Assembly: GCA_016932785.1 (NCBI GenBank)
Contig: JAFGCJ010000002.1
Span: forward strand, 529,777 to 593,776
From: Candidatus Dojkabacteria bacterium
GTDB taxonomy: Bacteria > Patescibacteriota > Dojkabacteria > SC72 > JAFGCJ01
Reading direction: 5' to 3'
Length of the DNA stretch: 64,000 bases
Position numbers and translations under genes: made by a program. Below are positions 1 through 64,000 of the stretch, piece after piece. Positions within the stretch are counted from its first letter, which is position 1. Each line of letters starts with the position of its first letter. The notes below the pieces were generated by a model that was not told the DNA's origin, made no database searches, and saw nothing but the letters and a program-made list of their open reading frames with translations.

Positions 1-97
1 CGCAATACTGCGACTCATATTCAAAAAGCTTGGAGTTTAGGGACAGAATATCTTCCAGATTCCCTCTTCCTGCCTTTTCTACGGTTAGTCCCTCCAT
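1..97 (-). CDS. N-terminal fragment of a CDS running off the left edge (GNAT-like N-terminus, uncertain)
   Basis: The reverse strand reads ATG (97) GAG GGA CTA ACC ..., giving MEGLTVEKAGRGNLEDILSLNSKLFEYESQYC with no stop before position 1. It starts 17 nt downstream of the stop of the 115..483 gene. With only 32 aa visible, the family call is weak. Confidence 0.3.
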   Translation of the reverse strand, partial: MEGLTVEKAGRGNLEDILSLNSKLFEYESQYC

Positions 98-114
98 ATA
101 ATTATTACTAAATA

Positions 115-483
115 TTACTTTTCATACTCGACATTAAGTCTTAACCAAGCCCTATCATAATCATCATCATCTGTAGAAATACCTTCAAAGTAAAACTCGT
201 TGTCCCCCTCCTCAAGATCATAATATAGACTTGTCCGACTACAGATTCTCTCCATATCCCTAGGAGACATTCTTCTGCCATTTAATCTCATTTCATCTAC
301 ATTACGGCAATCCAGCTGTATACGAATTTCGTCATCATCCGTTGTATAGTTTCGGCTCGTAGGACGAACCAGATCCAGCCTTGGAGCATCACCACTGGAA
401 GTGCAGCCAGAAAGAAAAAAAGAAGATACAAGAATAATTAAGAAAACTAATAAAAAAACGTTTCCAGTCAATGTTTTTTTCAT
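115..483 (-). CDS. small secreted lipoprotein, function unknown
   Basis: 122-aa ORF. It has an N-terminal signal peptide ending in a lipobox-like FLSGC, and an acidic C-terminal part (TDDDEIR, STDDDDYD). Confidence 0.6.
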   Translation of the reverse strand: MKKTLTGNVFLLVFLIILVSSFFLSGCTSSGDAPRLDLVRPTSRNYTTDDDEIRIQLDCRNVDEMRLNGRRMSPRDMERICSRTSLYYDLEEGDNEFYFEGISTDDDDYDRAWLRLNVEYEK

Positions 484-522
484 TATTTCGCATATATCAA
501 TAATTTATTATTGTGCAATAAA

Positions 523-614
523 TGGCGGAGGGGGTGGGATTCGAACCCACGGTACCACTTGCGCGGTACAACGGTTTTCAAGACCGTCTCATTCGGCCAC
601 TCTGACACCCCTCC
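523..614 (-). tRNA. tRNA-Ser (anticodon UGA), CCA encoded
   Basis: The reverse complement reads GGAGGGGTGTCAGAGTGGCCGAATGAGACGGTCTTGAAAACCGTTGTACCGCGCAAGTGGTACCGTGGGTTCGAATCCCACCCCCTCCGCCA. The acceptor stem is GGAGGGG/CCCCTCC, the anticodon loop is CTTGAAA (TGA), there is a long variable arm, and the T-loop is GGTTCGAATCC. Confidence 0.9.
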
Positions 615-663
615 CGAAATATGTACAAAACAATTTTATCATACCAATAGGATATCCCCTAGT

Positions 664-796
664 TGGGGGTCTGACCCCCAACAGGTCTGTCCCCACCGCC
701 AATCCCTGTATTCCGCGCTTTTAACAAAAAATTCATTAAAAAACACACCCAAAACGGTATAAACCGGGGTCAGACCTAATCCGGGTCAGACCCCCA
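664..796. repeat. 31-nt imperfect inverted repeat pair built from GGTC(A/T)GACC palindromes, 71-nt spacer
   Basis: 664-694 reads tgggggtctgacccccaacaggtctgtcccc and 766-796 reads ggggtcagacctaatccgggtcagaccccca. The reverse complement of the first matches the second at 26 of 31 positions. The core motif occurs four times (668, 684, 768, 784), 16 nt apart within each arm. Confidence 0.6.
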
Positions 797-804
797 AACC
801 AACC

Positions 805-833
805 AAATAAAAAGTGGGCGGAAACCGCCCACT
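805..833 (-). terminator. Rho-independent terminator downstream of the 857..1198 gene
   Basis: GC-rich hairpin gtgggcgg (814-821), loop aaa, ccgcccac (825-832). On the minus strand it is followed by TTTTT (813-809). Confidence 0.7.
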
Positions 834-856
834 CTCTCATCCAAAACCTTTGAACA

Positions 857-1198
857 TTACTTAACCATATTGCCTAAAACAGGAAGCACAACCTTTTCTC
901 CATTGTAGGCTTTAATACCGACAATGATTCTTCCAACAGTAAGACCTAGGTTCGCTATTCCGACAAGACATCCTATGAGCCATCCAATTATTGGGATAGG
1001 TGTAACAATCATCCCAAGTGAGAGAATGATCTGAAGGATACCATAGTATAATGACTCTTTCGCATTAAACTGGATAAATTCATCACTCTTTGTATCCTCA
1101 AGCAACATGAAAATAAGGCTTGATAAAGGTGTAAATAGCCAGCACAAAAGAGCAGCTACCTTTGGATCCATGCCACCTGAACTCGTTTTTTCTGCCAT
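857..1198 (-). CDS. small integral membrane protein (DUF4870-like, tentative)
   Basis: 113 aa with three or four hydrophobic helices. The N-terminal pattern KVAALLCWLFTPLSSLIFMLLEDTKSDEFIQFNAKESL recalls the DUF4870-type family. The terminator at 805-833 follows. Confidence 0.55.
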   Translation of the reverse strand: MAEKTSSGGMDPKVAALLCWLFTPLSSLIFMLLEDTKSDEFIQFNAKESLYYGILQIILSLGMIVTPIPIIGWLIGCLVGIANLGLTVGRIIVGIKAYNGEKVVLPVLGNMVK

Positions 1199-1342
1199 TG
1201 TAAATTAGATATAAAAAATTAAGATATTTCCTGATTCTCAGGATTTAATAGACTGTAACAAGTATATTCATTAAGGCCCTATATGTCAATTTTGGTTCCC
1301 AAGAAATGTCGCCAAAAAAAACAAGCCCATAGCCCTTATCAA

Positions 1343-1723
1343 TCAGGATTTCCAGAGACCATGTATATTACAATATTCCCTTGCATTCATTTCCTCTCCA
1401 TCAACCTCAAAAACTGCCTCAGGTTTATCACCCGGACTCAAAAACTGTCTATAAACTCTTCCGTCAACGAGCAATTCTATAAACTCAATGTAATGCTCCT
1501 CCTCCATAGGATGCTCCACTGAGCTGACTTTCACTCTGACCTTGCCATTTTCACGTTCAACAACAGGAACATGTTTTTCCAAACCTTCATCCTTCTCTTT
1601 TGGATCTAAAAGCTCCATTTCCTGTCCGCAGCAAACAAGCGCTCCTGCACCGGAATGGAGCACTTCCACAATATTTCCGCAGATAGGACATCTATAAATT
1701 TGACTTACTGCTGTCATTTTCAC
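1343..1723 (-). CDS. dfx: desulfoferrodoxin (2Fe superoxide reductase)
   Basis: 126 aa. The N-terminal desulforedoxin-type site is [12 protein letters not shown]...LVCCGQEM. The C-terminal SOR domain shows [23 protein letters not shown] and [11 protein letters not shown]. Confidence 0.9.
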
Positions 1724-1822
1724 AAGGAATAAATTTAGCTTAGTAGGTATTGTATCAAATTCGATAAAGTTGGACCCAGAAGATTAGGGCATTAAATAAT
1801 ACACCCGCAGGGAAGGGGCTTC

Positions 1823-2176
1823 TTAAAAGATCATATCGGGAACAAACGAAACCAGAAATGCCGCAAGACCAATAATGAGTGCTTCAATTAATAGGGAAAG
1901 CGCACCTCTTCCTTCTCTCTTCTTCAATGTAAAAGAGTCTCCAATCATTGAAAAAATAGCCCTGACAAAATCTACAACGGCAATAATAAGTAGAATGACG
2001 ATAAAAACATTGAATATTCTCCTACCCAGTTCTACGGCATCATCCAAATCTGCAAAAACATTCACTTTTTCCCAGTTAATAACAGTTTCAGGACTAAAAA
2101 GATCAGGAATTACGGACTTTGCAGCCTTCACTATGAGGCAGGAACCTACAGCATTCAGCATTGACTTAACAATCAC
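1823..2176 (-). CDS. hypothetical membrane protein
   Basis: 117-aa ORF with two or three hydrophobic segments (IFNVFIVILLIIAVVDFV, LLIEALIIGLAAFLVSFV). No recognisable motif. Confidence 0.45.
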   Translation of the reverse strand: MIVKSMLNAVGSCLIVKAAKSVIPDLFSPETVINWEKVNVFADLDDAVELGRRIFNVFIVILLIIAVVDFVRAIFSMIGDSFTLKKREGRGALSLLIEALIIGLAAFLVSFVPDMIF

Positions 2177-2207
2177 AATTTACAACCACCCTCATATTAC
2201 CATGTGC

Positions 2208-3545
2208 CTATTTCTTACTGAAGAACCTACGAACAAACAACACCCCCTTTTCTATTAAGTCAGATCTAAAATTTTCATTTACCCCATGCATGTTACAATC
2301 CTCATTTCCCAAACCAACAGAAATTGCATCAAGACCAAGCACTCTTTTGAAATCATCAACAATCGGAAGTGAACCGCCACAATACTTGAAGATAACCTTC
2401 TTAGAATACACTTCCTCCAATATTTCCGTAACGTCTTTTACTCTTTGATTATCAACGTCTACCTTAACAGGGTTGCACACGCTACCAAAAGTAAATTCCC
2501 AATCAATATAATCCGGTGTATTCTTCTCGACAAATTTCTCAATACTTTCTGCCAATTTCTTAGGATCCTGAGATTCCACCATCCTAACATTGCATCTTAC
2601 CTCGGCGTTGCTGGGAATAATATTGCTGTATCCTTCTCCGGTATACCCCGAGTTAATACCTGTTACAGTAAGCATGGGTTGAAGACCTATCTTCACATAG
2701 TATTCTTCCCCATTCTCCGCAAAGATCTTTTTAACACCTGTCATTTTCTTAATCTCATCAGGATCAAAGTCAGTATTTCCAATTTTTTCAAGTTCATCTT
2801 CTGTTACCTCCTCTACTCCATCGTAAAACCCTGACACTTGAACTCTGCCATTTTCATCATGGAATTTCGAAACAAGTCTGCAGATCTCGTTGGCTGAATT
2901 AGCAATTGCACCTCCATAGATCCCTGAGTGTAGATTAGTTTTTGCAGTTTTATACTTCACGGTAAAACTCATATTTCCCCTGCATCCAGCATCTATGACA
3001 GGTCTATCAGCAGTCATCTCGCCATCAGAAAAAAGGATCACATCCGATTCCAACTCATGTTTCTTATCCTCGAGTACTTGTGCAATATTTGGACTTCCTA
3101 TTTCCTCACCACCTTCAATCATGAACTTCACGTTATACCCTAATTTACCGGAAGCGACTAAACCAATAATCGTATGAATATAGATCAGAACCTGCCCCTT
3201 ATTATCAACCGAACCCCTACCCCAAAGTCTTCCGTCTTTTTCCACAAGCTGAAACGGATCCGTGTCCCATCCGTCCTCCTTGGCAGCAGGCATAACATCA
3301 TAGTGGCCATACACGAGAACTGTCTCAAGACCTTCGTCTTCAATATGGTTGGCAAAAACTATTGGGTTTCCTTTTTCCATTTCCCAAACTTCAACATCAA
3401 ATCCCCCATCAGTAAATAAGGTTTTCAGCCAATCCGCAGCACGATGAATTTCACCCTTAAAGTTCGGATCCGGAGAAACACTTTTTATACCAACAAAATC
3501 CTCAAGCAACTGCTTATAATCCTTCATTGAACATAGCGCCAACAT
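2208..3545 (-). CDS. M20-family metallopeptidase (dipeptidase / ArgE-DapE-CPG2 type)
   Basis: 445 aa with LVYGHYDVMPA, WDTDPF, GRLWGRGSVDNKGQ and MIEGGEEIGS, which are typical M20 metal-binding and catalytic motifs. The true start may be the internal Met at 3527 (MKDYKQLL). Confidence 0.85.
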   Translation of the reverse strand: MLALCSMKDYKQLLEDFVGIKSVSPDPNFKGEIHRAADWLKTLFTDGGFDVEVWEMEKGNPIVFANHIEDEGLETVLVYGHYDVMPAAKEDGWDTDPFQLVEKDGRLWGRGSVDNKGQVLIYIHTIIGLVASGKLGYNVKFMIEGGEEIGSPNIAQVLEDKKHELESDVILFSDGEMTADRPVIDAGCRGNMSFTVKYKTAKTNLHSGIYGGAIANSANEICRLVSKFHDENGRVQVSGFYDGVEEVTEDELEKIGNTDFDPDEIKKMTGVKKIFAENGEEYYVKIGLQPMLTVTGINSGYTGEGYSNIIPSNAEVRCNVRMVESQDPKKLAESIEKFVEKNTPDYIDWEFTFGSVCNPVKVDVDNQRVKDVTEILEEVYSKKVIFKYCGGSLPIVDDFKRVLGLDAISVGLGNEDCNMHGVNENFRSDLIEKGVLFVRRFFSKK

Positions 3546-3595
3546 TATTTACGAAACGCTACATTCTACACCAGAAAGCAGCTTAATGAAAATGA

Positions 3596-5629
3596 TTATT
3601 CCACTTCCCAATCCCAGTCATACTCGTAATCATAATTATCAAAATCCACTATATTGTAGAAATTTGATACATCGCACACATCAAAGTTAAACTCCGACTC
3701 ATCACATGCAATGGGCATATTTGACGATCTTGCAATTTTCCATTTCCCATCTTGGAAATACAACTCCAGAGTATCCGACTTCGTAACTTTTCCATATGCC
3801 CCTCCAGAAACAAAAGTATACTCCACATCCATTCCGACCGTGGCATATTCATTGCGATAATTGAGACTCCAAGAATCACAGTCTGGGAAAGTATAATAAT
3901 GAATATCATATGAGGTGACCTGCAAATCATAATCATCAGCAAACTTCGTAACATCGGTCTCAACCGCATTCATTGTCCAATACTCTTCAATTGCTTTATC
4001 AAAATCTCCCTCCATTACAACATTTGCATAATCTTCAATAAAATTCTCCACCTCATTTTGAAGACCCTCACACCAGTCTTCATCACCAAGCTCATCTTCA
4101 AGAATTTCAATATTGTACTCACGCCAGAAATTATATGACTGCCAATACTTCCTATCCTTTTTCATAAATTCATACCGCTCCTGCAGTTCGTACATTATTA
4201 CACTTTTCATTTGGTCAGATGACTTATCAGCAAGATCAACAATTACCGGCACTGCCTCATCAGACAGTGTAAGCATATACGTCAAATCTATCTTACCCTC
4301 ATCTTCATATCTTTCCAGATTTAACCTTGCAACTATATAATCCCCAGGAACAATAACCAAAACACAATACGTAATAAACAGTAAAATCGAAGATGTAACA
4401 CTTACAAACCTCTGTGCATTCTTAAACATTGGAGACACAAGAAGGAAAAGATACTGCAATCCAATACACCAAGTGACAAAGTGCACAAACAATCTCAGAG
4501 TAGTAAATCCATAGACCTCTTCATAAAGCGATAGTCTAGTGTGAGAAGAATATGTTATCACTAAAACACAGGCCGCGAGAACAATATAGTTAGCATAATA
4601 AAAAGCTTTCTGTACTACTCCCTCCACCTTCACCTTAAATGTAAGGACCAGAAGAATAAAATACGTAAGAACTGACACCGTCAGAAGTTCCCAGAAACCC
4701 TTTCGGGCGTACTCAGCATAAGTGAAATTTGCCTTATCACCTATTACATTATCAGAACCCCCAAAAAGATAGACAAACTGAATCACTACAAAAATTACAA
4801 AAAGGATATTCAAGGTAAATGTGAAACTTGATGAGATTATCGCGTCCCAGTTTTTCTTAAGATTCATCCCCTCTCTCTGGTTATCACTCATCCACTTACT
4901 TACAACGGACTTTCCATTCCAAAGGGAAAAATTAAAAACAGAGTAGTAAACAGTAACAAGCCCTCCTACTATTATTCTTCCTACCAACGACATGAAGCTA
5001 GAGAAATCCTTAAACCAGCTTCCAATTGTATTATCGATAAAATCCACCACCAAATCACCAAACACCTTATCCGCAGAACTCAAAAGAACTGCAAAAAACA
5101 AGAAGAACGGTAGTGCAATAATAAAACCCAAAATAATCCTTGGTAACCATCTACCAGCCTTGGATTTACTTCCAGGAAAAAGAGATCTAAACGGAAATTT
5201 CTTCAAAAACCCGAAAAAATCCCCGAACCAGGCAATAAATATCTTCAAGGGAAGAACTATATAGCTGAAGATTCCAAAATTTGACATTGTCCCTTTCAGA
5301 ACAACAGCCGCTAGAAAAACAGTCACGACTACAGGCAAAGTTATAAATGCAAAAAACAGGTTATCTGGATCAGCTCTCAGAGCAAAAATTGAACAAAGCA
5401 AAATTATAAGAGGCATTGCAAAAAGCCAGAGCGATGATTTTTTGAAAAGCTTTTTGGGCTCAATAAGGGCTACAGGTACAAATGCCGCAGCAGCTACCAA
5501 CAGAAAGAATATAACATACGAAATTCCTGGCGTTTTCCACGTAAATAAGTAAACAAATGATGCTCCAAGAAAAAGCGACTCTATAAGGGCAATAACAGAA
5601 TAGTTACGGACACGCTGTTCTTTTTCCAT
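3596..5629 (-). CDS. large polytopic membrane protein with acidic/aromatic soluble C-terminal domain (DUF4153/DUF4173-like, tentative)
   Basis: 677 aa. There are about 12 or more hydrophobic helices over the first ~430 aa, then a soluble domain ending DFDNYDYEYDWDWEVE. Confidence 0.6.
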   Translation of the reverse strand: MEKEQRVRNYSVIALIESLFLGASFVYLFTWKTPGISYVIFFLLVAAAAFVPVALIEPKKLFKKSSLWLFAMPLIILLCSIFALRADPDNLFFAFITLPVVVTVFLAAVVLKGTMSNFGIFSYIVLPLKIFIAWFGDFFGFLKKFPFRSLFPGSKSKAGRWLPRIILGFIIALPFFLFFAVLLSSADKVFGDLVVDFIDNTIGSWFKDFSSFMSLVGRIIVGGLVTVYYSVFNFSLWNGKSVVSKWMSDNQREGMNLKKNWDAIISSSFTFTLNILFVIFVVIQFVYLFGGSDNVIGDKANFTYAEYARKGFWELLTVSVLTYFILLVLTFKVKVEGVVQKAFYYANYIVLAACVLVITYSSHTRLSLYEEVYGFTTLRLFVHFVTWCIGLQYLFLLVSPMFKNAQRFVSVTSSILLFITYCVLVIVPGDYIVARLNLERYEDEGKIDLTYMLTLSDEAVPVIVDLADKSSDQMKSVIMYELQERYEFMKKDRKYWQSYNFWREYNIEILEDELGDEDWCEGLQNEVENFIEDYANVVMEGDFDKAIEEYWTMNAVETDVTKFADDYDLQVTSYDIHYYTFPDCDSWSLNYRNEYATVGMDVEYTFVSGGAYGKVTKSDTLELYFQDGKWKIARSSNMPIACDESEFNFDVCDVSNFYNIVDFDNYDYEYDWDWEVE

Positions 5630-5731
5630 TTTCTGGTGATTTAAAATAAATTATCTACCAATTATAACGCGATATTCTTATATATGTAACATCAACCATA
5701 GTCCCTTGTAGTTGCAATGAGTGCCACTATA

Positions 5732-5740
5732 TGCTACAAT
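5732..5740 (+). promoter_or_regulatory. extended -10 promoter (TGcTACAAT) 7 nt upstream of the ATG: leaderless mRNA candidate
   Basis: tgctacaat at 5732-5740, then ctcattc (7 nt), then ATG at 5748. No Shine-Dalgarno sequence fits in between. Confidence 0.4.
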
Positions 5741-5747
5741 CTCATTC

Positions 5748-6524
5748 ATGAAAGAACGTGAGCTACTAGAAAACCTTGACCTGACACCAAACGAAATAGA
5801 TATTTACCTATATCTGTTAAAGACTGGCTCCAGTCCCGGGCCACAGATATATAAAGAACTCTCACTAGATAAATCTTCAACATACCGAGCTCTATCTGAA
5901 CTCGAAAAAAAAGACCTCATCTACTCTCTTGGTGAGACGAGAAACCAACTTTTTCTTGCAAACTCCACTGACAAACTTCTAAAAATGCAAGAAGCAAAAG
6001 AAAAAGAGGTCCTTGGCATTAGAAAAGGTCTAAAGAAATTTATAAAAAACATCGATGAATTCTCAAAGAAAAACTACAAATTCCAGAACATTAAAATTTT
6101 CGAAGGGAAAAACGCGTATTACGCATTCATGGAGGAAAGCCGAAAGGGAAAATATGATGTTTTTAGAAATATCTGCTCTACCCAAAAAATTCACAAATTA
6201 GCTCATACCAAGGAAAGGTACTACAAGTATATGGAGAGTTATGTTCCCGAGAGAGTTAAAAAGGGGATAAAAGTTAAGATTCTTTATGACAAAAATACAA
6301 AACCAGATTTCCTGGATGTCTCCGACGCAGAAAAATTAAAGGAAGCAAGGCAATATAAAGGGAATTTGAGTTTAGGCTGTTTTTTAAACACTTTTGCTAA
6401 CAAAACAGGATTTCTTACTCTAAGAAATGGAGAACCGTGGGCAATAATAATTGAAGATCAACTGATAACCGACCTAATTAACAGCTTGTTTGAGGCGATC
6501 TGGAATATATCTAAAACTATTTAA
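5748..6524 (+). CDS. TrmB-family transcriptional regulator (copy 1)
   Basis: The N-terminal winged helix LDLTPNEIDIYLYLLKTGSSPGPQIYKELSLDKSSTYRALSELEKKDLI is typical of TrmB. It is a paralogue of 16319..17092. The track ORF starts at GTG 5721, but the ATG at 5748 is preferred. Confidence 0.8.
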   Translation: MKERELLENLDLTPNEIDIYLYLLKTGSSPGPQIYKELSLDKSSTYRALSELEKKDLIYSLGETRNQLFLANSTDKLLKMQEAKEKEVLGIRKGLKKFIKNIDEFSKKNYKFQNIKIFEGKNAYYAFMEESRKGKYDVFRNICSTQKIHKLAHTKERYYKYMESYVPERVKKGIKVKILYDKNTKPDFLDVSDAEKLKEARQYKGNLSLGCFLNTFANKTGFLTLRNGEPWAIIIEDQLITDLINSLFEAIWNISKTI

Positions 6525-6615
6525 CAATTTAAATCGTGGATGGGGTAGTTCAAGGTGAGAACGCTCCTTGTGAGGAGAGGTTGGAGGTGCAGAGCCTTCC
6601 CCCATCCCCAATATT

Positions 6616-7638
6616 ATGAACGCAAAAAAATATCTTAAACTGAGACTTACCGACTGTACGAAATACGAACTGAGCAGCGATGAGAAAAAAACTCTCCAAT
6701 ATGAAGGAATAGAAACATATATATTCCGCAAGCTCAAATCTAAAAAATTCCGCAAAACAAAATTGGATAACGATTCTGAAAAACAGATCAAAGAGGCCAT
6801 AGCAACCAACGTATCCAAAAATGAACCAATAAAATTCACCTACCCCTTCGGAGGGTACAAAATATGGAGGGTACCAGACTATCCATGTGCAGGATGGTCT
6901 GAATTCATGACGATTAACTATGTATGCAGCTATGTTGCACCAATCCTGGCCGGCTATGAACCCGGCGTTGAATTCTATTTCTCATCGGACGATGTTGTCA
7001 TAGAACTGATTGACAACTTTCCTCGTAAGGACCTCGATAAGTATGTCGCTTCATTCAAATCACTAATCGCCGAATTTTCCAAATACTTTCCACAAAACAT
7101 GAAAATGGAGCTAAAGCAGGTTGTTCCCGACATATACAAAACAAAAGAAGAATACGAAAAGGAGTTGGAAGAACTCTACAAAGAGTTCAAACTCAGAAAG
7201 TACACAGAGGAGGATTTAATTAAATCCAAAAAGAAATTTATTTTTCATTTTCAGAAAAAAGGCCAAAAAGACTACTCCGGCTTTTCGGAGAAGGAATTGT
7301 CTGAATTATGGAATGACCTGCTATTCTGGAGCGATGCTTACCTCGCACTAGAAAAAAGAAAAGACTTCGTTAGGGGAAATGACAGAATTGTCTTATTCTC
7401 AAACCCCATACCTTTAGCAATAGACATAGGATCAAACCAAGTGTCAAAAGCCAAATTTTGGGCCGGATATGGAGTGCTAGAAAAAGACAATGACAAATTC
7501 TTCGAAAGGATACTTAGCCCGTCGCAGTGGGAAAAGTCGAAGAAGCTGGCACGTACCGAAAATATAAACTTTCTCTCACAGCCAAACTTCAAATCAGTAC
7601 ACGTTTTTGAAAAAAGACTGGATTTTCTTAAAAACTAG
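6616..7638 (+). CDS. hypothetical protein (340 aa), no recognisable family
   Basis: A long ORF with window-typical Lys/Glu-rich composition. Conserved-looking blocks are FTYPFGGYKIWRVPDYPCAGWSEFMT and FWAGYGVLEKDN. Confidence 0.6.
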   Translation: MNAKKYLKLRLTDCTKYELSSDEKKTLQYEGIETYIFRKLKSKKFRKTKLDNDSEKQIKEAIATNVSKNEPIKFTYPFGGYKIWRVPDYPCAGWSEFMTINYVCSYVAPILAGYEPGVEFYFSSDDVVIELIDNFPRKDLDKYVASFKSLIAEFSKYFPQNMKMELKQVVPDIYKTKEEYEKELEELYKEFKLRKYTEEDLIKSKKKFIFHFQKKGQKDYSGFSEKELSELWNDLLFWSDAYLALEKRKDFVRGNDRIVLFSNPIPLAIDIGSNQVSKAKFWAGYGVLEKDNDKFFERILSPSQWEKSKKLARTENINFLSQPNFKSVHVFEKRLDFLKN

Positions 7639-8174
7639 TAAATAAAAGGCACAAATTTCCATCTAACCTCTTCCATATATTCTTTATATTCCTTAGGAAA
7701 TCTTTCAAGAAGAAATTTCTCCTCACTCCTGGCAACAATGACCCACAGTGCAAGAAGAAGTACCGCACTTATAAAAGGCAGGTAACTCTGAGAGCTAAAT
7801 GCCATACCAAATTGCATCAAAATTGTCCCCAGATAGCCAGGATGACGAATCTTTCCATAAATACCAACGATAATGAGCTTCTCTACCTCATCGGCACGTA
7901 TAGTATTCATAATTTCAAGATCAGATTTTTCATGTGCTCTTTGATATAGAAAAGAAACAATGAACCCCACAACAATAAATGCTATCCCAATATACCAGGA
8001 ATACTCAGCGTATGGGACAACCCAGATTTCAAAATAATGAGAAAGAATACTAATTACAAACTGAAGAATAAACCCCACTGTTGTAATTAAATCAGGATTT
8101 GAAATAATTCTGTGTGCTTTTGGAGCACTGCTCTTTTGAGGTTCTTGGGTAGTTTTTTTCTCACTTTTAGCCAT
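7635..8174 (-). CDS. isoprenylcysteine carboxyl / phospholipid methyltransferase-family membrane protein
   Basis: 179 aa with four or five TM helices and the ICMT/PEMT signature IRHPGYLGTILMQFG followed by EEKFLLERFPKEYKEY. Confidence 0.75.
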   Translation of the reverse strand: MAKSEKKTTQEPQKSSAPKAHRIISNPDLITTVGFILQFVISILSHYFEIWVVPYAEYSWYIGIAFIVVGFIVSFLYQRAHEKSDLEIMNTIRADEVEKLIIVGIYGKIRHPGYLGTILMQFGMAFSSQSYLPFISAVLLLALWVIVARSEEKFLLERFPKEYKEYMEEVRWKFVPFIY

Positions 8175-8402
8175 ATAAATAAGTCTTATGAATTTATGAA
8201 GTATTGTTTCTGTAATCCTATTATAATACTAACAATGGTAGAAGCCATATGCAATACCGAACTAGGTCCTTTCCGCACCACATCTAACACACTTTTGCCT
8301 ATGCACACAAATGAGATCTCCGCACTCCGGACACTCCCACCTCTCTTTCTCATCTCTAACAAATTGTCTTATTCCACTGTTCTCAATATTTTCAAGGTTC
8401 TC

Positions 8403-8489
8403 CGGAGAGAGCGGGATTCGAACCCGCGGTACCGGTAAAGGTACACTCGCTCTCCAAGCGAGCGCTTTCGGCCACTCAGCCATCTCTCC
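8403..8489 (-). tRNA. tRNA-Ser (anticodon GGA), CCA not encoded
   Basis: The reverse complement reads GGAGAGATGGCTGAGTGGCCGAAAGCGCTCGCTTGGAGAGCGAGTGTACCTTTACCGGTACCGCGGGTTCGAATCCCGCTCTCTCCG. The acceptor stem is GGAGAGA/TCTCTCC, the anticodon loop is TTGGAGA (GGA), and there is a long variable arm. Confidence 0.88.
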
Positions 8490-8557
8490 AAAAAGATCTG
8501 AACGATTATAATTTCACAAATTAGGAATTTTCAAGTCCGCATGTTCTCACAATCACA

Positions 8558-11107
8558 CTACTCAGAATTTTGAACGTCCTCTTCTACTTCCGATTCCTGC
8601 TGGTCCTCCTCATCTGGAACAATATTTTCTACGGTTACAGTGATTCTTCCATCTCTGCTGGGCATTCTCCAGAATATCTTTGGGAACCATGACGGATAGA
8701 ATTCAACCTCGGGTTCGCCAGATACATAGTCTAACTGCTTGAGAAACTTTATTCCCTCAGCCCAACCCTTACCCTGCAGCCCTTTCTCAATTTTGGATTT
8801 ATCTAACCTAGGCATTACAAACCCAGAGACAGAAACGCTCAGGACAACCTTCCCTTCATCCATAGATACGGATTTTACCTCTATCGTCTTTTCAATGTTT
8901 TCAGAAATTTCTAGATCCTCAAGGTCACTGTCTTCATCAATGCTATCAAGCAAAAGCTCTTCTATAAGTGCATCCAGTGAATTATTGTCATAATACAAAG
9001 CCGAACTCTTGGTCTTAAGGCTTACATTAAATGTCTCTTCCTCAGCACCAGCGGGCACATCTGATTCTACATCACCATCCACTTCATTTTTTACCGACTC
9101 CGGAACAAAAAACCAACGAGATTCCTGTCCTTCCCTTTCAAGCTCTCCTTTTGCTTCATCAAATAAACTTTTTTTAAGACTGTCCGCCACTTTGTCGATA
9201 TCATCCTGACTTACAACCTTGTATTCTGTCTTACTTCCTCCCGTCAAAGGATTTAAATTCTTCGCGCTTACTTGTCCAAGATCATAACTACCAACCTGAA
9301 GCGTAGTATTTGCCTCAAGATTATATTCTTCTCCCACTTCCGCAGCTACAACTGTCCCATCTGCCTGAGTCATAGGAGCAAAGTCAGGTTTCGCCAAAGT
9401 AACCGCACCCTGAAGTATAAAGTTGAGTCCGCCATTGGAAAGTACTGTTCCCGAAGGAACAACAACCTCTTCGTCAGTTGTATTAAACAGAGTCACCGTC
9501 CCCGATGCTTTCTCCCCTCTTGCCGCGGTACCCGTAGCAGTCCCATTGTCGGAACCATTCTTCAGAACCTCTTCTCTTTTTGCTGGAATCTTTAATTCCT
9601 CCTTATCCCGTTCATCAACCGATGTCAAAGCAATAATCTCTCCCTCATATTCCACTGAAATACTCTCTACCTTTACTTCCGCAATAACCTCCGGAAGATA
9701 CCAAATCAAAAATGCCATCAAAACAACAACGATAACAAGAACAGGTATCAAAATCTTGGTCGCATTTTTTCCTTTAAGAAAAACTTTGATCTTTTGAATT
9801 AAACCTGAAATGAATGATCCCGCGACTCCCAATCCTTTTTTCAAACCATCACCTGCTCCAGACATTACTCCACCCGATTTTTGTTCCGGAGGCATTCTAC
9901 CTGAGTCAGGAACTCCGGTATCTCTTTTAGGAGGTAAATCATCAAAAGATGAAACCTTTTTAGCACCCACGGCTTCATAACTAGCAAAATCCCTTCCAAC
10001 CAAACTCCGTGTCTTTTCTACCGGTTCAGAAGGTACAGATTTTATCTTTCCAACCGGCTTCTCCTTAGAAACAGAACCCGCCAGACTGGACGAATCCAAA
10101 CTCTGTTTTGCCAGCGGTGGTTCAACACCAGGCGACATAGAAGACACCTCCGGTCCAGAGGCAGCACTAACCTCTCCGGCTGACATACCAGCCCCAACAG
10201 CACCACCTATTGAACCTGACACCTTTGAGCCTCCGGACATAGTAGAGCTATCTACCGTCATTTGGAAATCGCCATCACTGACCTCGCGAACTGAGGTCTG
10301 TTTTTGAGCTTCTACTTTCGTTTCGGAAGGCGTATCTTGTCCCCCCGCTGTGTCTTCCACAGAGTCTTCAAAATCAAGTTTCTCATCAGTACTGGATTCT
10401 TCAGTTTCAACATCATCAACTTCCTGACCCGGAACACCTTGAGACTCTTCAGGTGAGGTTATTTTTTCTTTCATACTAACCACATCCTCTGGTTTTTCTG
10501 TATTCTCAATCTTTTCTGGCCCCAAATCTTCACCAGTTTTCACACTTTCAACATCTATCTTCTCTTCCAAGCCCTTCTTTTTTCTATCTTCAGCAAGTTT
10601 GCTGGATTGTTCCCAATCACCGTCCTCAACCGAATTCATAGACGGCTTAGCAACAAGACCTGCCAGGGAAGCCATTCTCTGCCCCGTTTTATCATCAGTA
10701 ACAAGCAGGATATTCTTCTTTAAAGCATCAGCAGCACGGACAATTAGATTCATAGAAACCGTACTGACCAGAAGATCACTTCCCGCTGGAATAGATATCA
10801 CTATCCTATTCGAGGGACTATCCTGGATTTTCTCAAGTAAGAAAGGTATCTCATCCTCAACATCTGTAATGATTTTAAAAACTGAATTATCGGCTGATTT
10901 AGTGATTACTTGGGATTTATCTGAAGCCCCAACTGAACCCTTATTTTCCTTAACAGTTTTTTTTACTCCTGTTTCTTTCTTTTCTATTTTCTTCTCAGAC
11001 TTAACCTTTTGATCATCACCCTTACCAGATTTACCAGAAGGCTTCTCCTTTGGGGTGGACGATTTAACACTTTTCTTTTTGGTCTTTTCTTTATCTTCTT
11101 TTGGCAC
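8558..11107 (-). CDS. 849-aa bitopic membrane protein: Lys/Ser/Glu-rich cytoplasmic N-half, one TM, beta-rich ectodomain (baseplate-J-like, tentative)
   Basis: Single TM helix ILIPVLVIVVVLMAFLIWYL around aa 455. The N-terminal part is low-complexity (KEDKEKTKKKSVKSS...). The C-terminal block GTATGTAARGEKASGTVTLFNTTDEEVVVPSGTVL resembles proteins often annotated as the baseplate J/gp47 family. It lies 10 nt downstream of the FtsA/PilM-like gene. Confidence 0.6.
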   Translation of the reverse strand: MPKEDKEKTKKKSVKSSTPKEKPSGKSGKGDDQKVKSEKKIEKKETGVKKTVKENKGSVGASDKSQVITKSADNSVFKIITDVEDEIPFLLEKIQDSPSNRIVISIPAGSDLLVSTVSMNLIVRAADALKKNILLVTDDKTGQRMASLAGLVAKPSMNSVEDGDWEQSSKLAEDRKKKGLEEKIDVESVKTGEDLGPEKIENTEKPEDVVSMKEKITSPEESQGVPGQEVDDVETEESSTDEKLDFEDSVEDTAGGQDTPSETKVEAQKQTSVREVSDGDFQMTVDSSTMSGGSKVSGSIGGAVGAGMSAGEVSAASGPEVSSMSPGVEPPLAKQSLDSSSLAGSVSKEKPVGKIKSVPSEPVEKTRSLVGRDFASYEAVGAKKVSSFDDLPPKRDTGVPDSGRMPPEQKSGGVMSGAGDGLKKGLGVAGSFISGLIQKIKVFLKGKNATKILIPVLVIVVVLMAFLIWYLPEVIAEVKVESISVEYEGEIIALTSVDERDKEELKIPAKREEVLKNGSDNGTATGTAARGEKASGTVTLFNTTDEEVVVPSGTVLSNGGLNFILQGAVTLAKPDFAPMTQADGTVVAAEVGEEYNLEANTTLQVGSYDLGQVSAKNLNPLTGGSKTEYKVVSQDDIDKVADSLKKSLFDEAKGELEREGQESRWFFVPESVKNEVDGDVESDVPAGAEEETFNVSLKTKSSALYYDNNSLDALIEELLLDSIDEDSDLEDLEISENIEKTIEVKSVSMDEGKVVLSVSVSGFVMPRLDKSKIEKGLQGKGWAEGIKFLKQLDYVSGEPEVEFYPSWFPKIFWRMPSRDGRITVTVENIVPDEEDQQESEVEEDVQNSE

Positions 11108-11117
11108 AGATTATAGA

Positions 11118-12362
11118 TTAAACAACTAAATGCCTGTCCGGGTATCTGATTTTATCCCAAGTGAAGCGTGCAAGACCAGCAGGTGTAATATCCATTGAAT
11201 CCTTAAGTTGCTGATGTTTGTCGAAGACCATATCAAGCTTATCCGGAGTTACTACTAAAATCTTAGGAAATCTCATAAAATCAAGTTTCTGGGTCCAAGG
11301 ATACTCCATAAGAGCACTTCTGAGATCAGGAAGCATCGCTCCACCTCCACATAGATACATATACGAAGGATACTGTTCTATATCCTCCATACCTTCAAGT
11401 GCTATTTTAAGTCCCTCAACCCAAACCGGAATATCCTTGTTCAAGGACTTTTTTACCTTATCGGCAATCTTTTCATCAAGTTCACCATCTGAATATTTTA
11501 TCTTTCTAGCCTCAGCATGTCTGTAATCAAGATTCATATCTTTGGCTATTCTCTTAGTAAATACTCTTCCGCCAAAAGCAAAAATCTGAGTATCCAGCAC
11601 ATTTCCGTTCTGAACCAACGCAACATCGGTTGTGCCCCCACCAATATCAACAAAAATACCACTAAAGTTCTTGTCAGTTGAACCAGAAAAAGCCCGTGCA
11701 ACAGCAAAAGGCTGAGAAACAATACCAGTAATCTGAAGATTCAAACTATCTGCAACTTTTCTCAAAGCATCCAGATAAGTCTTGGGTCCAAATGACGCGT
11801 AGAAGTGAAGCCTCACCTGTTTACCGGTAAAACCAGTAAGCGAGTCCACTGGCATTCCTCCTATTTCCGCTCCAGTAATCGTAAGGTGTAAAACTTCTAT
11901 ATCATCTGGATCCATGGCATATTTTGAAGCAAGTTCGTTTCGGCCCGATTCAAAAATATTCTCCTTAACCTGATCGAAAATCTCAGACTGCTCACGATAA
12001 TCAACCTCTTTTGCAGCTCTCTCTTCTCTATCATAATTAACAACAATAGAAACCCCATGGATAAGCTCCCCAGCAATACCCATTACAACTTTCTGAGGAT
12101 AATCCTTTTGATCAATCTCACTGGTCACTTCATTAAAACCAAGCTTACAGTTTTCAATTACAGTATCAAGAGATTGGATAACCCCACTTTTCATTGCATG
12201 CTGTTGTTGGAAGATCCTAGATGAGCGCAAAATATGTACTCCCATCTCACTGCACCTAAACATCATCGTCTTCAGGACTTCGGTGCCTATATCTACAGCG
12301 AGAAGAAGCTCATCCGTAAACTTCGGTTTTGGCGGTTCACTTCTTAAAAACGGCAGTTTCAT
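11118..12362 (-). CDS. actin-like ATPase of the FtsA / PilM type
   Basis: Phosphate-1 motif LAVDIGTEVLK, phosphate-2 motif IFVDIGGGTTDVALV and adenosine motif MYLCGGGAMLPDL. The track ORF starts at TTG 12401, but the ATG at 12362 (MKLPFLR) is preferred. Confidence 0.7.
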   Translation of the reverse strand: MKLPFLRSEPPKPKFTDELLLAVDIGTEVLKTMMFRCSEMGVHILRSSRIFQQQHAMKSGVIQSLDTVIENCKLGFNEVTSEIDQKDYPQKVVMGIAGELIHGVSIVVNYDREERAAKEVDYREQSEIFDQVKENIFESGRNELASKYAMDPDDIEVLHLTITGAEIGGMPVDSLTGFTGKQVRLHFYASFGPKTYLDALRKVADSLNLQITGIVSQPFAVARAFSGSTDKNFSGIFVDIGGGTTDVALVQNGNVLDTQIFAFGGRVFTKRIAKDMNLDYRHAEARKIKYSDGELDEKIADKVKKSLNKDIPVWVEGLKIALEGMEDIEQYPSYMYLCGGGAMLPDLRSALMEYPWTQKLDFMRFPKILVVTPDKLDMVFDKHQQLKDSMDITPAGLARFTWDKIRYPDRHLVV

Positions 12363-12449
12363 GTCAATAGTATAGCATAGTTTTGGTGACAAACCAGTCA
12401 AGAACTAATGGTAGAACCAAAAGACATTTATGGGATATAATTGGGACAC

Positions 12450-14036
12450 ATGAAAAGAATTAGACCTTACAATACTGAAAGAAAGTCGTTCTTCTGGTAT
12501 AAAATAATTCCTGGAATCATCACCGTCGTAATACTTACCTCCCCTTTGTGGACATCCTTGCTCGGAATATATGAGGCACTAATAATATATCTTGCTTTTC
12601 TTGCAACCTATATTCTATATAAGGCCGTACAACACTCAATTGCAAGTGTTCTTGGCTATAAAAAGATGGTCAGAGATAAGAAACGAGATTGGAGTAAGGA
12701 TTTACTCAAAATCGATTTTGACAATCTAGAAAGTAAAAAGGATTTACCCAATGACCTGTCTCAAATTTACCACCTATTTTTTTACCCAATATATAAAGAA
12801 TCATACAGTGATCTAAAGAAAGGCATCGAGTCAATAGTAAATCAGGATTATCCCTACCCTAAAAGGATAATTTTCGTGGCAGCGGTCGAAGAAAGAGCCG
12901 GTCCAGAACAAAAGGAGATAGTAAAAAAATTAAAGAAAGAATACCAGGACAAAGTCTACGGATTCTGGGACTACTACCATCCGGAGAATATCGAAGGAGA
13001 GATAAAGGGCGATGCATGTTCTAATCTAAGATGGGCGGCAAGACATGCATCGAAGGACCTTCAAAGCCATAACATAGATTCTAGACACGTCATCTTTACA
13101 AAGGCAGATGCAGATACAAGGTTTCATAAAAAATTCTTTTCTGCCCTTACTTATACATACATAACGGCAGATAAAAGGTACCAAAAATTCTACTCTCCTG
13201 CAGTAATCATCTACTCAAACAACATATGGAAGGTTCCCGGACTAGTACGCCTTTTCAGTATGAGCCTGACCTTGAGCATTGTTGCAGAGTGGGTTTACGA
13301 GAAGAGACTAAAGCAAAGTTTCACCTGTTACAGCGCAAATTTTCATCTTCTAGAAAGGATCGATTTCTGGGATCCCACAACAGGAGCTGAAGATACTTAT
13401 TTTTACTGGAATGCCTTTCTTCATCTAAATGGTGACTTTCAGGGAGAATGTTTCTTCCTTCCAGTAACAATGGACGCCGTGGAAGGAACAGATCTTCTTT
13501 CATCCCTGACTTCTCTCTACAAGCAACAACTCCGCTGGGGCTGGGGGGTGATTCTCATGCCTATAGCTATTCAGGGAATGCTATGGAATAAAAAGATTCC
13601 TGTATCAATGAAGATTTCCAAGTTTGCACTTCTAGCCAGGATCTACAACTTCACAATAACAATGAGCACACTTCTGTCCTTTGCAATGCCTGTTCTAAAC
13701 CTTATTAACAATGAACTCGAATATTCTTCAATCGCATATCTTCTGCCAAAAACTGTAAGCTACATGATGATGGCAAGTCTATTATTTCAGATACCATCCA
13801 AGTACTACCTCTGGAGATACTACGGATCCCCCCCAAAGGAGAAATCACTACTCTTCAAAATATGGTGGTGGGGAGTTGAGCATTTTCTGATGTTCATAAA
13901 CATCTGGACCTATTACCTAATACCAAGGCTACATGCACAGTACGAAGTAACACTTGGTAAGCAAAGGAAGAAGTTCTTCATCTCGGTTGAAGGAAGACAG
14001 AAAAAAATCAACAGCAAATCAAAAACACTTCCCTAG
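12450..14036 (+). CDS. membrane-embedded family-2 glycosyltransferase with QxxRW motif (processive beta-glycan synthase type)
   Basis: Two N-terminal TM helices, a GT2 core (IFVAAVEERAG, FTKADADTRF), KQQLRWGWG (QxxRW), then C-terminal TM helices. A TATAAT at 12436-12441 lies 8 nt before the ATG. Confidence 0.75.
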   Translation: MKRIRPYNTERKSFFWYKIIPGIITVVILTSPLWTSLLGIYEALIIYLAFLATYILYKAVQHSIASVLGYKKMVRDKKRDWSKDLLKIDFDNLESKKDLPNDLSQIYHLFFYPIYKESYSDLKKGIESIVNQDYPYPKRIIFVAAVEERAGPEQKEIVKKLKKEYQDKVYGFWDYYHPENIEGEIKGDACSNLRWAARHASKDLQSHNIDSRHVIFTKADADTRFHKKFFSALTYTYITADKRYQKFYSPAVIIYSNNIWKVPGLVRLFSMSLTLSIVAEWVYEKRLKQSFTCYSANFHLLERIDFWDPTTGAEDTYFYWNAFLHLNGDFQGECFFLPVTMDAVEGTDLLSSLTSLYKQQLRWGWGVILMPIAIQGMLWNKKIPVSMKISKFALLARIYNFTITMSTLLSFAMPVLNLINNELEYSSIAYLLPKTVSYMMMASLLFQIPSKYYLWRYYGSPPKEKSLLFKIWWWGVEHFLMFINIWTYYLIPRLHAQYEVTLGKQRKKFFISVEGRQKKINSKSKTLP

Positions 14037-15709
14037 TCAATCTCTGTTACAACAACAGGATAGCGGTCAATTTTCTTACTTATCATCTTCGAGACAGTCT
14101 TATTTATCAAATCCTGAAGCTGACTCACGCCTTCTTTCTTGTTTCTTCCTGTACTCCCTCTCCTCCAGGATTCATATGTATCCTGAACCTGTCTTTCTAT
14201 CTCCTGGAATAGCTTATTATTATCCTTAACATAAACAAATCCACGCGAAATAATGGACGGTCTGCCAATGATTTTGTTTGACTTATCCAACTTAACAAAC
14301 ACAATAACTATTCCATGATCAGATATCCTTCTTCTTTCTTCAATAACAACTCTTGCCGATTCCCCAATACTTCTTCCTTCAACATAGATTTCCTTGCAGG
14401 GGAATTTCTTATCCTTATTCCACCGACCGGTCTTAGTATTATAAACAAATCTCTGCCCTGTTTCGGGTAAACGAATATCGTTCTTCTTCATTCCCCACTT
14501 GTTCAATAAGTAAGCCATTTCATGGATAAAGGAAGGCCATCCGTGAACTGGAAGGGCAAAGCGAGGCCGAATAAGTTTATACATAGTTCTCATGTCATCC
14601 TGATAACAATGGCCACTTGTATGAACATCCATGAATGACTGGTGAATAACCTTAGCACCAAGTCTCAAGAGATCGTCTATCAAACGCTGTACAGCTATTT
14701 GATTACCAGGAATAACTGACGATGACAAAATTATTGTATCAGTAGACTTTACTTTAATAGTCTGATGTTCTCCTTGGGCCATTCTGCTTAGTGCAGATCT
14801 CTCCTCACCCTGAGATCCTGTGGTAAGAATAAGAAGATTTTCATCTGGAACACCAGAAATATTCTTATCTGAAACAAAAAGTTTTTCATCAACATTAAGG
14901 TAACCGATCTTACGAAGCAGTCTTACCATTGTTTTCATACTATATCCTGTAACAACAACCTTTCTCTTGTACTTCTTTGCAATTTCCATCAATGAATACA
15001 ACCTGGTCCCAAGGGACGAGAAGGTTGAGGCAATTACCCGACCTCTAGCACGTTTTACTATCTTTTCAAGAATGTTTTTTATCTCTGTCTCAGATTTAGA
15101 CTTACCGCTCAGATAGACATTTGTACTATCAAAACAAGCTAAATCTACTCCTTCGTCACCAATCTTTTTAAGTTGTTCGTAATCAGGTTCAGGCTCATTA
15201 ACCGGCTCATCATCAAATTTATAGTCACCCGTATGAAATATATTTCCAGATGCCGTCTTAACCAAAATCGAGCTAGATTGGGGAATTGAGTGAGTAATTG
15301 GAACAAACCTTACCTTCATATTACCAATCTGGATATCCTTACTATGATCAACCTTCACCATTTTAACTCTCTTATCCAAACCAAATTCCTTTAGCTTTTC
15401 TTCCAAGAACATCAAAGTGAATTCCCTGCCATAAATCGTAGGAAATCCAAGTTCCTCAATAAGGTACGGGATTGCACCTATATGGTCTAGATGGGCATGA
15501 GTCAGAACAATCCCTTTAATTTGATCCTTCCTTTTCCTGAGATAGTCTACATCGGGGATAAGATAATCTATTCCAAATTGATCATCATCAGGAATTGTAA
15601 GTCCTAAATCTATAACAAGAATCTCCTTGTCATATTCGACAACATAACAGTTTCTATTTATATCCTCTACTCCTCCAAGGGGAATAAAGGCCAATTCTTT
15701 CTTTTTCAT
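14033..15709 (-). CDS. rnj: ribonuclease J (metallo-beta-lactamase / beta-CASP)
   Basis: 558 aa with VLTHAHLDHIGAIPYL (HxHxDH), a FHTGDYKFD-like segment, TTGSQGE and VHTSGHC. Confidence 0.9.
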   Translation of the reverse strand: MKKKELAFIPLGGVEDINRNCYVVEYDKEILVIDLGLTIPDDDQFGIDYLIPDVDYLRKRKDQIKGIVLTHAHLDHIGAIPYLIEELGFPTIYGREFTLMFLEEKLKEFGLDKRVKMVKVDHSKDIQIGNMKVRFVPITHSIPQSSSILVKTASGNIFHTGDYKFDDEPVNEPEPDYEQLKKIGDEGVDLACFDSTNVYLSGKSKSETEIKNILEKIVKRARGRVIASTFSSLGTRLYSLMEIAKKYKRKVVVTGYSMKTMVRLLRKIGYLNVDEKLFVSDKNISGVPDENLLILTTGSQGEERSALSRMAQGEHQTIKVKSTDTIILSSSVIPGNQIAVQRLIDDLLRLGAKVIHQSFMDVHTSGHCYQDDMRTMYKLIRPRFALPVHGWPSFIHEMAYLLNKWGMKKNDIRLPETGQRFVYNTKTGRWNKDKKFPCKEIYVEGRSIGESARVVIEERRRISDHGIVIVFVKLDKSNKIIGRPSIISRGFVYVKDNNKLFQEIERQVQDTYESWRRGSTGRNKKEGVSQLQDLINKTVSKMISKKIDRYPVVVTEID

Positions 15710-15874
15710 TTAACATTAAACAACTAACATAATATTCAATCTTTTTCCAATGCATTATAAATACAAAAGTAAAATATTGCACGGAAAGATACTAGCCTAA
15801 ACGGTCGGAAATTAATAACGACGCAGAAAATTAATACGTTCTGAAGGGCAGAAATCTATATTTTTCCAGGTTAC

Positions 15875-16102
15875 TTAGTCAATCGAGACAATCACGTAGT
15901 CAACAGCACCACCTAATGTTTGGACAGAGACGGTATCCTCTACCCTCTTGTTCATCAACGCCTTCCCAACAGGAGAATTTTGAGAAATCTTATTCTCTGT
16001 TGTGTCCACCTCACCAGGTCTGACGATCCTGAGTGTACGCTTTTTGTGGTCGCACTGAATAGTTACCTTGGAGTAAAGATGAACCGATTGTTCTTCTTTC
16101 AT
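15875..16102 (-). CDS. stand-alone GreA/GreB C-terminal-domain protein
   Basis: 75 aa. KISQNSPVGKALMNKRVEDTVSVQTLGGAVDYVIVSI matches the GreA C-terminal globular domain (IS..SP.G.AL.G). There is no coiled-coil N-domain. Confidence 0.65.
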   Translation of the reverse strand: MKEEQSVHLYSKVTIQCDHKKRTLRIVRPGEVDTTENKISQNSPVGKALMNKRVEDTVSVQTLGGAVDYVIVSID

Positions 16103-16260
16103 AGATAACTGGGATCTAAGCTAATTGTGTTATTATAACACAAAATTATATCTGTCGTCAAATCAGAACACCACGACCAAATTAATCTTTGTTACATGAC
16201 GGTGTCACAAATCAAGGCATATAAAGCTTTACAGAGACTATGTTTTAAGATCCTGAAATA

Positions 16261-16269
16261 TGTTATAAT
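16261..16269 (+). promoter_or_regulatory. extended -10 promoter TGtTATAAT upstream of the second TrmB gene
   Basis: tgttataat at 16261-16269, 50 nt upstream of the ATG at 16319. Confidence 0.4.
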
Positions 16270-16318
16270 CAACTAACATTTCTTTTCATAAAGAAAATAA
16301 AGTGTTAAAAAACAATAA

Positions 16319-17092
16319 ATGCCTAAACCTGACGCGAAAATCAACGCTTTTCTTAAGAATTTTGATCTTTCTGATATAGAGATCGATTTATACACCGGTT
16401 TACTCGAAACAGGCCCTACCACCGTACTGGAACTTTCTAAGCATGTAGATATTAAAAGAACAACTGCACATGTAAATATTGAAAACCTCATACAGAAGGG
16501 CTTCGTTGCTCAGACTCAAAAAGGGGCGAGAAGAAAAATTCTTGCAGAACCCCCGGAAAAACTAGAAACAATATTGAACAACAAGAAGCAAAAGATTAAA
16601 GAACTGGAGCAGACTCTTCCAGATGTCATTGACCAAATAAATCAAACTACAATAGAAAGTACAACCAAAACCTCAGTCAGATATTACGAGGGAGAAGAAG
16701 GATTCAGGAAGGTGAGCGATAGGTCTATCGAAAAAGCAGACAAGGAAATTTGTTTCATTTCTAATCTTGATGAGTGGTACAAAATCTACTCTGAGGAGTA
16801 CGATAAGAAACATTACATTCCAGTAAGACTAGAGAAAGACATAAGACTGAAAATTCTCACCTTTGAAACCCCACTAACAAGAAACTTACGAAAGAAAGAC
16901 GCTGAATTTAAAAGAGAAACAAGGTTTTTACCTGAAGGCACTAAACCCTTCTCCACAACAACAATGATTTATGACAAAGAGGTGAGCATAATGATATCAA
17001 GCAGCCCTTACTTATCAGTTATTATTGAAAGTAAGGAAATACATGATACTTTCGAATCATTATATCTAGAACTTGAGAAGATCTCACATTAG
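16319..17092 (+). CDS. TrmB-family transcriptional regulator (copy 2)
   Basis: FDLSDIEIDLYTGLLETGPTTVLELSKHVDIKRTTAHVNIENLIQKGFV. It has the same length (257 vs 259 aa) and architecture as 5748..6524. Confidence 0.8.
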   Translation: MPKPDAKINAFLKNFDLSDIEIDLYTGLLETGPTTVLELSKHVDIKRTTAHVNIENLIQKGFVAQTQKGARRKILAEPPEKLETILNNKKQKIKELEQTLPDVIDQINQTTIESTTKTSVRYYEGEEGFRKVSDRSIEKADKEICFISNLDEWYKIYSEEYDKKHYIPVRLEKDIRLKILTFETPLTRNLRKKDAEFKRETRFLPEGTKPFSTTTMIYDKEVSIMISSSPYLSVIIESKEIHDTFESLYLELEKISH

Positions 17093-17112
17093 AGTATTCT
17101 TGGAGCCACTAT

Positions 17113-17547
17113 CTATAATCCAAGCTCAGAACGAAACTCATTAACAAGAAACTCTAGTATTCTGAGTGATTTTTTCTTGTCGTAGGAGAAAACAAGGACT
17201 AAATCTCCTTCTTTTTTATCTATTTTTTCAAAAATCTTCCGCGTTTCTCTACGATTTATGCCATATCTCGGAAGCTCATCAGAAGTAAAGAATCCACTAC
17301 AACTAAAGCTTTCTTTTACTTGATCACATAATACCCTTCCGTATTTTCTAGTATCAGAATTCTCCTTATAAAATAAACCCTCCAAGGAAGAAACTTTAGC
17401 AATAAACAAAGTCGACCCGTTTTTTTTAACAATTTCGGACCGAGTCTCGGGAAGAGTAATCTTGATTAATTTACTAACCTCCAAGCTTTTACCCTTGTTT
17501 TTCTTGAAAATTTTTCTTATTACTTCTTTAGCATTAGAATTCACCAT
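17113..17547 (-). CDS. hypothetical protein (144 aa)
   Basis: ORF with window-typical composition, 13 nt downstream of the UDG gene on the same strand. No motif recognised. Confidence 0.5.
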   Translation of the reverse strand: MVNSNAKEVIRKIFKKNKGKSLEVSKLIKITLPETRSEIVKKNGSTLFIAKVSSLEGLFYKENSDTRKYGRVLCDQVKESFSCSGFFTSDELPRYGINRRETRKIFEKIDKKEGDLVLVFSYDKKKSLRILEFLVNEFRSELGL

Positions 17548-17560
17548 AATACTTCGGTAA

Positions 17561-18217
17561 CTACGAAAACATATCTATTTGAGAGTCTTTTCCTTCGTTC
17601 GAAGAACGCTCATCACCGTCCCCCTTTTCCTTAATAATTTCCGATACTGCATCCTCAACAGACACAGGCTTCAAGTCACCATCCAGAAATTTCTTAAGAT
17701 TTGCCATATCCTCCATCAAAGTTACTCTCATTGAGCCCTTATACAGAGCAACAGCAGGATGGTACATTACAAAATATGTCTTTCCCCCGCGCGAGTACAG
17801 TCTGCCATGTTCCTTGGAAATAGTCGTTCCAGGCAGAAACTTGTACATAGCAAATCTTCCAAGAGGTACAATGACTTCAGGATCAATTAATTCAATCTGT
17901 TTATCCAACCAAGGACGACATGCATCCATTTCATCTTGTTGTGGATCCCGATTTCCCGGAGGTCTACACTTAACCATGTTAGCAATAAAAACCTGACTTC
18001 TCTCAAGTCCAATACTCTTCAGAAGCTCATCAAGAAATCGTCCTGCAGGCCCAACAAAAGGTCTTCCGGTTTCGTCTTCCACTTTACCCGGACCCTCCCC
18101 TATAAACATAATGCTTGCATCTTCTGCGCCTTCTCCGGGAACGACCTGGGTAGCACCGGATCTTAATCTACACTTTTCGCACTTCAAACATTCTTCGTGC
18201 AACTCCTTAAGAGTCAT
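17561..18217 (-). CDS. family-4 uracil-DNA glycosylase
   Basis: CEKCRL...GEGPGKVEDETGRPFVGPAGRFLDELL...HPA motifs and 4Fe-4S cysteines. There is an acidic C-terminal tail. Confidence 0.85.
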   Translation of the reverse strand: MTLKELHEECLKCEKCRLRSGATQVVPGEGAEDASIMFIGEGPGKVEDETGRPFVGPAGRFLDELLKSIGLERSQVFIANMVKCRPPGNRDPQQDEMDACRPWLDKQIELIDPEVIVPLGRFAMYKFLPGTTISKEHGRLYSRGGKTYFVMYHPAVALYKGSMRVTLMEDMANLKKFLDGDLKPVSVEDAVSEIIKEKGDGDERSSNEGKDSQIDMFS

Positions 18218-18239
18218 ATCTTTAGTAATAATCTAAAAC

Positions 18240-19433
18240 CTAGCTTAGCGTTCCAATACCCTCTGGCATAAATTCTTTCACGTTGTTTTGATCCACCACG
18301 ACCTTTTGTGTCTTACCCTCAACAATACTCCTTGCCGCATGCCTACAAAGAGACGTCAGGTTACGTTCTAACTGCCTAATTCCCGCATCAAAGCCCAAAG
18401 GTCTAACGATCAGGGGCCAGACATCATCCTTTATCTCAATTTGTTCAGGTCTGAGAGCGGTTGCCTCTATTACCCTTGGAAGGAGATATTGCTTGGCTAT
18501 AACAATTTTCTCCTCATCGCTATAACTTGTAAATCTTATAACCTCGAGACGGTCAAGCAAAGCCGCGGACAAAGTCCCAAGATTATTTGCTGTACAAACA
18601 AACATTACATTCGATAAATCAACAGGATAATCAATATAATGATCAATAAAGGTTCTGTTCTGTTCCGGATCAAGAATTTCTAGTAGAGCGGCCATGACAT
18701 CACTCAAAAGGCCCTTCTGTCCACTAACCTTATCGATCTCATCAAGAAGAATCACTGGATTCATTGTCCCCACTCTTACAAGAGCTTTTATAATTTGACC
18801 CGGCTCGGCATCGAGGTACGCCCTGGACTGTCCACGAAGTTGAGTTACACTACCAAGAGCACCAAGAGATATTCTGACAAATTTCCTTCCCAAAGTCTGG
18901 GCAATTGATTTCGCCATTGTAGTTTTACCAACACCCTGGAGACCAACAAAACAAATAATCGGTGCATGGGAAGAAGAACCTTCAAGTTCCGACATATCTA
19001 CGGTATCTCCAGTTGCCAGATTTTGCCCCGGAGTCTTCTCAAGATGAAGTTTCATAACAGCAAGATAGTCTAGTACTAGGTTTTTTACCGACTCCATGCC
19101 GTAATGATTACTGTCCAAGATTTTTCTTGCATCAACAAGATTTACCTTGTCCTCCGTTTTCTTGCTCCAGGGAATACTTGTCGTCCACTCAACATATTTA
19201 TTGATTACCTCAAATTCTCCAGAATAGCTGCCAAATTTGGCCATCCTCCGAAGACGTTCTACCATACGGTTAAGTCTCTCCTTCAATGCTGAAGGTACCG
19301 CCGATCGATTAATTTGCTCTTGTAGAAGTTCTATCTCTTCAATTATCTCGCCAGAGGTCGATACCGGTCTTGAGATATTTCCCGCTTGGAGATTATTCTG
19401 AATAATAGGTTTTTTCTCACTTAGACTGTTCAT
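18240..19433 (-). CDS. Lon-type AAA+ ATPase module without LON N-domain and without S16 protease domain
   Basis: Lon-specific HYGMESVKNLVLDYLAV, Walker A GLQGVGKTT, Walker B ILLDEIDKV and lid GIRQLERNLTSLCRHAA. The protein ends about 25 aa later, and no DGPSAG-type protease motif is present. Confidence 0.75.
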   Translation of the reverse strand: MNSLSEKKPIIQNNLQAGNISRPVSTSGEIIEEIELLQEQINRSAVPSALKERLNRMVERLRRMAKFGSYSGEFEVINKYVEWTTSIPWSKKTEDKVNLVDARKILDSNHYGMESVKNLVLDYLAVMKLHLEKTPGQNLATGDTVDMSELEGSSSHAPIICFVGLQGVGKTTMAKSIAQTLGRKFVRISLGALGSVTQLRGQSRAYLDAEPGQIIKALVRVGTMNPVILLDEIDKVSGQKGLLSDVMAALLEILDPEQNRTFIDHYIDYPVDLSNVMFVCTANNLGTLSAALLDRLEVIRFTSYSDEEKIVIAKQYLLPRVIEATALRPEQIEIKDDVWPLIVRPLGFDAGIRQLERNLTSLCRHAARSIVEGKTQKVVVDQNNVKEFMPEGIGTLS

Positions 19434-19487
19434 TCAGTATAGACAGATTTCTTAATATTCGGTTATTGCAAGCATACTGGTCCCTCA

Positions 19488-21677
19488 CTACTCTTCTGCC
19501 GCTTTCTTCTTATCTTCAACCTTCTTTTTAGCATTTTTCTCCTCGTCAGAGCCAGCCTCCTGTTTGACACCTTTCATAGACATTTTAACACGGCCCTTCT
19601 CATCTATTCCAATTATCTTGGCTTTGACCTCCTGTCCCTCTTTTACAATCTTACGAGGATCCTTAACAAAACCTTCCGCCATCTCAGATATATGAACAAG
19701 ACCGGAAATACTCGGATTAACCTGTACAAAAGCACCAAAATCCTCAATCCTGGTTATCTTTCCTTCATAAACTTTTCCAACTTCCGGTTCCATTACTAAG
19801 CCCTCAACCATCTCTACTGCTTTCTGCCTTTGCTCTTCATCAGAAGATGCTATGCAAACAGTACCATCATCTTTAATCTCGATCTCGGCACCAGTTTCCT
19901 CGATTATCTGCTTGATTATCTTCCCACCAGGACCAATAACATCACCAATCTTCTTAACTGGAATGTTTATAACTTCAATCTTTGGTGCGTATTTCGAAAG
20001 ACTAACTCTTGGCTTACTAATAATTTTTTCCATCTCGTCAATAAGGAACATTCTTGCTTCTTTTGACTGTTCTATAGCCTTCTCGAATATCTCCATAGGT
20101 AGCCCGTTCTTCTTGTTATCCATCTGAACAGCAGTTATTCCATCCCTTGTTCCTGTAACCTTGAAGTCCATATCTCCAAAATGATCCTCGAATTCCGCTA
20201 TATCGGTAAGAATGACATAATTCTTGAAATCATCATCAGTTACAACACCCATAGCAATTCCAGAGACAGGTTTAGATATCGGAACACCCGCATCCATTAA
20301 TGACAGGGTTGAACCACAGGTTGCCGCCATCGAGCTCGAGCCCGACTGCGCCATAATATCGCTTACTACTCTTATCGTATATGGAAAGGTTTCTTCATCA
20401 GGAATTACCGGTATCAAAGCCTTTTCTGCTAATGCTCCATGGCCGACTTCCCTCCTGCCTGGATAAAACCTATATCTTCCGGCCTCTCCCACTGTAAAAT
20501 CAGGGGCATTATAGTGATGCATATATCTCTTTTTGTCTTCACCCTCCATTCCCTCAATTAACTGAGCAAGACGACCAGAACCAAGCGTTGTTACTGTTAA
20601 ACCCTGAGTATCTCCTCTTGTAAACAAAGCAGATCCATGGGCTCGTGGAAGTACACCTACCTCCATGTCCAATGGCCTTATCTCATCGAGTTTTCTGCCA
20701 TCAATTCTCTTCTTATCATCCAACAGCCACCCTCGTACAATTTCCTTTGCGGCATATGAAAAGGCTTCTGAGATAACACTCTTGGTAAACTTACCCTCAT
20801 ATTCCTCAAACAGCTGATCTCGGATCGCATCCATAGCATCATCTTTTTCCTTTCTTTCCGCAATCAAGAGGGCCTTTTCTATTTCCTTATTCTTGTCTTT
20901 CTTAACGCTGGAGATCAAATCCTTCGGAACCGAATAGGATTCATACTCAGTCTTATAAATAGTACCGTGAGAATTTTCGACTTTTTTCATGAATCGGTTC
21001 TGAGCATCGATAAGTTCCTTCGATTTCTCAACGCCAAGTTTCATTGCTTCAATAAACTGTCCTTCGTCAAGCTCATTAGAATCAGAATCTATCATCGTTA
21101 CGACATCACCATCAGTACCCATAACAAGATTCAGCTTGGTCTCATCATAGTTCGTGCTATCATCAACATTTTTTGTATACATACACAATTCATCATCAAC
21201 CATACCAACTCTTACTCCAGCTATAGGTCCAATAAACGGAGTATCAGAAATCATCAAAGCTGCAGACACAGCTGCAAAGCCAATTAATACTGGATCATTT
21301 TCAGGATCATAGCTTAAAACTGTAAGAATAATCTGTACAGTATCTCTATATCCATCAGGAAACCTACTCCTAACGGATCTATCTATCATCCTCGCGGCAA
21401 GAGTCGCACCAGTAGAAGGATGACCTTCTCTTTTAATAAATCTTGACGATGAAATAACACCTCCAGCGTACATCCTCTCAATATATTCAACCTGAAGAGG
21501 AAAGTAATCGGCACCTTCCATAGGATCAGAGTGACAAACCGTTGCAAGAACAACCGTATCCCCCATTTTTCCAACTACTGAAGAAGTAGCTCTTTGAGCA
21601 TACTTCCCCGTGCCTAGTGAGCACTTAATACCATCGAATTCAAACTCTTCTACTACCTCGTTAAATTCTTTTTTCAT
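19488..21677 (-). CDS. pnp: polynucleotide phosphorylase
   Basis: 729 aa with two RNase PH domains, a KH domain (IGPGGKIIKQIIEETGAEIEI) and an S1 domain (GKVYEGKITRIEDFGAFVQV). Confidence 0.95.
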   Translation of the reverse strand: MKKEFNEVVEEFEFDGIKCSLGTGKYAQRATSSVVGKMGDTVVLATVCHSDPMEGADYFPLQVEYIERMYAGGVISSSRFIKREGHPSTGATLAARMIDRSVRSRFPDGYRDTVQIILTVLSYDPENDPVLIGFAAVSAALMISDTPFIGPIAGVRVGMVDDELCMYTKNVDDSTNYDETKLNLVMGTDGDVVTMIDSDSNELDEGQFIEAMKLGVEKSKELIDAQNRFMKKVENSHGTIYKTEYESYSVPKDLISSVKKDKNKEIEKALLIAERKEKDDAMDAIRDQLFEEYEGKFTKSVISEAFSYAAKEIVRGWLLDDKKRIDGRKLDEIRPLDMEVGVLPRAHGSALFTRGDTQGLTVTTLGSGRLAQLIEGMEGEDKKRYMHHYNAPDFTVGEAGRYRFYPGRREVGHGALAEKALIPVIPDEETFPYTIRVVSDIMAQSGSSSMAATCGSTLSLMDAGVPISKPVSGIAMGVVTDDDFKNYVILTDIAEFEDHFGDMDFKVTGTRDGITAVQMDNKKNGLPMEIFEKAIEQSKEARMFLIDEMEKIISKPRVSLSKYAPKIEVINIPVKKIGDVIGPGGKIIKQIIEETGAEIEIKDDGTVCIASSDEEQRQKAVEMVEGLVMEPEVGKVYEGKITRIEDFGAFVQVNPSISGLVHISEMAEGFVKDPRKIVKEGQEVKAKIIGIDEKGRVKMSMKGVKQEAGSDEEKNAKKKVEDKKKAAEE

Positions 21678-21783
21678 AAATAAATGTATCGTTATAAATT
21701 AACAAGTGCACCAAAAAAGCACACTAACATAATCACTACCTGCGGTAGCTAGAAGGGATTGTACAACCAGGCGTAAAATTTTG

Positions 21784-22053
21784 CTACTTATCTATCTTTA
21801 AATCCTTAAGAAGCTTCTCGTAACGATCAGAATCTTTGCGCTTAAGGTATTCAAGCAAACGCCGTCTTTTACCAACCATCTTGATTAAACCACGACGTGA
21901 ATGATTATCTTTTTTGTGGCCTTTCAAGTGTTCTCCAAGCTTGTTTATCCTCTCAGTAAGTAATGCAACCTGAACTTCAGGTGATCCAGTATCACCTTCA
22001 TGTGAGGCAAATTTCTTCATTATTTTCTTTTTCTCACCAACCGTTAGTGTCAT
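21784..22053 (-). CDS. rpsO: 30S ribosomal protein S15
   Basis: 89 aa with [37 protein letters not shown]. Confidence 0.95.
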
Positions 22054-22093
22054 AATATCAATTTATCACACAAAGTAATTACACGCAACTCAC

Positions 22094-23422
22094 TTATGAG
22101 GGAGTGATTGGCGGAGGAGTAACTAAAACAGAGCCCTCTGGCTCGTCTTCTTCGTCTCCATTTTCTGGATTTCGAGTATTATTACCGTTTTCGTCATCTT
22201 CTGTCAACACCTGTTCCTCTCCTTCTAGGGTAATGCCAGAAGAAGCATCCGAAGCACCTGTAACCGGAGCAAACCCTGATACACCAAGGGTTTCCTTTAA
22301 CAACTTAAGAATCTCCTGTTCCACCTCGAGCATACTTTTACCACTTACAGTGAAGAACACCCTAGATGCATTTCCCGACGGACTATAGGACGACATAATA
22401 TTCCTAGCATTATATTTATCCAAGTTCGACTCGAACTCAACCCAAACTTCGTTATCCGCAACTTCATACATTACAAAAGCGAGATCAAAAGAATTGCTTA
22501 TATTGAAAATTATCCTGCCATCAAGTACAAAAGAATCCCTATCTATTCCTGATCTATTGATATCAAAAAGAGAAACGCCGGACCAGGCGAGCTTGCTGTC
22601 TTTATCATACTTCATATTAACCATGGCTTTTCTTGTTATTTCAAAATTTCCAATATCACGACTGAAATAAAGATTTTGGATAGCATCTTTAAGATCAGCC
22701 CCAGCCTTAACCAAAGTCATCAATGTCTCAACAGAAGAAATCTTAAAGTCTCCCCGCTGGAACAGTTGAAAATGATCAACAACACCTTTTATCAGAAGAT
22801 CCATAATTTTAGTTGAAGAAAGGGTGGATTTTGCATTCAACAGACCATAGACTATCTCGCAAACAGAGATTTCTGTATCGACAAGCCTAATCTCACCAAA
22901 TTCCTGTGCTCCCTTTAGATTATTTATATTGACTAATGTGTTTTTATCAAAAACTTCTTTATTATTTTTATAAAGATCTCGCAACCACCTCAATGATCTT
23001 GCCCCAAAAACAAAAACCAGATCGAAGCTGGTTCCGCCATAGGAGTAAGATACATCATCAAAGTCAAAACCTTTGACTCCATCTGTTGGAGTTATATACA
23101 GATTGAACTTACCATCCTTGTCATCGTAACTAACCTTCTCAATTTCCCCACCAGAATGATCTATCGAAATAACATAGTTTAGAGGCTCAAGTGCATTCTT
23201 GTAATCGACCTCAGCATCTTTAAACAATTTTTCATGCTTTGCGCTAAGCTTCCCATTGACACAAATAAGGGCATTCTTATTCATATCCCTAAGGTAAAAA
23301 ACAAATGAAAGTGCAGCTAAATGAGTATCTAGTGAAGACCTGTTATTAATACAAACAAGAATTTTCTTAGCTCCTCTTATTTTTTCCCCTATTTTGCTGT
23401 AGTCCTCTGACGATATAGCCAT
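22094..23422 (-). CDS. DHH/NrnA-like protein with degenerate catalytic motifs and acidic tail
   Basis: It occupies the position between infB and rpsO. ILVCINNRSSLDTHLAAL replaces the usual H-x-x-PDGD motif, ISIDHSGG replaces DHH, and there is no GGGH. The C-terminus is EDDENGNNTRNPENGDEEDEPEG. Confidence 0.5.
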   Translation of the reverse strand: MAISSEDYSKIGEKIRGAKKILVCINNRSSLDTHLAALSFVFYLRDMNKNALICVNGKLSAKHEKLFKDAEVDYKNALEPLNYVISIDHSGGEIEKVSYDDKDGKFNLYITPTDGVKGFDFDDVSYSYGGTSFDLVFVFGARSLRWLRDLYKNNKEVFDKNTLVNINNLKGAQEFGEIRLVDTEISVCEIVYGLLNAKSTLSSTKIMDLLIKGVVDHFQLFQRGDFKISSVETLMTLVKAGADLKDAIQNLYFSRDIGNFEITRKAMVNMKYDKDSKLAWSGVSLFDINRSGIDRDSFVLDGRIIFNISNSFDLAFVMYEVADNEVWVEFESNLDKYNARNIMSSYSPSGNASRVFFTVSGKSMLEVEQEILKLLKETLGVSGFAPVTGASDASSGITLEGEEQVLTEDDENGNNTRNPENGDEEDEPEGSVLVTPPPITPS

Positions 23423-23464
23423 AGAAAATGGTTAACCTATAATAAAACAATTATACGATAGGAA

Positions 23465-25066
23465 TCAGGATTTTACAATCCTATAGCACTGGACAACATC
23501 GCCATCTTTTATATCCCCTTTTCCGTCGATTATTACACCGCACTCTGATCCAGACTTTACGGAAGTAACCTTATCTTTGCCCACACGCATAGAGTTAATC
23601 TGACCTTCGACCACGACCTCATCATCACGACTTATTCTGCATTTGAGACCGTGCTTTATTTCGCCGGACTCTACCTTTGTACCAACGACCACTGTACCAT
23701 CAGACAGAACAAACACCTGCTTAACTTTACCCTTTCCAACAATTTCTTCTTTCTCCTCCGGCTCCTGAATAGCTTCAGCTGCATCATCTATCTCATCAAT
23801 CAGGTTGTATATCAGATCATATGTCCTGACAAGAACCTTATTCTTCTGACCATACTCACCGGCTACACAATCAACTTCAACAGAAAATCCTATAACAATA
23901 GCCTTCATTGTGTGAGCATATTCGACGTCACCCAGCACAATATTTCCCACCCCAGATCTAATAACCTTTACAATTTCACCATCTTCATTAAGCTGATCGA
24001 GAGACTTCAACACCGCCCGCAGAGACCCTTCAGACTGTGCTTTTACAACAACTTTCAATATCTTCTTTTCTTCGTCTATTTCTGTTTTTCCACTAAGTAA
24101 CATCGAAAGAAGATTCTCATCGGCCTTTTCATCATCTTCTTCTCCTTCTTCATCGGCTGGCACTGGCTCTTCTTCTTTCTTTTCTTCCTTACTTTCAACC
24201 GGTTCTTCCTGAAATAGTTTCTCAAAATCCCCCTTAGAATCCGCAACTATATACATTCTCTGGCCCAGATTAAGAATCTCGCACAGTCCTAACAGGTTTG
24301 CCGAATATCCTTGATCAACCTCATTAATTCTTGTACCAGAATTATCAATAAAGCCCTTTATTTTCTCAACTAGGATCTTCCCTCTATATTTGAATACCAC
24401 AAAGTCGCCAGTTCTAGCTTTTCCAGAGGTCAAAATAAGTGTAGAAACGTTGCCTCTGCTTTTATGTTTTACTGATTCCAAGACATAAGCCTCTCCCAGC
24501 AAACCTTCAGGCGGATTCTTTGGTCCAACCTCATTTACTTCGGCAACAAGAAGTATCATATCAAGAAGATCCTCGATCCCTTTTCCCGTCTTTCCCGAAA
24601 CCTCGACACATGGCACGTCTCCACCAGATGATTCAACAACAATTCCCTCTGTAGCAAGATCTCGTTTTACTTTCTCTTTATCAACACCTGCTATGTCAAT
24701 CTTGTTGAGGACAACAATGACAGGTCTTTTGGTTCTTTTTATTATTTCTATTGATTCCTTTGTTTGTGGCTTCACTCCGTCATTGACAGCTACAACAAGA
24801 AGGACAATGTCGGCAACCTCACCACCCCTTGATCTCATAAGATCAAAAGCTTCATGACCAGGAGTGTCAATGAATGTTATATCTTTACCATTAACATCCA
24901 CCGACCAACCGGTAATACCCTGCGTAATCCCTCCTACCTCTTTCTCCTGTACTGAAGTTTTACGTATCTTATCAAGAATAGTCGTCTTCCCATGATCAAC
25001 ATGACCCAGGAAGGCAACAACAGGAGGTCTATATTCTACTTTACTTGTTTTTTTCTTAGCTGCCAT
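23465..25066 (-). CDS. infB: translation initiation factor IF-2 (short form)
   Basis: 533 aa with VAFLGHVDHGKTTILDKIR, DTPGHEAF and NKID. There is no long N-terminal extension, but there is an acidic insertion (EEKKEEEPVPADEEGEEDDEKADE). Confidence 0.9.
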   Translation of the reverse strand: MAAKKKTSKVEYRPPVVAFLGHVDHGKTTILDKIRKTSVQEKEVGGITQGITGWSVDVNGKDITFIDTPGHEAFDLMRSRGGEVADIVLLVVAVNDGVKPQTKESIEIIKRTKRPVIVVLNKIDIAGVDKEKVKRDLATEGIVVESSGGDVPCVEVSGKTGKGIEDLLDMILLVAEVNEVGPKNPPEGLLGEAYVLESVKHKSRGNVSTLILTSGKARTGDFVVFKYRGKILVEKIKGFIDNSGTRINEVDQGYSANLLGLCEILNLGQRMYIVADSKGDFEKLFQEEPVESKEEKKEEEPVPADEEGEEDDEKADENLLSMLLSGKTEIDEEKKILKVVVKAQSEGSLRAVLKSLDQLNEDGEIVKVIRSGVGNIVLGDVEYAHTMKAIVIGFSVEVDCVAGEYGQKNKVLVRTYDLIYNLIDEIDDAAEAIQEPEEKEEIVGKGKVKQVFVLSDGTVVVGTKVESGEIKHGLKCRISRDDEVVVEGQINSMRVGKDKVTSVKSGSECGVIIDGKGDIKDGDVVQCYRIVKS

Positions 25067-25073
25067 TTCCCTT

Positions 25074-25463
25074 TTATTTATCTAATTTTCTAGTAAGATT
25101 CTTGCCGACTGCACCTTCAACTTCACTTGCTTTTACTCTGTAAACCAAAGATTTTGCACCTTTTCTAAATTTTCTCTTCTCTAAACAAGCAACAAAGTCT
25201 CTTTTTAAACTTTCGAGATCCTCCTCCTTAAATCCTGTTTTCCAGACACGATTAAAAGCTCCCTTCTCAATTGCCGCAATTAAACATTCCTTTGTAGGAC
25301 AAAGATTTGCTCCTCTCCCTCCAAGTCTTCCCTCACAATCTACTACTGGCTTTCCATCCTGCAGGGTACAGCGAATAAGATCTGTCTTGGGCTTAACCTT
25401 CCTACAAGCTATACACGTTCTATTTGGCGTCTTCCTTTTCTTTTGCTGCTTTTTCTTTGTCAT
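25074..25463 (-). CDS. ylxR: YlxR/RnpM-family (DUF448) RNA-binding protein
   Basis: RTCIACRKVKPKTDLIRC...GRGANLC is the DUF448 signature. The start is taken at Met 25463 (MTKKKQQ). The track ORF extends to 25550, inside the nusA tail. Confidence 0.75.
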   Translation of the reverse strand: MTKKKQQKKRKTPNRTCIACRKVKPKTDLIRCTLQDGKPVVDCEGRLGGRGANLCPTKECLIAAIEKGAFNRVWKTGFKEEDLESLKRDFVACLEKRKFRKGAKSLVYRVKASEVEGAVGKNLTRKLDK

Positions 25464-26892
25464 CTTTATCAGTTTTTTTATCAGACTTTTCGTCCTGTTC
25501 CTCCGGCTGCTTCTCTGTTTCTTGAGCTTTTTCTTCTTCACCTGACGCATCTGATTTTGGCTCTTCAGCTACCGTTTTCTCTTCGGCTGCGGTCTTCTCT
25601 TCACCGGCTGCAGATTTTTCTTCTTTAGATTCCGTTTTTTTCTCTTTGTTATCACTATCCTTAGTTGCTTTTTCATTCTTCTCTTCAGACGCAGTTTTAT
25701 AGGAGTTTATCTCTTCCAACGCAGATTTTCCTATACCCTTAACATCCAAAATCTCTTCTTCACTCATCTTCAAAAGATCTTTTGTAGATAGTCCTGCTTT
25801 TTCTATAGCATTAGTAACTCTGGTAGAAAGCTCCACTTTACCGGAAGACTGTTTTCCAGCACCCTCTCCAGCTTCAAGACTTGGAGATGTTATATCTATC
25901 TTTAACTCTGTAAGCTTTGCTGCCAGACGAACATTCTGCCCATCCTTGCCAATTGCAAGTGATAGCTGATCATCAGTTACATTAACTTTTGCAACACCAT
26001 CCTCTACCTTAACAGCTTCTACTTGTGCAGGTCCAAGAGCATTTGCTACAAACTGCTCAATATCTTCATCCCATTCTATAATGTCTATTTTCTCCTCACC
26101 AAGCTCAGACATAACATTAGCGATACGGACCCCCTTCTGACCAACACACGAACCTATGGGATCGATACCTTCTTGATGAGAAACAACAGCGAGCTTGCTT
26201 CTGGATCCAGCCTCCCGCGCGCATGCCTTAACTTCAACAATTCCCGACTCAATTTCCGGAACTTCCAATTTAAAAAGCTCTATCAGAAACTCAGGTGCAG
26301 ACCTTGTAACAACAAGATCCTGCTCGTTCTTTATCTCTTTTAAATAAAACTTATACCGCTCCCCAATCTTGTAAAATTCATTTGGTATTTGCTCCTCCGG
26401 AGGCATTTGTGCTATGGCTTTTCCGATCTCTACCACCGCGGTAGGTCCCATCATTCTCTGAACCAGACCCGTAACAACAGTCCCCATTCTTTCCTTAAAT
26501 TCACTCATAACGGCGTTCTTCTCAGATTCACGAACTTTTTGAAGTATTACCTGTTTCGCTGTTTGAGCTGCGATTCTTCCAAATCCCTCTATGGGCATCT
26601 CAATCTCTACATGATCACCTTCGGAAAGGTTTGGTTCAATTTTCTTAGCATCTTTAAGCGAAATCTGAGTGTCCTCTTCCGTGACCTTCTTAACAACCTT
26701 CTTGTCAGCAACAATATGCACTTCACCGGTTGCCCGGTCTATCTCTGCCTTAAGAGATTCACCACCACCATAGTCTTTTTTGTATGCAGCAAGAACAGCT
26801 GCTTCAAGAGCTACAAAAACCTCCTCAGGATCTATCCCTCTCTCGGAGCATATCTGATTTATAGCTGCCATAAATTCTGATACTTCTGCCAT
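25420..26892 (-). CDS. nusA: transcription termination/antitermination factor NusA with Lys/Glu-rich C-terminal tail
   Basis: 490 aa with an N-terminal domain, an S1 domain, two KH domains (CVGQKGVRIANVMSELGEEKIDII, AIGKDGQNVRLAAKLT), an HhH-like AR segment, and then a low-complexity KE tail. Confidence 0.92.
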   Translation of the reverse strand: MAEVSEFMAAINQICSERGIDPEEVFVALEAAVLAAYKKDYGGGESLKAEIDRATGEVHIVADKKVVKKVTEEDTQISLKDAKKIEPNLSEGDHVEIEMPIEGFGRIAAQTAKQVILQKVRESEKNAVMSEFKERMGTVVTGLVQRMMGPTAVVEIGKAIAQMPPEEQIPNEFYKIGERYKFYLKEIKNEQDLVVTRSAPEFLIELFKLEVPEIESGIVEVKACAREAGSRSKLAVVSHQEGIDPIGSCVGQKGVRIANVMSELGEEKIDIIEWDEDIEQFVANALGPAQVEAVKVEDGVAKVNVTDDQLSLAIGKDGQNVRLAAKLTELKIDITSPSLEAGEGAGKQSSGKVELSTRVTNAIEKAGLSTKDLLKMSEEEILDVKGIGKSALEEINSYKTASEEKNEKATKDSDNKEKKTESKEEKSAAGEEKTAAEEKTVAEEPKSDASGEEEKAQETEKQPEEQDEKSDKKTDKDDKEKAAKEKEDAK

Positions 26893-26901
26893 CGTGACAG
26901 T

Positions 26902-26930
26902 ATTATAAATTTAGTTACATACAAAGGCAA
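26902..26930 (-). promoter_or_regulatory. sigma-70-type promoter of the nusA block (-35 TTGCCT, 17-nt spacer, -10 TATAAT), only 9 nt before the ATG
   Basis: On the minus strand, TTGCCT (26930-26925), 17 nt, TATAAT (26907-26902), actgtcacg, ATG (26892). Confidence 0.5.
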
Positions 26931-26993
26931 TGAAGGTATCTTATTTATCTGACCTTTCTACCAACATACATTGCAAAGATCTGAAGGCCAAAT

Positions 26994-27020
26994 AAAAAAG
27001 GGATCCCTAAATCCCTTTTC
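26994..27020 (-). terminator. Rho-independent (potentially bidirectional) terminator
   Basis: aaaagggat (26996-27004), loop ccctaa, atccctttt (27011-27019). This is a 9-bp stem flanked by an A-tract and a T-tract. It lies downstream of the 27110..27295 gene and upstream of the nusA promoter. Confidence 0.65.
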
Positions 27021-27109
27021 TAAATACAAGTTACCTTGCAACAATTATAGCACAAAAAGATCACAGCCAACAGGACGGAGAAATAATTCTATATCGCCCT
27101 GTTGGCTGA

Positions 27110-27295
27110 TCACAGGCCCGTGAAGTCGATAATGCTGATAATACACGAGCCTACTGATGCGGCAATGAGGATAACAATGATAAACAAAATCAAAAAACCT
27201 CCCCATTCGCCTTCCTTGAAGGCCCCAGCTAGACCTTGGAACAACACCCCAAGGATCTCAAACGGAGCCTTTAAAACTCCCCACAATATTTTCAT
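27110..27295 (-). CDS. 61-aa small membrane protein
   Basis: A strong Shine-Dalgarno sequence AAAGGAGG lies 5 nt upstream of the ATG. There is one clear TM helix (GGFLILFIIVILIAASVGSCIISII). The overlapping plus-strand ORF starts with TTG and lacks an RBS. Confidence 0.6.
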   Translation of the reverse strand: MKILWGVLKAPFEILGVLFQGLAGAFKEGEWGGFLILFIIVILIAASVGSCIISIIDFTGL

Positions 27296-27413
27296 TTTTT
27301 CCTCCTTTGTGGGATAATTTTCAGCACAATTATACTATGGGACAGAAGAATATTCTACAGCCTGGAAAAGAAAAAGATTATCGTTGAAAAATGTAACTTC
27401 AACATTACTCCAG

Positions 27414-28508
27414 CTACCCCTTCAGCTCCTCCCACAACTTTCTTTCCTTCCTTCCAACCTTCTTCGGAATCTCTATTTTCACCCGGACATACTCATCTCC
27501 AAAGCCTTTTCCCCCAAGACGCGGTGCACCCTTGTCTTTTAATTTGAATATTGCACTGGGTTGAGTACCTTTTGGGACTTTCAATTTTACATCTCCATGA
27601 ATCGTTGGTACTTCAATTTCTCCACCTAGAACAGCAAGAGGTACAGGAACTTGAACATCGACATAAATATCGTCCTCACTTCTTTCAAAAATTTCGTCCG
27701 GCTCAACTTGAAGCTGCACATATAGATCACCATATTCGCCTCCATTCCTACCTGCATGTCCGCCATGGCGGAACCTCAACACCATCCCATCATAACTTCC
27801 TTCTGGTATTTTGACGCTGACTTTTTTCTTCTCGGTCAGTATCCCATTTCCACCGCATTTCTTACATCTGGACTTTGGAATACTTCCCTTTCCTTCACAA
27901 TCTGGACATTCAGTCACAACAGATATTCCTCCAATAATACTTTGCTGAGTTCGTCTCACCCTCCCTTGTCCGCCACAGGTCGAACATTCTTCAACTTCTT
28001 CGTTCTCAGCGCCAGTTCCCTTACACTCCGGACACTGAACATATCTTTCTACTTCGAGTTCAATCTCTTTCCCCCAAATCGCATCCTCAAAACTCAAATT
28101 TATACTTTTCCGAATATCCTCTCCTCTTTCTACCCGCTGTCTTCTTGCCCCACCCGACCAACCACCAAAACCAAAATCACCCATTCCACCCCCAAAGAAA
28201 CTATTCAAAATATCTCCCAGGTCACCCATATCAAATGGTGTACCACCAAATCCAGAAAATCCACTTGGCCCAGCACCAAATCCTTCTGTAGCCGCATGAC
28301 CAAATTGATCATAGGCTTGTTTTTTCTCTTCATTTGATAAAATTTCGTAGGCCTCCCTAACCTCCTTAAACTTCTCCTCAGCATCAGAGGATTTATTGTG
28401 GTCAGGATGATACTCTTTTGCCAACTTGCGATATGCTTTTTTTATCTCAGACTGCGAGGCACTCTTTGATACACCAAGAACCTCGTAATAGTCTCTTTTC
28501 TCAGGCAT
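27414..28508 (-). CDS. dnaJ: chaperone DnaJ
   Basis: J-domain DYYEVLGV...YHPDHN, a G/F region, and four CxxCxGxG zinc motifs. The start is taken at Met 28508 ([10 protein letters not shown]). Confidence 0.93.
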
Positions 28509-28724
28509 AAAATACAATTTCAAATTAAGAATAATTCTTAGCAATTATACACCTTAACTGCCAATGTAAAAAATCGCTATACTGATACCGTATTCATCAC
28601 CGACTCATAAACTACATCAAACTTTTCCAAGGAATAAATGTCCCATCAAGGCTCTCGTCTACAAGATGAATCCTAGCTTATTCTGATATAATATAGGATA
28701 CAGGTAAAATAAGACGATGATTGA

Positions 28725-29372
28725 ATGGCTACAATGGTACAAGCCAGCTTTTGGCCACTCATGGACGCACAACCCACAAGAATAGACCCTGCTGAGCAAC
28801 TAGAACAACAGCTTGAGTTTTCAGCACAGAATTTCTATGATACATGCATTTTAAACCTGCTTAGTGCAAATCTTTTCACAAGAGAAGGTAGAGATCCTGT
28901 CTATCTATATAGCCGTACCTGGATGCATAATCAGCAAATAAACACAGATAATAAAAACACCTGTAGATTCTTGACCTATCTTCAGATAGCAATGGACCAG
29001 GAAATCGGAACTGGAGGAATATTGAGACATCAGGCAATAACTGGAAACAGGGCAATAATGGCACGTTATGTGATACTGTACCTTTGGCTAGGTTCTGAAT
29101 CCCGATACACCGATCTTGACCAACCGGTTCCCTCAGGTCCATCTTTTTGGGAAACTAACGACGCATTCGACGCACTCGAGACCGACGGTAACGAGGAAGG
29201 ATACAATATACTTGCCGTGTTCTGCCGAAAGCAAGCTCAAGATATTGAGGCAACTGTCGACCCTCACCTTTCCGAGCATTTAGACGATGATGACAAAACT
29301 CGTTCACAAACCTGGAAGACCCTCGCCGACATACTAGAAGGAAAAAGTATTCACCAACCTCCTTTACCCTAA
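28725..29372 (+). CDS. orphan protein (215 aa) with atypical composition
   Basis: It is rich in Gln/Thr/Trp/Arg/Asp and Lys-poor, unlike its neighbours. No signal peptide or known motif. It lies 25 nt upstream of the sortase gene on the same strand. Confidence 0.55.
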   Translation: MATMVQASFWPLMDAQPTRIDPAEQLEQQLEFSAQNFYDTCILNLLSANLFTREGRDPVYLYSRTWMHNQQINTDNKNTCRFLTYLQIAMDQEIGTGGILRHQAITGNRAIMARYVILYLWLGSESRYTDLDQPVPSGPSFWETNDAFDALETDGNEEGYNILAVFCRKQAQDIEATVDPHLSEHLDDDDKTRSQTWKTLADILEGKSIHQPPLP

Positions 29373-29397
29373 ATTCCCCTGTGCTAAAATAAAACCA

Positions 29398-30234
29398 ATG
29401 GTAAACAACCACAATACAACTGTTACAGACCAATCTCTCGACGAGAACGAGGAATACATACGTATGCAAAAAGCACGCCAGGCAAAGTACCTTGTTTCAT
29501 TTTTGCTTGCAATAACTGGATTTATTGTCCTAGGAGCACAACTTGGCCCTCTAGCTTCCTCATATGTTAAGGGCAAAATCATCGAGAAGGGACTCGAATC
29601 AATCAAAGATCCGACTACCGAAAGCGAGCTTAGTCCAGAGGATGCTGACCTGCCCTACTACGATCCGGGACTCAGTTATTTTCAAAATTTAGTACAACAT
29701 ATAAGCCCCGGTTATGTAGCAGGAGCATCTACAGATCCAAACCACCCTCAGCCGACACAAAATATAACTGTAGACGAAAACTATTCCAAGGACATGAAAA
29801 TGTCCATTCCATCAATAGGAATAAGCGACGTCACAATCACCTCAAATGTAGATAGTTTCAATGAATCTGTATACAACAAGGCTCTTAAAAGAGGTCTTGC
29901 ACACTTTAAGGGAACTCCATTACCCGGCGACGGAGGTAATTCATTTATCTATGGTCACAGTGCTGTGGAGTCATTTTTCTCAAGACACCCAAACTATGAA
30001 GAAACCATCTTCTCCCGACTCGAAAACATCGAAATCGCTGATACATTCATGATTAAGAAGGACGGAAAGACACTGGAATATACAGTGCAAAAAAAGAAAA
30101 TTGCAGATCCTGACAATTTCGATGTAATATCAGGTATAGAAGGAAAACAGACAGTAACACTGATGACCTGTTGGCCCCTTGGTATTGGTAGCCAGAGATT
30201 AATTGTGATAGGTGAACTTACAAATGATGGATAA
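29398..30234 (+). CDS. sortase-family transpeptidase (membrane anchored)
   Basis: N-terminal TM helix YLVSFLLAITGFIVLGAQLG. The catalytic His context is NSFIYGHS and the catalytic Cys context is TVTLMTCWP. Confidence 0.8.
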   Translation: MVNNHNTTVTDQSLDENEEYIRMQKARQAKYLVSFLLAITGFIVLGAQLGPLASSYVKGKIIEKGLESIKDPTTESELSPEDADLPYYDPGLSYFQNLVQHISPGYVAGASTDPNHPQPTQNITVDENYSKDMKMSIPSIGISDVTITSNVDSFNESVYNKALKRGLAHFKGTPLPGDGGNSFIYGHSAVESFFSRHPNYEETIFSRLENIEIADTFMIKKDGKTLEYTVQKKKIADPDNFDVISGIEGKQTVTLMTCWPLGIGSQRLIVIGELTNDG

Positions 30235-31531
30235 AAAGAAACTTGTTTTAATAATTGTGTTTGGAGTAATAGTAATAGCCGCGGCAATAGGGTTCATATA
30301 CTATAGAACTACTCAAAACCAGAGTGGCTCTGGAGGAAAAGTAGAACTAGTATATTGGGGACTATGGGAACCTGAAGAGCACATGAGAGAAGTAATCGAA
30401 GAGTATGAAAGCGAGAATCCAAATGTAACGATAAAATACACACAGAAAAGATTTACACAATACGAGGAAAATATCTACGAGAGACTGACAGATTCAAAAA
30501 CAACGCCAGATATTGTAAGAATAAATAACACATGGACTTACAAATTCCAAAGCAGATTATCCTCAGTCCCGCCAGAAATAATGAGCAGTTCAGAATACCA
30601 GGAAACCTTCTACCCTACCGCACTCGACGACTTTACCGGTACAGACGGAAAACTTTACGCAATTCCACTGGAGGTTGACGGACTCGCGATGTACTATAAC
30701 AAGGATCTTTTTGCAAAAGCTGGAATCGAGGAAGTACCTCAGGATTGGGACACATTCATAGAGGTTGCACAGAAGCTTACTGAAACAGATTCCTCCGGCG
30801 ACATTGTTACCGCGGGAGCTGGAATAGGATGTTCTACAAATATCAATCACTCGGCAGATATTCTTTTCGCATTAATGCTTCAGAACAATGTCCAAATGAC
30901 AACAAGTGACGGAGTCGAAGCGTCATTCGACTCAACCCGTGGAGAGGCAGCAATGAAATATTACGTAGACTTTGCAAAAGAGCATAAGGTCTGGTCCTGC
31001 GGATTAAGAAACGACCTTGAGATGTTCACGGGAGGAAAACTCGCAATAATGTTCGCTCCAAGCTGGAGGGTTTTTGACATAATAAACATGAACTCCTCAA
31101 TCAACTTCGACGTAGCACCTTTCCCACAGCTCCCAGCAAACGACGTCGACGTTTATTACTCAATGTACTGGGGAGACGCTGTTTCAGCTCAATCACAGAA
31201 TCAGCTTGAAGCATGGAAATTCATAAAGTTTCTAAGCGAAAAGGAACAACTTAAAAAAATGTACGCTGCTGAATCCAAAAGTAGAACATTTGGTGAACCC
31301 TACTCCAGAGTAGATCTTGCAGATGAAATTAAAGACTCCCCGTACGCAGGTGTTTTCATTCAGATGGCACCATCAATGGTAAGCTGGAAACTGGGAGACC
31401 AAAAAACAACAGAGGATGCTATTAACACTGCCATAAGCGATGTAGTCGACGGAAGAGAAACGGAATCCGCAGCACTCAAGGACGCGGTCGATACAATTAA
31501 TAGCAAAAACCAAGAAATTTACTCACAGTAA
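30212..31531 (+). CDS. ABC-transporter family-1 extracellular solute-binding protein (sugar type), no cognate permease in window
   Basis: N-terminal TM anchor, then VELVYWGLWEPEE, PDIVRINNTW and KLYAIPLEVDGLAMYYNKDLF. Confidence 0.75.
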   Translation: MNLQMMDKKKLVLIIVFGVIVIAAAIGFIYYRTTQNQSGSGGKVELVYWGLWEPEEHMREVIEEYESENPNVTIKYTQKRFTQYEENIYERLTDSKTTPDIVRINNTWTYKFQSRLSSVPPEIMSSSEYQETFYPTALDDFTGTDGKLYAIPLEVDGLAMYYNKDLFAKAGIEEVPQDWDTFIEVAQKLTETDSSGDIVTAGAGIGCSTNINHSADILFALMLQNNVQMTTSDGVEASFDSTRGEAAMKYYVDFAKEHKVWSCGLRNDLEMFTGGKLAIMFAPSWRVFDIINMNSSINFDVAPFPQLPANDVDVYYSMYWGDAVSAQSQNQLEAWKFIKFLSEKEQLKKMYAAESKSRTFGEPYSRVDLADEIKDSPYAGVFIQMAPSMVSWKLGDQKTTEDAINTAISDVVDGRETESAALKDAVDTINSKNQEIYSQ

Positions 31532-31595
31532 TCTCCAAAGAAACACTATATTAACGATTGCAGAGGCTATCACTAATGGTATATAGTAAATATAG

Positions 31596-34349
31596 ATGAA
31601 AAAGCCCCAGAAAAAACAAAATAGACTGGCAATTGTTGCTACTTTATTACTCCTGGTAGCCATTCCTTTGGGCATTTTAGGAACACAGACCATTAACGAT
31701 ATCAGAAACCGGGCCGCTGATACCGAAAAACTTCACTTCAGTACAGACTTTTCAGAAAGCAACACCACCGCGTATATCGGAATTCCTTATGAGCTCAAAT
31801 TGACTCTCGAAGGAACAGGATCAAGCCAAGCCAATATTGGCTTTGGATGTGATTTAGATTCATGCAACGAGCTGTGTGGAGACATTGAATGGGATAAACC
31901 CCAAAATCTAGACATCCTTCCCGGTTCCAAAACACTAGTATGGAGAGACCCTAGATCTGAAGAGGGAAAAACGTCCTGGAATGTTCTTTTATCAGCATCG
32001 TATCAAGATTCAGAGGGAAATAGCACATGCACATATGCAGAACTCCCGCTATCAGTTACAAGCAAGATCAGCAACGATGCTCCTCAATGTCAAATACTCC
32101 AGTCACACAATAATCTCGACAAAGTTCCTCAGAACACAAGAACCGAATTTATTCTCCGTGGAACAGACCCAGACGATGGGATCTCGAAAGCTCAATTTAC
32201 AGTAACAAAAGATCAAGAGACCGTTCGCGACCTTAGCTGGGAAATAGATAATCAAAGAAATGTCGTAATAAACAAGGACGATGATCCTGGACTCATATTC
32301 TTTTTTGAAGATACAGGTACATACTCAATATCCGCAAGCATGACAGATGCAAGTGGTCAGACCTCCAACTGTGAAACTGAGAACACATCATCCCTTAATA
32401 TCGTAATTCCGGGTGATAATGGATCTCCAGAATTTCAAACTGATCCATATGACGATTCAACCCCTGGAGCAGATTTAGAAATCGGAGAGCAATACTCCTA
32501 TACGGTAGAAGCCGAGGACCCAGAAGATGACGCGATAGACTACTTTGTTATAAATGAAACAGGATGGCTGAACTTCAATTTGAATGAGAATGAAAATGGC
32601 AATTTTTCTGGAACATTTTCCGGTACACCCTCGCAGGCCGGGAGTTACACAGTTGTTGTTTCACTTAATGACGGATTTCATGATCACTACTCCACGCAAA
32701 TTTGGGTCATAAATGTCGATTCAGATACTAATGATACCCCCATTGTTGATGTAACCAGTCCAACACCAGGAACAGCAATACAACAAGGACAAAACCTGCA
32801 AATCGAATGGCAAGCTACTGACAGCAACCTAATAACATCATTCGATATATTTCTCTCCACTGATCCTGCAAACGAAGACACTTGGGTACCAATAGCGACC
32901 GGTCTGGGATATAACTACAACTCATACATATGGGATACAGGAAGCACAACACCAGGAAGATACTATATCATCGTACGCGCAACTGACAACCAATCTCCTC
33001 CAGCTGTAGGACAGGGAATTTCAGCCGCATTTGATATAACAACAGGAGAAACTGTGATACCGACCCAAGACGATGATGACTCCACAATCCCAGACAGTTA
33101 TCCCCAAATTAAGAACATCAGACCAGCCGACAAAAGTAAAACAGAGGAAACAAAACCTCTTATTTCCGCTGATCTTTTCGCTTCAAAAAATGAAACAATA
33201 GAAAAAGACTCTATCATGATCAAGCTTGATGATGAGAATATCACTGATTCAACAGATATCCGTGGAGAAGAAAAGAACGAAGGCTCGATTATATATACTC
33301 CAGACGAACCCCTTAACTCTGGAACCCACAAAGTATCAATTACATTTAAGGACAGTGCCGGAAGGACAGGACAAAAATCATGGACATTCACAATAGAATC
33401 TCCTGACCAAGCAGAAGAAACAACTGACGAGGATACAATCTCTATCCTAGGATTTAAAGTCCCGAAAAGAATAGCACTAATAGTGGCAATTGGACTGGCG
33501 CTTTTGATACTCGCCATACTTATTCCATGGCTTTTTTATGCTGCATGGAGAAGATCCTCTGAATCTACCAGCGATGAATACTACACAACAGATTATTATA
33601 CGCCACCATACGAGCCTGGTCCTCCACCGCCATCACCGATAGCAACAGGTAATACTGAGCCACAACCTATTCAACCAACACCACAAGACAGTAATGTGGA
33701 AAAAGATACTGGTGGAGCGTCAAATTTATATTCTACGGCAATAATTCCTACAGAGCCCGACATTAGCCCTCCTCCGACAGAGATCGAACCTTCCGGTCCT
33801 GAACAGGTAGAACCCAAAACAGAAATCACAATAGATGCACCACCAACAGAACCCAGCGAGCCGGCAGAATCTACTGATCTACAAGCAAAACAATATGAGA
33901 CTCCAACGGGTCAATTCTCCCCCGAACAACCGGTTGCTCAAGCTGAATCTGAATCTAAGGAAGAACCGCCTATCCCAGATTTGGAACCTCCTCCTGCACC
34001 ATCATTTAGTGCGCCAACGGAATCTTCGGATACTCTTGACACTGAAAAGGCCGGCACTCCCGCCACCCCATTACAGCAAACTCCTTCTGCGCCAAGAGAG
34101 GTTTCAGAGAGTGAATTATATGATGCTTTTAAAGAAATAGGTCCCCCGGAGGATAACACACAAACTCAAGCAAGCGCAGACGATAAGAATCAGACTGATG
34201 AAACACCATCTAAGGAGCCCCAACTCAAATCACCGGTCAAATCCCAAAAACCTGAAGGCCTCTCAATTAAAAACCTTCCATCAGATCAGTTGAACTCATC
34301 TGAACCAACACCTATACCACCGATTCCTCCTGGTGGAATTGCAGCCTAG
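31596..34349 (+). CDS. 917-aa surface protein: signal peptide, Ig-like (He_PIG/cadherin-like) ectodomains, one TM, about 270-aa Pro/Glu/Thr/Ser-rich tail
   Basis: Signal peptide RLAIVATLLLLVAIPLGILG. The segment YSYTVEAEDPEDDAIDYFVINETGWLNF...GTPSQAGSYTVVVSLNDG is typical of putative-Ig (He_PIG) domains. The TM helix is IALIVAIGLALLILAILIPWLFY. The tail includes PPYEPGPPPPSPI and IPPIPPGG. Confidence 0.7.
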   Translation: MKKPQKKQNRLAIVATLLLLVAIPLGILGTQTINDIRNRAADTEKLHFSTDFSESNTTAYIGIPYELKLTLEGTGSSQANIGFGCDLDSCNELCGDIEWDKPQNLDILPGSKTLVWRDPRSEEGKTSWNVLLSASYQDSEGNSTCTYAELPLSVTSKISNDAPQCQILQSHNNLDKVPQNTRTEFILRGTDPDDGISKAQFTVTKDQETVRDLSWEIDNQRNVVINKDDDPGLIFFFEDTGTYSISASMTDASGQTSNCETENTSSLNIVIPGDNGSPEFQTDPYDDSTPGADLEIGEQYSYTVEAEDPEDDAIDYFVINETGWLNFNLNENENGNFSGTFSGTPSQAGSYTVVVSLNDGFHDHYSTQIWVINVDSDTNDTPIVDVTSPTPGTAIQQGQNLQIEWQATDSNLITSFDIFLSTDPANEDTWVPIATGLGYNYNSYIWDTGSTTPGRYYIIVRATDNQSPPAVGQGISAAFDITTGETVIPTQDDDDSTIPDSYPQIKNIRPADKSKTEETKPLISADLFASKNETIEKDSIMIKLDDENITDSTDIRGEEKNEGSIIYTPDEPLNSGTHKVSITFKDSAGRTGQKSWTFTIESPDQAEETTDEDTISILGFKVPKRIALIVAIGLALLILAILIPWLFYAAWRRSSESTSDEYYTTDYYTPPYEPGPPPPSPIATGNTEPQPIQPTPQDSNVEKDTGGASNLYSTAIIPTEPDISPPPTEIEPSGPEQVEPKTEITIDAPPTEPSEPAESTDLQAKQYETPTGQFSPEQPVAQAESESKEEPPIPDLEPPPAPSFSAPTESSDTLDTEKAGTPATPLQQTPSAPREVSESELYDAFKEIGPPEDNTQTQASADDKNQTDETPSKEPQLKSPVKSQKPEGLSIKNLPSDQLNSSEPTPIPPIPPGGIAA

Positions 34350-34378
34350 ACACATAACACTTATAATTCCCTATCAAT

Positions 34379-36163
34379 ATGGAGAATCTCACATACCTAG
34401 AAATCAGAAAAAAATATCTTGATCATATGAAAAAGAACCGGCACATAGAGATACCTGGTGCTTCAATCATTCCGGAAAATGACCCGACGTTGCTCTTCGT
34501 GAATGCCGGTATGGTTCCTCTCGTACCTTTTCTACTTGGAGAAAAGCACCCCTCCGGAACCAGAATCACAAACGTTCAAAGGTGCATAAGAACAATAGAT
34601 ATTGATGAAGTCGGTGACACCCAGCACCTGACCGCATTCGAGATGCTTGGAAATTGGTCGCTCAATGACTACTTTAAGAAAGAAGCTATAAATTTCACAC
34701 TTAGCTTTTTCCTTGACGTAATGGGCTTTGATATTGACAATATTTATGCTTCAGTTTTTGAAGGAAACCATGATGCTCCAAGAGATGAGGAATCGATAAA
34801 AATCTGGTCAGAAATATTCCAAAAAAATGGAATCGAGCCAACCGTTGGTAAAGACGGAAGAATTTTTCCATATCCTAAAGAAGAGAATTGGTGGGAACTT
34901 GAGTCCGGAGGTCCATGCGGTCCGTGCTCAGAGATATTCTACGACACAGGAAAAGATCCGTGCGGGAAAGACTGTGAACCTCGTTGCCCGTGTGGAAAAT
35001 ACATAGAGCTAGGAAACAATGTATTCATGGAGTATCTCAAAGAAAAAGGAAACTACTCAAAAATGGAAAGGCACAACGTAGACTTTGGGGGCGGCCTCGA
35101 TAGATACGCAATGATATCTCAAGGAACGGATAGTGTATTCGAAACAGATATTTACAAACCGATACTGGAAACTGTTCAGAATCTCAGCTCTGAAGACTTA
35201 GTAAAATCTCAACGTGTTGTTGTTGATCATATTAAGGCCGCAACTTGGATGGTCAGCGAAGGAGTTATCCCTGGAAGAACTGAGCGAAGCTATGTTCTTC
35301 GCAGGATTATTAGAAAAGCTGTGAGACACGCACGTCTTCTGGGCATCAAGGAAAATTTCACACGCAAAGTCGGTGCAGTGGCAATAGAACAGTTTTCCCC
35401 CGTCTACCCCAACCTCTCTAAAACTCAAGACCAGACCCTCGAGATAATCGAAGAAGAAGAGAAGAAATTCCGGAAAACAATCAATGATGGAATCAAGAAA
35501 TTTGAAGCACTAGTAAAAGACAACAAAGGAATCTCAGGTGAAGAAGCATTTTATTTATATGAAACATATGGATTCCCGATCGAGATAACTAAGGAAATGG
35601 CTGAAGAAAAAGGATTCAAGGTTGACCTGGAACAGTTTAAAAAGGCTTTTGATAATCATAGGGAGAAATCTCGAGATGCAGCTAAAGGCTTCTTCAAGGG
35701 GGGATTAGCCGATACATCCGACATGTCAAAGAAATACCACACGACAACCCATCTTCTCAATGCGGCGCTCAAGATGGTTCTTGGAAACCACGTCCATCAA
35801 AAAGGCAGTAATATTAATCCTGATCGCCTCAGATTCGATTTTGCACATGATCAAAAGCTAACTGATGAGCAAATAGCTGAAGTTGAAAATATTGTTAATG
35901 AACAGATACAGAAAGACCTTCCTGTCTGCTTTGAAGAAGTACCAAAAAAAGAAGCCCTTAAGCTTGTCCCAGATGCCGTTTTCGTAGAGAAATATGGCGA
36001 TAAAGTTAAGGTTTATAGTATTGGGGACAAGGAAAATCCGTTTTCCCTGGAAATCTGCGGAGGTCCCCATGTGGAAAAGACAAGCGAGCTGGGTAAATTC
36101 AAAATAATAAAGCAGGAAAGTGTCGGTGCCGGAGTAAGAAGGATTAAAGCTATATTAGAATAA
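34379..36163 (+). CDS. alaS: alanine--tRNA ligase, minimal form (no C-Ala domain)
   Basis: FVNAGMVPLVPF, RCIRT.D...VGDTQHLTAFEMLGNWS and GPCGPCSEIFYD, plus editing-domain motifs HTTTHLLNAAL and EICGGPHV. It is 594 aa, versus about 870 aa for typical bacterial AlaRS. Confidence 0.9.
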   Translation: MENLTYLEIRKKYLDHMKKNRHIEIPGASIIPENDPTLLFVNAGMVPLVPFLLGEKHPSGTRITNVQRCIRTIDIDEVGDTQHLTAFEMLGNWSLNDYFKKEAINFTLSFFLDVMGFDIDNIYASVFEGNHDAPRDEESIKIWSEIFQKNGIEPTVGKDGRIFPYPKEENWWELESGGPCGPCSEIFYDTGKDPCGKDCEPRCPCGKYIELGNNVFMEYLKEKGNYSKMERHNVDFGGGLDRYAMISQGTDSVFETDIYKPILETVQNLSSEDLVKSQRVVVDHIKAATWMVSEGVIPGRTERSYVLRRIIRKAVRHARLLGIKENFTRKVGAVAIEQFSPVYPNLSKTQDQTLEIIEEEEKKFRKTINDGIKKFEALVKDNKGISGEEAFYLYETYGFPIEITKEMAEEKGFKVDLEQFKKAFDNHREKSRDAAKGFFKGGLADTSDMSKKYHTTTHLLNAALKMVLGNHVHQKGSNINPDRLRFDFAHDQKLTDEQIAEVENIVNEQIQKDLPVCFEEVPKKEALKLVPDAVFVEKYGDKVKVYSIGDKENPFSLEICGGPHVEKTSELGKFKIIKQESVGAGVRRIKAILE

Positions 36164-36165
36164 AG

Positions 36166-36579
36166 ATGAAATATCTCTCCATTGATCTAGGTGAAACCCG
36201 AATAGGTATAGCAATTTCCGATGATACCGGAACAATAGCAGCCCCCCACTCCATCCTTTTACGGAAATCTGACCAGGAGGCAATTTCACACATTAAAACC
36301 CTGTGTAATTCTCTCAACATAGACCAGCTTGTATTGGGCATTCCACTCTCTGCAAGAGAGTCTACACAAAAAAGATTCCGTAATTTTGGTGAAAAACTTT
36401 CAAAAGAGACTGACATTAAAGTAAATGAGTGGGACGAAACATTTTCTACAAAACAGGCACAAAATGTGGTAGCATTTTCTGACGGAATTCCGGGGAAAAA
36501 GAAGACAAAAACCCACCGAGACGATGTCGCAGCAGCAGTAATATTACAAGAATATTTAGACCATGAAAAAAATCTTTAA
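36166..36579 (+). CDS. ruvX: Holliday-junction resolvase-like nuclease RuvX/YqgF
   Basis: 137 aa with LSIDLGETRIGIAISD, LVLGIPL and DDVAAAVILQEYL. Confidence 0.88.
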   Translation: MKYLSIDLGETRIGIAISDDTGTIAAPHSILLRKSDQEAISHIKTLCNSLNIDQLVLGIPLSARESTQKRFRNFGEKLSKETDIKVNEWDETFSTKQAQNVVAFSDGIPGKKKTKTHRDDVAAAVILQEYLDHEKNL

Positions 36580-37603
36580 GCTCCTGGCTATATTACTAGT
36601 AGTTATCGTAGTTCTTATTGTGGTACCACTATCACTGCTAATTATGGACTACAACAAAAAGATTGATCAACCAGCAAGCGATTCCAGCGAAATAGTAGAG
36701 TTCGTAATAGAGGAAGGTCAGACAACCGACGAAATCGCCCAAAATCTAGAAGACGCTGGACTGATAGTAAACAAACTATATTTCAGAATTTATCTCAAGC
36801 AAAAGGGGTTCGAGACCAAACTTCAAGCTGGATCATTCAAACTGAAAAGGAACCTAACCATCAAGAAGATTTCAGAGGAGCTGCAACACGCAAGTATTCC
36901 TGATATCTGGGTAACTATACCTGAAAGTCTTATGGCAACAGAGATCGCAGACGTACTTGAACAGGGATTTCAAGCCAATCCCGAGACTTCTTTTGATAAG
37001 CAGCAATTTCTAAACATGCTAAATGACCCGTCTCACGTCTCAAATCTCGGAATTCCTATTCCAGCCGGAAAGCCTTTGGAGGGATACCTCTATCCTGATA
37101 CATATAGATTTCCTGCAGATGCAAACGCCGAGTACGTTCTAAATGCAATACTATCTGATGGATTTAAAGATAAAATATACGAAAAATATCAACCAGAGAT
37201 CGACCAGTCTCAATTTTCTTTATACGAAGTTCTAATCCTAGCCTCTATACTTGAGAGAGAGACAAGACATCCAGAGGACAGACCTATGGTTGCAGATATT
37301 CTGATTAGACGTATAAACAATAACTGGGCCCTAGAAGTCGATGCTACCCTACTCTACTATTTTGGAGACTGGAAGCATGAAATAACATATCAAGACCTAC
37401 AACTGGATACACCTTACAATACAAGACAAAACTCAGGACTTACGCCGACCCCAATTTGCAACCCAGGTGAAGAGACCATTAAGGCAATTCTTTACCCAGA
37501 AGAGAACCAGTACTGGTTTTACATAAGTGACGCCGACGGCATTCTGCACTACGCTACTACTCTTGAAGAGCATAATGCGAATATTAATCAATACCTACAG
37601 TAA
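36563..37603 (+). CDS. mltG: endolytic murein transglycosylase MltG (YceG-like)
   Basis: N-terminal TM helix, EGYLYPDTYRF, LASILERE and YNTRQNSGLTPTPICNPG. Confidence 0.88.
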   Translation: MKKIFKLLAILLVVIVVLIVVPLSLLIMDYNKKIDQPASDSSEIVEFVIEEGQTTDEIAQNLEDAGLIVNKLYFRIYLKQKGFETKLQAGSFKLKRNLTIKKISEELQHASIPDIWVTIPESLMATEIADVLEQGFQANPETSFDKQQFLNMLNDPSHVSNLGIPIPAGKPLEGYLYPDTYRFPADANAEYVLNAILSDGFKDKIYEKYQPEIDQSQFSLYEVLILASILERETRHPEDRPMVADILIRRINNNWALEVDATLLYYFGDWKHEITYQDLQLDTPYNTRQNSGLTPTPICNPGEETIKAILYPEENQYWFYISDADGILHYATTLEEHNANINQYLQ

Positions 37604-39087
37604 TGAAAAAAATCCAGATAGATATGAAAAAAGATAGCCCCAAGGATTTGAGTCAAAAACTTCCAAGATTTGGATTTTTCCATAGAAGAAATCGTAGTAC
37701 TAAAAGCAAAATGAAGCCAATGGACCTAAGTTCCTCCAAAAACAGTAGAAAGAAGACTATTAAATGGATAATATTAGCCCTTGTCACGATCATTCTAGGG
37801 GTAGGCGGATACTACGGCTATCGTACCTATTCAGCTTTAAGAAAAAGCGGTATAGATCCAAATCCCGCAGGAACAATAAAAAATTTCATCACAAATGAAG
37901 ATCCGGAACTTAAGAAAGGTCCAAATAATATGACCTCAGTTCTACTCATCGGAATAGATACCCGTCCCACACAGCAAGGTCTCCAGAATACTGACACAAT
38001 AATGATCATCACGCTAAATCACAATACTGACGAAGTGACAATGCTGTCTATTCCCAGAGATACCTGGGTCGCTCATCCTAACTATCCTTCATACCACAGT
38101 AGGATAAATGCCATTTACAGCCTCTGTGAAAACGAGGAGAAAGGAACCGGATTGGCATGTCTTGTCGATGTTGTCCAATCTGTTACAAACATCGACATGC
38201 AGTATTACGGAATGATAGATATTGCGGGATTTGTTGAGATTATAGACTTGATGGGAGGAGTAGATGTCGAAGTAGAAAACGCGTTTACCGACTATATGTT
38301 CCCCAACCCTCAGGATTCAGGATATATAACGGTAAGTTTTGATGAGGGAATGCAGCATATGGATGGCGACACAGCAATGAAATTTGCACGATCAAGGCAC
38401 GCACAAAGTACTGAGGGATCGGACTTTGCCAGAGCTCGACGCCAACAAAAAATCATTATGGCAACGAAAGAAAAGGCTCTTTCGTCAGAAACACTAACAG
38501 ACCCGGGAAAGATACTGGAAATAATAGAAGAGCTTAGCGATAGCATAAAGGTATCAGACATAAAACTCGACGACATTCATGCAGCACTAATTGCCGCTAA
38601 GAAGGTTGACGAAGACTCTATGTACTCAATGGTTTTAGACCCAATGGCGGGTAACTGGACCCTCCTGGGCGAAGATCCATCTGCAGCCTATGTACTATAT
38701 CCAAAGGCAGGTATAGACAATTGGTCCGAAGTTCATAAGTTCGTTGACTCATATATTAAAAATCCAGCCCTATATTCAGAAAAGGCAACGATATATGTAT
38801 TTAACGGAGGCATAGGCTACTACCCTGCTCAAACAAAATATACAGAACTAGTTCAGAAATATCCCTATCTGAATATTAAATTTGGCGGAAATAAGCCTGT
38901 ACAGACATATACAGGAACATCAATCGTTAGTTTCTCCGATAAGAAGAAAATAGCCACTCTCGAGGCACTCGAAGAATTCTTTGGAACAGAAACTCTAGAA
39001 AATGTGCCCCAAGGAACAACAAACCCATACGCAGAGGATATAGAAATTATTCTTGGACAGCCAGAAACACAGCCGGCAGCTCAGTAG
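37603..39087 (+). CDS. LytR-CpsA-Psr (LCP) family cell-envelope phosphotransferase
   Basis: TM anchor, VLLIGIDTRP...NTDTIMIITLN...MLSIPRDTWV, then FARSRHA...SDFARARRQQ. Confidence 0.85.
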   Translation: MKKIQIDMKKDSPKDLSQKLPRFGFFHRRNRSTKSKMKPMDLSSSKNSRKKTIKWIILALVTIILGVGGYYGYRTYSALRKSGIDPNPAGTIKNFITNEDPELKKGPNNMTSVLLIGIDTRPTQQGLQNTDTIMIITLNHNTDEVTMLSIPRDTWVAHPNYPSYHSRINAIYSLCENEEKGTGLACLVDVVQSVTNIDMQYYGMIDIAGFVEIIDLMGGVDVEVENAFTDYMFPNPQDSGYITVSFDEGMQHMDGDTAMKFARSRHAQSTEGSDFARARRQQKIIMATKEKALSSETLTDPGKILEIIEELSDSIKVSDIKLDDIHAALIAAKKVDEDSMYSMVLDPMAGNWTLLGEDPSAAYVLYPKAGIDNWSEVHKFVDSYIKNPALYSEKATIYVFNGGIGYYPAQTKYTELVQKYPYLNIKFGGNKPVQTYTGTSIVSFSDKKKIATLEALEEFFGTETLENVPQGTTNPYAEDIEIILGQPETQPAAQ

Positions 39088-39104
39088 TTCACAATTTATT
39101 AAAA

Positions 39105-40052
39105 ATGTTAAAACTCCTTCACGGAAAAAACTCATTCTTAAGTCTTCAAGAGGCACAAAACCTTATTTCAAAAATAAAAGATAGAAATACCCAAAAGAAT
39201 GAAGACTTCGAAGTCAGAATAATAGATGCCTCAGAAAAAGACGCTGACTACATCATAAACGAGATCGAAACCCCCGATCTGCTAAGCAGGAATAAGATTA
39301 TCCTTCTGAAAAGATATACCCAAAACAGCGAATCAGATAAACTTCAAGATTTTCTAATCGAGCTTTCTTCAAGAGACCAGGATAATATTGACTTAATAAT
39401 ATGGGAAGACCAGAAACTCCGCTCAAATTCCAAGATAGTCGGTGCTTATAAAAAGATAGACGCCGTATTCGAAAGTCCCGATCTAAACAAAAGAACCTTT
39501 CTCAGATGGGCAAAAGAATACCTTAGTAAAAACGAAATCGTCATTGACAACAGAGCAACTCATCTTCTCTCTGAGAGAGTTAACTATGATCCAGAAAGAT
39601 TAACAAGAGAAACATCCAAGCTGAAGCTACTCGGAAAGGGTGCCATAACTGAAGAAGACATCGAAAAAATATGCCCGGACACTCTTGAACATGATATATG
39701 GGAAATGATCAATTTCATCAACAATAACGAAACCAAAGAAGCAGGAAAATCTCTTAAGAAAATTGTCCGCCAAGGAATTGACCCTATTTTTATTCTTCTC
39801 ATGCTGGCAAGAAATATGAGAATCATCCTTCTCACAAAGGTTTTAACTGAAAGAGGACTTTCTACATCCGAAATAGCAAGAAAAATTAAGGTTCCGCCAT
39901 TTACAATAAATCAAATAAAAAATATCTCCAGACAGACAAGCTACACAAAAATTAAGAAAATTTATGAAAAAATCTGCAATATAGACTACTTCGGTAAGAC
40001 TGGCCAACTGGACGTAGAGCTTGCTTTAAACATTCTTTTAAGTGTAATATGA
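39105..40052 (+). CDS. holA: DNA polymerase III delta subunit
   Basis: The size is right (315 aa). The N-terminal LLHGKNSFL and a helical C-terminal domain match delta-subunit layout. The sequence signal is weaker than for the other calls. Confidence 0.6.
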   Translation: MLKLLHGKNSFLSLQEAQNLISKIKDRNTQKNEDFEVRIIDASEKDADYIINEIETPDLLSRNKIILLKRYTQNSESDKLQDFLIELSSRDQDNIDLIIWEDQKLRSNSKIVGAYKKIDAVFESPDLNKRTFLRWAKEYLSKNEIVIDNRATHLLSERVNYDPERLTRETSKLKLLGKGAITEEDIEKICPDTLEHDIWEMINFINNNETKEAGKSLKKIVRQGIDPIFILLMLARNMRIILLTKVLTERGLSTSEIARKIKVPPFTINQIKNISRQTSYTKIKKIYEKICNIDYFGKTGQLDVELALNILLSVI

Positions 40053-40056
40053 AGCT

Positions 40057-42261
40057 ATGAAACCGAAATCCAAGACCCGACCATTTCTCATTGCTGCGAT
40101 AGTCCTCATTGTAATACTCGGAGGAATTGGAATTTACATTGCATACACGATATACAGAACCGAACAGGTCACTCCGGAAGAGTCTGAAGCTGCTACTTGC
40201 TGTAGTTGTAAATGGGTTGACCCTTCACAAAAAAATGATCCCTACAGCTATAACATTGCTCACGCAAGAGGCGTTATCGAGAACGATGGAAAATGCCATT
40301 TTGTATCGGGAATACCAGAGAGCGCCCCCGGCGATGTCGAGAAAGCAAATCCCAGCACCTGTGTCGACGTAAAAGCCAAAAGCAGAGATGATCTATGCGA
40401 TGCATATGAAAGAGATAAAGACAAACTATGCTGTATGTACGAAGACGATGAAGGTAACTGCGTAAAGCATCCCTGTTGCGGAAGCAGTAACAAAAAGCTC
40501 TGTTATGGGTGTTTCGACAAATGGTCCGCAGTAACAGCAACAATACCGTGTGAACCCGGTTGTATTGCCAGCAGCTCAAACCCTCCGTTTAATCCGTCTG
40601 ATCTTACGGGAGAAGTTACTTTTACCGGAGAATTTGAGCTTAAATATGCACTTCCGGGTAATAGCAAATATACCCAGGCAGAATTACACTTTGTATATCC
40701 TTCAGGAATGACTGCCCCAGATCCGATTACTGTTGAGGTTCAGGAGTCTATGGTCACAAACAGCTATAATGAAAACGGAAACAGCAACAAACCTATTAAA
40801 ATATACACAATCCCCTTCGAGACCACATGGGACCAAGTGGTAGATCCAACCCAAAGAGGGACCTACCGGGTTAGATTAAGAGCTCTAGATGAGGCAGGAG
40901 AATGGACCAGTTATGTTGAGCTTTGCACATTTGAATACGTAATAAACGAAATTATCGAATCAGACGATTACTGTACTAATCTCGATATAGCACCGACAAA
41001 CGGTACAGGTGAAGTTACTTCTACCCTGGAAGTCGATGCTGATCTGAGAGAGGGGGCTGATATTGTTCTCCACTGGATGCTCGACCTCAACTGTGATGGA
41101 GAAATAGACGAATCTATCGAAGGTGAAGAGGCTGAATCTTTTACAGTCACGGGAACAGCAGATACTATAGATACCTCGATTTCAAGAACATTTAGATACC
41201 CCGAGGGCGAGGATGGCAATGTAACTTGCAGCGCATCAGTAAGAGTCGAAGCTGATGGCGTTTTTCTAAGCGAAATTAGTGAGGGAGCATGCTCAGGAAA
41301 TGTAACTCTTTCTCAGGCATCACCAGATTGCGGAAATGGCACATGCGAAGAAGGTGAAACATGTGATCCCGAAGGCAATGTCTCTTGTGTTGGAGAAATT
41401 CCTGAAGGCCAAACATGTCGAGATGACTGTACATATTGCGGTGATGGAACTCTAGACTCACAGGAAGAATGCGACCCAGGAATAACAGACCCCGAAGATC
41501 CGGGATATAACGCCGATTGTTCAGAAGATTGCGAATTCGGTGAAGGACCAGAACAACCCACCGGAGAAACCGAATTCACCGTGGTAAAAGATGGCCCGGA
41601 TTGCGTCGAACTTGTCTCTCCAAACAATGTAGCGTCTTTCACACTTACAGTTACAAATAATTCAGATACATCAGAGCAGATTAGGGCAGTTTCTGATGCC
41701 CTACCCCTAGGATTTACCTACAATAACGGGAGTAGCTCAATTAACGGAGCCGCTAATCCAAATGATGATGGAGTTGTCCTTGAGACTGTAGATAACAGCC
41801 AACTAATAACATGGAACAACCTAGGAGAAGGATGGACTATTGCCGGAAACGGTGGAACACTCGTAATCACATTTAGTGCAACAGCAGGTCCGAACACCAT
41901 AATAGGAACTCAGACAAATAGAGTAACTGTAACTCCATCTGATGGTGATCCGATCCCAGCGGAATATGAATTCATGGCCGCACAGGTCTGTGAACAACCA
42001 GAAACAGGAATATTCAGCCGCAACGTTGTGATAATTCTTGCGGGATCGGGCCTTCTTGTTCTTGCTGCAACAGCCTACTACACCGGAATTGGGACAAAAC
42101 AGACCTCGGAGGTTCTTGTAAAGCTCTCGGGATTGAGAGATGACTTAATGCTGGGAATTACTCAACCTCAGAAGCTTGCAGAAAAGAAGATGGAGAGAAG
42201 TGCACTTAAGAAAATCTCACGCAGGATAAATGGCAAGAAGAAAGGCAAGAAAAAACACTAA
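40057..42261 (+). CDS. 734-aa Cys-rich surface protein (Cys-rich CGNG/CGDG repeats, DUF11-like domain, C-terminal TM plus basic tail)
   Basis: N-terminal TM/signal segment, repeats CGNGTCEEGETCDPEG and YCGDGTLDSQEECDPG (myxococcal-type Cys-rich repeat pattern), and FTLTVTNNSDT...LPLGFTY (DUF11-like). QPETG at 41995-42009 is followed by the TM helix VVIILAGSGLLVLAATAYY and a 60-aa Lys-rich tail. Confidence 0.7.
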   Translation: MKPKSKTRPFLIAAIVLIVILGGIGIYIAYTIYRTEQVTPEESEAATCCSCKWVDPSQKNDPYSYNIAHARGVIENDGKCHFVSGIPESAPGDVEKANPSTCVDVKAKSRDDLCDAYERDKDKLCCMYEDDEGNCVKHPCCGSSNKKLCYGCFDKWSAVTATIPCEPGCIASSSNPPFNPSDLTGEVTFTGEFELKYALPGNSKYTQAELHFVYPSGMTAPDPITVEVQESMVTNSYNENGNSNKPIKIYTIPFETTWDQVVDPTQRGTYRVRLRALDEAGEWTSYVELCTFEYVINEIIESDDYCTNLDIAPTNGTGEVTSTLEVDADLREGADIVLHWMLDLNCDGEIDESIEGEEAESFTVTGTADTIDTSISRTFRYPEGEDGNVTCSASVRVEADGVFLSEISEGACSGNVTLSQASPDCGNGTCEEGETCDPEGNVSCVGEIPEGQTCRDDCTYCGDGTLDSQEECDPGITDPEDPGYNADCSEDCEFGEGPEQPTGETEFTVVKDGPDCVELVSPNNVASFTLTVTNNSDTSEQIRAVSDALPLGFTYNNGSSSINGAANPNDDGVVLETVDNSQLITWNNLGEGWTIAGNGGTLVITFSATAGPNTIIGTQTNRVTVTPSDGDPIPAEYEFMAAQVCEQPETGIFSRNVVIILAGSGLLVLAATAYYTGIGTKQTSEVLVKLSGLRDDLMLGITQPQKLAEKKMERSALKKISRRINGKKKGKKKH

Positions 42262-44269
42262 AAAGAAAACAACCATAAGGATTCCACTTGCCCCGTTTTC
42301 AAACAAAGCTATTGTTACAACAGTAACAGGTATATCTGTTTTCGTACTCGGTGTATCACTATTCACCATACCACTAATCTTCATAAGTGAATTCAACTAC
42401 GAATTTGATTTCCCGAAATACTGCGTCATTATTTTTTCTGGGATAATACTCGGGGTTCTATTCATAGTAAGGACAATTCTTACAACAAAGAAGTCTCTGC
42501 TTCAATCACCAATCATAATTCTTGTAATAACATTCCTACTAACATATATTCTTTCCTCTATCTTTTCCTTAAGCCCAATTGTCAGCATTATTGGACTTCA
42601 CGGAAAATGGATTCTCGGTCTGCTATCGGTGATCTGTTTCTGTATTATTACAATTGTCACAGCAAATGTCGTAAATCCGAAAAAAGATCTGGAGATAATA
42701 TCCTGGTTTGTCACTCTTTCCTGTATGCTGGGATTGTCAGCTGCATTAATATCCAGATACATTTTAAAAGATGACATTTTCTTTATCGATCATCGTCTTT
42801 CATCTACAGAGGGTCACCCGATTCATATGGGCATTTTCCTGTCTTTAGCATTTCCTTTAACTACGGGTCTAATAGATAAATACCAAAAAATATATATCAG
42901 GATATTCTTAATTGTAATACTTGCAATGGAGATTTTCTCAATCATTCTTACTTTTTCTAGAGGGGCATGGCTCGCCTGCTTACTGGGAGCAATTTTCTTC
43001 GTAATTTATCTTATTAGAAAGACCTCAGACAAACGAAAGCGTATTGGAATAACCCTTATAGCATTTACACTCTTACTCCTTACCTTCTTAGTACCCAAGA
43101 CTGCGAGTAGATTATCAGAAACGTGGAAAACAGAAAGAGAGGAGAATTCAGTTTCCATAAGGCTGTCCGAATGGAAATCGACTTTGCAGGTCTTTGCAGA
43201 AAGACCTCTTACAGGAACCGGACCGGAAATGCTTTACACCAGGCTTCCCAAATACCGGGAAAAATGGTTGAACAAAACTCCAGACTGGGTTCTAAACACA
43301 GCATACACAAGAAACACTTATCTTCACCTTCTAGCAACTGTTGGAGTCATCGGAACCCTACCCTTCCTCGGACTGGCACTATTTATAATAATCAAGCTTC
43401 TGAGAAGAATGTTTTCCTTTGACATGTTGAGTTTTGGCTTTTCGGTGGCAATGCTGATATGGTTTTTCAATTTACTACACTACCATCCAACTCCATCATC
43501 ATTTCTCTTTGGGGCAGTATTAATTGGAATAACAACATGTCTTCTAGCTCCACCCAAAAGGATATACACCACCAAGAAAATCCCGGGTACCCTAGTATTG
43601 ATAGTTCCTGTAATACTGTCAGTCTTAGCTTTCTGGTCTGCAGGTAACTATATCTCAGCAGAATATCTCTTCAGCAAATCTCTTAGTCAAAGTCCAGGTG
43701 CAGCCATATCAACTCTCATCGAGACAATAAGAAGGAATCCATACGAACAAGTGTATTACAGACAAAAGGCATACTTTCTCTATACATTTCTGGAAGAAAA
43801 TACCGAATACGTTCCCAAAACAGAAACCACAAATCAAATAAAAAGTGCCTTAAAATCAGCACTTACCCTTAACATTCATGACCCAAATACCTACGAAACC
43901 ACAGGAAATATTCTCTACAAACTGGATCTACTATACCCAAACGATAAATATATTGACCAAGCAATCCCATATGGAGAGAAGGCTATCGAGCTTGATCCCA
44001 ACCACCCAGTACCTCATGACTCTCTAGGGTTGTACTATATGGAAGCCAAACGTTATAACTCGGCAATTAAGGAATTCGATAAAGCGATAGAGCTAAAGGA
44101 CGACTTCTGGGGAAGCTACCTCCACAAGTCAGAGGTCTTGATCCAACAGGAACACTATGAGGAAGCCCTGGAATACCTGGAAACCGTTAGAGACAAAAGT
44201 CTTAACCCATTACAGGTAAATCTTGCAGTGCAAAGAATATCATACCTAAAGGGATTGAAGTCAGACTAA
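42230..44269 (+). CDS. O-antigen-ligase-like (Wzy_C) polytopic membrane protein with C-terminal TPR repeats
   Basis: At least 10 TM helices, a Wzy_C-like segment FSRGAWLACLLGAIFF, and C-terminal TPR repeats (AIELDPNHPVPHDSLGLYYMEAKRYNSAIKEFDKAIEL). Confidence 0.75.
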   Translation: MARRKARKNTKKKTTIRIPLAPFSNKAIVTTVTGISVFVLGVSLFTIPLIFISEFNYEFDFPKYCVIIFSGIILGVLFIVRTILTTKKSLLQSPIIILVITFLLTYILSSIFSLSPIVSIIGLHGKWILGLLSVICFCIITIVTANVVNPKKDLEIISWFVTLSCMLGLSAALISRYILKDDIFFIDHRLSSTEGHPIHMGIFLSLAFPLTTGLIDKYQKIYIRIFLIVILAMEIFSIILTFSRGAWLACLLGAIFFVIYLIRKTSDKRKRIGITLIAFTLLLLTFLVPKTASRLSETWKTEREENSVSIRLSEWKSTLQVFAERPLTGTGPEMLYTRLPKYREKWLNKTPDWVLNTAYTRNTYLHLLATVGVIGTLPFLGLALFIIIKLLRRMFSFDMLSFGFSVAMLIWFFNLLHYHPTPSSFLFGAVLIGITTCLLAPPKRIYTTKKIPGTLVLIVPVILSVLAFWSAGNYISAEYLFSKSLSQSPGAAISTLIETIRRNPYEQVYYRQKAYFLYTFLEENTEYVPKTETTNQIKSALKSALTLNIHDPNTYETTGNILYKLDLLYPNDKYIDQAIPYGEKAIELDPNHPVPHDSLGLYYMEAKRYNSAIKEFDKAIELKDDFWGSYLHKSEVLIQQEHYEEALEYLETVRDKSLNPLQVNLAVQRISYLKGLKSD

Positions 44270-44680
44270 TCACTCGCTAAGAGTAAGAACCTCCAATGCT
44301 CTTCCATTCCTTCCAAATGCTATATCATCCGACATAACCCAGAAATAGTACTTTCTTCCTGGTACCAACTGTCCTACTCTTACCTTATGAAACTCCGTCG
44401 GCTCGGCACCTTTCACATCCTGAGCGAGAAGGGAGATTGAACTACTTGTATCGCCGTACTTAACATAACCAGCAACGGAGTCCCGAGTTTCCCATTCCAC
44501 AACAAAATAATCTGAACCTGTCTCGGTTATTTTCATAGATCTTGGCCTAATTCTTTCAATGCCCTCCTCCTCACCTCCAGATACTTCAACATCTCTCTTA
44601 AAGACGGCAACATAAAGAATCGACGCCAGAGTACCTGTAAGAACAAGAATTACAATTATCCAAGGAATGAATTTTTTCAT
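44270..44680 (-). CDS. membrane-anchored FN3 / purple-acid-phosphatase-N-like domain protein
   Basis: N-terminal TM helix IPWIIVILVLTGTLASILYVAVF. The domain reads FVVEWETRDSVAGYVKYGDT...HKVRVGQLVPGRKYYFWV. Its start overlaps the upstream gene by 4 nt. Confidence 0.65.
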   Translation of the reverse strand: MKKFIPWIIVILVLTGTLASILYVAVFKRDVEVSGGEEEGIERIRPRSMKITETGSDYFVVEWETRDSVAGYVKYGDTSSSISLLAQDVKGAEPTEFHKVRVGQLVPGRKYYFWVMSDDIAFGRNGRALEVLTLSE

Positions 44681-45447
44681 ATCTTCACACTTCTCTTTTT
44701 AACAACTCTACCATCACCGACTCTAAAGCTGATCTGGCGACCTTTGGAGTAGTTAACACCTGTCATAACCCTATCAACAAGTCCAAATCTCGCATCAGCC
44801 AAAAGGAAGAAAGCCACACAAACAATCCCAGCTCCAAATGATAATGCCAAAACCCCTTTACTGATAGCGGTATCCGGCAAAGTCGTTGCAGATTCTCCAA
44901 GTACCTCAGGAATATTCATATCCGAAAGATTGCTGCTGACCAAATCATCTCCAGCAGACAAGGTACTTCCATCGTTTGACACCTCTGTCGTAGTCTCTCG
45001 CGACGGACTTGAACTGACAACCCTGGAACTCTGAACTCCAAGCACTCCTCCCTCAACAGAAATCTTGAACTTCTGAGTGTCAAGCCATTTTCCATCGCTA
45101 ACCGATATCTCCACATCGAAATCACCAGTATCATCTGTACCGGGACGACCATCAAAAAGTTTCAAATCAGAATCCCAATCGAGCCAGTCAGGCTTATTAT
45201 TAACAATGTATTCAAGTTCGTCACCATCATCGTCCACCGCTTTGACGGTATAGCTATATTTCTCATTTACCGAAATTTCTGTTACCGGAATTGAAACTAT
45301 TCTTGGAACAGAAATGTTTGTTGATTCCTCCTCTGCAGCCTGATTTCTCACATCAAAATCTGATGACCTTGAAACAAGGGAATAAACTGTGACGGGAACG
45401 GCAAATCCAAGAACAAAAACAAGTACTGCCATCCAGAACTTTTTCAT
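44677..45447 (-). CDS. secreted Ig-like (He_PIG) domain protein with LPDTA motif, TM and C-terminal tail
   Basis: Signal peptide MKKFWMAVLVFVLGFAVPVTVYS. The domain reads YSYTVKAVDDDGDELEYIVNNKPDWLDW...GDFDVEISVSDG. LPDTA at 44866-44880 is followed by the TM helix GVLALSFGAGIVCVAFFLLA. Confidence 0.7.
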   Translation of the reverse strand: MKKFWMAVLVFVLGFAVPVTVYSLVSRSSDFDVRNQAAEEESTNISVPRIVSIPVTEISVNEKYSYTVKAVDDDGDELEYIVNNKPDWLDWDSDLKLFDGRPGTDDTGDFDVEISVSDGKWLDTQKFKISVEGGVLGVQSSRVVSSSPSRETTTEVSNDGSTLSAGDDLVSSNLSDMNIPEVLGESATTLPDTAISKGVLALSFGAGIVCVAFFLLADARFGLVDRVMTGVNYSKGRQISFRVGDGRVVKKRSVKI

Positions 45448-45487
45448 GCTACCAGTTTATCACAGAAAAAGCAGTTTGGGCAAAGGT

Positions 45488-45991
45488 TTAGAGATTTTTG
45501 ACAAAGATTTTTTCTTGAGGTTTCTCTGCCAATGTAAGAAATCCCGCACGTGGCGTTCTAAGAGGCTCTCTTTCTATACATCCAAGCATTTTTCCTAATG
45601 GCACCCCGCCACCATACGAAACAACACCCGGAAAGACGACAAGCCTCCTAACTTCACGCTCTTTCATAAAGGTAGATAAACCTGAAACCATTGGAACAAA
45701 ATGATCAGATAGGATGTCGCTTTTGGCCACACAACCGTTTTCCGCTTCATCCCAATCAAGTGAATGTAAAACTAAAGACATTCCAATCCCATAACGAATC
45801 TCCTGTTCAACTCTGAATTGAACACAAAACCCAACTGGAAGAGCAAGTTCCGGACTCGGTCTTACAATTATTTCTGAATCAAGAAGTTTTTCCTCATCGA
45901 TTGAAAAAACACCTACGTCGTACTTTGACCCAAGTGCAGTTTGGACATCCGATTCTAAGCTTGTTTTGTTATCAAAATCCGGTTGGATCAT
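45488..45991 (-). CDS. orphan 'GFxW-module' family protein, member A (167 aa)
   Basis: It shares three motifs with members B-E: VGFCVQFRVEQ, SLVLHSLDWDEAEN and VRRLVVFPGV. No signal peptide or TM helix. Confidence 0.7.
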   Translation of the reverse strand: MIQPDFDNKTSLESDVQTALGSKYDVGVFSIDEEKLLDSEIIVRPSPELALPVGFCVQFRVEQEIRYGIGMSLVLHSLDWDEAENGCVAKSDILSDHFVPMVSGLSTFMKEREVRRLVVFPGVVSYGGGVPLGKMLGCIEREPLRTPRAGFLTLAEKPQEKIFVKNL

Positions 45992-46034
45992 TTCTCAGAA
46001 GTAAAAAAATCAAAAGGCCCAAAGAACTTGAGCT

Positions 46035-47027
46035 CTATATCTCACGTACGAGACAAAAACTTTGTTCCTTTCCATCCTCTCTTCTCAACGCAACATCCTC
46101 ACATCCTAAGCGTTCTGCCAATTCCACAGTTCTCCGATCATAGGTTGAATGAGCAGGAAAAACCAACAAGTCCAGTCCTTTCTCAGGAAAAATCTGAAGC
46201 ATACCATTTAACACACGAAGTACCTCATCCACCAGAGAATCTCCGCCGTCATTCCCCCATTTAATTACCGATACCTCGACAGCCCCCCGATCAAGACCAG
46301 GATAGCTAGAATAATGCGGTGTCAACCTGAAATCATACTGAGGAATGAAAGACCAACCCTCATACATTGCAGTCCGTGGAATCGCCGAAATACCAACAGA
46401 ATCAGCAACAATAGACCCATAATCGCATCCATCAGGATAACACGTAAGCGACCTTTCTCCAGAATACATAGCAACCGTCTCAGCAAATCCCAAAAAACCA
46501 TCAGCGGGAGATATACCAGCATAATGTTCAACACCAATAGGTCTCGTTTCAAAAAAGTCCACTACTTTGTCACTATCTCTACGCGATCCTCCTATACACA
46601 GGGTATTAAATTGAAAATCCCTCAAACAACAAACCAATCCGGGAACTATTGCGACCCTACCAGGAACTGATATTCTGTCAACTCCACTCCTACTCATAGC
46701 ACCCATGAGTCTTCTGAACAAGTCACTAACATAAATACGCGCTATATCATCGCAAGCCTCATCCCCTGGATCAATCCCAGTCCATTCAAATCCGTTCAAA
46801 ACTAAGGTCCTATCAGAACAAGGAACGCCATGGTTTGGTTCGTCTACAATTTCGAAACCTAGCTCAAATAAACCACTAGGTTCACCACCGCTATCTGGAA
46901 TAGCTTTCCCGGACAATATCACCCCATCTGCCGGTTCATCGAGCGAAAGAGTATAATCTTCCCCGAAAGAAATTCCCATTTCCCCGGAAATATGATCTCT
47001 TACCGTTCCATTAGCTTCTGCACTCAT
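46035..47027 (-). CDS. orphan 'GFxW-module' family protein, member B (330 aa, long form)
   Basis: SGLFELGFEIVD, TLVLNGFEWTGIDPGD and SGVDRISVPGR, then a middle LTCYPDG block, and a second degenerate copy VEVSVIKWGNDGGDS...KGLDLLVFPAH. It has 5 Lys against 23 Arg. Confidence 0.75.
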   Translation of the reverse strand: MSAEANGTVRDHISGEMGISFGEDYTLSLDEPADGVILSGKAIPDSGGEPSGLFELGFEIVDEPNHGVPCSDRTLVLNGFEWTGIDPGDEACDDIARIYVSDLFRRLMGAMSRSGVDRISVPGRVAIVPGLVCCLRDFQFNTLCIGGSRRDSDKVVDFFETRPIGVEHYAGISPADGFLGFAETVAMYSGERSLTCYPDGCDYGSIVADSVGISAIPRTAMYEGWSFIPQYDFRLTPHYSSYPGLDRGAVEVSVIKWGNDGGDSLVDEVLRVLNGMLQIFPEKGLDLLVFPAHSTYDRRTVELAERLGCEDVALRREDGKEQSFCLVREI

Positions 47028-47052
47028 ATAAATTGAAATCAGAATTTAATTA

Positions 47053-47535
47053 TTAGCTTGAATTGGCTAACTTCATGACATAATTACGGCTCTGGAAAAA
47101 AATAGTGTCTTCTACGCTACCATTCTCACCATTTCTTCTCAGGCAACCTAACAATTCAGGAAATTTGGACATACCTGTCACTCCAGCAATCATTCCTGGA
47201 ACAATAAGTTCGGTAAGCCCGAAAGTGGCCGCTATTTCTCCGACTTTTCTCACCGAGGGAACAATTTTATCAGTAAGCAATGCCTCAGTATCAGCATCAG
47301 GCAACCAAGAAAATCCATCAACCAATAGATGAAGATCACCATTTGCACCATCTGAAGTACCGACTTCGAAATTCATCGACCAGCCACAAGGGTTTCCGCA
47401 TAAAGAAAATTTCGTTCCAACAAGAGTATCTCCGTCGGGTATTTCCGGACTAAATTCCACTCCCATCTCACTCATCCGACCATCCAAAACAGCAGCAAGT
47501 GCCCCAGCTCCACTTTTTTCCTCACAGGCCATCAT
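47053..47535 (-). CDS. orphan 'GFxW-module' family protein, member C (160 aa)
   Basis: CGWSMNFEVGT, LHLLVDGFSWLPDAD and FGLTELIVPGM. Confidence 0.7.
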   Translation of the reverse strand: MMACEEKSGAGALAAVLDGRMSEMGVEFSPEIPDGDTLVGTKFSLCGNPCGWSMNFEVGTSDGANGDLHLLVDGFSWLPDADTEALLTDKIVPSVRKVGEIAATFGLTELIVPGMIAGVTGMSKFPELLGCLRRNGENGSVEDTIFFQSRNYVMKLANSS

Positions 47536-47631
47536 CTTCAGCGCGATAAAATATTATAGGGTTATTTTACCATGGTTGTCGCCGCACAACAACGCCAATA
47601 CATGGCTAACACGCCTTGTGATTATAAAAGT

Positions 47632-48087
47632 CTAGAGATTGTCAACATATGCCATTTCGACACTAAGATCCACCGGATTAAGACCTTCTACTAGTACCGA
47701 CAGACCATTTTCCTGAACTATGGTAACGGGTATTGCTATTCTTGCAACCCCGAACTCGCTTACAACACTTTTTACACCTGAAAACAAAGGTTCTACCTCG
47801 GAAATTATCAACTGCTGTGCATCAACCTCCCGACCCCATCCAAAACCTGTAACATGCAATGTGGGATCATCCCAAGGAATCAAGTCATCCTCAGACCCAT
47901 CCACCACTGTAAAGGTAGTTACATGTCTATATTCCTGATATCTATGCCCTCCAGCTCTGATATGGAACTCTATTCCCATAATACCTCTTCCAGATTCCGA
48001 TAAACGATGAGTAACCTTATATTCCTTACCCAAAGTACTTCCCAACTCAGCAATAAATTCTTCTGGACTGCAATTTTCCGGAGTCAT
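47632..48087 (-). CDS. orphan 'GFxW-module' family protein, member D (151 aa)
   Basis: MGIEFHIRAGG, LHVTGFGWGREVD and FGVARIAIPV. It is the first gene of the minus-strand block and is divergent from rpsT. Confidence 0.7.
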   Translation of the reverse strand: MTPENCSPEEFIAELGSTLGKEYKVTHRLSESGRGIMGIEFHIRAGGHRYQEYRHVTTFTVVDGSEDDLIPWDDPTLHVTGFGWGREVDAQQLIISEVEPLFSGVKSVVSEFGVARIAIPVTIVQENGLSVLVEGLNPVDLSVEMAYVDNL

Positions 48088-48214
48088 GACAAAAAAAATT
48101 CAATTCAATCCGGGCAACATTTTCTTACCAAGAAATAATACCACAAAATATGGCCTATAAACCTGACCCTATTCTTGCTTATCTAACAATCATCATGATA
48201 TACTCCAACCATAA

Positions 48215-48508
48215 ATGGCTAACTTACCACACGCAAAAAAAGCAATAAGAGTAACCAAAAGGAGAACTGCAAAAAATCAGGGTATACAGGCACGTCTCAG
48301 ACAAATGACACGAAAAACCCTAAAATTGGTAGAGCTAGGCGAAAAAACTCTCGCACAACAGCAGCTACAGATCGCCCAAAAGGTTATCGACAAAGCAGCC
48401 AAGACAAGAGTTATTCATACTAATAAAGCCAAGAGAATGAAATCCCGACTCGCAAAGAAAGTTAACTCTATTAGCAAAGATGTCAAAACTGCTCAAAAAA
48501 ATACTTAG
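48215..48508 (+). CDS. rpsT: 30S ribosomal protein S20
   Basis: MANLPHAKKAIRVTKRRTAKNQGIQARLR. The extended -10 TGaTATACT at 48196-48204 lies 10 nt before the ATG. Confidence 0.9.
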   Translation: MANLPHAKKAIRVTKRRTAKNQGIQARLRQMTRKTLKLVELGEKTLAQQQLQIAQKVIDKAAKTRVIHTNKAKRMKSRLAKKVNSISKDVKTAQKNT

Positions 48509-49031
48509 TGCAGCGATATTCCCTGCGGCGTTAATGATCGTAAGCAAGGTGCTGGGAATGGCTCTTGCAAATAGGATCTTTGATCTCGGCTGGTCTGTCC
48601 AAAGCAATACTACGGGATTGTTTTCAATACAAATTCTCTACCCTGACCGTCAGTCAGCAATACAATGCAACTCCTACTCTAATCTTTTTATGATAACATG
48701 CTTACTGATCGGCGTCGGAGTAACATTATTCCAAGGTTATTTTTTACACTCTTCTCACCAGAATCCTAAGGTCTTGATAAAAATGCTGAAATTTGATTTC
48801 CTAGTATGGCTTTCTGACACACCAACAATATTCCCCAACATGGCAGTCTGGTTGGCATTCCTATGGACCGGCACGGTCATTTGCATAACACAGTCTCTTC
48901 AAGATTTTACTTATCCTTGGATATCAGTTTTCGCTATAGTTGCATCAATAGTTGTAACGTGGCTGGGAGTAAGAGATCTGGAAAGGGAGCTCGATACAAT
49001 TCTTCCGAAAAATGGTAAACTAAATATATAG
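48480..49031 (+). CDS. hypothetical membrane protein (183 aa)
   Basis: About four hydrophobic helices. It overlaps the rpsT 3' end by 29 nt. No motif recognised. Confidence 0.5.
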   Translation: MSKLLKKILSAAIFPAALMIVSKVLGMALANRIFDLGWSVQSNTTGLFSIQILYPDRQSAIQCNSYSNLFMITCLLIGVGVTLFQGYFLHSSHQNPKVLIKMLKFDFLVWLSDTPTIFPNMAVWLAFLWTGTVICITQSLQDFTYPWISVFAIVASIVVTWLGVRDLERELDTILPKNGKLNI

Positions 49032-49035
49032 GTCT

Positions 49036-49605
49036 ATGTACACGATTCAAAAGACAGCCAAAATTCTTCAGGAAAAATTTGGAAAATTCCTAGATCCTTT
49101 CGTAATTTTTGGAATAGTATCGCTATTTATCATTCCTGTTCTTGTTGTTCTTAATCTCAAACCAACATACAACGATTCCCCACAAAATAATGTCTTAGGT
49201 GTATCAGAAAATACTACTGTAGAAATCGTGCCAAATACAGACAAAGCGGATGGCATTCTGATAGAAAATGTCGAGCAGCCAGACGAAGAAAACTACATAA
49301 TAATCTACGATATTTCTCCTCAGACCGAAGGTACTTTCAAAAACCTATCGTTCACAATAAGTAATCCCTCTTCAAAAGAGCACAAAATTCAAGTAAGCCC
49401 GACTTTTGTTGATACTCCAGAATCTTCTGTTATTTCTCTGATGGTAGACAATGTAAAATTTATCCTACATGACTCAAATGGTAAAACATATCCTCCGACT
49501 ATCTATGTAGAGCCCGGAGATGAGATTCCAGTCTACCTTGTAATAGAAAACCAGGAAAAAGTAAACTTCGAAACAAATTTCTCTTTAGAAGCGATTATTG
49601 AATAA
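49036..49605 (+). CDS. hypothetical membrane-anchored protein (189 aa)
   Basis: N-terminal TM helix FVIFGIVSLFIIPVLVVLNL, then a beta-rich soluble part. It is followed by a terminator-like hairpin. Confidence 0.5.
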   Translation: MYTIQKTAKILQEKFGKFLDPFVIFGIVSLFIIPVLVVLNLKPTYNDSPQNNVLGVSENTTVEIVPNTDKADGILIENVEQPDEENYIIIYDISPQTEGTFKNLSFTISNPSSKEHKIQVSPTFVDTPESSVISLMVDNVKFILHDSNGKTYPPTIYVEPGDEIPVYLVIENQEKVNFETNFSLEAIIE

Positions 49606-49633
49606 GTAAAATCTTCCATATGTTTCATCAAAA

Positions 49634-49672
49634 AAGAGAGGCCTTCAAGTGCCTCCCTCTTTATTTGTTTTT
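49634..49672 (+). terminator. probable Rho-independent terminator
   Basis: agagaggc (49635-49642), loop cttcaagt, gcctc-cc-tct (49651-49660; a 5+3 bp stem with a 2-nt bulge), followed by ttatttgttttt. Confidence 0.45.
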
Positions 49673-49995
49673 AGCTTAGATCCATTATCGCCCTTATGGA
49701 GGATCGATATCAGATAGAAATCGTTCAAAGAGCCATACTACCTTCGGTTTCGATGTTGTATGACTGCTTTGCCTCATATTAAATATTCTTAATTTAATAT
49801 AAACAGATAATAACCCACCGCAAACTACATCGCTTGATATAATTCTGATAAATTCATGATCACTCAGCCGCTCATATCAGAGCAGCAAGAACCGCCGATA
49901 CAAAAAGAAAAATCCCCAATAGGTCAGAAAACTCTACCGACCTGACGCAATATTGACCAAAAACCAACCACAACTTTTGCTCACTTTTTTTACAA

Positions 49996-50931
49996 TCACC
50001 TATAAACTCTTCTTCTGAGGTCAATTCCCAAATAAAGGCCCACTACACACTGATATCCCAGTTCAGTGCTAAACATACTCAGTAATTGGTCGGGGGGAAC
50101 CCCAACCCCAAAAATATTCATTGCACAATGCCTTGATACTTCAGACAATAGCAGGACGGCCAAATCCTCACTAGGCAAGGCCATTCTCGAACACAGCACC
50201 GCCATGTGAGTAATACTCTTGTACCTACCGCTACCTTTCAGACCAGGAAAAGTTTCCACCAACCGCTCATAATCAGGCTCACTCATAACATACTTCTGCG
50301 CCACAATATCCAAAACCTCCTTCAGGGGCTCAAGCTTATCAGTTACTGGATGAATTCTAGCATCACTTTCAGCAACATCAGCTCCAACACGTGAATAGAA
50401 AAGCAGGTATCCCCATTCTCTAAGTGCTGCTATACCATCAGAATTTGCTAAATGATCAAAGACTTCAGGATCAGCCACAAGACCCAGAAGGCTACAACAA
50501 ACATCATCCACAAACCGCAAAGCATACTCTCTTCCCCTATTATTCATCTGATCAAGTTCAGCGGCTATACCCGTAACGGCTTCTAAAGCATGACCGACTC
50601 CATCATCTTCATGTAAACAGATTAGGTAAAGCAATTGATGAAATCTTCTATCTTCCGGATCTTCCTGGTTGTAACACCAAAGTCCATAAAGATATGTACC
50701 CATCCTTGAAGAAGACTCTGCTGGACTGATATGGGAAACGTCTGCCAGACCCTCAATTCCATCAACAGTGCCTGAAGGATATATTGAATATAAACCGTCC
50801 TCATTATAAATCGTAGAAGCATCAGCTTCTTTCAACCACTTCTGTTGAGTTGTCTCCCCTGATCCGATGATATCAGATGAGTGAAACCATTGCGGGCCAA
50901 GAGAGTACCCTGTCGTCTCGTTTCCTTGCAT
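49996..50931 (-). CDS. orphan protein (311 aa), mostly helical, atypical composition
   Basis: ATG start. It is rich in Gly/Leu/Asp/Arg/His/Cys and Lys-poor, with no known motif. It is flanked by unusually long non-coding regions of 390 and 852 nt. Confidence 0.65.
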   Translation of the reverse strand: MQGNETTGYSLGPQWFHSSDIIGSGETTQQKWLKEADASTIYNEDGLYSIYPSGTVDGIEGLADVSHISPAESSSRMGTYLYGLWCYNQEDPEDRRFHQLLYLICLHEDDGVGHALEAVTGIAAELDQMNNRGREYALRFVDDVCCSLLGLVADPEVFDHLANSDGIAALREWGYLLFYSRVGADVAESDARIHPVTDKLEPLKEVLDIVAQKYVMSEPDYERLVETFPGLKGSGRYKSITHMAVLCSRMALPSEDLAVLLLSEVSRHCAMNIFGVGVPPDQLLSMFSTELGYQCVVGLYLGIDLRRRVYR

Positions 50932-50938
50932 GCCCCGG

Positions 50939-50947
50939 ATTGTATCA
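50939..50947 (-). promoter_or_regulatory. extended -10 promoter TGaTACAAT exactly 7 nt upstream of the ATG at 50931 (leaderless candidate)
   Basis: The minus strand reads atatgatacaat ccggggc ATG, the same geometry as at 5732-5750. Confidence 0.4.
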
Positions 50948-51039
50948 TATTAGCCCAGTAGACTTTAACTATAAGACTTGAAACTTGTACCAGGTCTTAT
51001 TTCCAGTCTTGAAGATTACTGGCCTATAGGATATACTCT

Positions 51040-51710
51040 GTACCGAGCGGTGGGTTCCAGCGGTGCATGGGGAACGAAAAAAAAAATACAGAAAGCCGCA
51101 CTGCCATTTCAGAAGCGAAAAAAAACCAACCGAACTCACCGCTCATGCAAAAACGCCCCAGGAGAATACAGATCTTTAATGTCAACAGAGAAAACCTTTT
51201 TTCCATTGACTTCCCTGTATTCTCCTGCTTCACCCCAATTTTCAAGAATTTCCCTGATATCACGCCATTGTGGTTAGATTCCAACAAAGCTATAATTATC
51301 GTGTTTCGTGCTCTCGCGGGCTGGACCCTTGTAGAATTTGACCAATAAAACCCGCGAGGAAAAATGGAACACATCGACGTCATCTACAAGGGTTCAAAAA
51401 CAACAGCGAGGAGGAAAAAGTAACAAATCACAATTTCAAAAACTTCCCTCCTTTCTTACTCCATCTTCCTCGCTGATTTCCTCAAAATCTTTCCTTGATT
51501 TTTATAACATTATGGGATAGCATTCTTATGGGACGGCAGCCCAAGGGCATTTGCTATCCTCCTTTCGCTGTGACTCCTTCTTACAAAGGTCTTTCGTTAC
51601 AGACACCAAAAGGGGTCACAGGAAAACTACAGCAGGGAAGACAACGATTAAGGTTTGAGAAGAATGATTTTCTTTTTTTCTTTTACCTTCTTCCATCTTC
51701 CCTGCTGATA
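51040..51710 (+). ncRNA. candidate large structured RNA / structured lepA leader (unclassified)
   Basis: Eight local stems of 8-14 bp sit in a region with no credible ORF: 51045-52/51137-44, 51159-71/51215-27, 51313-20/51351-58, 51322-35/51383-96, 51404-15/51464-75, 51515-22/51552-59, 51568-79/51610-21 and 51630-41/51696-707. All non-Watson-Crick pairs are G-U on the plus strand. Confidence 0.35.
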
Positions 51711-51783
51711 CCCACTTCCTTCCAAACCCTTCCCATAATACACGTATTGACTACCTGCCATTTTTCCCCTATTCTCAACACCA

Positions 51784-53577
51784 ATGCAAAACACTAGAAA
51801 CTTTTCAATAATTGCGCATATAGACCATGGGAAATCCACTCTTTCAGATAGATTCCTGGAACTGACTGGTTTGAAGGATCCAAGTCGAGATAAATCAGAA
51901 AGAGTGCTGGACCGACTGGACCTTGAGCAAGAAAAAGGAATTACTATAAAACTCCAGCCTGTACGGATGAACTACAATGGTCACATCCTAAACCTTATCG
52001 ATACACCCGGACACGTTGATTTTTCCTACGAAGTCTCACGCTCTCTTGCCGCTTGTGAGGGCGCAATCCTTCTTGTCGACGCCTCACAGGGAGTTCAGGC
52101 ACAAACACTCTCAACCACACGTAAAGCCAAAGAGATGGGTCTCAAAATCATACCTGTCCTAAACAAAATAGACATTCCAAATATCGACATAGACAAGAGA
52201 AAAAGAGAGTTTTCAGAAATAATTGGTTTTAATGAAGATGAAATAATTCTCGCTTCAGGGAAAACAGGTGAGGGAGCAAAAGAGATTTTAGACAGAATAA
52301 TTAATGATATTCCTGCACCAGAGGGATACTCAGAAGCTCCACTACAAGCCCTTATTTTTGATTCCTTCTATCATGAACACAAGGGCGTCATTGCTGCAGT
52401 AAGAATATTCAATGGACAAATATCTGCTACTCAGAGTCAAAAACTTCACCTATTGAAAAACGGTAATAATTTCTCACCAAGAGAAATCGGGTTTTTTGAG
52501 CCTGATCTTGAAGTGACAAAGGAAATTTCTGCAGGAGAGGTTGGCTACATTGCTACCGGTGTAAAAGACATTCGGCTTTTTGCCATCGGAGATACAATTT
52601 CTGATTCTCCCAAGACCAAACCACTTCCCGGCTACAACCCTCCAAGGCCTAGGGTTTTTGCAACCCTTTTCCCATCGGATCCAGATGACTTTCATATTCT
52701 TTCCGACTCGCTCACAAAGTTAAGTATGAATGACGCAGCACTTACGGTAACACAACAAAAATCAAATATCCTAGGTTCAGGCTTCAGGTGTGGATTTCTT
52801 GGAATGCTTCACATGGAGGTTATTCAGGAGAGACTAGAACGGGAGTACGACATGTCCCTTGTAATAACGGCTCCCTCGGTCGAATACAAAGTAAAACTTA
52901 CCAACGGCGAAACGCTGAATGTCCAAACCGCCAGTGAATTTCCTGAAGTAACTCAAATACAGGAAATCAAAGAACCCTGGGTAGATGTAGAGATCTTCAC
53001 TCCACAGGAACACATGGGCCCATTGATGGAACTTTGCCAAAATAGTCGAGGAATCTACAAGGATACAGAGTACCTATCACGCTCAGAAAATTTCAAAATG
53101 GATTACATACTGCTGAAATATGAGCTTCCGTTAATGTCTATCATCACAAACTTCTTTGACAATATGAAATCTTTATCAAGTGGCTATGCTTCCCTTGAAT
53201 ATACAGAATCCGGATATAAACCCGCCGATATAGTGAAAGTAAGTATACTCGTAAACTACGACGAAGTCCCATCTCTGAGTTTTCTCGAGACAAGAGACAG
53301 AGCCGAAAACAGAGCCCGAAAAGTCTTGGAATCACTTAAAAAAACAATACCACAACACCAGTTTAAGATTGCAATTCAAGGAGCAATAGGCGGAAAAGTG
53401 ATAGCAAGAGAAAACATCAGCGCCAGAAAAAAAGATGTTACAGCAAAGCTGTATGGCGGCGATGTCACACGTAAAAAGAAACTTTGGAAGAAACAGAAAG
53501 AGGGAAAGAAGAGACTAAGAGAAATCGGCGGAGTCAATATTCCACAGGAGGCCTTCCTGTCGGTTTTGCAAAGTTGA
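51784..53577 (+). CDS. lepA: elongation factor 4 (LepA)
   Basis: NFSIIAHIDHGKSTLSDR, DTPGHVDF, NKID, and the LepA C-terminal domain with a basic tail. Confidence 0.95.
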   Translation: MQNTRNFSIIAHIDHGKSTLSDRFLELTGLKDPSRDKSERVLDRLDLEQEKGITIKLQPVRMNYNGHILNLIDTPGHVDFSYEVSRSLAACEGAILLVDASQGVQAQTLSTTRKAKEMGLKIIPVLNKIDIPNIDIDKRKREFSEIIGFNEDEIILASGKTGEGAKEILDRIINDIPAPEGYSEAPLQALIFDSFYHEHKGVIAAVRIFNGQISATQSQKLHLLKNGNNFSPREIGFFEPDLEVTKEISAGEVGYIATGVKDIRLFAIGDTISDSPKTKPLPGYNPPRPRVFATLFPSDPDDFHILSDSLTKLSMNDAALTVTQQKSNILGSGFRCGFLGMLHMEVIQERLEREYDMSLVITAPSVEYKVKLTNGETLNVQTASEFPEVTQIQEIKEPWVDVEIFTPQEHMGPLMELCQNSRGIYKDTEYLSRSENFKMDYILLKYELPLMSIITNFFDNMKSLSSGYASLEYTESGYKPADIVKVSILVNYDEVPSLSFLETRDRAENRARKVLESLKKTIPQHQFKIAIQGAIGGKVIARENISARKKDVTAKLYGGDVTRKKKLWKKQKEGKKRLREIGGVNIPQEAFLSVLQS

Positions 53578-53622
53578 AAGATATTTTGATACTGGAGTTC
53601 TAACAGATCGTAGGTATGAATC

Positions 53623-54762
53623 CTATTCTTTAACTCTATGCAAAAGCTCTCGATACATTCTGTTTAGAAGACATACCCAATAGGTATCGCACAGATTTGC
53701 ACGAACTTCAGGATTGCCAAGAATTGGAACTGTTGCCTCAGCTATAGGAAAAAGTCGTCCTCCATCACAACGCAGGACATTATAGGTTGAACCAAACAGG
53801 GTAGTTCTCTTAGTTAATCTCAAAACCTGTTCAATTTCTGATCCCTGTCCTCGGATAATATCGACTCTTGAATTTCTAGAATCGACACGTCCGTCAGGGA
53901 AACATACAGTATATCCATCTGACAATTCCACCGGATACATCCTTCCTCCATAACTAAGAACTGACATGTCACCCAACATTGTCCAGAATCCTACCAGACT
54001 CTTAACAGGTTCTATTAGTACACCTGCCTCTACGTTACTCCCACAAAGTCCACTCTTCCATAGGCGAATCAACTGTCTACCTCTAATCTGTTCTATAAGA
54101 TATTTCATACCATCTTCGTATCCCCTAAGCGATCTTTCAATCCTGCGCCGAGGGTTAGAAGAATCAATAATATCAAGAACGCCTCTATAGCTGAACAGGT
54201 GACTCAGCGTTCCGCCAGATAATTTTTCGGTCGGCGGCTGATTGGTATCACCAATAACTATATGGCTTAAGCTAATCGGAGCACCGGGAAGTCCATTTTC
54301 CTGACACCATGCTACCCTCAAAGCATACCCGAGTCCTTCACAACTATCATTTTCACCTTCGGACCTTGCACCATCTTCAGGCCACCTACCCCATCCAAGT
54401 CCATCCATTCTCACATTTATTCCACCATATAAACCAGGAATTTTTATATAGAAATCAAAACCCATGGGAGATTGCCCATAAGCAACTCCATCAAAAATAG
54501 TTATCCAGCAATCTTGAAAAGTTATTACGCCAGGGCCTTCATCCTCTGCAATTTCCCTGACCAGATTCACCATCTCCAGAAGGAGTGCGTGGACAGGACA
54601 ATCCGTTCCAACCGTATCCCATATGTGCCGATCGACCTCAAAGGTATGAGTATATACTGGACCCTTATCTTTGTCAGGAGGCCTCGCGTCACCTATATCA
54701 AATGCAACCGCAGGGTCTTGAAGATCGACCCCCACTGGTACTGAACCTACAGCCAAATCCAA
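53623..54762 (-). CDS. orphan 'GFxW-module' family protein, member E (379 aa, long form, unlinked copy)
   Basis: MGFDFYIKIPG (compare D MGIEFHIRAGG), INVRMDGLGWGRWPED, and VGFWTMLGDMSVLSYGGRMYPVELSDGYTVCFPDG (compare B DGFLGFAETVAMYSGERSLTCYPDG). The ORF opens with TTG, so the start is uncertain. Confidence 0.65.
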   Translation of the reverse strand: MDLAVGSVPVGVDLQDPAVAFDIGDARPPDKDKGPVYTHTFEVDRHIWDTVGTDCPVHALLLEMVNLVREIAEDEGPGVITFQDCWITIFDGVAYGQSPMGFDFYIKIPGLYGGINVRMDGLGWGRWPEDGARSEGENDSCEGLGYALRVAWCQENGLPGAPISLSHIVIGDTNQPPTEKLSGGTLSHLFSYRGVLDIIDSSNPRRRIERSLRGYEDGMKYLIEQIRGRQLIRLWKSGLCGSNVEAGVLIEPVKSLVGFWTMLGDMSVLSYGGRMYPVELSDGYTVCFPDGRVDSRNSRVDIIRGQGSEIEQVLRLTKRTTLFGSTYNVLRCDGGRLFPIAEATVPILGNPEVRANLCDTYWVCLLNRMYRELLHRVKE

Positions 54763-54880
54763 AATTCTAATAATTTATCCCATAGTGAAGTATTCTACCT
54801 CTGTCGTCCTATTTTATCAACACTGACTAGTGTCACAAAAACAAAAACCTGTCATAAACCACTTAAGCACTACTCCACTA

Positions 54881-54889
54881 TGGTATCAT
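54881..54889 (+). promoter_or_regulatory. extended -10 promoter TGgTATCAT 9 nt upstream of the recF ATG
   Basis: tggtatcat (54881-54889), tagatctgc, ATG (54899). Confidence 0.35.
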
Positions 54890-54898
54890 TAGATCTGC

Positions 54899-56065
54899 AT
54901 GAAAATTAAGACCTTAAAAATTACAAACTTCAGACAGTTCCCCAATAAAGATCTGGAATTTAATAAGAACTGGATTATACTCGAGGCTCCCAATGCCCGA
55001 GGCAAAAGTACAATCGTAGAAGCCATCTTTATGCTTGCTTCAGGAAACTCTCCTTGGACCAATGGTAATTTATCCCTGATACACATTCCAGACAGGAATA
55101 AAACTGAAGATGAAGACCCGAAAACAAAAGTTAATGACGGTTTCTTCCGGCTCGAAGCCTCAATAGAATCAAAAGACGACTTCAAAACAATATCCACATA
55201 CGTAGAAAATCAGAATCAATCAACCACCAAGCAATTCAAGATAGAAGGGACAAACACAAATAAGGCCAAATTCACTGACATACTACACTGCATCCTTTTC
55301 AGTCCCGATATGATTGATTTTCTCATGTTTGAGCCCAAACAAAGGAGAGACTTCATCGACTCCCATCTTTCACATGTCAATCCGGATTACTCAAACATTC
55401 TCAGCAACTATAATAAAGTCTTAAGACAGAGAAATAGTTTCCTCAAGGCAATGTTCTCAAAAAACGGTAGGAATGGATCGGCAAACGGCTCAGGAAAGAT
55501 AGACGAAACAGGACTCAGATACTGGACAGAGCAGCTCGTAAATCTCGGAACCCAGGTGATAATGGCCAGAATAGAATTTCTGGACAAGTTAAATGACACA
55601 AAATCCTCCCTCTACCAATCCAAAATAGTATATGTACCCAAAGTGAAACTTGATTCACTTGAGGAACTGGCGGACAGCACTCATATACGAAACCTATTTC
55701 AAAACCAACTAACCCTTTCACAAAGGAAAGAGAGGATTATTGGAAATACAATAGTAGGACCACACCGTGACGATTGGTACCTAACTGATGAGAAAGGGCA
55801 AAACCTGAATGTATTCGGGTCCAGAGGAGAAAAAAGAATGGCCATAGCTGATATTATATTCAAAATAAATCACTTTATGATTGAAAATATTGGCGAGCCG
55901 CCGGTAATACTTCTCGATGATATTTCATCAGAACTCGATGAAAATAATATTGAAATACTTTTTAACAAGAAAATAAGTAAAGATCAGCAAACGATTATTA
56001 CAACAACAAATATTGAAACCATACCCAAAGAAGCAAGAAAATTATCTCAGATCATAGCTTTGTAA
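54899..56065 (+). CDS. recF: DNA replication and repair protein RecF
   Basis: LKITNFRQF, Walker A APNARGKST, signature-like GSRGEKRMAIADI and Walker B ILLDDISSELD. Confidence 0.88.
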   Translation: MKIKTLKITNFRQFPNKDLEFNKNWIILEAPNARGKSTIVEAIFMLASGNSPWTNGNLSLIHIPDRNKTEDEDPKTKVNDGFFRLEASIESKDDFKTISTYVENQNQSTTKQFKIEGTNTNKAKFTDILHCILFSPDMIDFLMFEPKQRRDFIDSHLSHVNPDYSNILSNYNKVLRQRNSFLKAMFSKNGRNGSANGSGKIDETGLRYWTEQLVNLGTQVIMARIEFLDKLNDTKSSLYQSKIVYVPKVKLDSLEELADSTHIRNLFQNQLTLSQRKERIIGNTIVGPHRDDWYLTDEKGQNLNVFGSRGEKRMAIADIIFKINHFMIENIGEPPVILLDDISSELDENNIEILFNKKISKDQQTIITTTNIETIPKEARKLSQIIAL

Positions 56066-56881
56066 TTTTTCATCAAGCTTATTCTTCCTGATCTCAAACC
56101 AACTTGACCGAGGGAAAAACTGCACCTCATTTCTCGATATAACCGCCTCTTTATATGGATGCTTCCTTACAATCATGTATGCCTTTTGTCCCCACATAAG
56201 TACTCTATCTAAAATATCCAAAAAAGGCGAAAACACTGTTCTTTTATCTCCCAGACCAACAACTGAAACCGCATCATCAGAGAGACCCGGAAAAATCGAA
56301 GTGATGCTATCGGTTAAACCAAGAATTCCACCATACAGAGATTTCCCATAGAGAGGCTTCATCATAGCCACCTCTAGTGCAACGTAAAAATCAGCGTCGG
56401 AAAGAGTCTTCTTCAAATTTTCAAACGAAGTATAGTACACGAAACACATTTTATTATTCACATCTTTATCACTGTATCTTCTTCTCACTCCAAGCAGTCT
56501 GAATATTATCTGCTCCATCAACCTAACAAGCCACAGTCTATTCCTTTGCACAATAACAAAGACGTCAATATCATCATTTTCTTCTGCCGTCATAAAGGAG
56601 ACTGAGCCACAAACCGCTGCAAATTTTACCCACGGTATAAACCTAAAATATTTGAAGTACTTTTCAGCAATCTGAAGCTTCCATTCCGAATTCTTCTTCC
56701 TTTTCTTCACTTCGTCTGGAGATATCCTTCCAACAAAGCCATCATAACGACAAAATTCCGAATTTTTGTCGCAAAATTCTTCTATGGAATCTTCTCCGAA
56801 CAACCTACTCAATACATCCCTTGAAACTGAGCAGTCGTACATCTCCTCAAGAAGTAGAAATTTGAGCAAGTAATTTTCCAA
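56042..56881 (-). CDS. Pol-beta-superfamily nucleotidyltransferase-domain protein
   Basis: CGSVSFMTAEENDDIDVFVIV gives the G-S...D-x-D motif. The 3' end overlaps the recF 3' end by 24 nt. The start is TTG 56881 or ATG 56842. Confidence 0.6.
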   Translation of the reverse strand: MENYLLKFLLLEEMYDCSVSRDVLSRLFGEDSIEEFCDKNSEFCRYDGFVGRISPDEVKKRKKNSEWKLQIAEKYFKYFRFIPWVKFAAVCGSVSFMTAEENDDIDVFVIVQRNRLWLVRLMEQIIFRLLGVRRRYSDKDVNNKMCFVYYTSFENLKKTLSDADFYVALEVAMMKPLYGKSLYGGILGLTDSITSIFPGLSDDAVSVVGLGDKRTVFSPFLDILDRVLMWGQKAYMIVRKHPYKEAVISRNEVQFFPRSSWFEIRKNKLDEKLQSYDLR

Positions 56882-56942
56882 ACCTGGCCCAATCTGATAA
56901 ACTTATCTCAGATTCAATTATATCATCAGACGAAGCAGGGAA

Positions 56943-58121
56943 ATGAAACAACACGCAGTCCCACAAGAAATTATGAGCGTTGAGTTTAAACTTTTCGGCA
57001 ACTTTCTCTCACTGCGTGAATTTATCTTCATCGCGGTTGGTCTTGCTATCGCTTATTTCATTTTCTTTCTGATGAATCAAGGGATCATACCCGGACTAAT
57101 AGCATGGCCCATGATAATACTTATCGGTGGAGGTGGAATTATTGTCGGACTGGTACCCTTCCAGGATAGAACCCTTGATAAATGGATCCTTAATTACTTC
57201 AATGCAATAAACAAACCCACCCAAAGAGTGTGGAAAAAACACGGTATTTCACCGTTTCAATCACAGACTCAGACCAGTACTCCAATTGTACGAAAAGATC
57301 ATGTTGTGAGTCCTCCGGCCCAGATCGGCTTAAAGAAAATAGAGGAACCCAAAATGACCGAACAAGAAAAGGAAACTATTACAAACTTGGACCAGGAAGA
57401 ACAACAGAAATTGCATTCTATCAAGCAAACAATAAACTCGCTAGAGAACAAAGCTCCTACGGGTACAACACCAGCTAATCAGCAAAACAATCCTCCTGTT
57501 CAATCATCACCTTCAACAACGGCAGCTGAACCACAAACCACACCAGACGGCACGGATCAGAATCCGGATATAGAGCTAAAAAAAGAACAAACTCAAGAAC
57601 AATCCCTCTCTGACCAAACCGAACAACCTACTTCACAACCTCAGTCTGAATCACAACAGGCACAGCAACCAACAACCGAGCCCGAAATCGCAGCCCAGAA
57701 TAGTAACCCGGAGACAAAAGCAACAGCTCAAACCCCAACGCAGACTGTACAGCCTCAAGCGGAGAAACCAAAATCTCAGTCACAATCCAGAGAAAGTAAG
57801 CTCACTATCACTGACGAAAACGTGAGTGAATTTGCCTCCAACGATATTACCGGGGTAGATCAAAAACCAAATACCATAAATATAGTTTTGAAAGATCAAG
57901 CAAACCAATACATCCCACAAGTTACGTGCATCATTAAAAACAGAGATGGAAACCCGGTAAGAGCTGCTGTTTCAAACCAGCTAGGACAAATAATAAATAA
58001 CATTCCACTTGAGAATGGAACATATAAAATCGAACTCTCGAAGGCTGGCTATGTCTTCCCCGAGATACTGAGAATTCTTACGGGAAAGGTATATCCGTCG
58101 ATAGAAATTAAGTCACTATAG
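56943..58121 (+). CDS. PrgI-family T4SS membrane protein fused to Gln/Pro/Thr-rich linker and CarboxypepD_reg-like beta-sandwich
   Basis: The N-terminus VPQEIMSVEFKLFGNFLSLREFIFIAVGLAIAYFIFFL plus a second TM helix is PrgI-like. The C-terminus CIIKNRDGNPVRAAVSNQLGQIINNIPLENGTYKIELSKAGY is carboxypeptidase-regulatory-like. Confidence 0.65.
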   Translation: MKQHAVPQEIMSVEFKLFGNFLSLREFIFIAVGLAIAYFIFFLMNQGIIPGLIAWPMIILIGGGGIIVGLVPFQDRTLDKWILNYFNAINKPTQRVWKKHGISPFQSQTQTSTPIVRKDHVVSPPAQIGLKKIEEPKMTEQEKETITNLDQEEQQKLHSIKQTINSLENKAPTGTTPANQQNNPPVQSSPSTTAAEPQTTPDGTDQNPDIELKKEQTQEQSLSDQTEQPTSQPQSESQQAQQPTTEPEIAAQNSNPETKATAQTPTQTVQPQAEKPKSQSQSRESKLTITDENVSEFASNDITGVDQKPNTINIVLKDQANQYIPQVTCIIKNRDGNPVRAAVSNQLGQIINNIPLENGTYKIELSKAGYVFPEILRILTGKVYPSIEIKSL

Positions 58122-58130
58122 AAACTGCCG

Positions 58131-58829
58131 ATGCCAAAACTAGAAAACCTACCACCTACACAAGAACATATAAACATAGAAAAAATTTCTGATAATCTTA
58201 TTGTCCAGAAGAATGGACTGATTTCACTTGTGCTTCAGACAACTTCAGTCAACTTCGATCTTCTTTCTGAACCAGAGCAGGATGCTAAAATTCAAGCCTT
58301 TGCACAGTTACTCAACTCCCTCACGCATTCAGTCCAGATACTTATCCGCACAAAGAAAGTTAACATTAGAAGTTATATAGACTACATCAAAGACTTTCAA
58401 AACAAACAGCTAAGTCCCGGTCTCAAGAGACAAATCGCTATCTATCTTAACTTTGTACAGAATCTGATAATCAAAAATGAGATACTTGATAAGGCTTTTT
58501 ATATTGTTGTTCCCTTTCGAGCATCCGTTGTGACCAAAACCAACCCCATGAAACAATTCCTCGGCAAAAAAGAGAAAATAACAAATCTAGACAGAATTAT
58601 GGATCAAGCCAAGGCATATTTATATCCTAAACGGGATCACATCATGAAACAACTTGTACGAATGGGACTAAGCTCACACCAACTTACAACAAAGGAGCTC
58701 ATGGAACTATTCTTTGAAATATATAATCCCGCCGCGCCGATATCACCTGAACAACAGACCTCAATTTTAGAACAACAATCTCAGATAGCTACACAATACT
58801 CTCAAAATCAACAAAATGACAGCAAGTAA
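58131..58829 (+). CDS. T4SS-associated protein resembling a stand-alone VirB4/TraC N-terminal domain (tentative)
   Basis: 232 aa. IEKISDNLIVQKNGLISLVLQTTSVNFDLLSEPEQDAKIQAFAQLLNSL recalls the N-terminal region of Gram-positive VirB4 homologues. It overlaps the VirB4 gene by 14 nt. Confidence 0.45.
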   Translation: MPKLENLPPTQEHINIEKISDNLIVQKNGLISLVLQTTSVNFDLLSEPEQDAKIQAFAQLLNSLTHSVQILIRTKKVNIRSYIDYIKDFQNKQLSPGLKRQIAIYLNFVQNLIIKNEILDKAFYIVVPFRASVVTKTNPMKQFLGKKEKITNLDRIMDQAKAYLYPKRDHIMKQLVRMGLSSHQLTTKELMELFFEIYNPAAPISPEQQTSILEQQSQIATQYSQNQQNDSK

Positions 58830-61188
58830 TAACCCACAGCAAAATACCACACCTCAGAGCAGTCAAAACCCTGAACCACAAATTACATCCCCCAATTCGG
58901 AGGGTCACGCAACACCGGCACATTTTACCTTTCCTCAACAGAATCCTGAAACGGACATGCTACCGTCAGCAGGACAACCAATGAGCCAAAATCAAGAATC
59001 CCAGCAGAGTCTTCAGCCCCAACAGGCAGCTCCCAAGAAAAAGTTAAGCCTTGCAGACGCACTGTTTGGGGGATTCAAGCTTCTTGGTAAAAAGAAACCA
59101 GCTAAAACCCCTCAACAGAGAACTCAGATTTCCTCCACGGGAAAGCAAATTAATCAACCACAACAGACATCTCAACAACCCAAAACACAAAAGTCAACCG
59201 GGTTGCTGGGCGGACTCCTCGGCGGGTTCAAGCTTTTTGGAAAGAAATCACCATCAAGCCAAACCCCACCAGCTTCACAGACTACCCAAACTGGTATAAC
59301 AGGACAACCGGAGACACCAGACATGACATTTCAAGATATCATTGCTCCTCCCTCACTCGAGGTAGATTTTAATAATATCCAAATTGGAACCCGATACTAC
59401 CTTGTTCTGTTTGCATCAGGATATCCAAGATTCGTTGGTCCTAACTGGCTTTCTCCCTTAATCAACTTCGAGCACTCTCTCATGATCAGTACTTTTTACT
59501 ATCCTGTAGATTCAAAAGATATTCTGCAGAAGCTTAAGAGGAAAATCAGTGAGATGGAAGCATCAGTATATGGAGATGTTGAAAAAGGCAAAGTTCTCGA
59601 TCCGAGCCTAAAGATTGCACTCAGTGACGCACAGCAGCTTCAGGAATCGATTGCGGCCGGAACCGAGAAGTTTTTCCATTTTTCGATGTATATAACCATC
59701 AATGCCGAAAGTAAAAAACAACTCGACAGAATAGCCAAAAATGTCATTTCTACACTGGCGGCTATTAATGTTGTAGCAAAACCTGCAACACTTCAAATGG
59801 AACAAGCTTTTTATAGTACTCTACCGACAGCAGACGACCAGCTTTACATTACAAGAAACATGGACACCACGTCCCTTGCCACCACATTCCCGTTTGTTAC
59901 CTCAGAGCTAACTATGGATCACGGAGTAATGTTTGGTCTCAACCTCCACAATAGAAGCCTTATTATCTTCGATAGATTCGAAATGGAGAATGCAAACTCA
60001 GTGATCTTTGCTAAATCTGGGGCAGGAAAGAGCTACCTGGTGAAACTTGAGGCTTTGCGCAGCTTAATGCTTGGTACGGAAGTCATCATAATTGATCCGG
60101 AAAAAGAATTCGAACGTTTGTGCGAAGCGGTAAATGGTGCATACATAACGTTTTCACAGGACAAAGGAAGCAAAGTCAATCCCTTTGAACTGTCCGGTCT
60201 TGCTAATTCAGAAGAAGATGAACTAAGAATGAAAATTCTCTCACTACACGGTTTCTTTAAGGTCATATTTGGAGGCCTCACCAACATTGAAAGTTCAATC
60301 CTTGATCGAGCCTTGATCTTAACTTACAGAGAAAAGGGAATTACAACTGATCCTGACACACAGAAAAACGCTGATTTTCCACTGCTCGAGGATTTATACA
60401 AAATACTTCAGGGAATGGCTGAACTCGAAGGAAGAGAATTAGCCAAGCGCCTCGAAAAATACATAATAGGAAGTGCCGCAGGAGTATTCAACGAGAAGAG
60501 TAATGTAGAAATAACGAACCCTTTTACAGTCTTCAGCCTACGAGATCTTCAGGAGGAGCTACGACCAATGGCAATGTACCTCATGCTCGACTACATCTGG
60601 ACCAAAATTAAAAAAGATCAGAAAAAACGCCTACTGCTTGTCGATGAGGCATGGCTGATGATGCAAAATGAGGACTCGGCAAAGTTTATTTATTCCATAG
60701 CAAAGAGGGCCCGTAAGTACTATCTTGGTCTCACAACAATAACTCAGGATGTAGAAGACTTTCTATCCAGTGACTATGGAAAAGCAATAGTTACTAACTC
60801 CTCTATACAAATCTTACTGAAGCAAAGTACAGCCGCAATCGAGCGAATCCAAAAGGTATTCAATCTTTCAGACGGCGAAAAGAACTTCCTTCTTTCGTGT
60901 GGAATAGGTGAAGGTCTGTTCTTTGCGGGAGCGAACCATGTTGCCATCAAAGTCATTTCAAGCATTGGCGAACACCTACTTATCACCTCTAACCCAAGAG
61001 AAGTCGAGATGATGAAGAAAGCCGGAATAAGCATTGACGAGAAGGAAATAACTGAGCTTTCATCGGTTTTCGATCCACTAGCTACTCAAAAGGATCTTAA
61101 TACAAGAATTCAGCAAGTAACCACTACACAGGAAAATGCTGTCCCTTCAAAACCTACGGCCGAAAATAATAACATTGGCATTCAGTAA
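58816..61188 (+). CDS. VirB4-family type IV secretion ATPase with 170-aa Gln/Pro-rich N-terminal extension
   Basis: Walker A FAKSGAGKSYLVK and Walker B LLLVDEAWLMM, with TTITQDVEDF downstream. The N-terminal extension carries the duplicated motif GGFKL(L/F)GKK. Confidence 0.85.
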   Translation: MTASNNPQQNTTPQSSQNPEPQITSPNSEGHATPAHFTFPQQNPETDMLPSAGQPMSQNQESQQSLQPQQAAPKKKLSLADALFGGFKLLGKKKPAKTPQQRTQISSTGKQINQPQQTSQQPKTQKSTGLLGGLLGGFKLFGKKSPSSQTPPASQTTQTGITGQPETPDMTFQDIIAPPSLEVDFNNIQIGTRYYLVLFASGYPRFVGPNWLSPLINFEHSLMISTFYYPVDSKDILQKLKRKISEMEASVYGDVEKGKVLDPSLKIALSDAQQLQESIAAGTEKFFHFSMYITINAESKKQLDRIAKNVISTLAAINVVAKPATLQMEQAFYSTLPTADDQLYITRNMDTTSLATTFPFVTSELTMDHGVMFGLNLHNRSLIIFDRFEMENANSVIFAKSGAGKSYLVKLEALRSLMLGTEVIIIDPEKEFERLCEAVNGAYITFSQDKGSKVNPFELSGLANSEEDELRMKILSLHGFFKVIFGGLTNIESSILDRALILTYREKGITTDPDTQKNADFPLLEDLYKILQGMAELEGRELAKRLEKYIIGSAAGVFNEKSNVEITNPFTVFSLRDLQEELRPMAMYLMLDYIWTKIKKDQKKRLLLVDEAWLMMQNEDSAKFIYSIAKRARKYYLGLTTITQDVEDFLSSDYGKAIVTNSSIQILLKQSTAAIERIQKVFNLSDGEKNFLLSCGIGEGLFFAGANHVAIKVISSIGEHLLITSNPREVEMMKKAGISIDEKEITELSSVFDPLATQKDLNTRIQQVTTTQENAVPSKPTAENNNIGIQ

Positions 61189-61190
61189 TA

Positions 61191-61394
61191 ATGACAAGTT
61201 CCAATATTCCACAAAAAGTAGATCCCAACAGCATATCTGAAGATCAAAAAAAGAAAGATCTTGAGGTTCTCCTTTCCGGAAAGGAACAAAGCGATATAAG
61301 AAAAAAAATTCAGAGAGATCAGGCATTTGGATCTGATACTCCTAAACCCCAGAAAGGATTAAACGAAATCAAGAACCCCTTCCGAGATGAATAA
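61191..61394 (+). CDS. 67-aa hydrophilic protein, last gene of the T4SS-like module
   Basis: It starts 2 nt after the VirB4 stop. It is Lys/Asp/Gln-rich with no TM helix. Confidence 0.4.
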   Translation: MTSSNIPQKVDPNSISEDQKKKDLEVLLSGKEQSDIRKKIQRDQAFGSDTPKPQKGLNEIKNPFRDE

Positions 61395-61438
61395 TCATAC
61401 CTATATTTTCATAGAATCAAAGAAGAAACGGTACTACC

Positions 61439-63358
61439 CTATTTAACTACTTCCCCCTCCTGGACATCGTCACCTTTTTTGCTTTGTTTTTTTTCATCAG
61501 AGGAGTCTGATTTCTTGTCCTTCTTCTCTTCTTTATCAACCTCTTTTGCTGCTTTCTCGTACAGTTTTTTCCCAATCTCCTGTAACTTTCCTTGAAGACC
61601 CTTCGTCATATCCTTAACTATTGATTCATCGAAGTCCTCTTTAGATATCTCCTTTCGCACTTTCTCAGAAAGCTCTTCTATTTCTTTCTTTTCCGAATCA
61701 CTCACCTTGTCTTTTGCGTCATCAAGAAGCTTCTTAGCACTAAAACAGAGGGTATCTGCTTCATTTCTAACCTCGGCTCTCTGACGCTTCTTCTTGTCAT
61801 CGGAGGCATGTTTTGCCGCCTCTTCAACCATCTTCTCCACCTCTTCCTCCTCAAGACTTGTTGATGCTGTTATCGTTATGTCCTGCTTCTTGCCTGTAGC
61901 TTTATCGTGAGCCTCGACCTTCAATATTCCGTTTGCATCGATACTAAAGGTGACTTCGATCTGCGGAATTCCTCGAGGTGCGGGAGGTATCCCATCCAGG
62001 ATAAATTTCCCGAGTGTCTTATTATCTGCTGCCATTTCACGCTCACCCTGAAGAACATGGACTTCGACAGCAGGCTGATTGTCTGCCGCAGTTGAAAAGA
62101 TCTGTTTTTTCTCAACTGGTATCGTTGTATTTCTTTCAATGAGTTTTGTCATAACACCACCAAGTGTCTCCAAACCCAGAGATAAAGGTGTTACATCAAG
62201 CAAAGTGATGTCGTGAACTTCACCTCCCAAGACACCAGCTTGAATTGCAGCCCCGACGGAAACAACCTCATCTGGATTTACTGTCTTATTAGGCTCTTTT
62301 CCAAAGATTTCTTTTGCCTTGCGCTGAACAAGAGGCATTCTTGTCATTCCACCAACCATAAGAATTTCATCTACATCTTTGGTCTCGAGCTTGGCGTCTT
62401 TCAAAGCCTTCTCACAAGGCCCTACGGTCTTTTCGACAAGATCCATAACAAGCTTCTCATACTCCGACCTGGTAATCTCTCGGTTAAGATGCTTAGCTCC
62501 TTTATCGTCAGCTGTAATAAAAGGAATATTTATTGTGGTGCTTTCAGATGTAGACAGCTCTATCTTTGCCTTTTCAGAAGCCTCCTTAAGACGCTGCAGA
62601 GCTGTGCGGTCTTCCCTTAAATCTATCCCTTCTTTATTCTTAAATTCATCTGCGAGAAAATCTATAAGCTTCTGATCAAAGTTATCACCACCTAGATGTG
62701 TGTCTCCATTCGTTGAAAGAACCTCAAAAACACCATCACCTATTTCAAGAATCGAAATGTCGAATGTTCCTCCGCCTAGATCAAAAACAGCAATCTTTTC
62801 GTCCTTTTTCTTATCCATTCCATATGCCAAAGCCGCAGCTGTAGGCTCATTGATAATCCTTTTAACAACAAATCCAGCAATTTTCCCCGCGTCCTTAGTG
62901 GCCTGCCTCTGAGAATCATCAAAATAGGCTGGAACTGTAATTACAGCTTCAGTAACTTTCTCGCCAAGATATTCCTCTGCGTCTGACTTCATTTTCTGAA
63001 GAACCTTTGCCGACACCTCCTGGGGGGTGAGCCAGTCATTCCCAAATTTAATTTCAACCCCACCTTTCTTGCCTTCTCTCATTTCGAAAGGGAGAAAGTC
63101 TTTGTCGATTTTTACCTCTTCATCTTCCCATCTACGTCCTATTAACCTTTTAACGGAATATATGGTATTTTCAGGGTTTGTAACTGCCTGGTTTTTTGCA
63201 GGTGTTCCGACTATTAATTCCCCGTCTTCTCCCAGGGCCACTACCGAAGGAGTAAGTCTTCCCCCCTGAGCATTCGGAATCACAGTTGGATTTCCTCCCT
63301 GCATGACAGACATTACTGAGTTTGTAGTACCCAAATCTATTCCTAGTATTTTACTCAT
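61439..63358 (-). CDS. dnaK: chaperone DnaK (Hsp70)
   Basis: [17 protein letters not shown] and the full SBD, with a Lys/Glu-rich C-terminal tail. Confidence 0.97.
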
Positions 63359-63435
63359 TTTTGGTTATTATTAATTTTATTTGTTAGTAAAGCGAGTGAA
63401 GAAACACTCAAGAATATTTCTTCGAATCAACTGAT

Positions 63436-63981
63436 CTAAGAGGGGGCAGGCTGCCCCTTATTTACAAGAACTCTTGCTGGCCGGACGACCATGTCTCCAA
63501 GCTTGTACCCATTTTGTACAACCTTCGCGATATGCCCATCCTTTCCTTCACACACAATACCTACAGCCTCATGCAGATCCGCATTAAATTTATCACCCTC
63601 TTTTGCATCAATGATTTCACCACCCATCTCAGAAATGATAAGCCTGAACTTGCTGAGAATCTGAGTTATTCCCTCACGCCAGCCCTTCTCATCTTCAACA
63701 TGATCAACGGCGACATCTATGTCATCGGCAAGGTCGATTATTTTCCTCAACAGGTCCGACCGAATTACCTTTTCCTCAAAATCCAGTCTTTTTTCCATGT
63801 CTTTTCTCAGATTTTGGTAGTCTGAAAGAGCCTTCTTCAAACTATTTTCAAGTTCCTGGATCTTTTCTTCATTTCGTTCGGCATTCTTACCTTGGTTTGA
63901 CTTGGAGCCCTGTTTCCCAGAAGAAACATCTCCATTTCCCACTCCAACATCTACTTTAGGTTTATTTTTACTTACTACCAT
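63436..63981 (-). CDS. grpE: nucleotide exchange factor GrpE
   Basis: Coiled-coil KIQELENSLKKALSDYQNLRKDMEKR and C-terminal FNADLHEAV...GYKLGDMVVRPARV. Confidence 0.9.
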   Translation of the reverse strand: MVVSKNKPKVDVGVGNGDVSSGKQGSKSNQGKNAERNEEKIQELENSLKKALSDYQNLRKDMEKRLDFEEKVIRSDLLRKIIDLADDIDVAVDHVEDEKGWREGITQILSKFRLIISEMGGEIIDAKEGDKFNADLHEAVGIVCEGKDGHIAKVVQNGYKLGDMVVRPARVLVNKGQPAPS

Positions 63982-64000
63982 AGGTGAAAATCTAATAAAT

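Follow-up and report, generated by a model that had tools for sequence, protein, structure and literature searches.

A hairpin-dense non-coding region upstream of lepA in an uncultured Dojkabacteria bacterium, tentatively read as a structured RNA

The gap between lepA and a divergent gene for a 311-aa protein in an uncultured Dojkabacteria (CPR) bacterium is filled by a dense series of inverted repeats. Our best guess from the sequence, to which we would give a probability of roughly 0.36, is that this region represents a lineage-specific structured RNA transcribed from the plus strand; palindromic DNA derived from an insertion is nearly as likely. The comparisons described below establish that the helices are present and exceed statistical expectation, that the region is non-coding, that some of its hairpins are local paralogues, and that it is absent from relatives.

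A series of hairpins in a non-coding gap

The first-pass annotation had considered this gap, located within the 64-kb stretch of DNA that was analyzed (here, the window), to be free of coding ORFs, and our analysis agrees: all six frames were negative on a codon-usage model under which each of 35 real genes scored positive in its own frame. No ORF of the region had a Pfam match above threshold, and neither tRNA nor tmRNA genes were found in it. The coding density of the window is high, as expected of a small CPR genome, and the genomes of these bacteria are very small and tightly packed. A pseudogene remnant was rejected after tblastx comparison with the genes that fill the same slot in relatives (Trans_reg_C, GreA, and others) gave nothing, and a replication origin was discarded too, with a cumulative GC skew that is monotonic over the window. 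The GC content (42%) is host-like. The Logan assembly of run SRR13394437 has a contig with the identical sequence, so that an artefact of one assembler is probably not the origin of the region.

All the helices proposed by the first-pass annotation were recovered at the same positions (Table 1). One of them, H0, had been described as an 8-bp helix and is actually a 13-bp stem with one G-T. The long hairpin that abuts the start codon of the ORFan (HA) was absent from that list. Pairing extends beyond the terminal repeats, as the interiors of H1, H3, H4, and H5 are also paired, and the minimum free energy (MFE) fold has a single long-range closing helix, the rest being a string of local hairpins. 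The bases of the hairpins differ in sequence, with CAG...CTG in H1, H3, and H5 and TGGACC...GGTTCA and GAGCGG...CCGCTC in others. The polarity of H4 is reversed with respect to H1, H3, and H5, its pyrimidine-rich arm coming first.

Table 1. Features of the hairpin-dense region and its neighborhood (window coordinates)
Feature	Position	Strand	Arms or motif	Description
311-aa gene	49996..50931	-		Divergent ORFan; coding-like, host-like codon usage
Hairpin-dense non-coding region	50932..51783	+		852 nt, between divergent 311-aa ORFan and lepA
HA	50936..51040	+	Core inverted repeat 50971-80/50991-51000	Long imperfect hairpin, ~105 nt, abutting ORFan start codon; fold z -3.6 plus, -1.3 minus
Promoter-like site	51009..51037	+	TTGAAG-17-TATACT	7 nt upstream of H0; implied start ~51044, about the first base of H0
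H0	51045..51144	+	51045-57/51132-44	13-bp closing stem, one G-T; 74-nt interior with A10 and A8 tracts and a sub-helix
H1	51159..51227	+	51159-71/51215-27	Perfect 13-bp stem; 43-nt interior that folds further; fold z -6.4
Helix around H2 5' arm	51313..51358	+	51313-20/51351-58	Perfect, GC-rich, 8 bp; pseudoknot or alternative pairing
H2	51322..51396	+	51322-35/51383-96	14-bp stem, one G-T; 47-nt interior
H3	51404..51475	+	51404-15/51464-75	12-bp core stem, one G-T; extendable to 24-nt arms with 79% complementarity; H5 paralogue
Hx	51515..51559	+	51515-22/51552-59	Perfect 8-bp helix GGATAGCA/TGCTATCC and small inner hairpin; fold z -1.2, alone not significant
H4	51563..51626	+	Core 51568-79/51610-21	12-bp core, one T-G; extends to 17-nt arms with 82% complementarity; fold z -5.0
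H5	51630..51707	+	51630-41/51696-707	Perfect 12-bp stem; 54-nt interior, palindromic in itself; fold z -8.5; H3 paralogue
Unstructured tail	51708..51783	+		76 nt, only 3 G; MFE -0.1 kcal/mol
Promoter-like site	51747..51775	+	TTGACT-17-TATTCT	Ends 8 nt before lepA ATG
lepA (elongation factor 4)	51784..53577	+		Conserved anchor gene; product 100% identical to NCBI Candidatus Dojkabacteria protein

The dense structure claimed for the region was borne out by both inverted repeats and folding, which were far above shuffled sequences. Scanning for stems of 12 bp or more with no more than one mismatch and a loop of up to 100 nt, we found that 6 of the 20 in the whole window fall within these 852 nt, a density of ~7 per kb versus 0.22 per kb in the remaining window and 0.57 per kb over 645 kb of unrelated loci. 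Dinucleotide shuffles of the region (n = 1,000) had a mean of 0.18 such stems and a maximum of 3. Perfect stems of 11 bp or more (loop of up to 100 nt) behaved similarly, with 3 of the 5 in the window located here versus a mean of 0.03 in the same number of dinucleotide shuffles. Perfect 8-bp helices, by comparison, are expected ~1.4 times in the region by chance, so the three short helices carry no weight alone. The same applies to the pseudoknot that had been proposed around the 5' arm of H2.

As RNA, the plus strand has an MFE of -247 kcal/mol (z of -9.9 with 20 shuffles and -7.7 with 40) and the minus strand one of -263, with a z of about -3; with DNA parameters, the z values of the two strands were -4.9 and -3.3. 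Coarse sliding-window fold z-scores were noisy. Among other non-coding gaps of the window, four (15710-16318, 21678-22093, 61189-61438, and 8175-8557) gave fold z values between 0 and -2.6, and two (615-856 and 26893-27413) owe their structure to a recurring palindromic motif and to hairpins with short loops that resemble terminators.

Local paralogues, strand, and promoter-like sites

Three of the hairpins, H1, H3, and H5, are spaced ~235 nt apart and seem to have diverged from a common local unit. The resemblance is clearest between H3 and H5, which have arms and flanks in common, with 16 of 18 nt shared in the 3' arm (a score reached by 3 of 2,000 shuffles), whereas their loops are only 39% identical. 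The differences between them comprise two adjacent pair-preserving double changes and one G-U to A-U change. Two double changes in 12 pairs were, however, equaled by 130 of 500 shuffles and come from two sequences only, and they are not significant. H1 was the best match in the window, outside the training sequences, of a covariance model built on H3 and H5 (19.4 bits, E value of 0.19); a match in the locus of a relative scores equally, and H1 is a weak relative of the other two. The loop of H2 repeats the 5' arm of H3 (51343-60 versus 51395-412). A tandem repeat finder detected no long-period array, the ~235-nt periodicity being visible only through the arms of H1, H3, and H5.

Every wobble pair had been described as G-U on the plus strand. 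This is correct for the four core stems that contain one (4 versus 0, p of about 0.06) and fails in the extended stems, where three A-C juxtapositions appear; in the MFE folds there are 15 G-U pairs on the plus strand versus 24 on the minus. Wobble pairs are thus a weak indication of strand. The fold excess over shuffles was greater on the plus strand for every hairpin, and the summed hairpin energies were -202 kcal/mol for plus versus -194 for minus. Since the helices are nearly all Watson-Crick, both strands, and also single-stranded DNA, fold comparably.

One promoter-like site precedes H0 and another precedes lepA (Table 1). The number of promoter-like sites in the region is not above the shuffle expectation, and the site before H0 is to be taken as a lead only. 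Essentially no Shine-Dalgarno (SD) sites are found in this genome, and several of its genes have -10-like boxes near their start codons. Taken with the promoter-like site near the ATG, this suggests that lepA would need no leader from the region, and lepA appears to have its own promoter adjoining its start codon. No intrinsic terminator (GC-rich stem, 3-to-8-nt loop, and T-run) was found in 50932-51783, where hairpin loops measure 24 to 74 nt, and no hairpin of the region is followed by a U-tract. The hairpin within codons 18 to 41 of lepA (51837-49/51894-906) lacks conservation in relatives and probably arose by chance.

The locus in relatives and searches elsewhere

Scanning GTDB genomes for LepA retrieved relatives with only ~50% identity, while a protein database provided others with 71 to 77%, and seven of these loci were compared. 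Their lepA upstream gaps measure 2, 82, 102, 120, 252, 572, and 767 nt, and neither blastn nor tblastx found any similarity to the region in the seven. The first-pass annotation had taken a lack of conservation or covariation in relatives as grounds to reject an RNA. At this distance conservation is indeed lacking, but the absence is only weakly informative because the collections contain no genome of the same genus. The slot between a conserved gene for a 186-to-189-aa protein and lepA differs in every relative examined, and so does the slot after lepA. One relative (L144) has at the same place an unrelated 767-nt insert with 49% GC in a locus of 40% GC, for which Rfam gave no match.

The divergent neighbor is an ORFan. 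Its 311-aa protein retrieved only itself among 5.8e9 proteins (word-indexed search) and among 1.84e9 representatives (full HMMER), and it belongs to no Pfam, PADLOC, or PHROG family. Its single-sequence AlphaFold (AF2) model had a pLDDT of 47.6, too poor for a fold search. A 379-aa ORFan considered as its possible relative turned out to be unrelated. Since the slot is hypervariable and holds an ORFan, the neighborhood looks like recently acquired DNA, and the 311-aa gene together with the hairpin region may be regarded as one lineage-specific insert.

We were not able to find the element elsewhere. Rfam assigned no family to it, the gathering-threshold search of the whole window returning two tRNAs only. 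When positions 50700-51900 were searched against Rfam 15 at E values up to 10, the best matches were eukaryotic miRNA-precursor models, with 14 to 22 bits versus thresholds of 38 to 135; these are generic hairpin matches. The hairpins are not copies of a genome-wide REP or MITE repeat in the ~72 kb of the genome that were searched, since blastn and the covariance model found no copy outside 51151-51714 in the 64-kb window, nor in ~8 kb of adjoining contigs (L140 and L141); ~100 kb from relatives were also negative. Distant blastn searches of phages and plasmids found no similar DNA. Pattern scans of IMG/VR for H0, H1, H2, and H3/H5 gave 0 matches or 2 chance matches in high-GC contigs. In JGI metagenomes, a strict H3/H5 pattern had 0 matches, and the 52 matches to a loose one were rejected as unrelated hairpins from loci of higher GC (0.45 to 0.76) with no blastn similarity. 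A search of the literature on non-coding RNA in Dojkabacteria found nothing useful.

Interpretation and comparison with known systems

We infer transcription of the region, its strand and start point, and any function from the features described above. The region would be a lineage-specific non-coding insert in a hypervariable chromosomal slot between the conserved 186-to-189-aa gene and lepA, organized as seven or eight consecutive hairpins of 65 to 105 nt with short linkers. Local duplication of a ~235-nt module, from H1 to H3 to H5, would account for at least some of its growth. Its action would most likely be at the RNA level, through a plus-strand transcript of ~0.7 kb that starts near 51044 from the 51009-51037 site and folds into a string of independent hairpins. 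Such a transcript would probably be a separate RNA or upstream read-through rather than an obligatory leader of lepA, since that gene seems to have its own promoter right at the start codon. That each hairpin has its own stem sequence fits selection on pairing better than selection on a protein-binding site.

In favor of the RNA reading we counted the strong local excess of hairpins, unmatched in comparably long gaps of the window, the paired interiors, the pair-preserving changes between H3 and H5, the G-T pairs of the core stems on the plus strand, the plus-biased fold excess, the promoter-like site near H0, the lack of dispersed copies, and the same sequence in the Logan contig. Against it we counted the lack of an Rfam match, of a homologue in the relatives and collections searched, and of a terminator, promoter-like sites at chance level, the long, uninterrupted, and nearly pure Watson-Crick stems, the comparable folding of both strands, the ORFan neighborhood, and a compensatory signal reduced to two sequences and two adjacent pairs that 130 of 500 shuffles equal.

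DNA-level palindromes with no RNA role are nearly as likely. In that case the region would have come in together with the 311-aa ORFan, as the non-coding portion of foreign or mobile DNA. It could consist of units of the foldback or MITE type, or it could have served an integrated plasmid or virus as a hairpin-rich origin or control region, with local duplication following. Slots that differ on both sides of lepA in every relative examined, a neighboring gene without homologues, and the unrelated insert of L144, which shows that foreign DNA does land here, all point in this direction. So does the structure of the units, where the terminal inverted repeat is the best-preserved part, as in transposon ends (H1, H3, and H5 with CAG...CTG), and the stems are almost pure Watson-Crick, with significant folding of both DNA strands; uninterrupted stems of 12 to 14 bp are commoner in DNA inverted repeats than in evolved bacterial RNAs. 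However, no further copies exist in ~72 kb of the genome or in the relatives, the sequence flanking the hairpins shows no target-site duplications, the nearby genes encode no transposase, integrase, or Rep domain, and phages, plasmids, and IMG/VR hold nothing similar. Moreover, six differing stem sequences would require six recognition proteins, and both the GC content (42%) and the codon usage of the ORFan are host-like. It is rather unlikely that the region is a functionless spacer in which tandem duplication and template-switch (quasi-palindrome) mutation made and sharpened the repeats without selection. Its presence in one genome only would agree with this, the perfect stems could be young, and the "compensatory" changes affect two adjacent positions, for which one templated event per arm could suffice. 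Yet 852 nt of junk would be unusual at such a high coding density, the other non-coding gaps of 250 to 610 nt in the window lack such repeats, and a run of seven closely linked hairpins is far above the background of 0.22 per kb in the window.

Two other readings keep transcription and change its role or direction. Being directly upstream of lepA and on the same strand, the region might be a long structured cis-regulatory 5' leader. Read-through into lepA would then be modulated by competing helices (51313-20/51351-58, 51352-61/51466-75, and H3), perhaps together with a 19-codon ORF located by eye at ~51365-51424. Mutually exclusive helices do occur around H2 and H3, no terminator was found between the region and lepA, and the final 76 nt, unstructured and G-poor, would suit SD-independent initiation. 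We consider this quite improbable, as the upstream regions of the seven relatives are short or unrelated, a promoter-like site ends 8 nt short of the ATG in a genome that uses no SD and often has -10-like boxes near starts, no hairpin has a U-tract behind it, and the alternative helices, of 8 to 9 bp, are at chance level. A transcript of the minus strand, whether an antisense RNA or a long 5' UTR belonging to the 311-aa ORFan, seems very improbable. With its start at 50931, the ORFan is transcribed in the direction away from the region, whose base skew is like that of minus-strand genes, and the minus fold also beats shuffles (z of about -3) and is lower in absolute MFE (-263 versus -247); still, z is weaker on the minus strand for every hairpin, the core-stem mismatches would become A-C on it, and no minus-strand promoter-like site was found within the region.

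If the plus-strand RNA reading is correct, its fullest version would be a novel CPR structured RNA of ~0.7 kb made of tandemly duplicated long-hairpin modules, with its own promoter and beside an ORFan, in a host without SD sites. This whole combination is unlikely. Such an RNA might be a scaffold or decoy for RNA-binding proteins or a precursor cut into small RNAs. To our knowledge, few non-coding RNAs are known in CPR bacteria beyond the universal ones, and a true structured RNA of 0.7 kb would be a rare large lineage-specific case that illustrates how such RNAs may originate by duplication of hairpin modules. Palindromic DNA derived from an insertion would instead flag the two sides of lepA as a recombination hot spot whose content is different in each relative examined. 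As a feature of a single genome, the region is at present valuable as a lead for metatranscriptomics, not as a finding.

Among known systems, the large bacterial non-coding RNAs (OLE, GOLLD, ROOL, HEARO/IscB omega RNA, and raiA) resemble the region in being several hundred nucleotides long, intergenic, and ORF-free and in folding far above shuffles. They are, however, defined by conservation and covariation over many genomes, while the region is a singleton without an Rfam 15 match and a plain string of local hairpins. Long regulatory 5' leaders (attenuators, T-box, and riboswitch) likewise precede a gene on the same strand and can form mutually exclusive helices, but here there is no terminator hairpin with a U-tract, no Rfam match, and no conservation upstream of lepA in relatives, and lepA appears to have its own adjacent promoter. 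At the DNA level, REP/BIME elements and MITEs (Correia, RUP, ERIC, and BOX) also form intergenic clusters of imperfect palindromes of 70 to 100 nt, with the terminal inverted repeats best preserved and hairpins formed if they are transcribed. The region has terminal inverted repeats and no flanking direct duplication visible in the sequence; those elements, in contrast, are dispersed and multicopy, with one shared sequence and often with target-site duplications, whereas the units here all differ, the related H1, H3, and H5 are confined to this region, and ~72 kb of the genome contain no further copy. Integron attC arrays are imperfect palindromes in series (57 to 141 nt) with differing sequences, folded single strands, and strand asymmetry, but the region lacks RYYYAAC/GTTRRRY core sites at the hairpin bases, cassette ORFs between hairpins, and a tyrosine recombinase among the neighboring proteins. 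Finally, although its hairpins are much longer (65 to 105 nt versus about 20 nt) and the MFE structure buries 10 of its 13 GGA triplets in stems, leaving them unexposed in loops, the region shares with the CsrB/RsmZ sponge RNAs both the abundance of GGA triplets and an architecture of tandem hairpin modules derived from local duplication.

Hairpin array between an orphan gene and lepA

The window belongs to the genome of an uncultured Candidatus Dojkabacteria (WS6, CPR/Patescibacteria), and the Logan assembly of run SRR13394437 carries the same DNA (7,794 of 7,794 bases identical). The window's LepA matches an NCBI Candidatus Dojkabacteria protein at 100% identity. The gap upstream of lepA is almost wholly tiled by hairpins, as HA, H0, H1, H2, H3, Hx, H4, and H5 follow each other in series with linkers mostly of 3 to 14 nt plus two ~90-nt spacers. 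The dense hairpins described in the first-pass annotation were confirmed, every helix being found where it had been placed, and were extended by adding HA, a longer H0 (a real helix, but a 13-bp stem with one G-T rather than 8 bp), and the apparent kinship of H1, H3, and H5 (see below). The last 76 nt are G-poor by count and essentially unstructured (MFE of -0.1 kcal/mol).

Features of the lepA upstream region (window coordinates)
Feature	Position	Strand	Description
311-aa ORF	49996-50931	minus	
Region	50932-51783		852 nt, between the 311-aa ORF and lepA
HA	50936-51040		imperfect hairpin of ~105 nt, new to this analysis
H0	51045/51137		
H1	51159-51227		
H2	51322-51396		
H3	51404-51475		
Hx			small hairpin between H3 and H4
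H4	51563-51626		
H5	51630-51707		
lepA	51784-53577	plus	

The excess of hairpins is large. Of the five perfect stems of 11 bp or more in 64 kb, three fall inside the region, as do 6 of the 20 stems of 12 bp or more that have one mismatch at most; dinucleotide shuffles of the region held a mean of 0.18 (maximum, 3) of the latter. Inverted-repeat density was 7 per kb versus 0.57 per kb in unrelated bacterial loci, and the plus-strand RNA fold had a z-score of -9.9 (-7.7 with more shuffles). The helices of 8 bp, among them the one proposed to form a pseudoknot (51313-20/51351-58), appear at about the chance rate (1.4 expected) and so are not to be counted as evidence. The earlier impression that no ORF here is coding held: all six frames were negative on a codon model that framed 35 of 35 real genes correctly, and the region's ORFs had no family matches above threshold.

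By sequence comparison, H3 and H5 are paralogues. The 3' arms with their flanks agree at 16 of 18 positions (3 of 2,000 shuffles score as high), and the 5' arms and an AAAAC.ACAGC lead-in match too, with loops only 39% identical. Going from H3 to H5, both bases are replaced in two neighboring stem pairs (G-C/A-U to A-U/G-C) and a G-U turns into A-U, which leaves 12 of 12 pairs intact. This divergence is only suggestive of selection on pairing, because just two sequences are involved and 130 of 500 shuffles do equally well; selection-free templated quasi-palindrome mutation could be its source. With a covariance model of H3 and H5 run over ~166 kb (the window, two adjoining contigs of the same genome, and seven relatives' loci), H1 was the best other match in the window, on the same strand (19.4 bits, E of 0.19); one match in a relative's locus scored the same, and nothing else of note was found. 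The start-to-start spacing (H1-H3, 245 nt; H3-H5, 226 nt) suggests that a two-hairpin module of ~235 nt was duplicated locally. This argues against the genome-wide REP/MITE repeat that had been raised as a possible refutation, with no dispersed copies in the ~12% of the genome inspected.

A second strongly structured gap (615-856) adjoins a tRNA gene, with z-scores of about -7 to -8 on the plus strand and about -6 on the minus strand. Copies of a near-palindromic 13-mer, GGGGTCAGACCCC, lie at 666-678, 766-778, and 782-794 (a weaker one at 683-694) and make 32-nt inverted arms, and the array is followed by a GC-rich hairpin, GTGGGCGG-AAA-CCGCCCAC. This gap had no Rfam match and looks like an operator array or small palindromic element. 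A 12/13 inverted repeat inside lepA codons 18 to 41 (51837-51849/51894-51906) is probably due to chance or codon driven, since it is not kept in the lepA of four relatives compared.

Variable slots around lepA

No genome in the GTDB species set had a LepA above ~50% identity to that of the window; a large protein collection gave relatives at 71 to 77% identity, from which seven loci were fetched for comparison. The clade shares a well-conserved gene order: rpsT, a 184-aa gene, a 186-to-189-aa gene, a variable slot, lepA, and a second variable slot, followed by an SMC_N/AAA_23 gene, a 279-aa gene, PrgI, TraC-like, VirB4-like, DnaK, GrpE, and HrcA. Within this order, both slots flanking lepA are hypervariable (window 49606-51783 and 53578-54898; relatives' loci L082 to L085 and L142 to L144). 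The content of the first differs from genome to genome, often being a minus-strand Trans_reg_C protein, sometimes with GreA or small unknown genes. Elsewhere in the window, a 75-aa minus-strand ORF (15875-16102), in a ~600-nt gap that seemed empty at first look, matches only part of the L083 GreA gene by tblastx and could be a GreA-like gene, either truncated or domain-only.

The noncoding gap before lepA measures 2, 82, 102, 120, 252, 572, and 767 nt in the seven relatives, and blastn/tblastx of window 49606-51783 against their loci found no similarity. In L083, the 572-nt gap is rich in A+T and has very little structure (z of -2.4). The 767-nt gap of L144 (9234-10000; LepA 71% identical) is structured (z of -6.1), unrelated to the region, and a GC-rich insert (49% versus 40% GC in its locus). 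By eye, it contains a near-consensus promoter (TTTACA-17-TATAAT, near 9261-9289), a terminator-like hairpin of 16 to 18 bp (9910-9951) with a run of pyrimidines after it, and a pair of small, highly basic ORFs with GGAGG-like (Shine-Dalgarno-like) motifs upstream; it is possibly a foreign small-gene cassette. Because the relatives' gaps are dissimilar to the region, a conserved lepA leader appears excluded at this evolutionary distance, which disfavors that version of the very long structured leader suggested at first pass. The region is part of a lineage-specific insert. No similar DNA was found in phage or plasmid records, IMG/VR, or JGI metagenomes, and the region is an orphan, seen in a single metagenome-assembled genome.

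In the window genome, the two slots hold unrelated minus-strand genes of 311 and 379 aa, whose products have an unusual composition (~2% Lys versus 8% genome-wide; high Gly, Arg, Cys, and Trp). The 311-aa protein retrieved only itself among 5.8 billion clustered proteins and in a full HMMER search over 1.84 billion representatives, and matched no Pfam, PADLOC, or PHROG family. Its gene has host-like codon usage, looks genuinely coding, and is a complete orphan. A 13-bp inverted repeat with one mismatch (54780-54792/54871-54883) covers nearly all of the 136 nt that separate the 379-aa ORFan from the SMC_N/AAA_23 gene, a divergent promoter region.

Strand, expression signals, and competing readings

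The Rfam search proposed at first pass gave no real family match for the region: Rfam 15 at gathering thresholds found only two distant tRNAs in the whole window and, at E values up to 10, only generic hairpin matches to eukaryotic miRNA-precursor models in the region. ARAGORN had no match, and no intrinsic terminator was found inside the region. Promoter-like sites were no more frequent than in shuffles; two are well placed, TTGAAG-17-TATACT ending 7 nt before H0 and TTGACT-17-TATTCT ending 8 nt before the lepA ATG. Almost none of 40 window genes has a Shine-Dalgarno motif at -20 to -4, and therefore a lepA lacking one is normal here. Several have TATAAT-like/-10-like boxes within 10 to 20 nt of the start codon, a sign of mRNAs that may have no leader or a very short one; a promoter abutting the lepA ATG would be plausible. 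In this organism, the GGAGG/CCTCC-like motifs of the hairpin arms do not serve as ribosome-binding sites. A pyrimidine motif, CCTCCTTTC(T), similar to the 16S rRNA 3' tail of many bacteria, appears twice in the region (51447-51456 and 51558-51570), and L144 has an identical 11-nt stretch directly ahead of lepA (9946-9961); this recurrence could be chance in pyrimidine-rich sequence.

The argument that wobble pairs indicate a plus-strand transcript stands for the four long helices with one mismatch each, all G-T on the plus strand (p of about 0.06), but does not generalize beyond them. The extended stems include three A-C juxtapositions, and folds of the same hairpins have 24 G-U pairs on the minus strand versus 15 on the plus. 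Summed hairpin energies are similar (-202 kcal/mol plus versus -194 minus), and the better plus-strand z-scores are mostly a composition effect, as minus-strand shuffles fold better because that strand is G+U-rich. DNA-parameter folds were significant for both strands (z of -4.9 and -3.3). Since the helices amount in essence to inverted repeats with Watson-Crick pairing, the array could be read as RNA, as single-stranded DNA, or as a cruciform. The RNA interpretation is neither supported nor refuted.

Three classes of explanation survive: structured RNA, palindromic insert DNA, and a neutral by-product. We tentatively prefer a plus-strand structured RNA (probability of roughly 0.36), which best explains a chain of hairpins that differ in sequence and have pairing interiors, and fits an excess that is local, core mismatches that are all G-T, and paralogues that diverged with their pairs preserved. 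That it acts specifically as a lepA leader is, beyond this, quite improbable. Palindromic DNA that came in with a foreign insert, or took shape inside one, is a somewhat less likely reading; it is favored by the hypervariable slot, the orphan 311-aa neighbor, terminal repeats that are perfect, and Watson-Crick pairing that is symmetric between the strands, while the lack of other copies, target duplications, and a mobility gene speaks against it. Duplication plus template switching could have left the array as a neutral by-product, an unlikely origin weakened by comparable gaps in the same window without such repeats. Least likely of all is a minus-strand UTR of the 311-aa orphan gene. As for known systems, the plus-strand RNA would be an unlikely match to a CsrB-like sponge, because 10 of the region's 13 GGA triplets are buried in stems.

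Follow-up and report, generated by a model that had tools for sequence, protein, structure and literature searches.

In the genome of an uncultured member of the Dojkabacteria, the 852-nt gap upstream of lepA, flanked by a minus-strand ORFan and by the plus-strand lepA gene, contains a chain of seven long hairpins. Nowhere else in the window (the whole 64-kb stretch of DNA that was analysed) are listed ORFs of 120 aa or more so far apart, and the GC content of the gap (0.42–0.44) equals that of coding DNA. The lepA gene (elongation factor 4; 51784..53577, + strand; Pfam GTP_EFTU, EFG_C and LepA_C) encodes a product with 100% identity to a Candidatus Dojkabacteria protein at NCBI. On the other side, the ORFan of 311 aa (49996..50931, - strand), divergent from the hairpin array, found no match but itself in collections of 5.8 billion proteins and of 1.84 billion representatives, had no relatives in genome contigs, and gave no match to Pfam, PHROG, PADLOC or NCBIfam. 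Its AlphaFold model was poor (pLDDT 45), too poor for a structure search, and the gene carries its own -10-like box (TACAAT) 7 nt before the ATG.

Uninterrupted basal stems of 12–14 bp were found in six of the seven hairpins. The array consists of about three tandem units of 226–245 nt each, with spacings of 245 and 226 nt, and follows a constant order: a hairpin X, an AAAAC linker, a hairpin Y (CAG...CTG) and a pyrimidine-rich (CU-rich) spacer with a promoter-like box. The original prediction had described two paralogous modules at this place. Both are real and are the Y hairpins of the second and third units (Y2 and Y3), but the description was too narrow, as the modules are only two of the seven hairpins of a three-unit tandem array.

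The first hairpin, HP1 (50936..51040, + strand), is a 105-nt imperfect long hairpin adjoining the ORFan start, with a 10-bp palindrome (50971-80 / 50991-51000), a minimum free energy of -32.8 kcal/mol and folding z-scores of -4.6 on the + strand and -3.2 on the - strand. It overlaps a promoter-like box, P0 (51009..51037, + strand, TTGAAG-17-TATACT), detected by consensus scan, whose predicted start at about 51044-45 is the first base of X1. Hairpin X1 (51045..51144, +; z = -4.0 on + and -1.8 on -) has a 13-bp basal stem with one G-U and a branched 74-nt interior. It is followed by the linker CAAAAACGCCC and by Y1 (51159..51227, +), with a perfect 13-bp stem (CAGGAGAATACAG/CTGTATTCTCCTG; z = -6.3 on + and -6.4 on -). 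Spacer S1 (51228..51321, +) is CU-rich (TTTCCCTGAT) and without structure (z = +0.3), and its similarity to S2 and S3 is collinear. A promoter-like box was read in it by eye, TTGTGG (51268-73)-17-TATAAT (51291-96), which is absent from the consensus scan because its -35 matches at just three of six positions.

The second unit starts with the hairpin X2 (51322..51396, +), whose 14-bp basal stem (one G-U) encloses a 47-nt interior (z = -3.9 on + and -3.2 on -), followed by the linker AAAACAA and by Y2 (module 1; 51404..51475, +), with a 12-bp stem including one G-U, upper stems AGUAA/UUACU and AAA/UUU, and z = -6.0 on + and -3.5 on -. Spacer S2 (51476..51562, +) is CU-rich as well (TTTCCTTGAT), contains a small hairpin (z = -1.95) and holds a local 16-nt duplication (TTATGGGATAGCA/TTATGGGACGGCA). 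In the third unit, X3 (51563..51625, +) presents a 12-bp stem (one U-G) with a 4-bp extension (z = -4.3 on + and -4.9 on -). The linker GAAAACTA leads to Y3 (module 2; 51630..51707, +), whose 12-bp stem is perfect and is topped by upper stems of 2, 5 and 8 bp; this hairpin has a minimum free energy of -34.1 kcal/mol and z = -8.1 on + and -6.2 on -. Finally, the CU-rich spacer S3 (51708..51783, +), without structure (z = +0.4), contains the promoter-like sequence P3 (51747-75, +, TTGACT-17-TATTCT), which ends 8 nt before the ATG of lepA.

The hairpins exceed by far what would be expected by chance. Counting uninterrupted stems of at least 12 bp (Watson-Crick plus G-U, 30–74-nt interiors) along the 852-nt gap, six were observed, whereas dinucleotide shuffles averaged 0.29 and never exceeded 3 (0 of 400 reached six). 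Eight inverted repeats in the window are perfect over 10 bp or more with a loop no longer than 90 nt, and three of them, including the two longest, are in the gap. The + strand of the whole gap folds at -247 kcal/mol, versus -182 ± 6.6 for shuffles (z = -9.9), and the - strand gives z = -3.3. Folding was significant for each of the seven hairpins and not for the spacers.

These figures also bear on whether the gap holds a decayed or frameshifted protein gene, or small ORFs, with hairpins that are incidental, which we consider very unlikely. There are stop-free runs of 111, 102 and 100 codons on the + strand, with a summed length that is long compared to shuffles (P = 0.013), and a 119-codon run on the - strand (P = 0.029). 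However, the longest single run is ordinary (P = 0.155), none of the seven ORFs in the gap matches Pfam, and the small ORFs are not conserved between units. In addition, neither the unit spacings (245 and 226 nt) nor the indels that distinguish units 2 and 3 (U2 and U3) come in multiples of three, the differences between these units do not fall at third codon positions, and gene decay leaves both the z of -9.9 and the six stems of at least 12 bp unexplained.

The pairing claimed in the original prediction was recovered in both modules. In module 1, 51404-51415 (CAGCGAGGAGGA) pairs with 51464-51475 (TCTTCCTCGCTG) over 12 bp, the pair at stem position 10 being G-U and the interior 48 nt long, and in module 2, 51630-51641 (CAGCAGGGAAGA) pairs with 51696-51707 (TCTTCCCTGCTG) over 12 bp, all Watson-Crick, around a 54-nt interior. 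Nine of the 12 pairs are invariant, two adjacent ones are swapped on both sides, and the remaining one shows a single change, G-U versus A-U. The 17-nt direct repeat noticed at 51461-77 and 51693-709 matches at 15 of 17 positions and can be extended to 23 nt at 83%. As had been stated, the loops are not conserved, since those of Y2 and Y3 fail to align, to which we add that upper stems form in each of them. The modules are indeed paralogous, with homology (51387-51500 versus 51609-51740) going well past the 17-mer.

The paralogues were compared by local alignment and with a covariance model restricted to Y; local alignment was used because a MAFFT alignment of whole units mis-registered the stems. 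Comparison of U2 and U3 gave a local score of 54, versus 24.4 ± 4.1 and a highest value of 38 for shuffles (0 of 300 as high), with significant homology spanning about 115–130 nt, and nhmmer detected the same relation (E = 0.0017; E = 0.031 in the reciprocal search). The two units are homologous. Unit 1 aligns collinearly with U2 and U3 (P = 0.033 and 0.067), is not significant by nhmmer, and contributes in Y1 the best non-self + strand match obtained with the covariance model for Y2 and Y3 (18.3 bits, E = 0.13 over 182 kb). By these marginal values, unit 1 is probably a third copy, and Y1 a diverged third copy of the Y module. Non-compensatory changes in a further copy, which the original prediction had named as counter-evidence, were not seen, as the likely third copy, Y1, forms a perfect 13-bp helix.

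Pairing has been kept between the paralogues while the loop centres were randomised. The arms are about 79% identical and the loop centres about 37%. Hairpins X2 and X3 share a 9-bp core (TGACTCCTT/AAGGGGTCA in X3, TGGACCCTT/AAGGGTTCA in X2) with 3' arms that align, and its changes comprise one double (A-U to C-G) and two single ones via G-U, none of them disruptive. Altogether, 21 of the 21 base pairs shared by units 2 and 3 are kept, with loops near random. A shuffle control on the Y2/Y3 pair changes was uninformative (131 of 500). In simulations, all 12 Y pairs remained canonical by chance in 12% of cases when only transitions were allowed (P = 0.12) and in 0.3% when any substitution was (0.003), and the probability that pairing of the X core survives independent random substitutions by chance is 0.005.

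The original prediction had taken the double change as direct evidence for selection on the helix as such. The first part of the argument stands, as pairing was kept despite the decay of the loops; the term "direct evidence" is insecure, with only two sequences compared. The covariation comes from two to three paralogues within a single genome because the homologue search found no others. Moreover, a single template-switch event during replication can yield a multibase adjacent change without selection on intermediates (PMC8794818), so that the adjacent compensatory change could also have been made in this way, and for this reason we regard selection on the helix as only likely.

The same mechanism leads to a different reading of the whole locus, in which a duplicated intergenic segment would carry quasi-palindromes acting at the DNA level or neutral, with inverted repeats created and repaired by replication template switching and no RNA role; if not neutral, they would serve a divergent promoter region as DNA structures or as sites bound by proteins. 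We see this as a possibility of some weight, well short of likely. The stems are significant on both strands with similar absolute energies, the compensated Y pairs are adjacent, as in the multibase changes that have been ascribed to template switching (PMC8794818), the gap is a hypervariable slot, different in every relative, and the neighbour is an ORFan. Nevertheless, template switching yields perfect Watson-Crick repeats and leaves unexplained the G-T nature of all five interruptions on the + strand, as well as the likeness of about 79% between paralogous arms with randomised loops. Inverted repeats of 12–14 bp placed 30–74 bp apart are an atypical geometry for operators, and 850 nt of neutral DNA would be unexpected where the other gaps are much shorter.

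These interruptions also carry information on the strand. Each of the five single interruptions inside the basal stems is a G-T on the + strand, and thus an A-C mismatch on the - strand, and none of them is an A-C or transversion mismatch on the + strand. The z-scores are clearly better on the + strand for five of the seven hairpins, with Y1 and X3 as good or better on the - strand, and the summed energies of the seven hairpins are nearly equal (-194 kcal/mol on + and -188 on -). With moderate confidence, we take the + strand as the functional one.

Transcription in the opposite sense, toward the 311-aa ORFan, would make of the array a long leader or a protein-paired repeat RNA, loosely of the type III toxin-antitoxin kind. 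Read on the - strand, the array immediately precedes the ORFan and points the same way, the z-scores on that strand still range from -1.8 to -6.4, with the values of Y1 and X3 cited above, and the A-C juxtapositions beside Y2 and Y3 become G-U, lengthening Y3 to 15 bp. Despite this, we find such a role unlikely: C-A interrupts four of the six basal stems, the whole-gap z is -3.3 versus -9.9 on the + strand, and the consensus scan found no - strand promoter-like site in the gap, the ORFan having the TACAAT box of its own. In addition, the ORFan does not match defence or toxin models, and the units are of about 235 nt and diverged, versus near-identical repeats of about 35 nt.

On the + strand, promoter-like boxes were found before U1 (P0), before lepA (P3) and, by eye, before U2 (in S1), with none convincing before U3. 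The consensus scan listed three promoter-like sites, all on the + strand, which represent no enrichment over the 1.8 ± 1.4 expected from shuffles, so P0 is not significant alone. No terminator-like site was detected in 50800-51900, and no unit ends in an intrinsic terminator, the Y hairpins being followed by AUUUCC or AUACCC and not by a U-run; ordinary terminators occur elsewhere in the genome (e.g., 27064-27108). A -10-like box just ahead of the start codon is usual in this genome, and Shine-Dalgarno motifs are almost absent among the 47 genes of the window. On this count, a Shine-Dalgarno/anti-Shine-Dalgarno reading of the GGAGG and CCUCC arms was discarded. A CsrA sponge was rejected too, with neither GGA (13 versus 12.6 expected) nor TCC (22 versus 18.8) enriched. 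Only the motif CTTCC is enriched (8 versus 1.9 expected), in part because of paralogy. As for a replication origin at the array, it was discarded, the cumulative GC skew being monotonic across the window.

Relatives of the array were sought in several collections. With Rfam 15 at the gathering threshold over the whole window, the array was unmatched and only two tRNA-Ser genes passed, and a search of 50800-51900 with 4227 models and E up to 10 gave only spurious microRNA and snoRNA models (14–22 bits versus thresholds of 38–135 bits). The lepA loci of five relatives gave nothing with Rfam either. The array is absent upstream of lepA in six relatives (LepA 71–77% identical), where neither nhmmer nor the covariance model found similarity; their gaps before lepA measure 120, 572, 82, 252, 102 and 767 nt, and in one relative a kinase gene lies directly ahead of lepA with almost no gap.

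These comparisons make it quite improbable that the array is a conserved cis-regulatory leader of lepA, such as a riboswitch or attenuator. Its position directly upstream on the same strand would fit, as would an alternative pairing in which GCGAGGAA at 51353-61 is also complementary to the 3' arm of Y2, and two relatives have long gaps before lepA (572 and 767 nt). Against this stand the six relatives without the array or any sequence or covariance-model similarity to it, the lack of an Rfam match, and the -10-like box of lepA, 8 nt before its ATG as in most genes here.

The search for further copies that the original prediction had suggested was run within the 64-kb window and in sequence collections, and found none besides the array. 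Representative genomes (596 Gb, the source genome evidently not included) gave 16 matches, unrelated palindromes or chance ones, none from CPR. Metagenome contigs had no matches to a strict pattern and 44 to a loose one, none of these 44 complementary, and there were no matches in viral contigs or by phage BLAST. The possibility that the modules are a mobile repeat, raised in the same prediction, found no support, as neither target-site duplications nor dispersed copies were detected. Copies of a small MITE or REPIN-like element with terminal inverted repeats could be imagined from the form of the hairpins, each formally made of 12–14 bp inverted repeats around 30–74 bp, three of them beginning with CAG and finishing with CTG. 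This is the most improbable of the readings considered here: no other copy appears in the window, genome, metagenome or viral collections, the flanks (AAAACAA/...ATTTCCT and AAAACTA/...ATACCCA) show no direct repeat, and the copies, which are collinear and share one orientation, are part of a longer duplicated unit. Integron attC sites were discarded too, since their core sites R'' (RYYYAAC) and R' (GTTRRRY) are unmatched by the CAGC...GCTG, GAGCGG...CCGCTC and TGGACC...GGTTCA ends, and no cassette ORFs lie between the array hairpins.

In conclusion, the array is probably an undescribed structured RNA. The more specific reading that we tentatively favour, at somewhat short of an even chance, is that of a lineage-specific, tandemly duplicated, structured non-coding RNA on the + strand with selected helices. 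A two-hairpin unit of about 226–245 nt was tandemly duplicated to give the array. Transcription of the array would proceed on the + strand, with a start at P0 (about 51044) and possibly a further one at the S1 box, and would yield structured non-coding RNA, as a single long molecule or as several, with the helices as the feature under selection. As there is no intrinsic terminator between them and lepA has its own -10-like box, transcripts from upstream would run across the lepA promoter. In the working model we consider most likely, a stable structured RNA would have one of two roles: in trans, it would provide a protein or an RNase with a double-stranded scaffold or decoy, or in cis, it would modulate lepA through read-through that occludes the leaderless promoter of this gene. 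It is more doubtful, though conceivable, that candidate-phyla-radiation bacteria possess a novel type of large multi-hairpin non-coding RNA (about 0.7 kb), of which this array is the first to be seen, growing by tandem duplication of its two-hairpin unit and kept for its double-stranded helices. Such an RNA may offer an RNA-binding protein or an RNase a scaffold or a decoy, or else tune a leaderless promoter by read-through, the genome making no use of Shine-Dalgarno sequences.

Candidate-phyla-radiation bacteria have tiny, gene-dense genomes, and their regulatory RNAs are almost undescribed. A gene-free chain of hairpins of 850 nt beside the gene of an essential-type translation factor is hard to call filler, and its duplicated units offer an internal comparison, in which pairing is kept through sequence change, where no second genome lends itself to comparison. 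If transcribed, the array would be an accessible case of structured RNAs arising by duplication, with stems maintained by selection or template switching; if not, it would represent a clean natural case of template-switch-type palindrome maintenance in a streamlined genome. Its general importance is limited because the array is at present a single-genome orphan.

Among known systems, the array resembles REPIN, BIME and MITE sequences in its clustered, intergenic imperfect palindromes of about 70–100 bp, but lacks a dispersed family and target-site duplications, and its copies lie inside a longer collinear unit. Unlike the ToxI/ToxN type III toxin-antitoxin, its units are of 226–245 nt and diverged, and the - strand ORFan has no PADLOC, Pfam or NCBIfam match. 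With template-switch quasi-palindromes (PMC8794818) it shares perfect or near-perfect inverted repeats and multibase compensatory change at adjacent pairs; template switching is, however, a mutational mechanism and not a functional class, and predicts neither the + strand G-T bias nor the conservation of paralogue arms seen here. As in OLE, GOLLD, ROOL and raiA, there is a multi-helix, RNA-like intergenic bacterial sequence of several hundred nt with coding-level GC, although in a linear chain of duplicated hairpins instead of a conserved multi-junction fold, without a match to any Rfam model and occurring in a single genome.

There is also a resemblance in layout to tandem small-RNA arrays, such as LhrC1-4 of Listeria and PrrF1/PrrF2 of Pseudomonas. 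In heterocystous cyanobacteria, NsiR1 forms a tandem series of 12 copies near hetF, and every copy has a promoter of its own (PMC4030482). The array described here has units about four times longer than those of NsiR1 (226–245 nt with two long hairpins, versus about 60 nt), no intrinsic terminator per unit and no convincing promoter for unit 3, and is known from the sequence of one genome; the logic of CU-rich anti-Shine-Dalgarno seeds does not apply to it because the genome is nearly devoid of Shine-Dalgarno motifs. In common with NsiR1-type arrays, it consists of direct tandem repeats of a hairpin-containing non-coding unit (significant for U2/U3, marginal for U1) within a single intergenic region upstream of a protein gene, with promoter-like boxes recurring in the spacers between units, and with units that diverge while their hairpins are kept.

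The 852-nt gap (50932-51783) that divides the 311-aa minus-strand ORF (49996-50931) from the plus-strand lepA gene (51784-53577), and in which no gene was placed by the gene callers, was filled by a chain of long hairpins, of which the two modules of the original prediction are members. The chain included HP1 (50936-51040), X1 (51045-51144), Y1 (51159-51227), X2 (51322-51396), Y2 (module 1, 51404-51475), X3 (51563-51625), and Y3 (module 2, 51630-51707). Every hairpin but HP1 showed an uninterrupted basal stem of 12-14 bp (G-U counted) around an interior of 30-74 nt, and dinucleotide shuffles of the gap contained a mean of 0.29 such stems (maximum 3), six being reached in 0/400. The whole 64-kb window contained just eight perfect inverted repeats with arms of 10 bp or more and loops of up to 90 nt, and three of the eight lay in the gap. 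The plus strand of the whole gap folded at -247 kcal/mol vs -182 +/- 6.6 in shuffles (z = -9.9), and the minus strand gave z = -3.3. All individual hairpins were significant (z from -3.9 to -8.1 on the plus strand and from -1.8 to -6.4 on the minus strand), whereas the fold z-scores of the three inter-hairpin spacers were not. At 0.42-0.44, GC in the gap was not below that of coding DNA. In addition, a 10-bp palindrome (ATAAGACTTG/CAGGTCTTAT, 50971-51000, 10 nt between the arms) sits between the -10-like box of the 311-aa ORF and the plus-strand promoter-like box at 51009-37, and resembles an operator placed between divergent promoters.

The X and Y hairpins were arranged in three similar units, in each of which X is followed by an A-rich, AAAAC-containing linker, then by Y, which begins with CAG and finishes in CTG, and last by a spacer rich in pyrimidines (TTTCCCTGAT, TTTCCTTGAT, and CTTCCCATAAT), with Y-to-Y distances of 245 and then 226 nt. 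Sequence comparison indicates clear homology between units 2 and 3. Their local alignment (51387-51500 vs 51609-51740), extending from the X 3' arm across linker and Y into the beginning of the spacer, scored 54 vs 24.4 +/- 4.1 in shuffles (maximum 38; 0/300 as high), and each was found from the other by nhmmer (E = 0.0017 and 0.031). Unit 1 is probably a third, more diverged copy, because its alignments with the other two were collinear, if marginal (P = 0.033 and 0.067), and because the best non-self plus-strand match of a Y2/Y3 covariance model, searched against 182 kb of sequence, was the unit 1 linker plus Y1 (51148-51232, 18.3 bits, E = 0.13). Alternative pairings were also seen in unit 2: one could join CTCGCGGG (51313-20) to CCCGCGAG (51351-58), and another could join GCGAGGAA (51353-61), in the X2 loop, to the 3' arm of Y2, so that this loop carries a partial copy of the linker and Y 5' arm. 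These pairings could be a switch, or a mere trace of duplication.

The original prediction described two paralogous hairpins with compensatory stem substitutions, and direct reading of the sequence confirmed its coordinates and sequences exactly. In Y2, 51404-15 pairs with 51464-75 through 12 bp, one of them G-U, around 48 nt; in Y3, 51630-41 pairs with 51696-707 through 12 bp, all Watson-Crick, around 54 nt. The direct repeat holding the 3' arms matches at 15/17 positions and extends to 19/23. Among the 12 aligned pairs, nine are the same, one changes on one side (G-U vs A-U), and two on both sides; the arms are identical at 19/24 positions, with the flanking AAAAC.A, CCA, and AU kept. The loops are indeed not conserved, their centres being about 37% identical, near random for the composition. 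X2 and X3 share a 9-bp stem core (TGGACCCTT/AAGGGTTCA vs TGACTCCTT/AAGGGGTCA) with one two-sided change (A-U to C-G) and two one-sided changes through G-U. Altogether, 15 of the 21 shared X and Y pairs are the same, three are doubly compensated, three are G-U-compatible, and none is broken. The array is a non-random set of tandemly duplicated hairpins with pairing kept in the stems.

When the observed changes were scattered independently with any substitution allowed, all pairs survived with a probability of 0.003 (Y) and 0.005 (X), and some process preserving pairing has clearly operated; with transitions only, the value for the Y stem rose to 0.12. The two compensated Y pairs are adjacent (GA/TC to AG/CT), and a single template-switch event in replication can make a multibase pattern of this kind without selection on intermediates (PMC8794818). 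That the array has no role as RNA and is maintained as DNA-level quasi-palindromes through template switching is a real if minority possibility. Selection on the helix seems the likelier process, since arm sequence has been kept in paralogues while their loops have decayed, although to call the substitutions direct evidence of it, as originally done, overstated a comparison of two sequences.

Several observations bear on the strand. Five single interruptions inside the basal stems (HP1, X1, X2, Y2, and X3) are all G-T on the plus strand and non-pairing A-C on the minus strand, and no interruption of the opposite kind, nor any transversion mismatch, occurs among the five. Under the same stem criterion, only Y1 and Y3 were retained on the minus strand, and z-scores clearly favoured the plus strand in 5/7 hairpins. 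Three promoter-like sites were found, all on the plus strand, with no enrichment over shuffles in the gap. However, the energies summed over the hairpins were near equal (-194 kcal/mol on the plus and -188 kcal/mol on the minus strand), and Y2 and Y3 would gain minus-strand G-U pairs from their flanks, which are A-rich on the 5' side and C-rich on the 3' side. The plus strand is favoured, not established, and a minus-strand RNA tied to the 311-aa ORF is unlikely. This ORF had no homologue in searches of 5.8 billion proteins and of 1.84 billion cluster representatives, and its AlphaFold model was all-helical and poor (pLDDT 45).

Our preferred reading, a tentative one, is that plus-strand transcription of the array may yield structured non-coding RNA, either as a single long molecule or as several. 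Transcription would start from the promoter-like box at 51009-37 at the first base of X1, with a weaker promoter-like TTGTGG-17-TATAAT box before X2, and the transcripts would cross the lepA promoter because there is no terminator: none was predicted in the gap, and ordinary hairpin-plus-T-run terminators occur elsewhere in the window. It is plausible that such RNAs would act in trans, as a stable double-stranded scaffold or decoy, or in cis, by interference with lepA's own promoter. CTTCC was the sole enriched short motif (8 vs 1.9 expected). Separately, in the minus-strand region 27064-27300, an 11-bp hairpin with a T-run behind it is an ordinary terminator; it comes after a small membrane-like ORF (about 27113-27296, minus strand) below the 120-aa listing limit, and explains why that gap gave a strong fold signal (z about -9).

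Other identities were also considered. No Rfam family matched at gathering or permissive thresholds, and no GC-skew turn marked a replication origin. Stop-free runs in the gap were mildly unusual only, its seven ORFs lacked Pfam matches, unit spacings and indels were not multiples of three, and the conserved 3' arm region differed at first and second codon positions, so a decayed coding sequence is very improbable. A mobile DNA repeat, which the original prediction had named as an alternative, is the least credible reading of all: the flanks showed no target-site duplication, and pattern, nhmmer, and covariance-model searches found no further copy in the window. In 596 Gb of representative genomes, pattern scans gave only unrelated palindromes or chance matches; they gave nothing complementary in metagenome contigs, and viral contigs and phage records gave no match. 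Beside tRNA-Ser(tga), four copies of the 11-mer GGGTCAGACC(CC)/GGTCTGACCCC in both orientations surround roughly 90 nt of A-rich sequence (655-795), and could be iterons, an attachment-site remnant, or an invertible segment.

The array adjoins lepA, which encodes elongation factor 4; its product has a 100% identical counterpart in a MAG, with a contig of 598 kb, of Candidatus Dojkabacteria (WS6; candidate phyla radiation), the next relatives reaching only 75-77%. Six relatives (LepA 71-77% identical) had wholly different sequence upstream of lepA, in gaps from almost none to 767 nt, with no nhmmer or covariance-model similarity to the array at their lepA loci. Moreover, Shine-Dalgarno motifs were almost absent upstream of 47 window genes, so the GGAGG-like (purine-rich) and CCUCC-like arms should not be taken for ribosome-binding-site mimics, and many of these genes had a TATAAT-like box 7-10 nt ahead of the start codon, which suggests that leaderless or very-short-leader mRNAs are widespread in the genome. 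As lepA fits this pattern (TATTCT ends 8 nt before ATG), it has no need of the array as leader, and a conserved lepA leader is hardly credible despite the position of the array. In one Dojkabacteria relative, with 71% LepA identity, lepA is preceded by a separate uncalled gap of 767 nt (1734-2500 of its lepA locus; fold z = -6.1) that has a perfect 16-bp hairpin (2411-2450), a possible 70-aa ORF with a Shine-Dalgarno-like GAGGAGG at 1844, and no Rfam match; it is not homologous to the array.

In the window, lepA is flanked by two minus-strand ORFs without family matches, the 311-aa ORF (49996-50931) and a 379-aa ORF (53623-54762), the latter having no match in Pfam, PHROGs, PADLOC, or NCBIfam. 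Both slots hold other genes in relatives, in which the gene order around lepA is otherwise conserved (a 183-189-aa pair upstream; downstream, a RecF-like ATPase, a 280-aa gene, and PrgI), and the slots directly upstream and downstream of lepA are therefore variable. Downstream, past lepA and the RecF-like ATPase, a cluster at 56943-61188 includes a 232-aa ORF with weak VirB4 and TrsD matches; relatives have PrgI and TraC-like genes there, and as it is syntenic in them, it belongs to the core chromosome, not to a mobile island.

In conclusion, the array, which matched no curated family, is a well-supported structural oddity of a poorly known lineage, so far a single-genome orphan and a predicted RNA. 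The closest known systems in kind are tandem small-RNA gene arrays such as NsiR1, with 12 copies, each with its own promoter, adjoining hetF (PMC4030482). The Dojkabacteria array differs from these in its unit size, in having two long hairpins per unit and no terminators, and in being known from a single genome's sequence alone, but it shares with them tandem, diverging hairpin units, and its spacers carry recurrent candidate promoter boxes.
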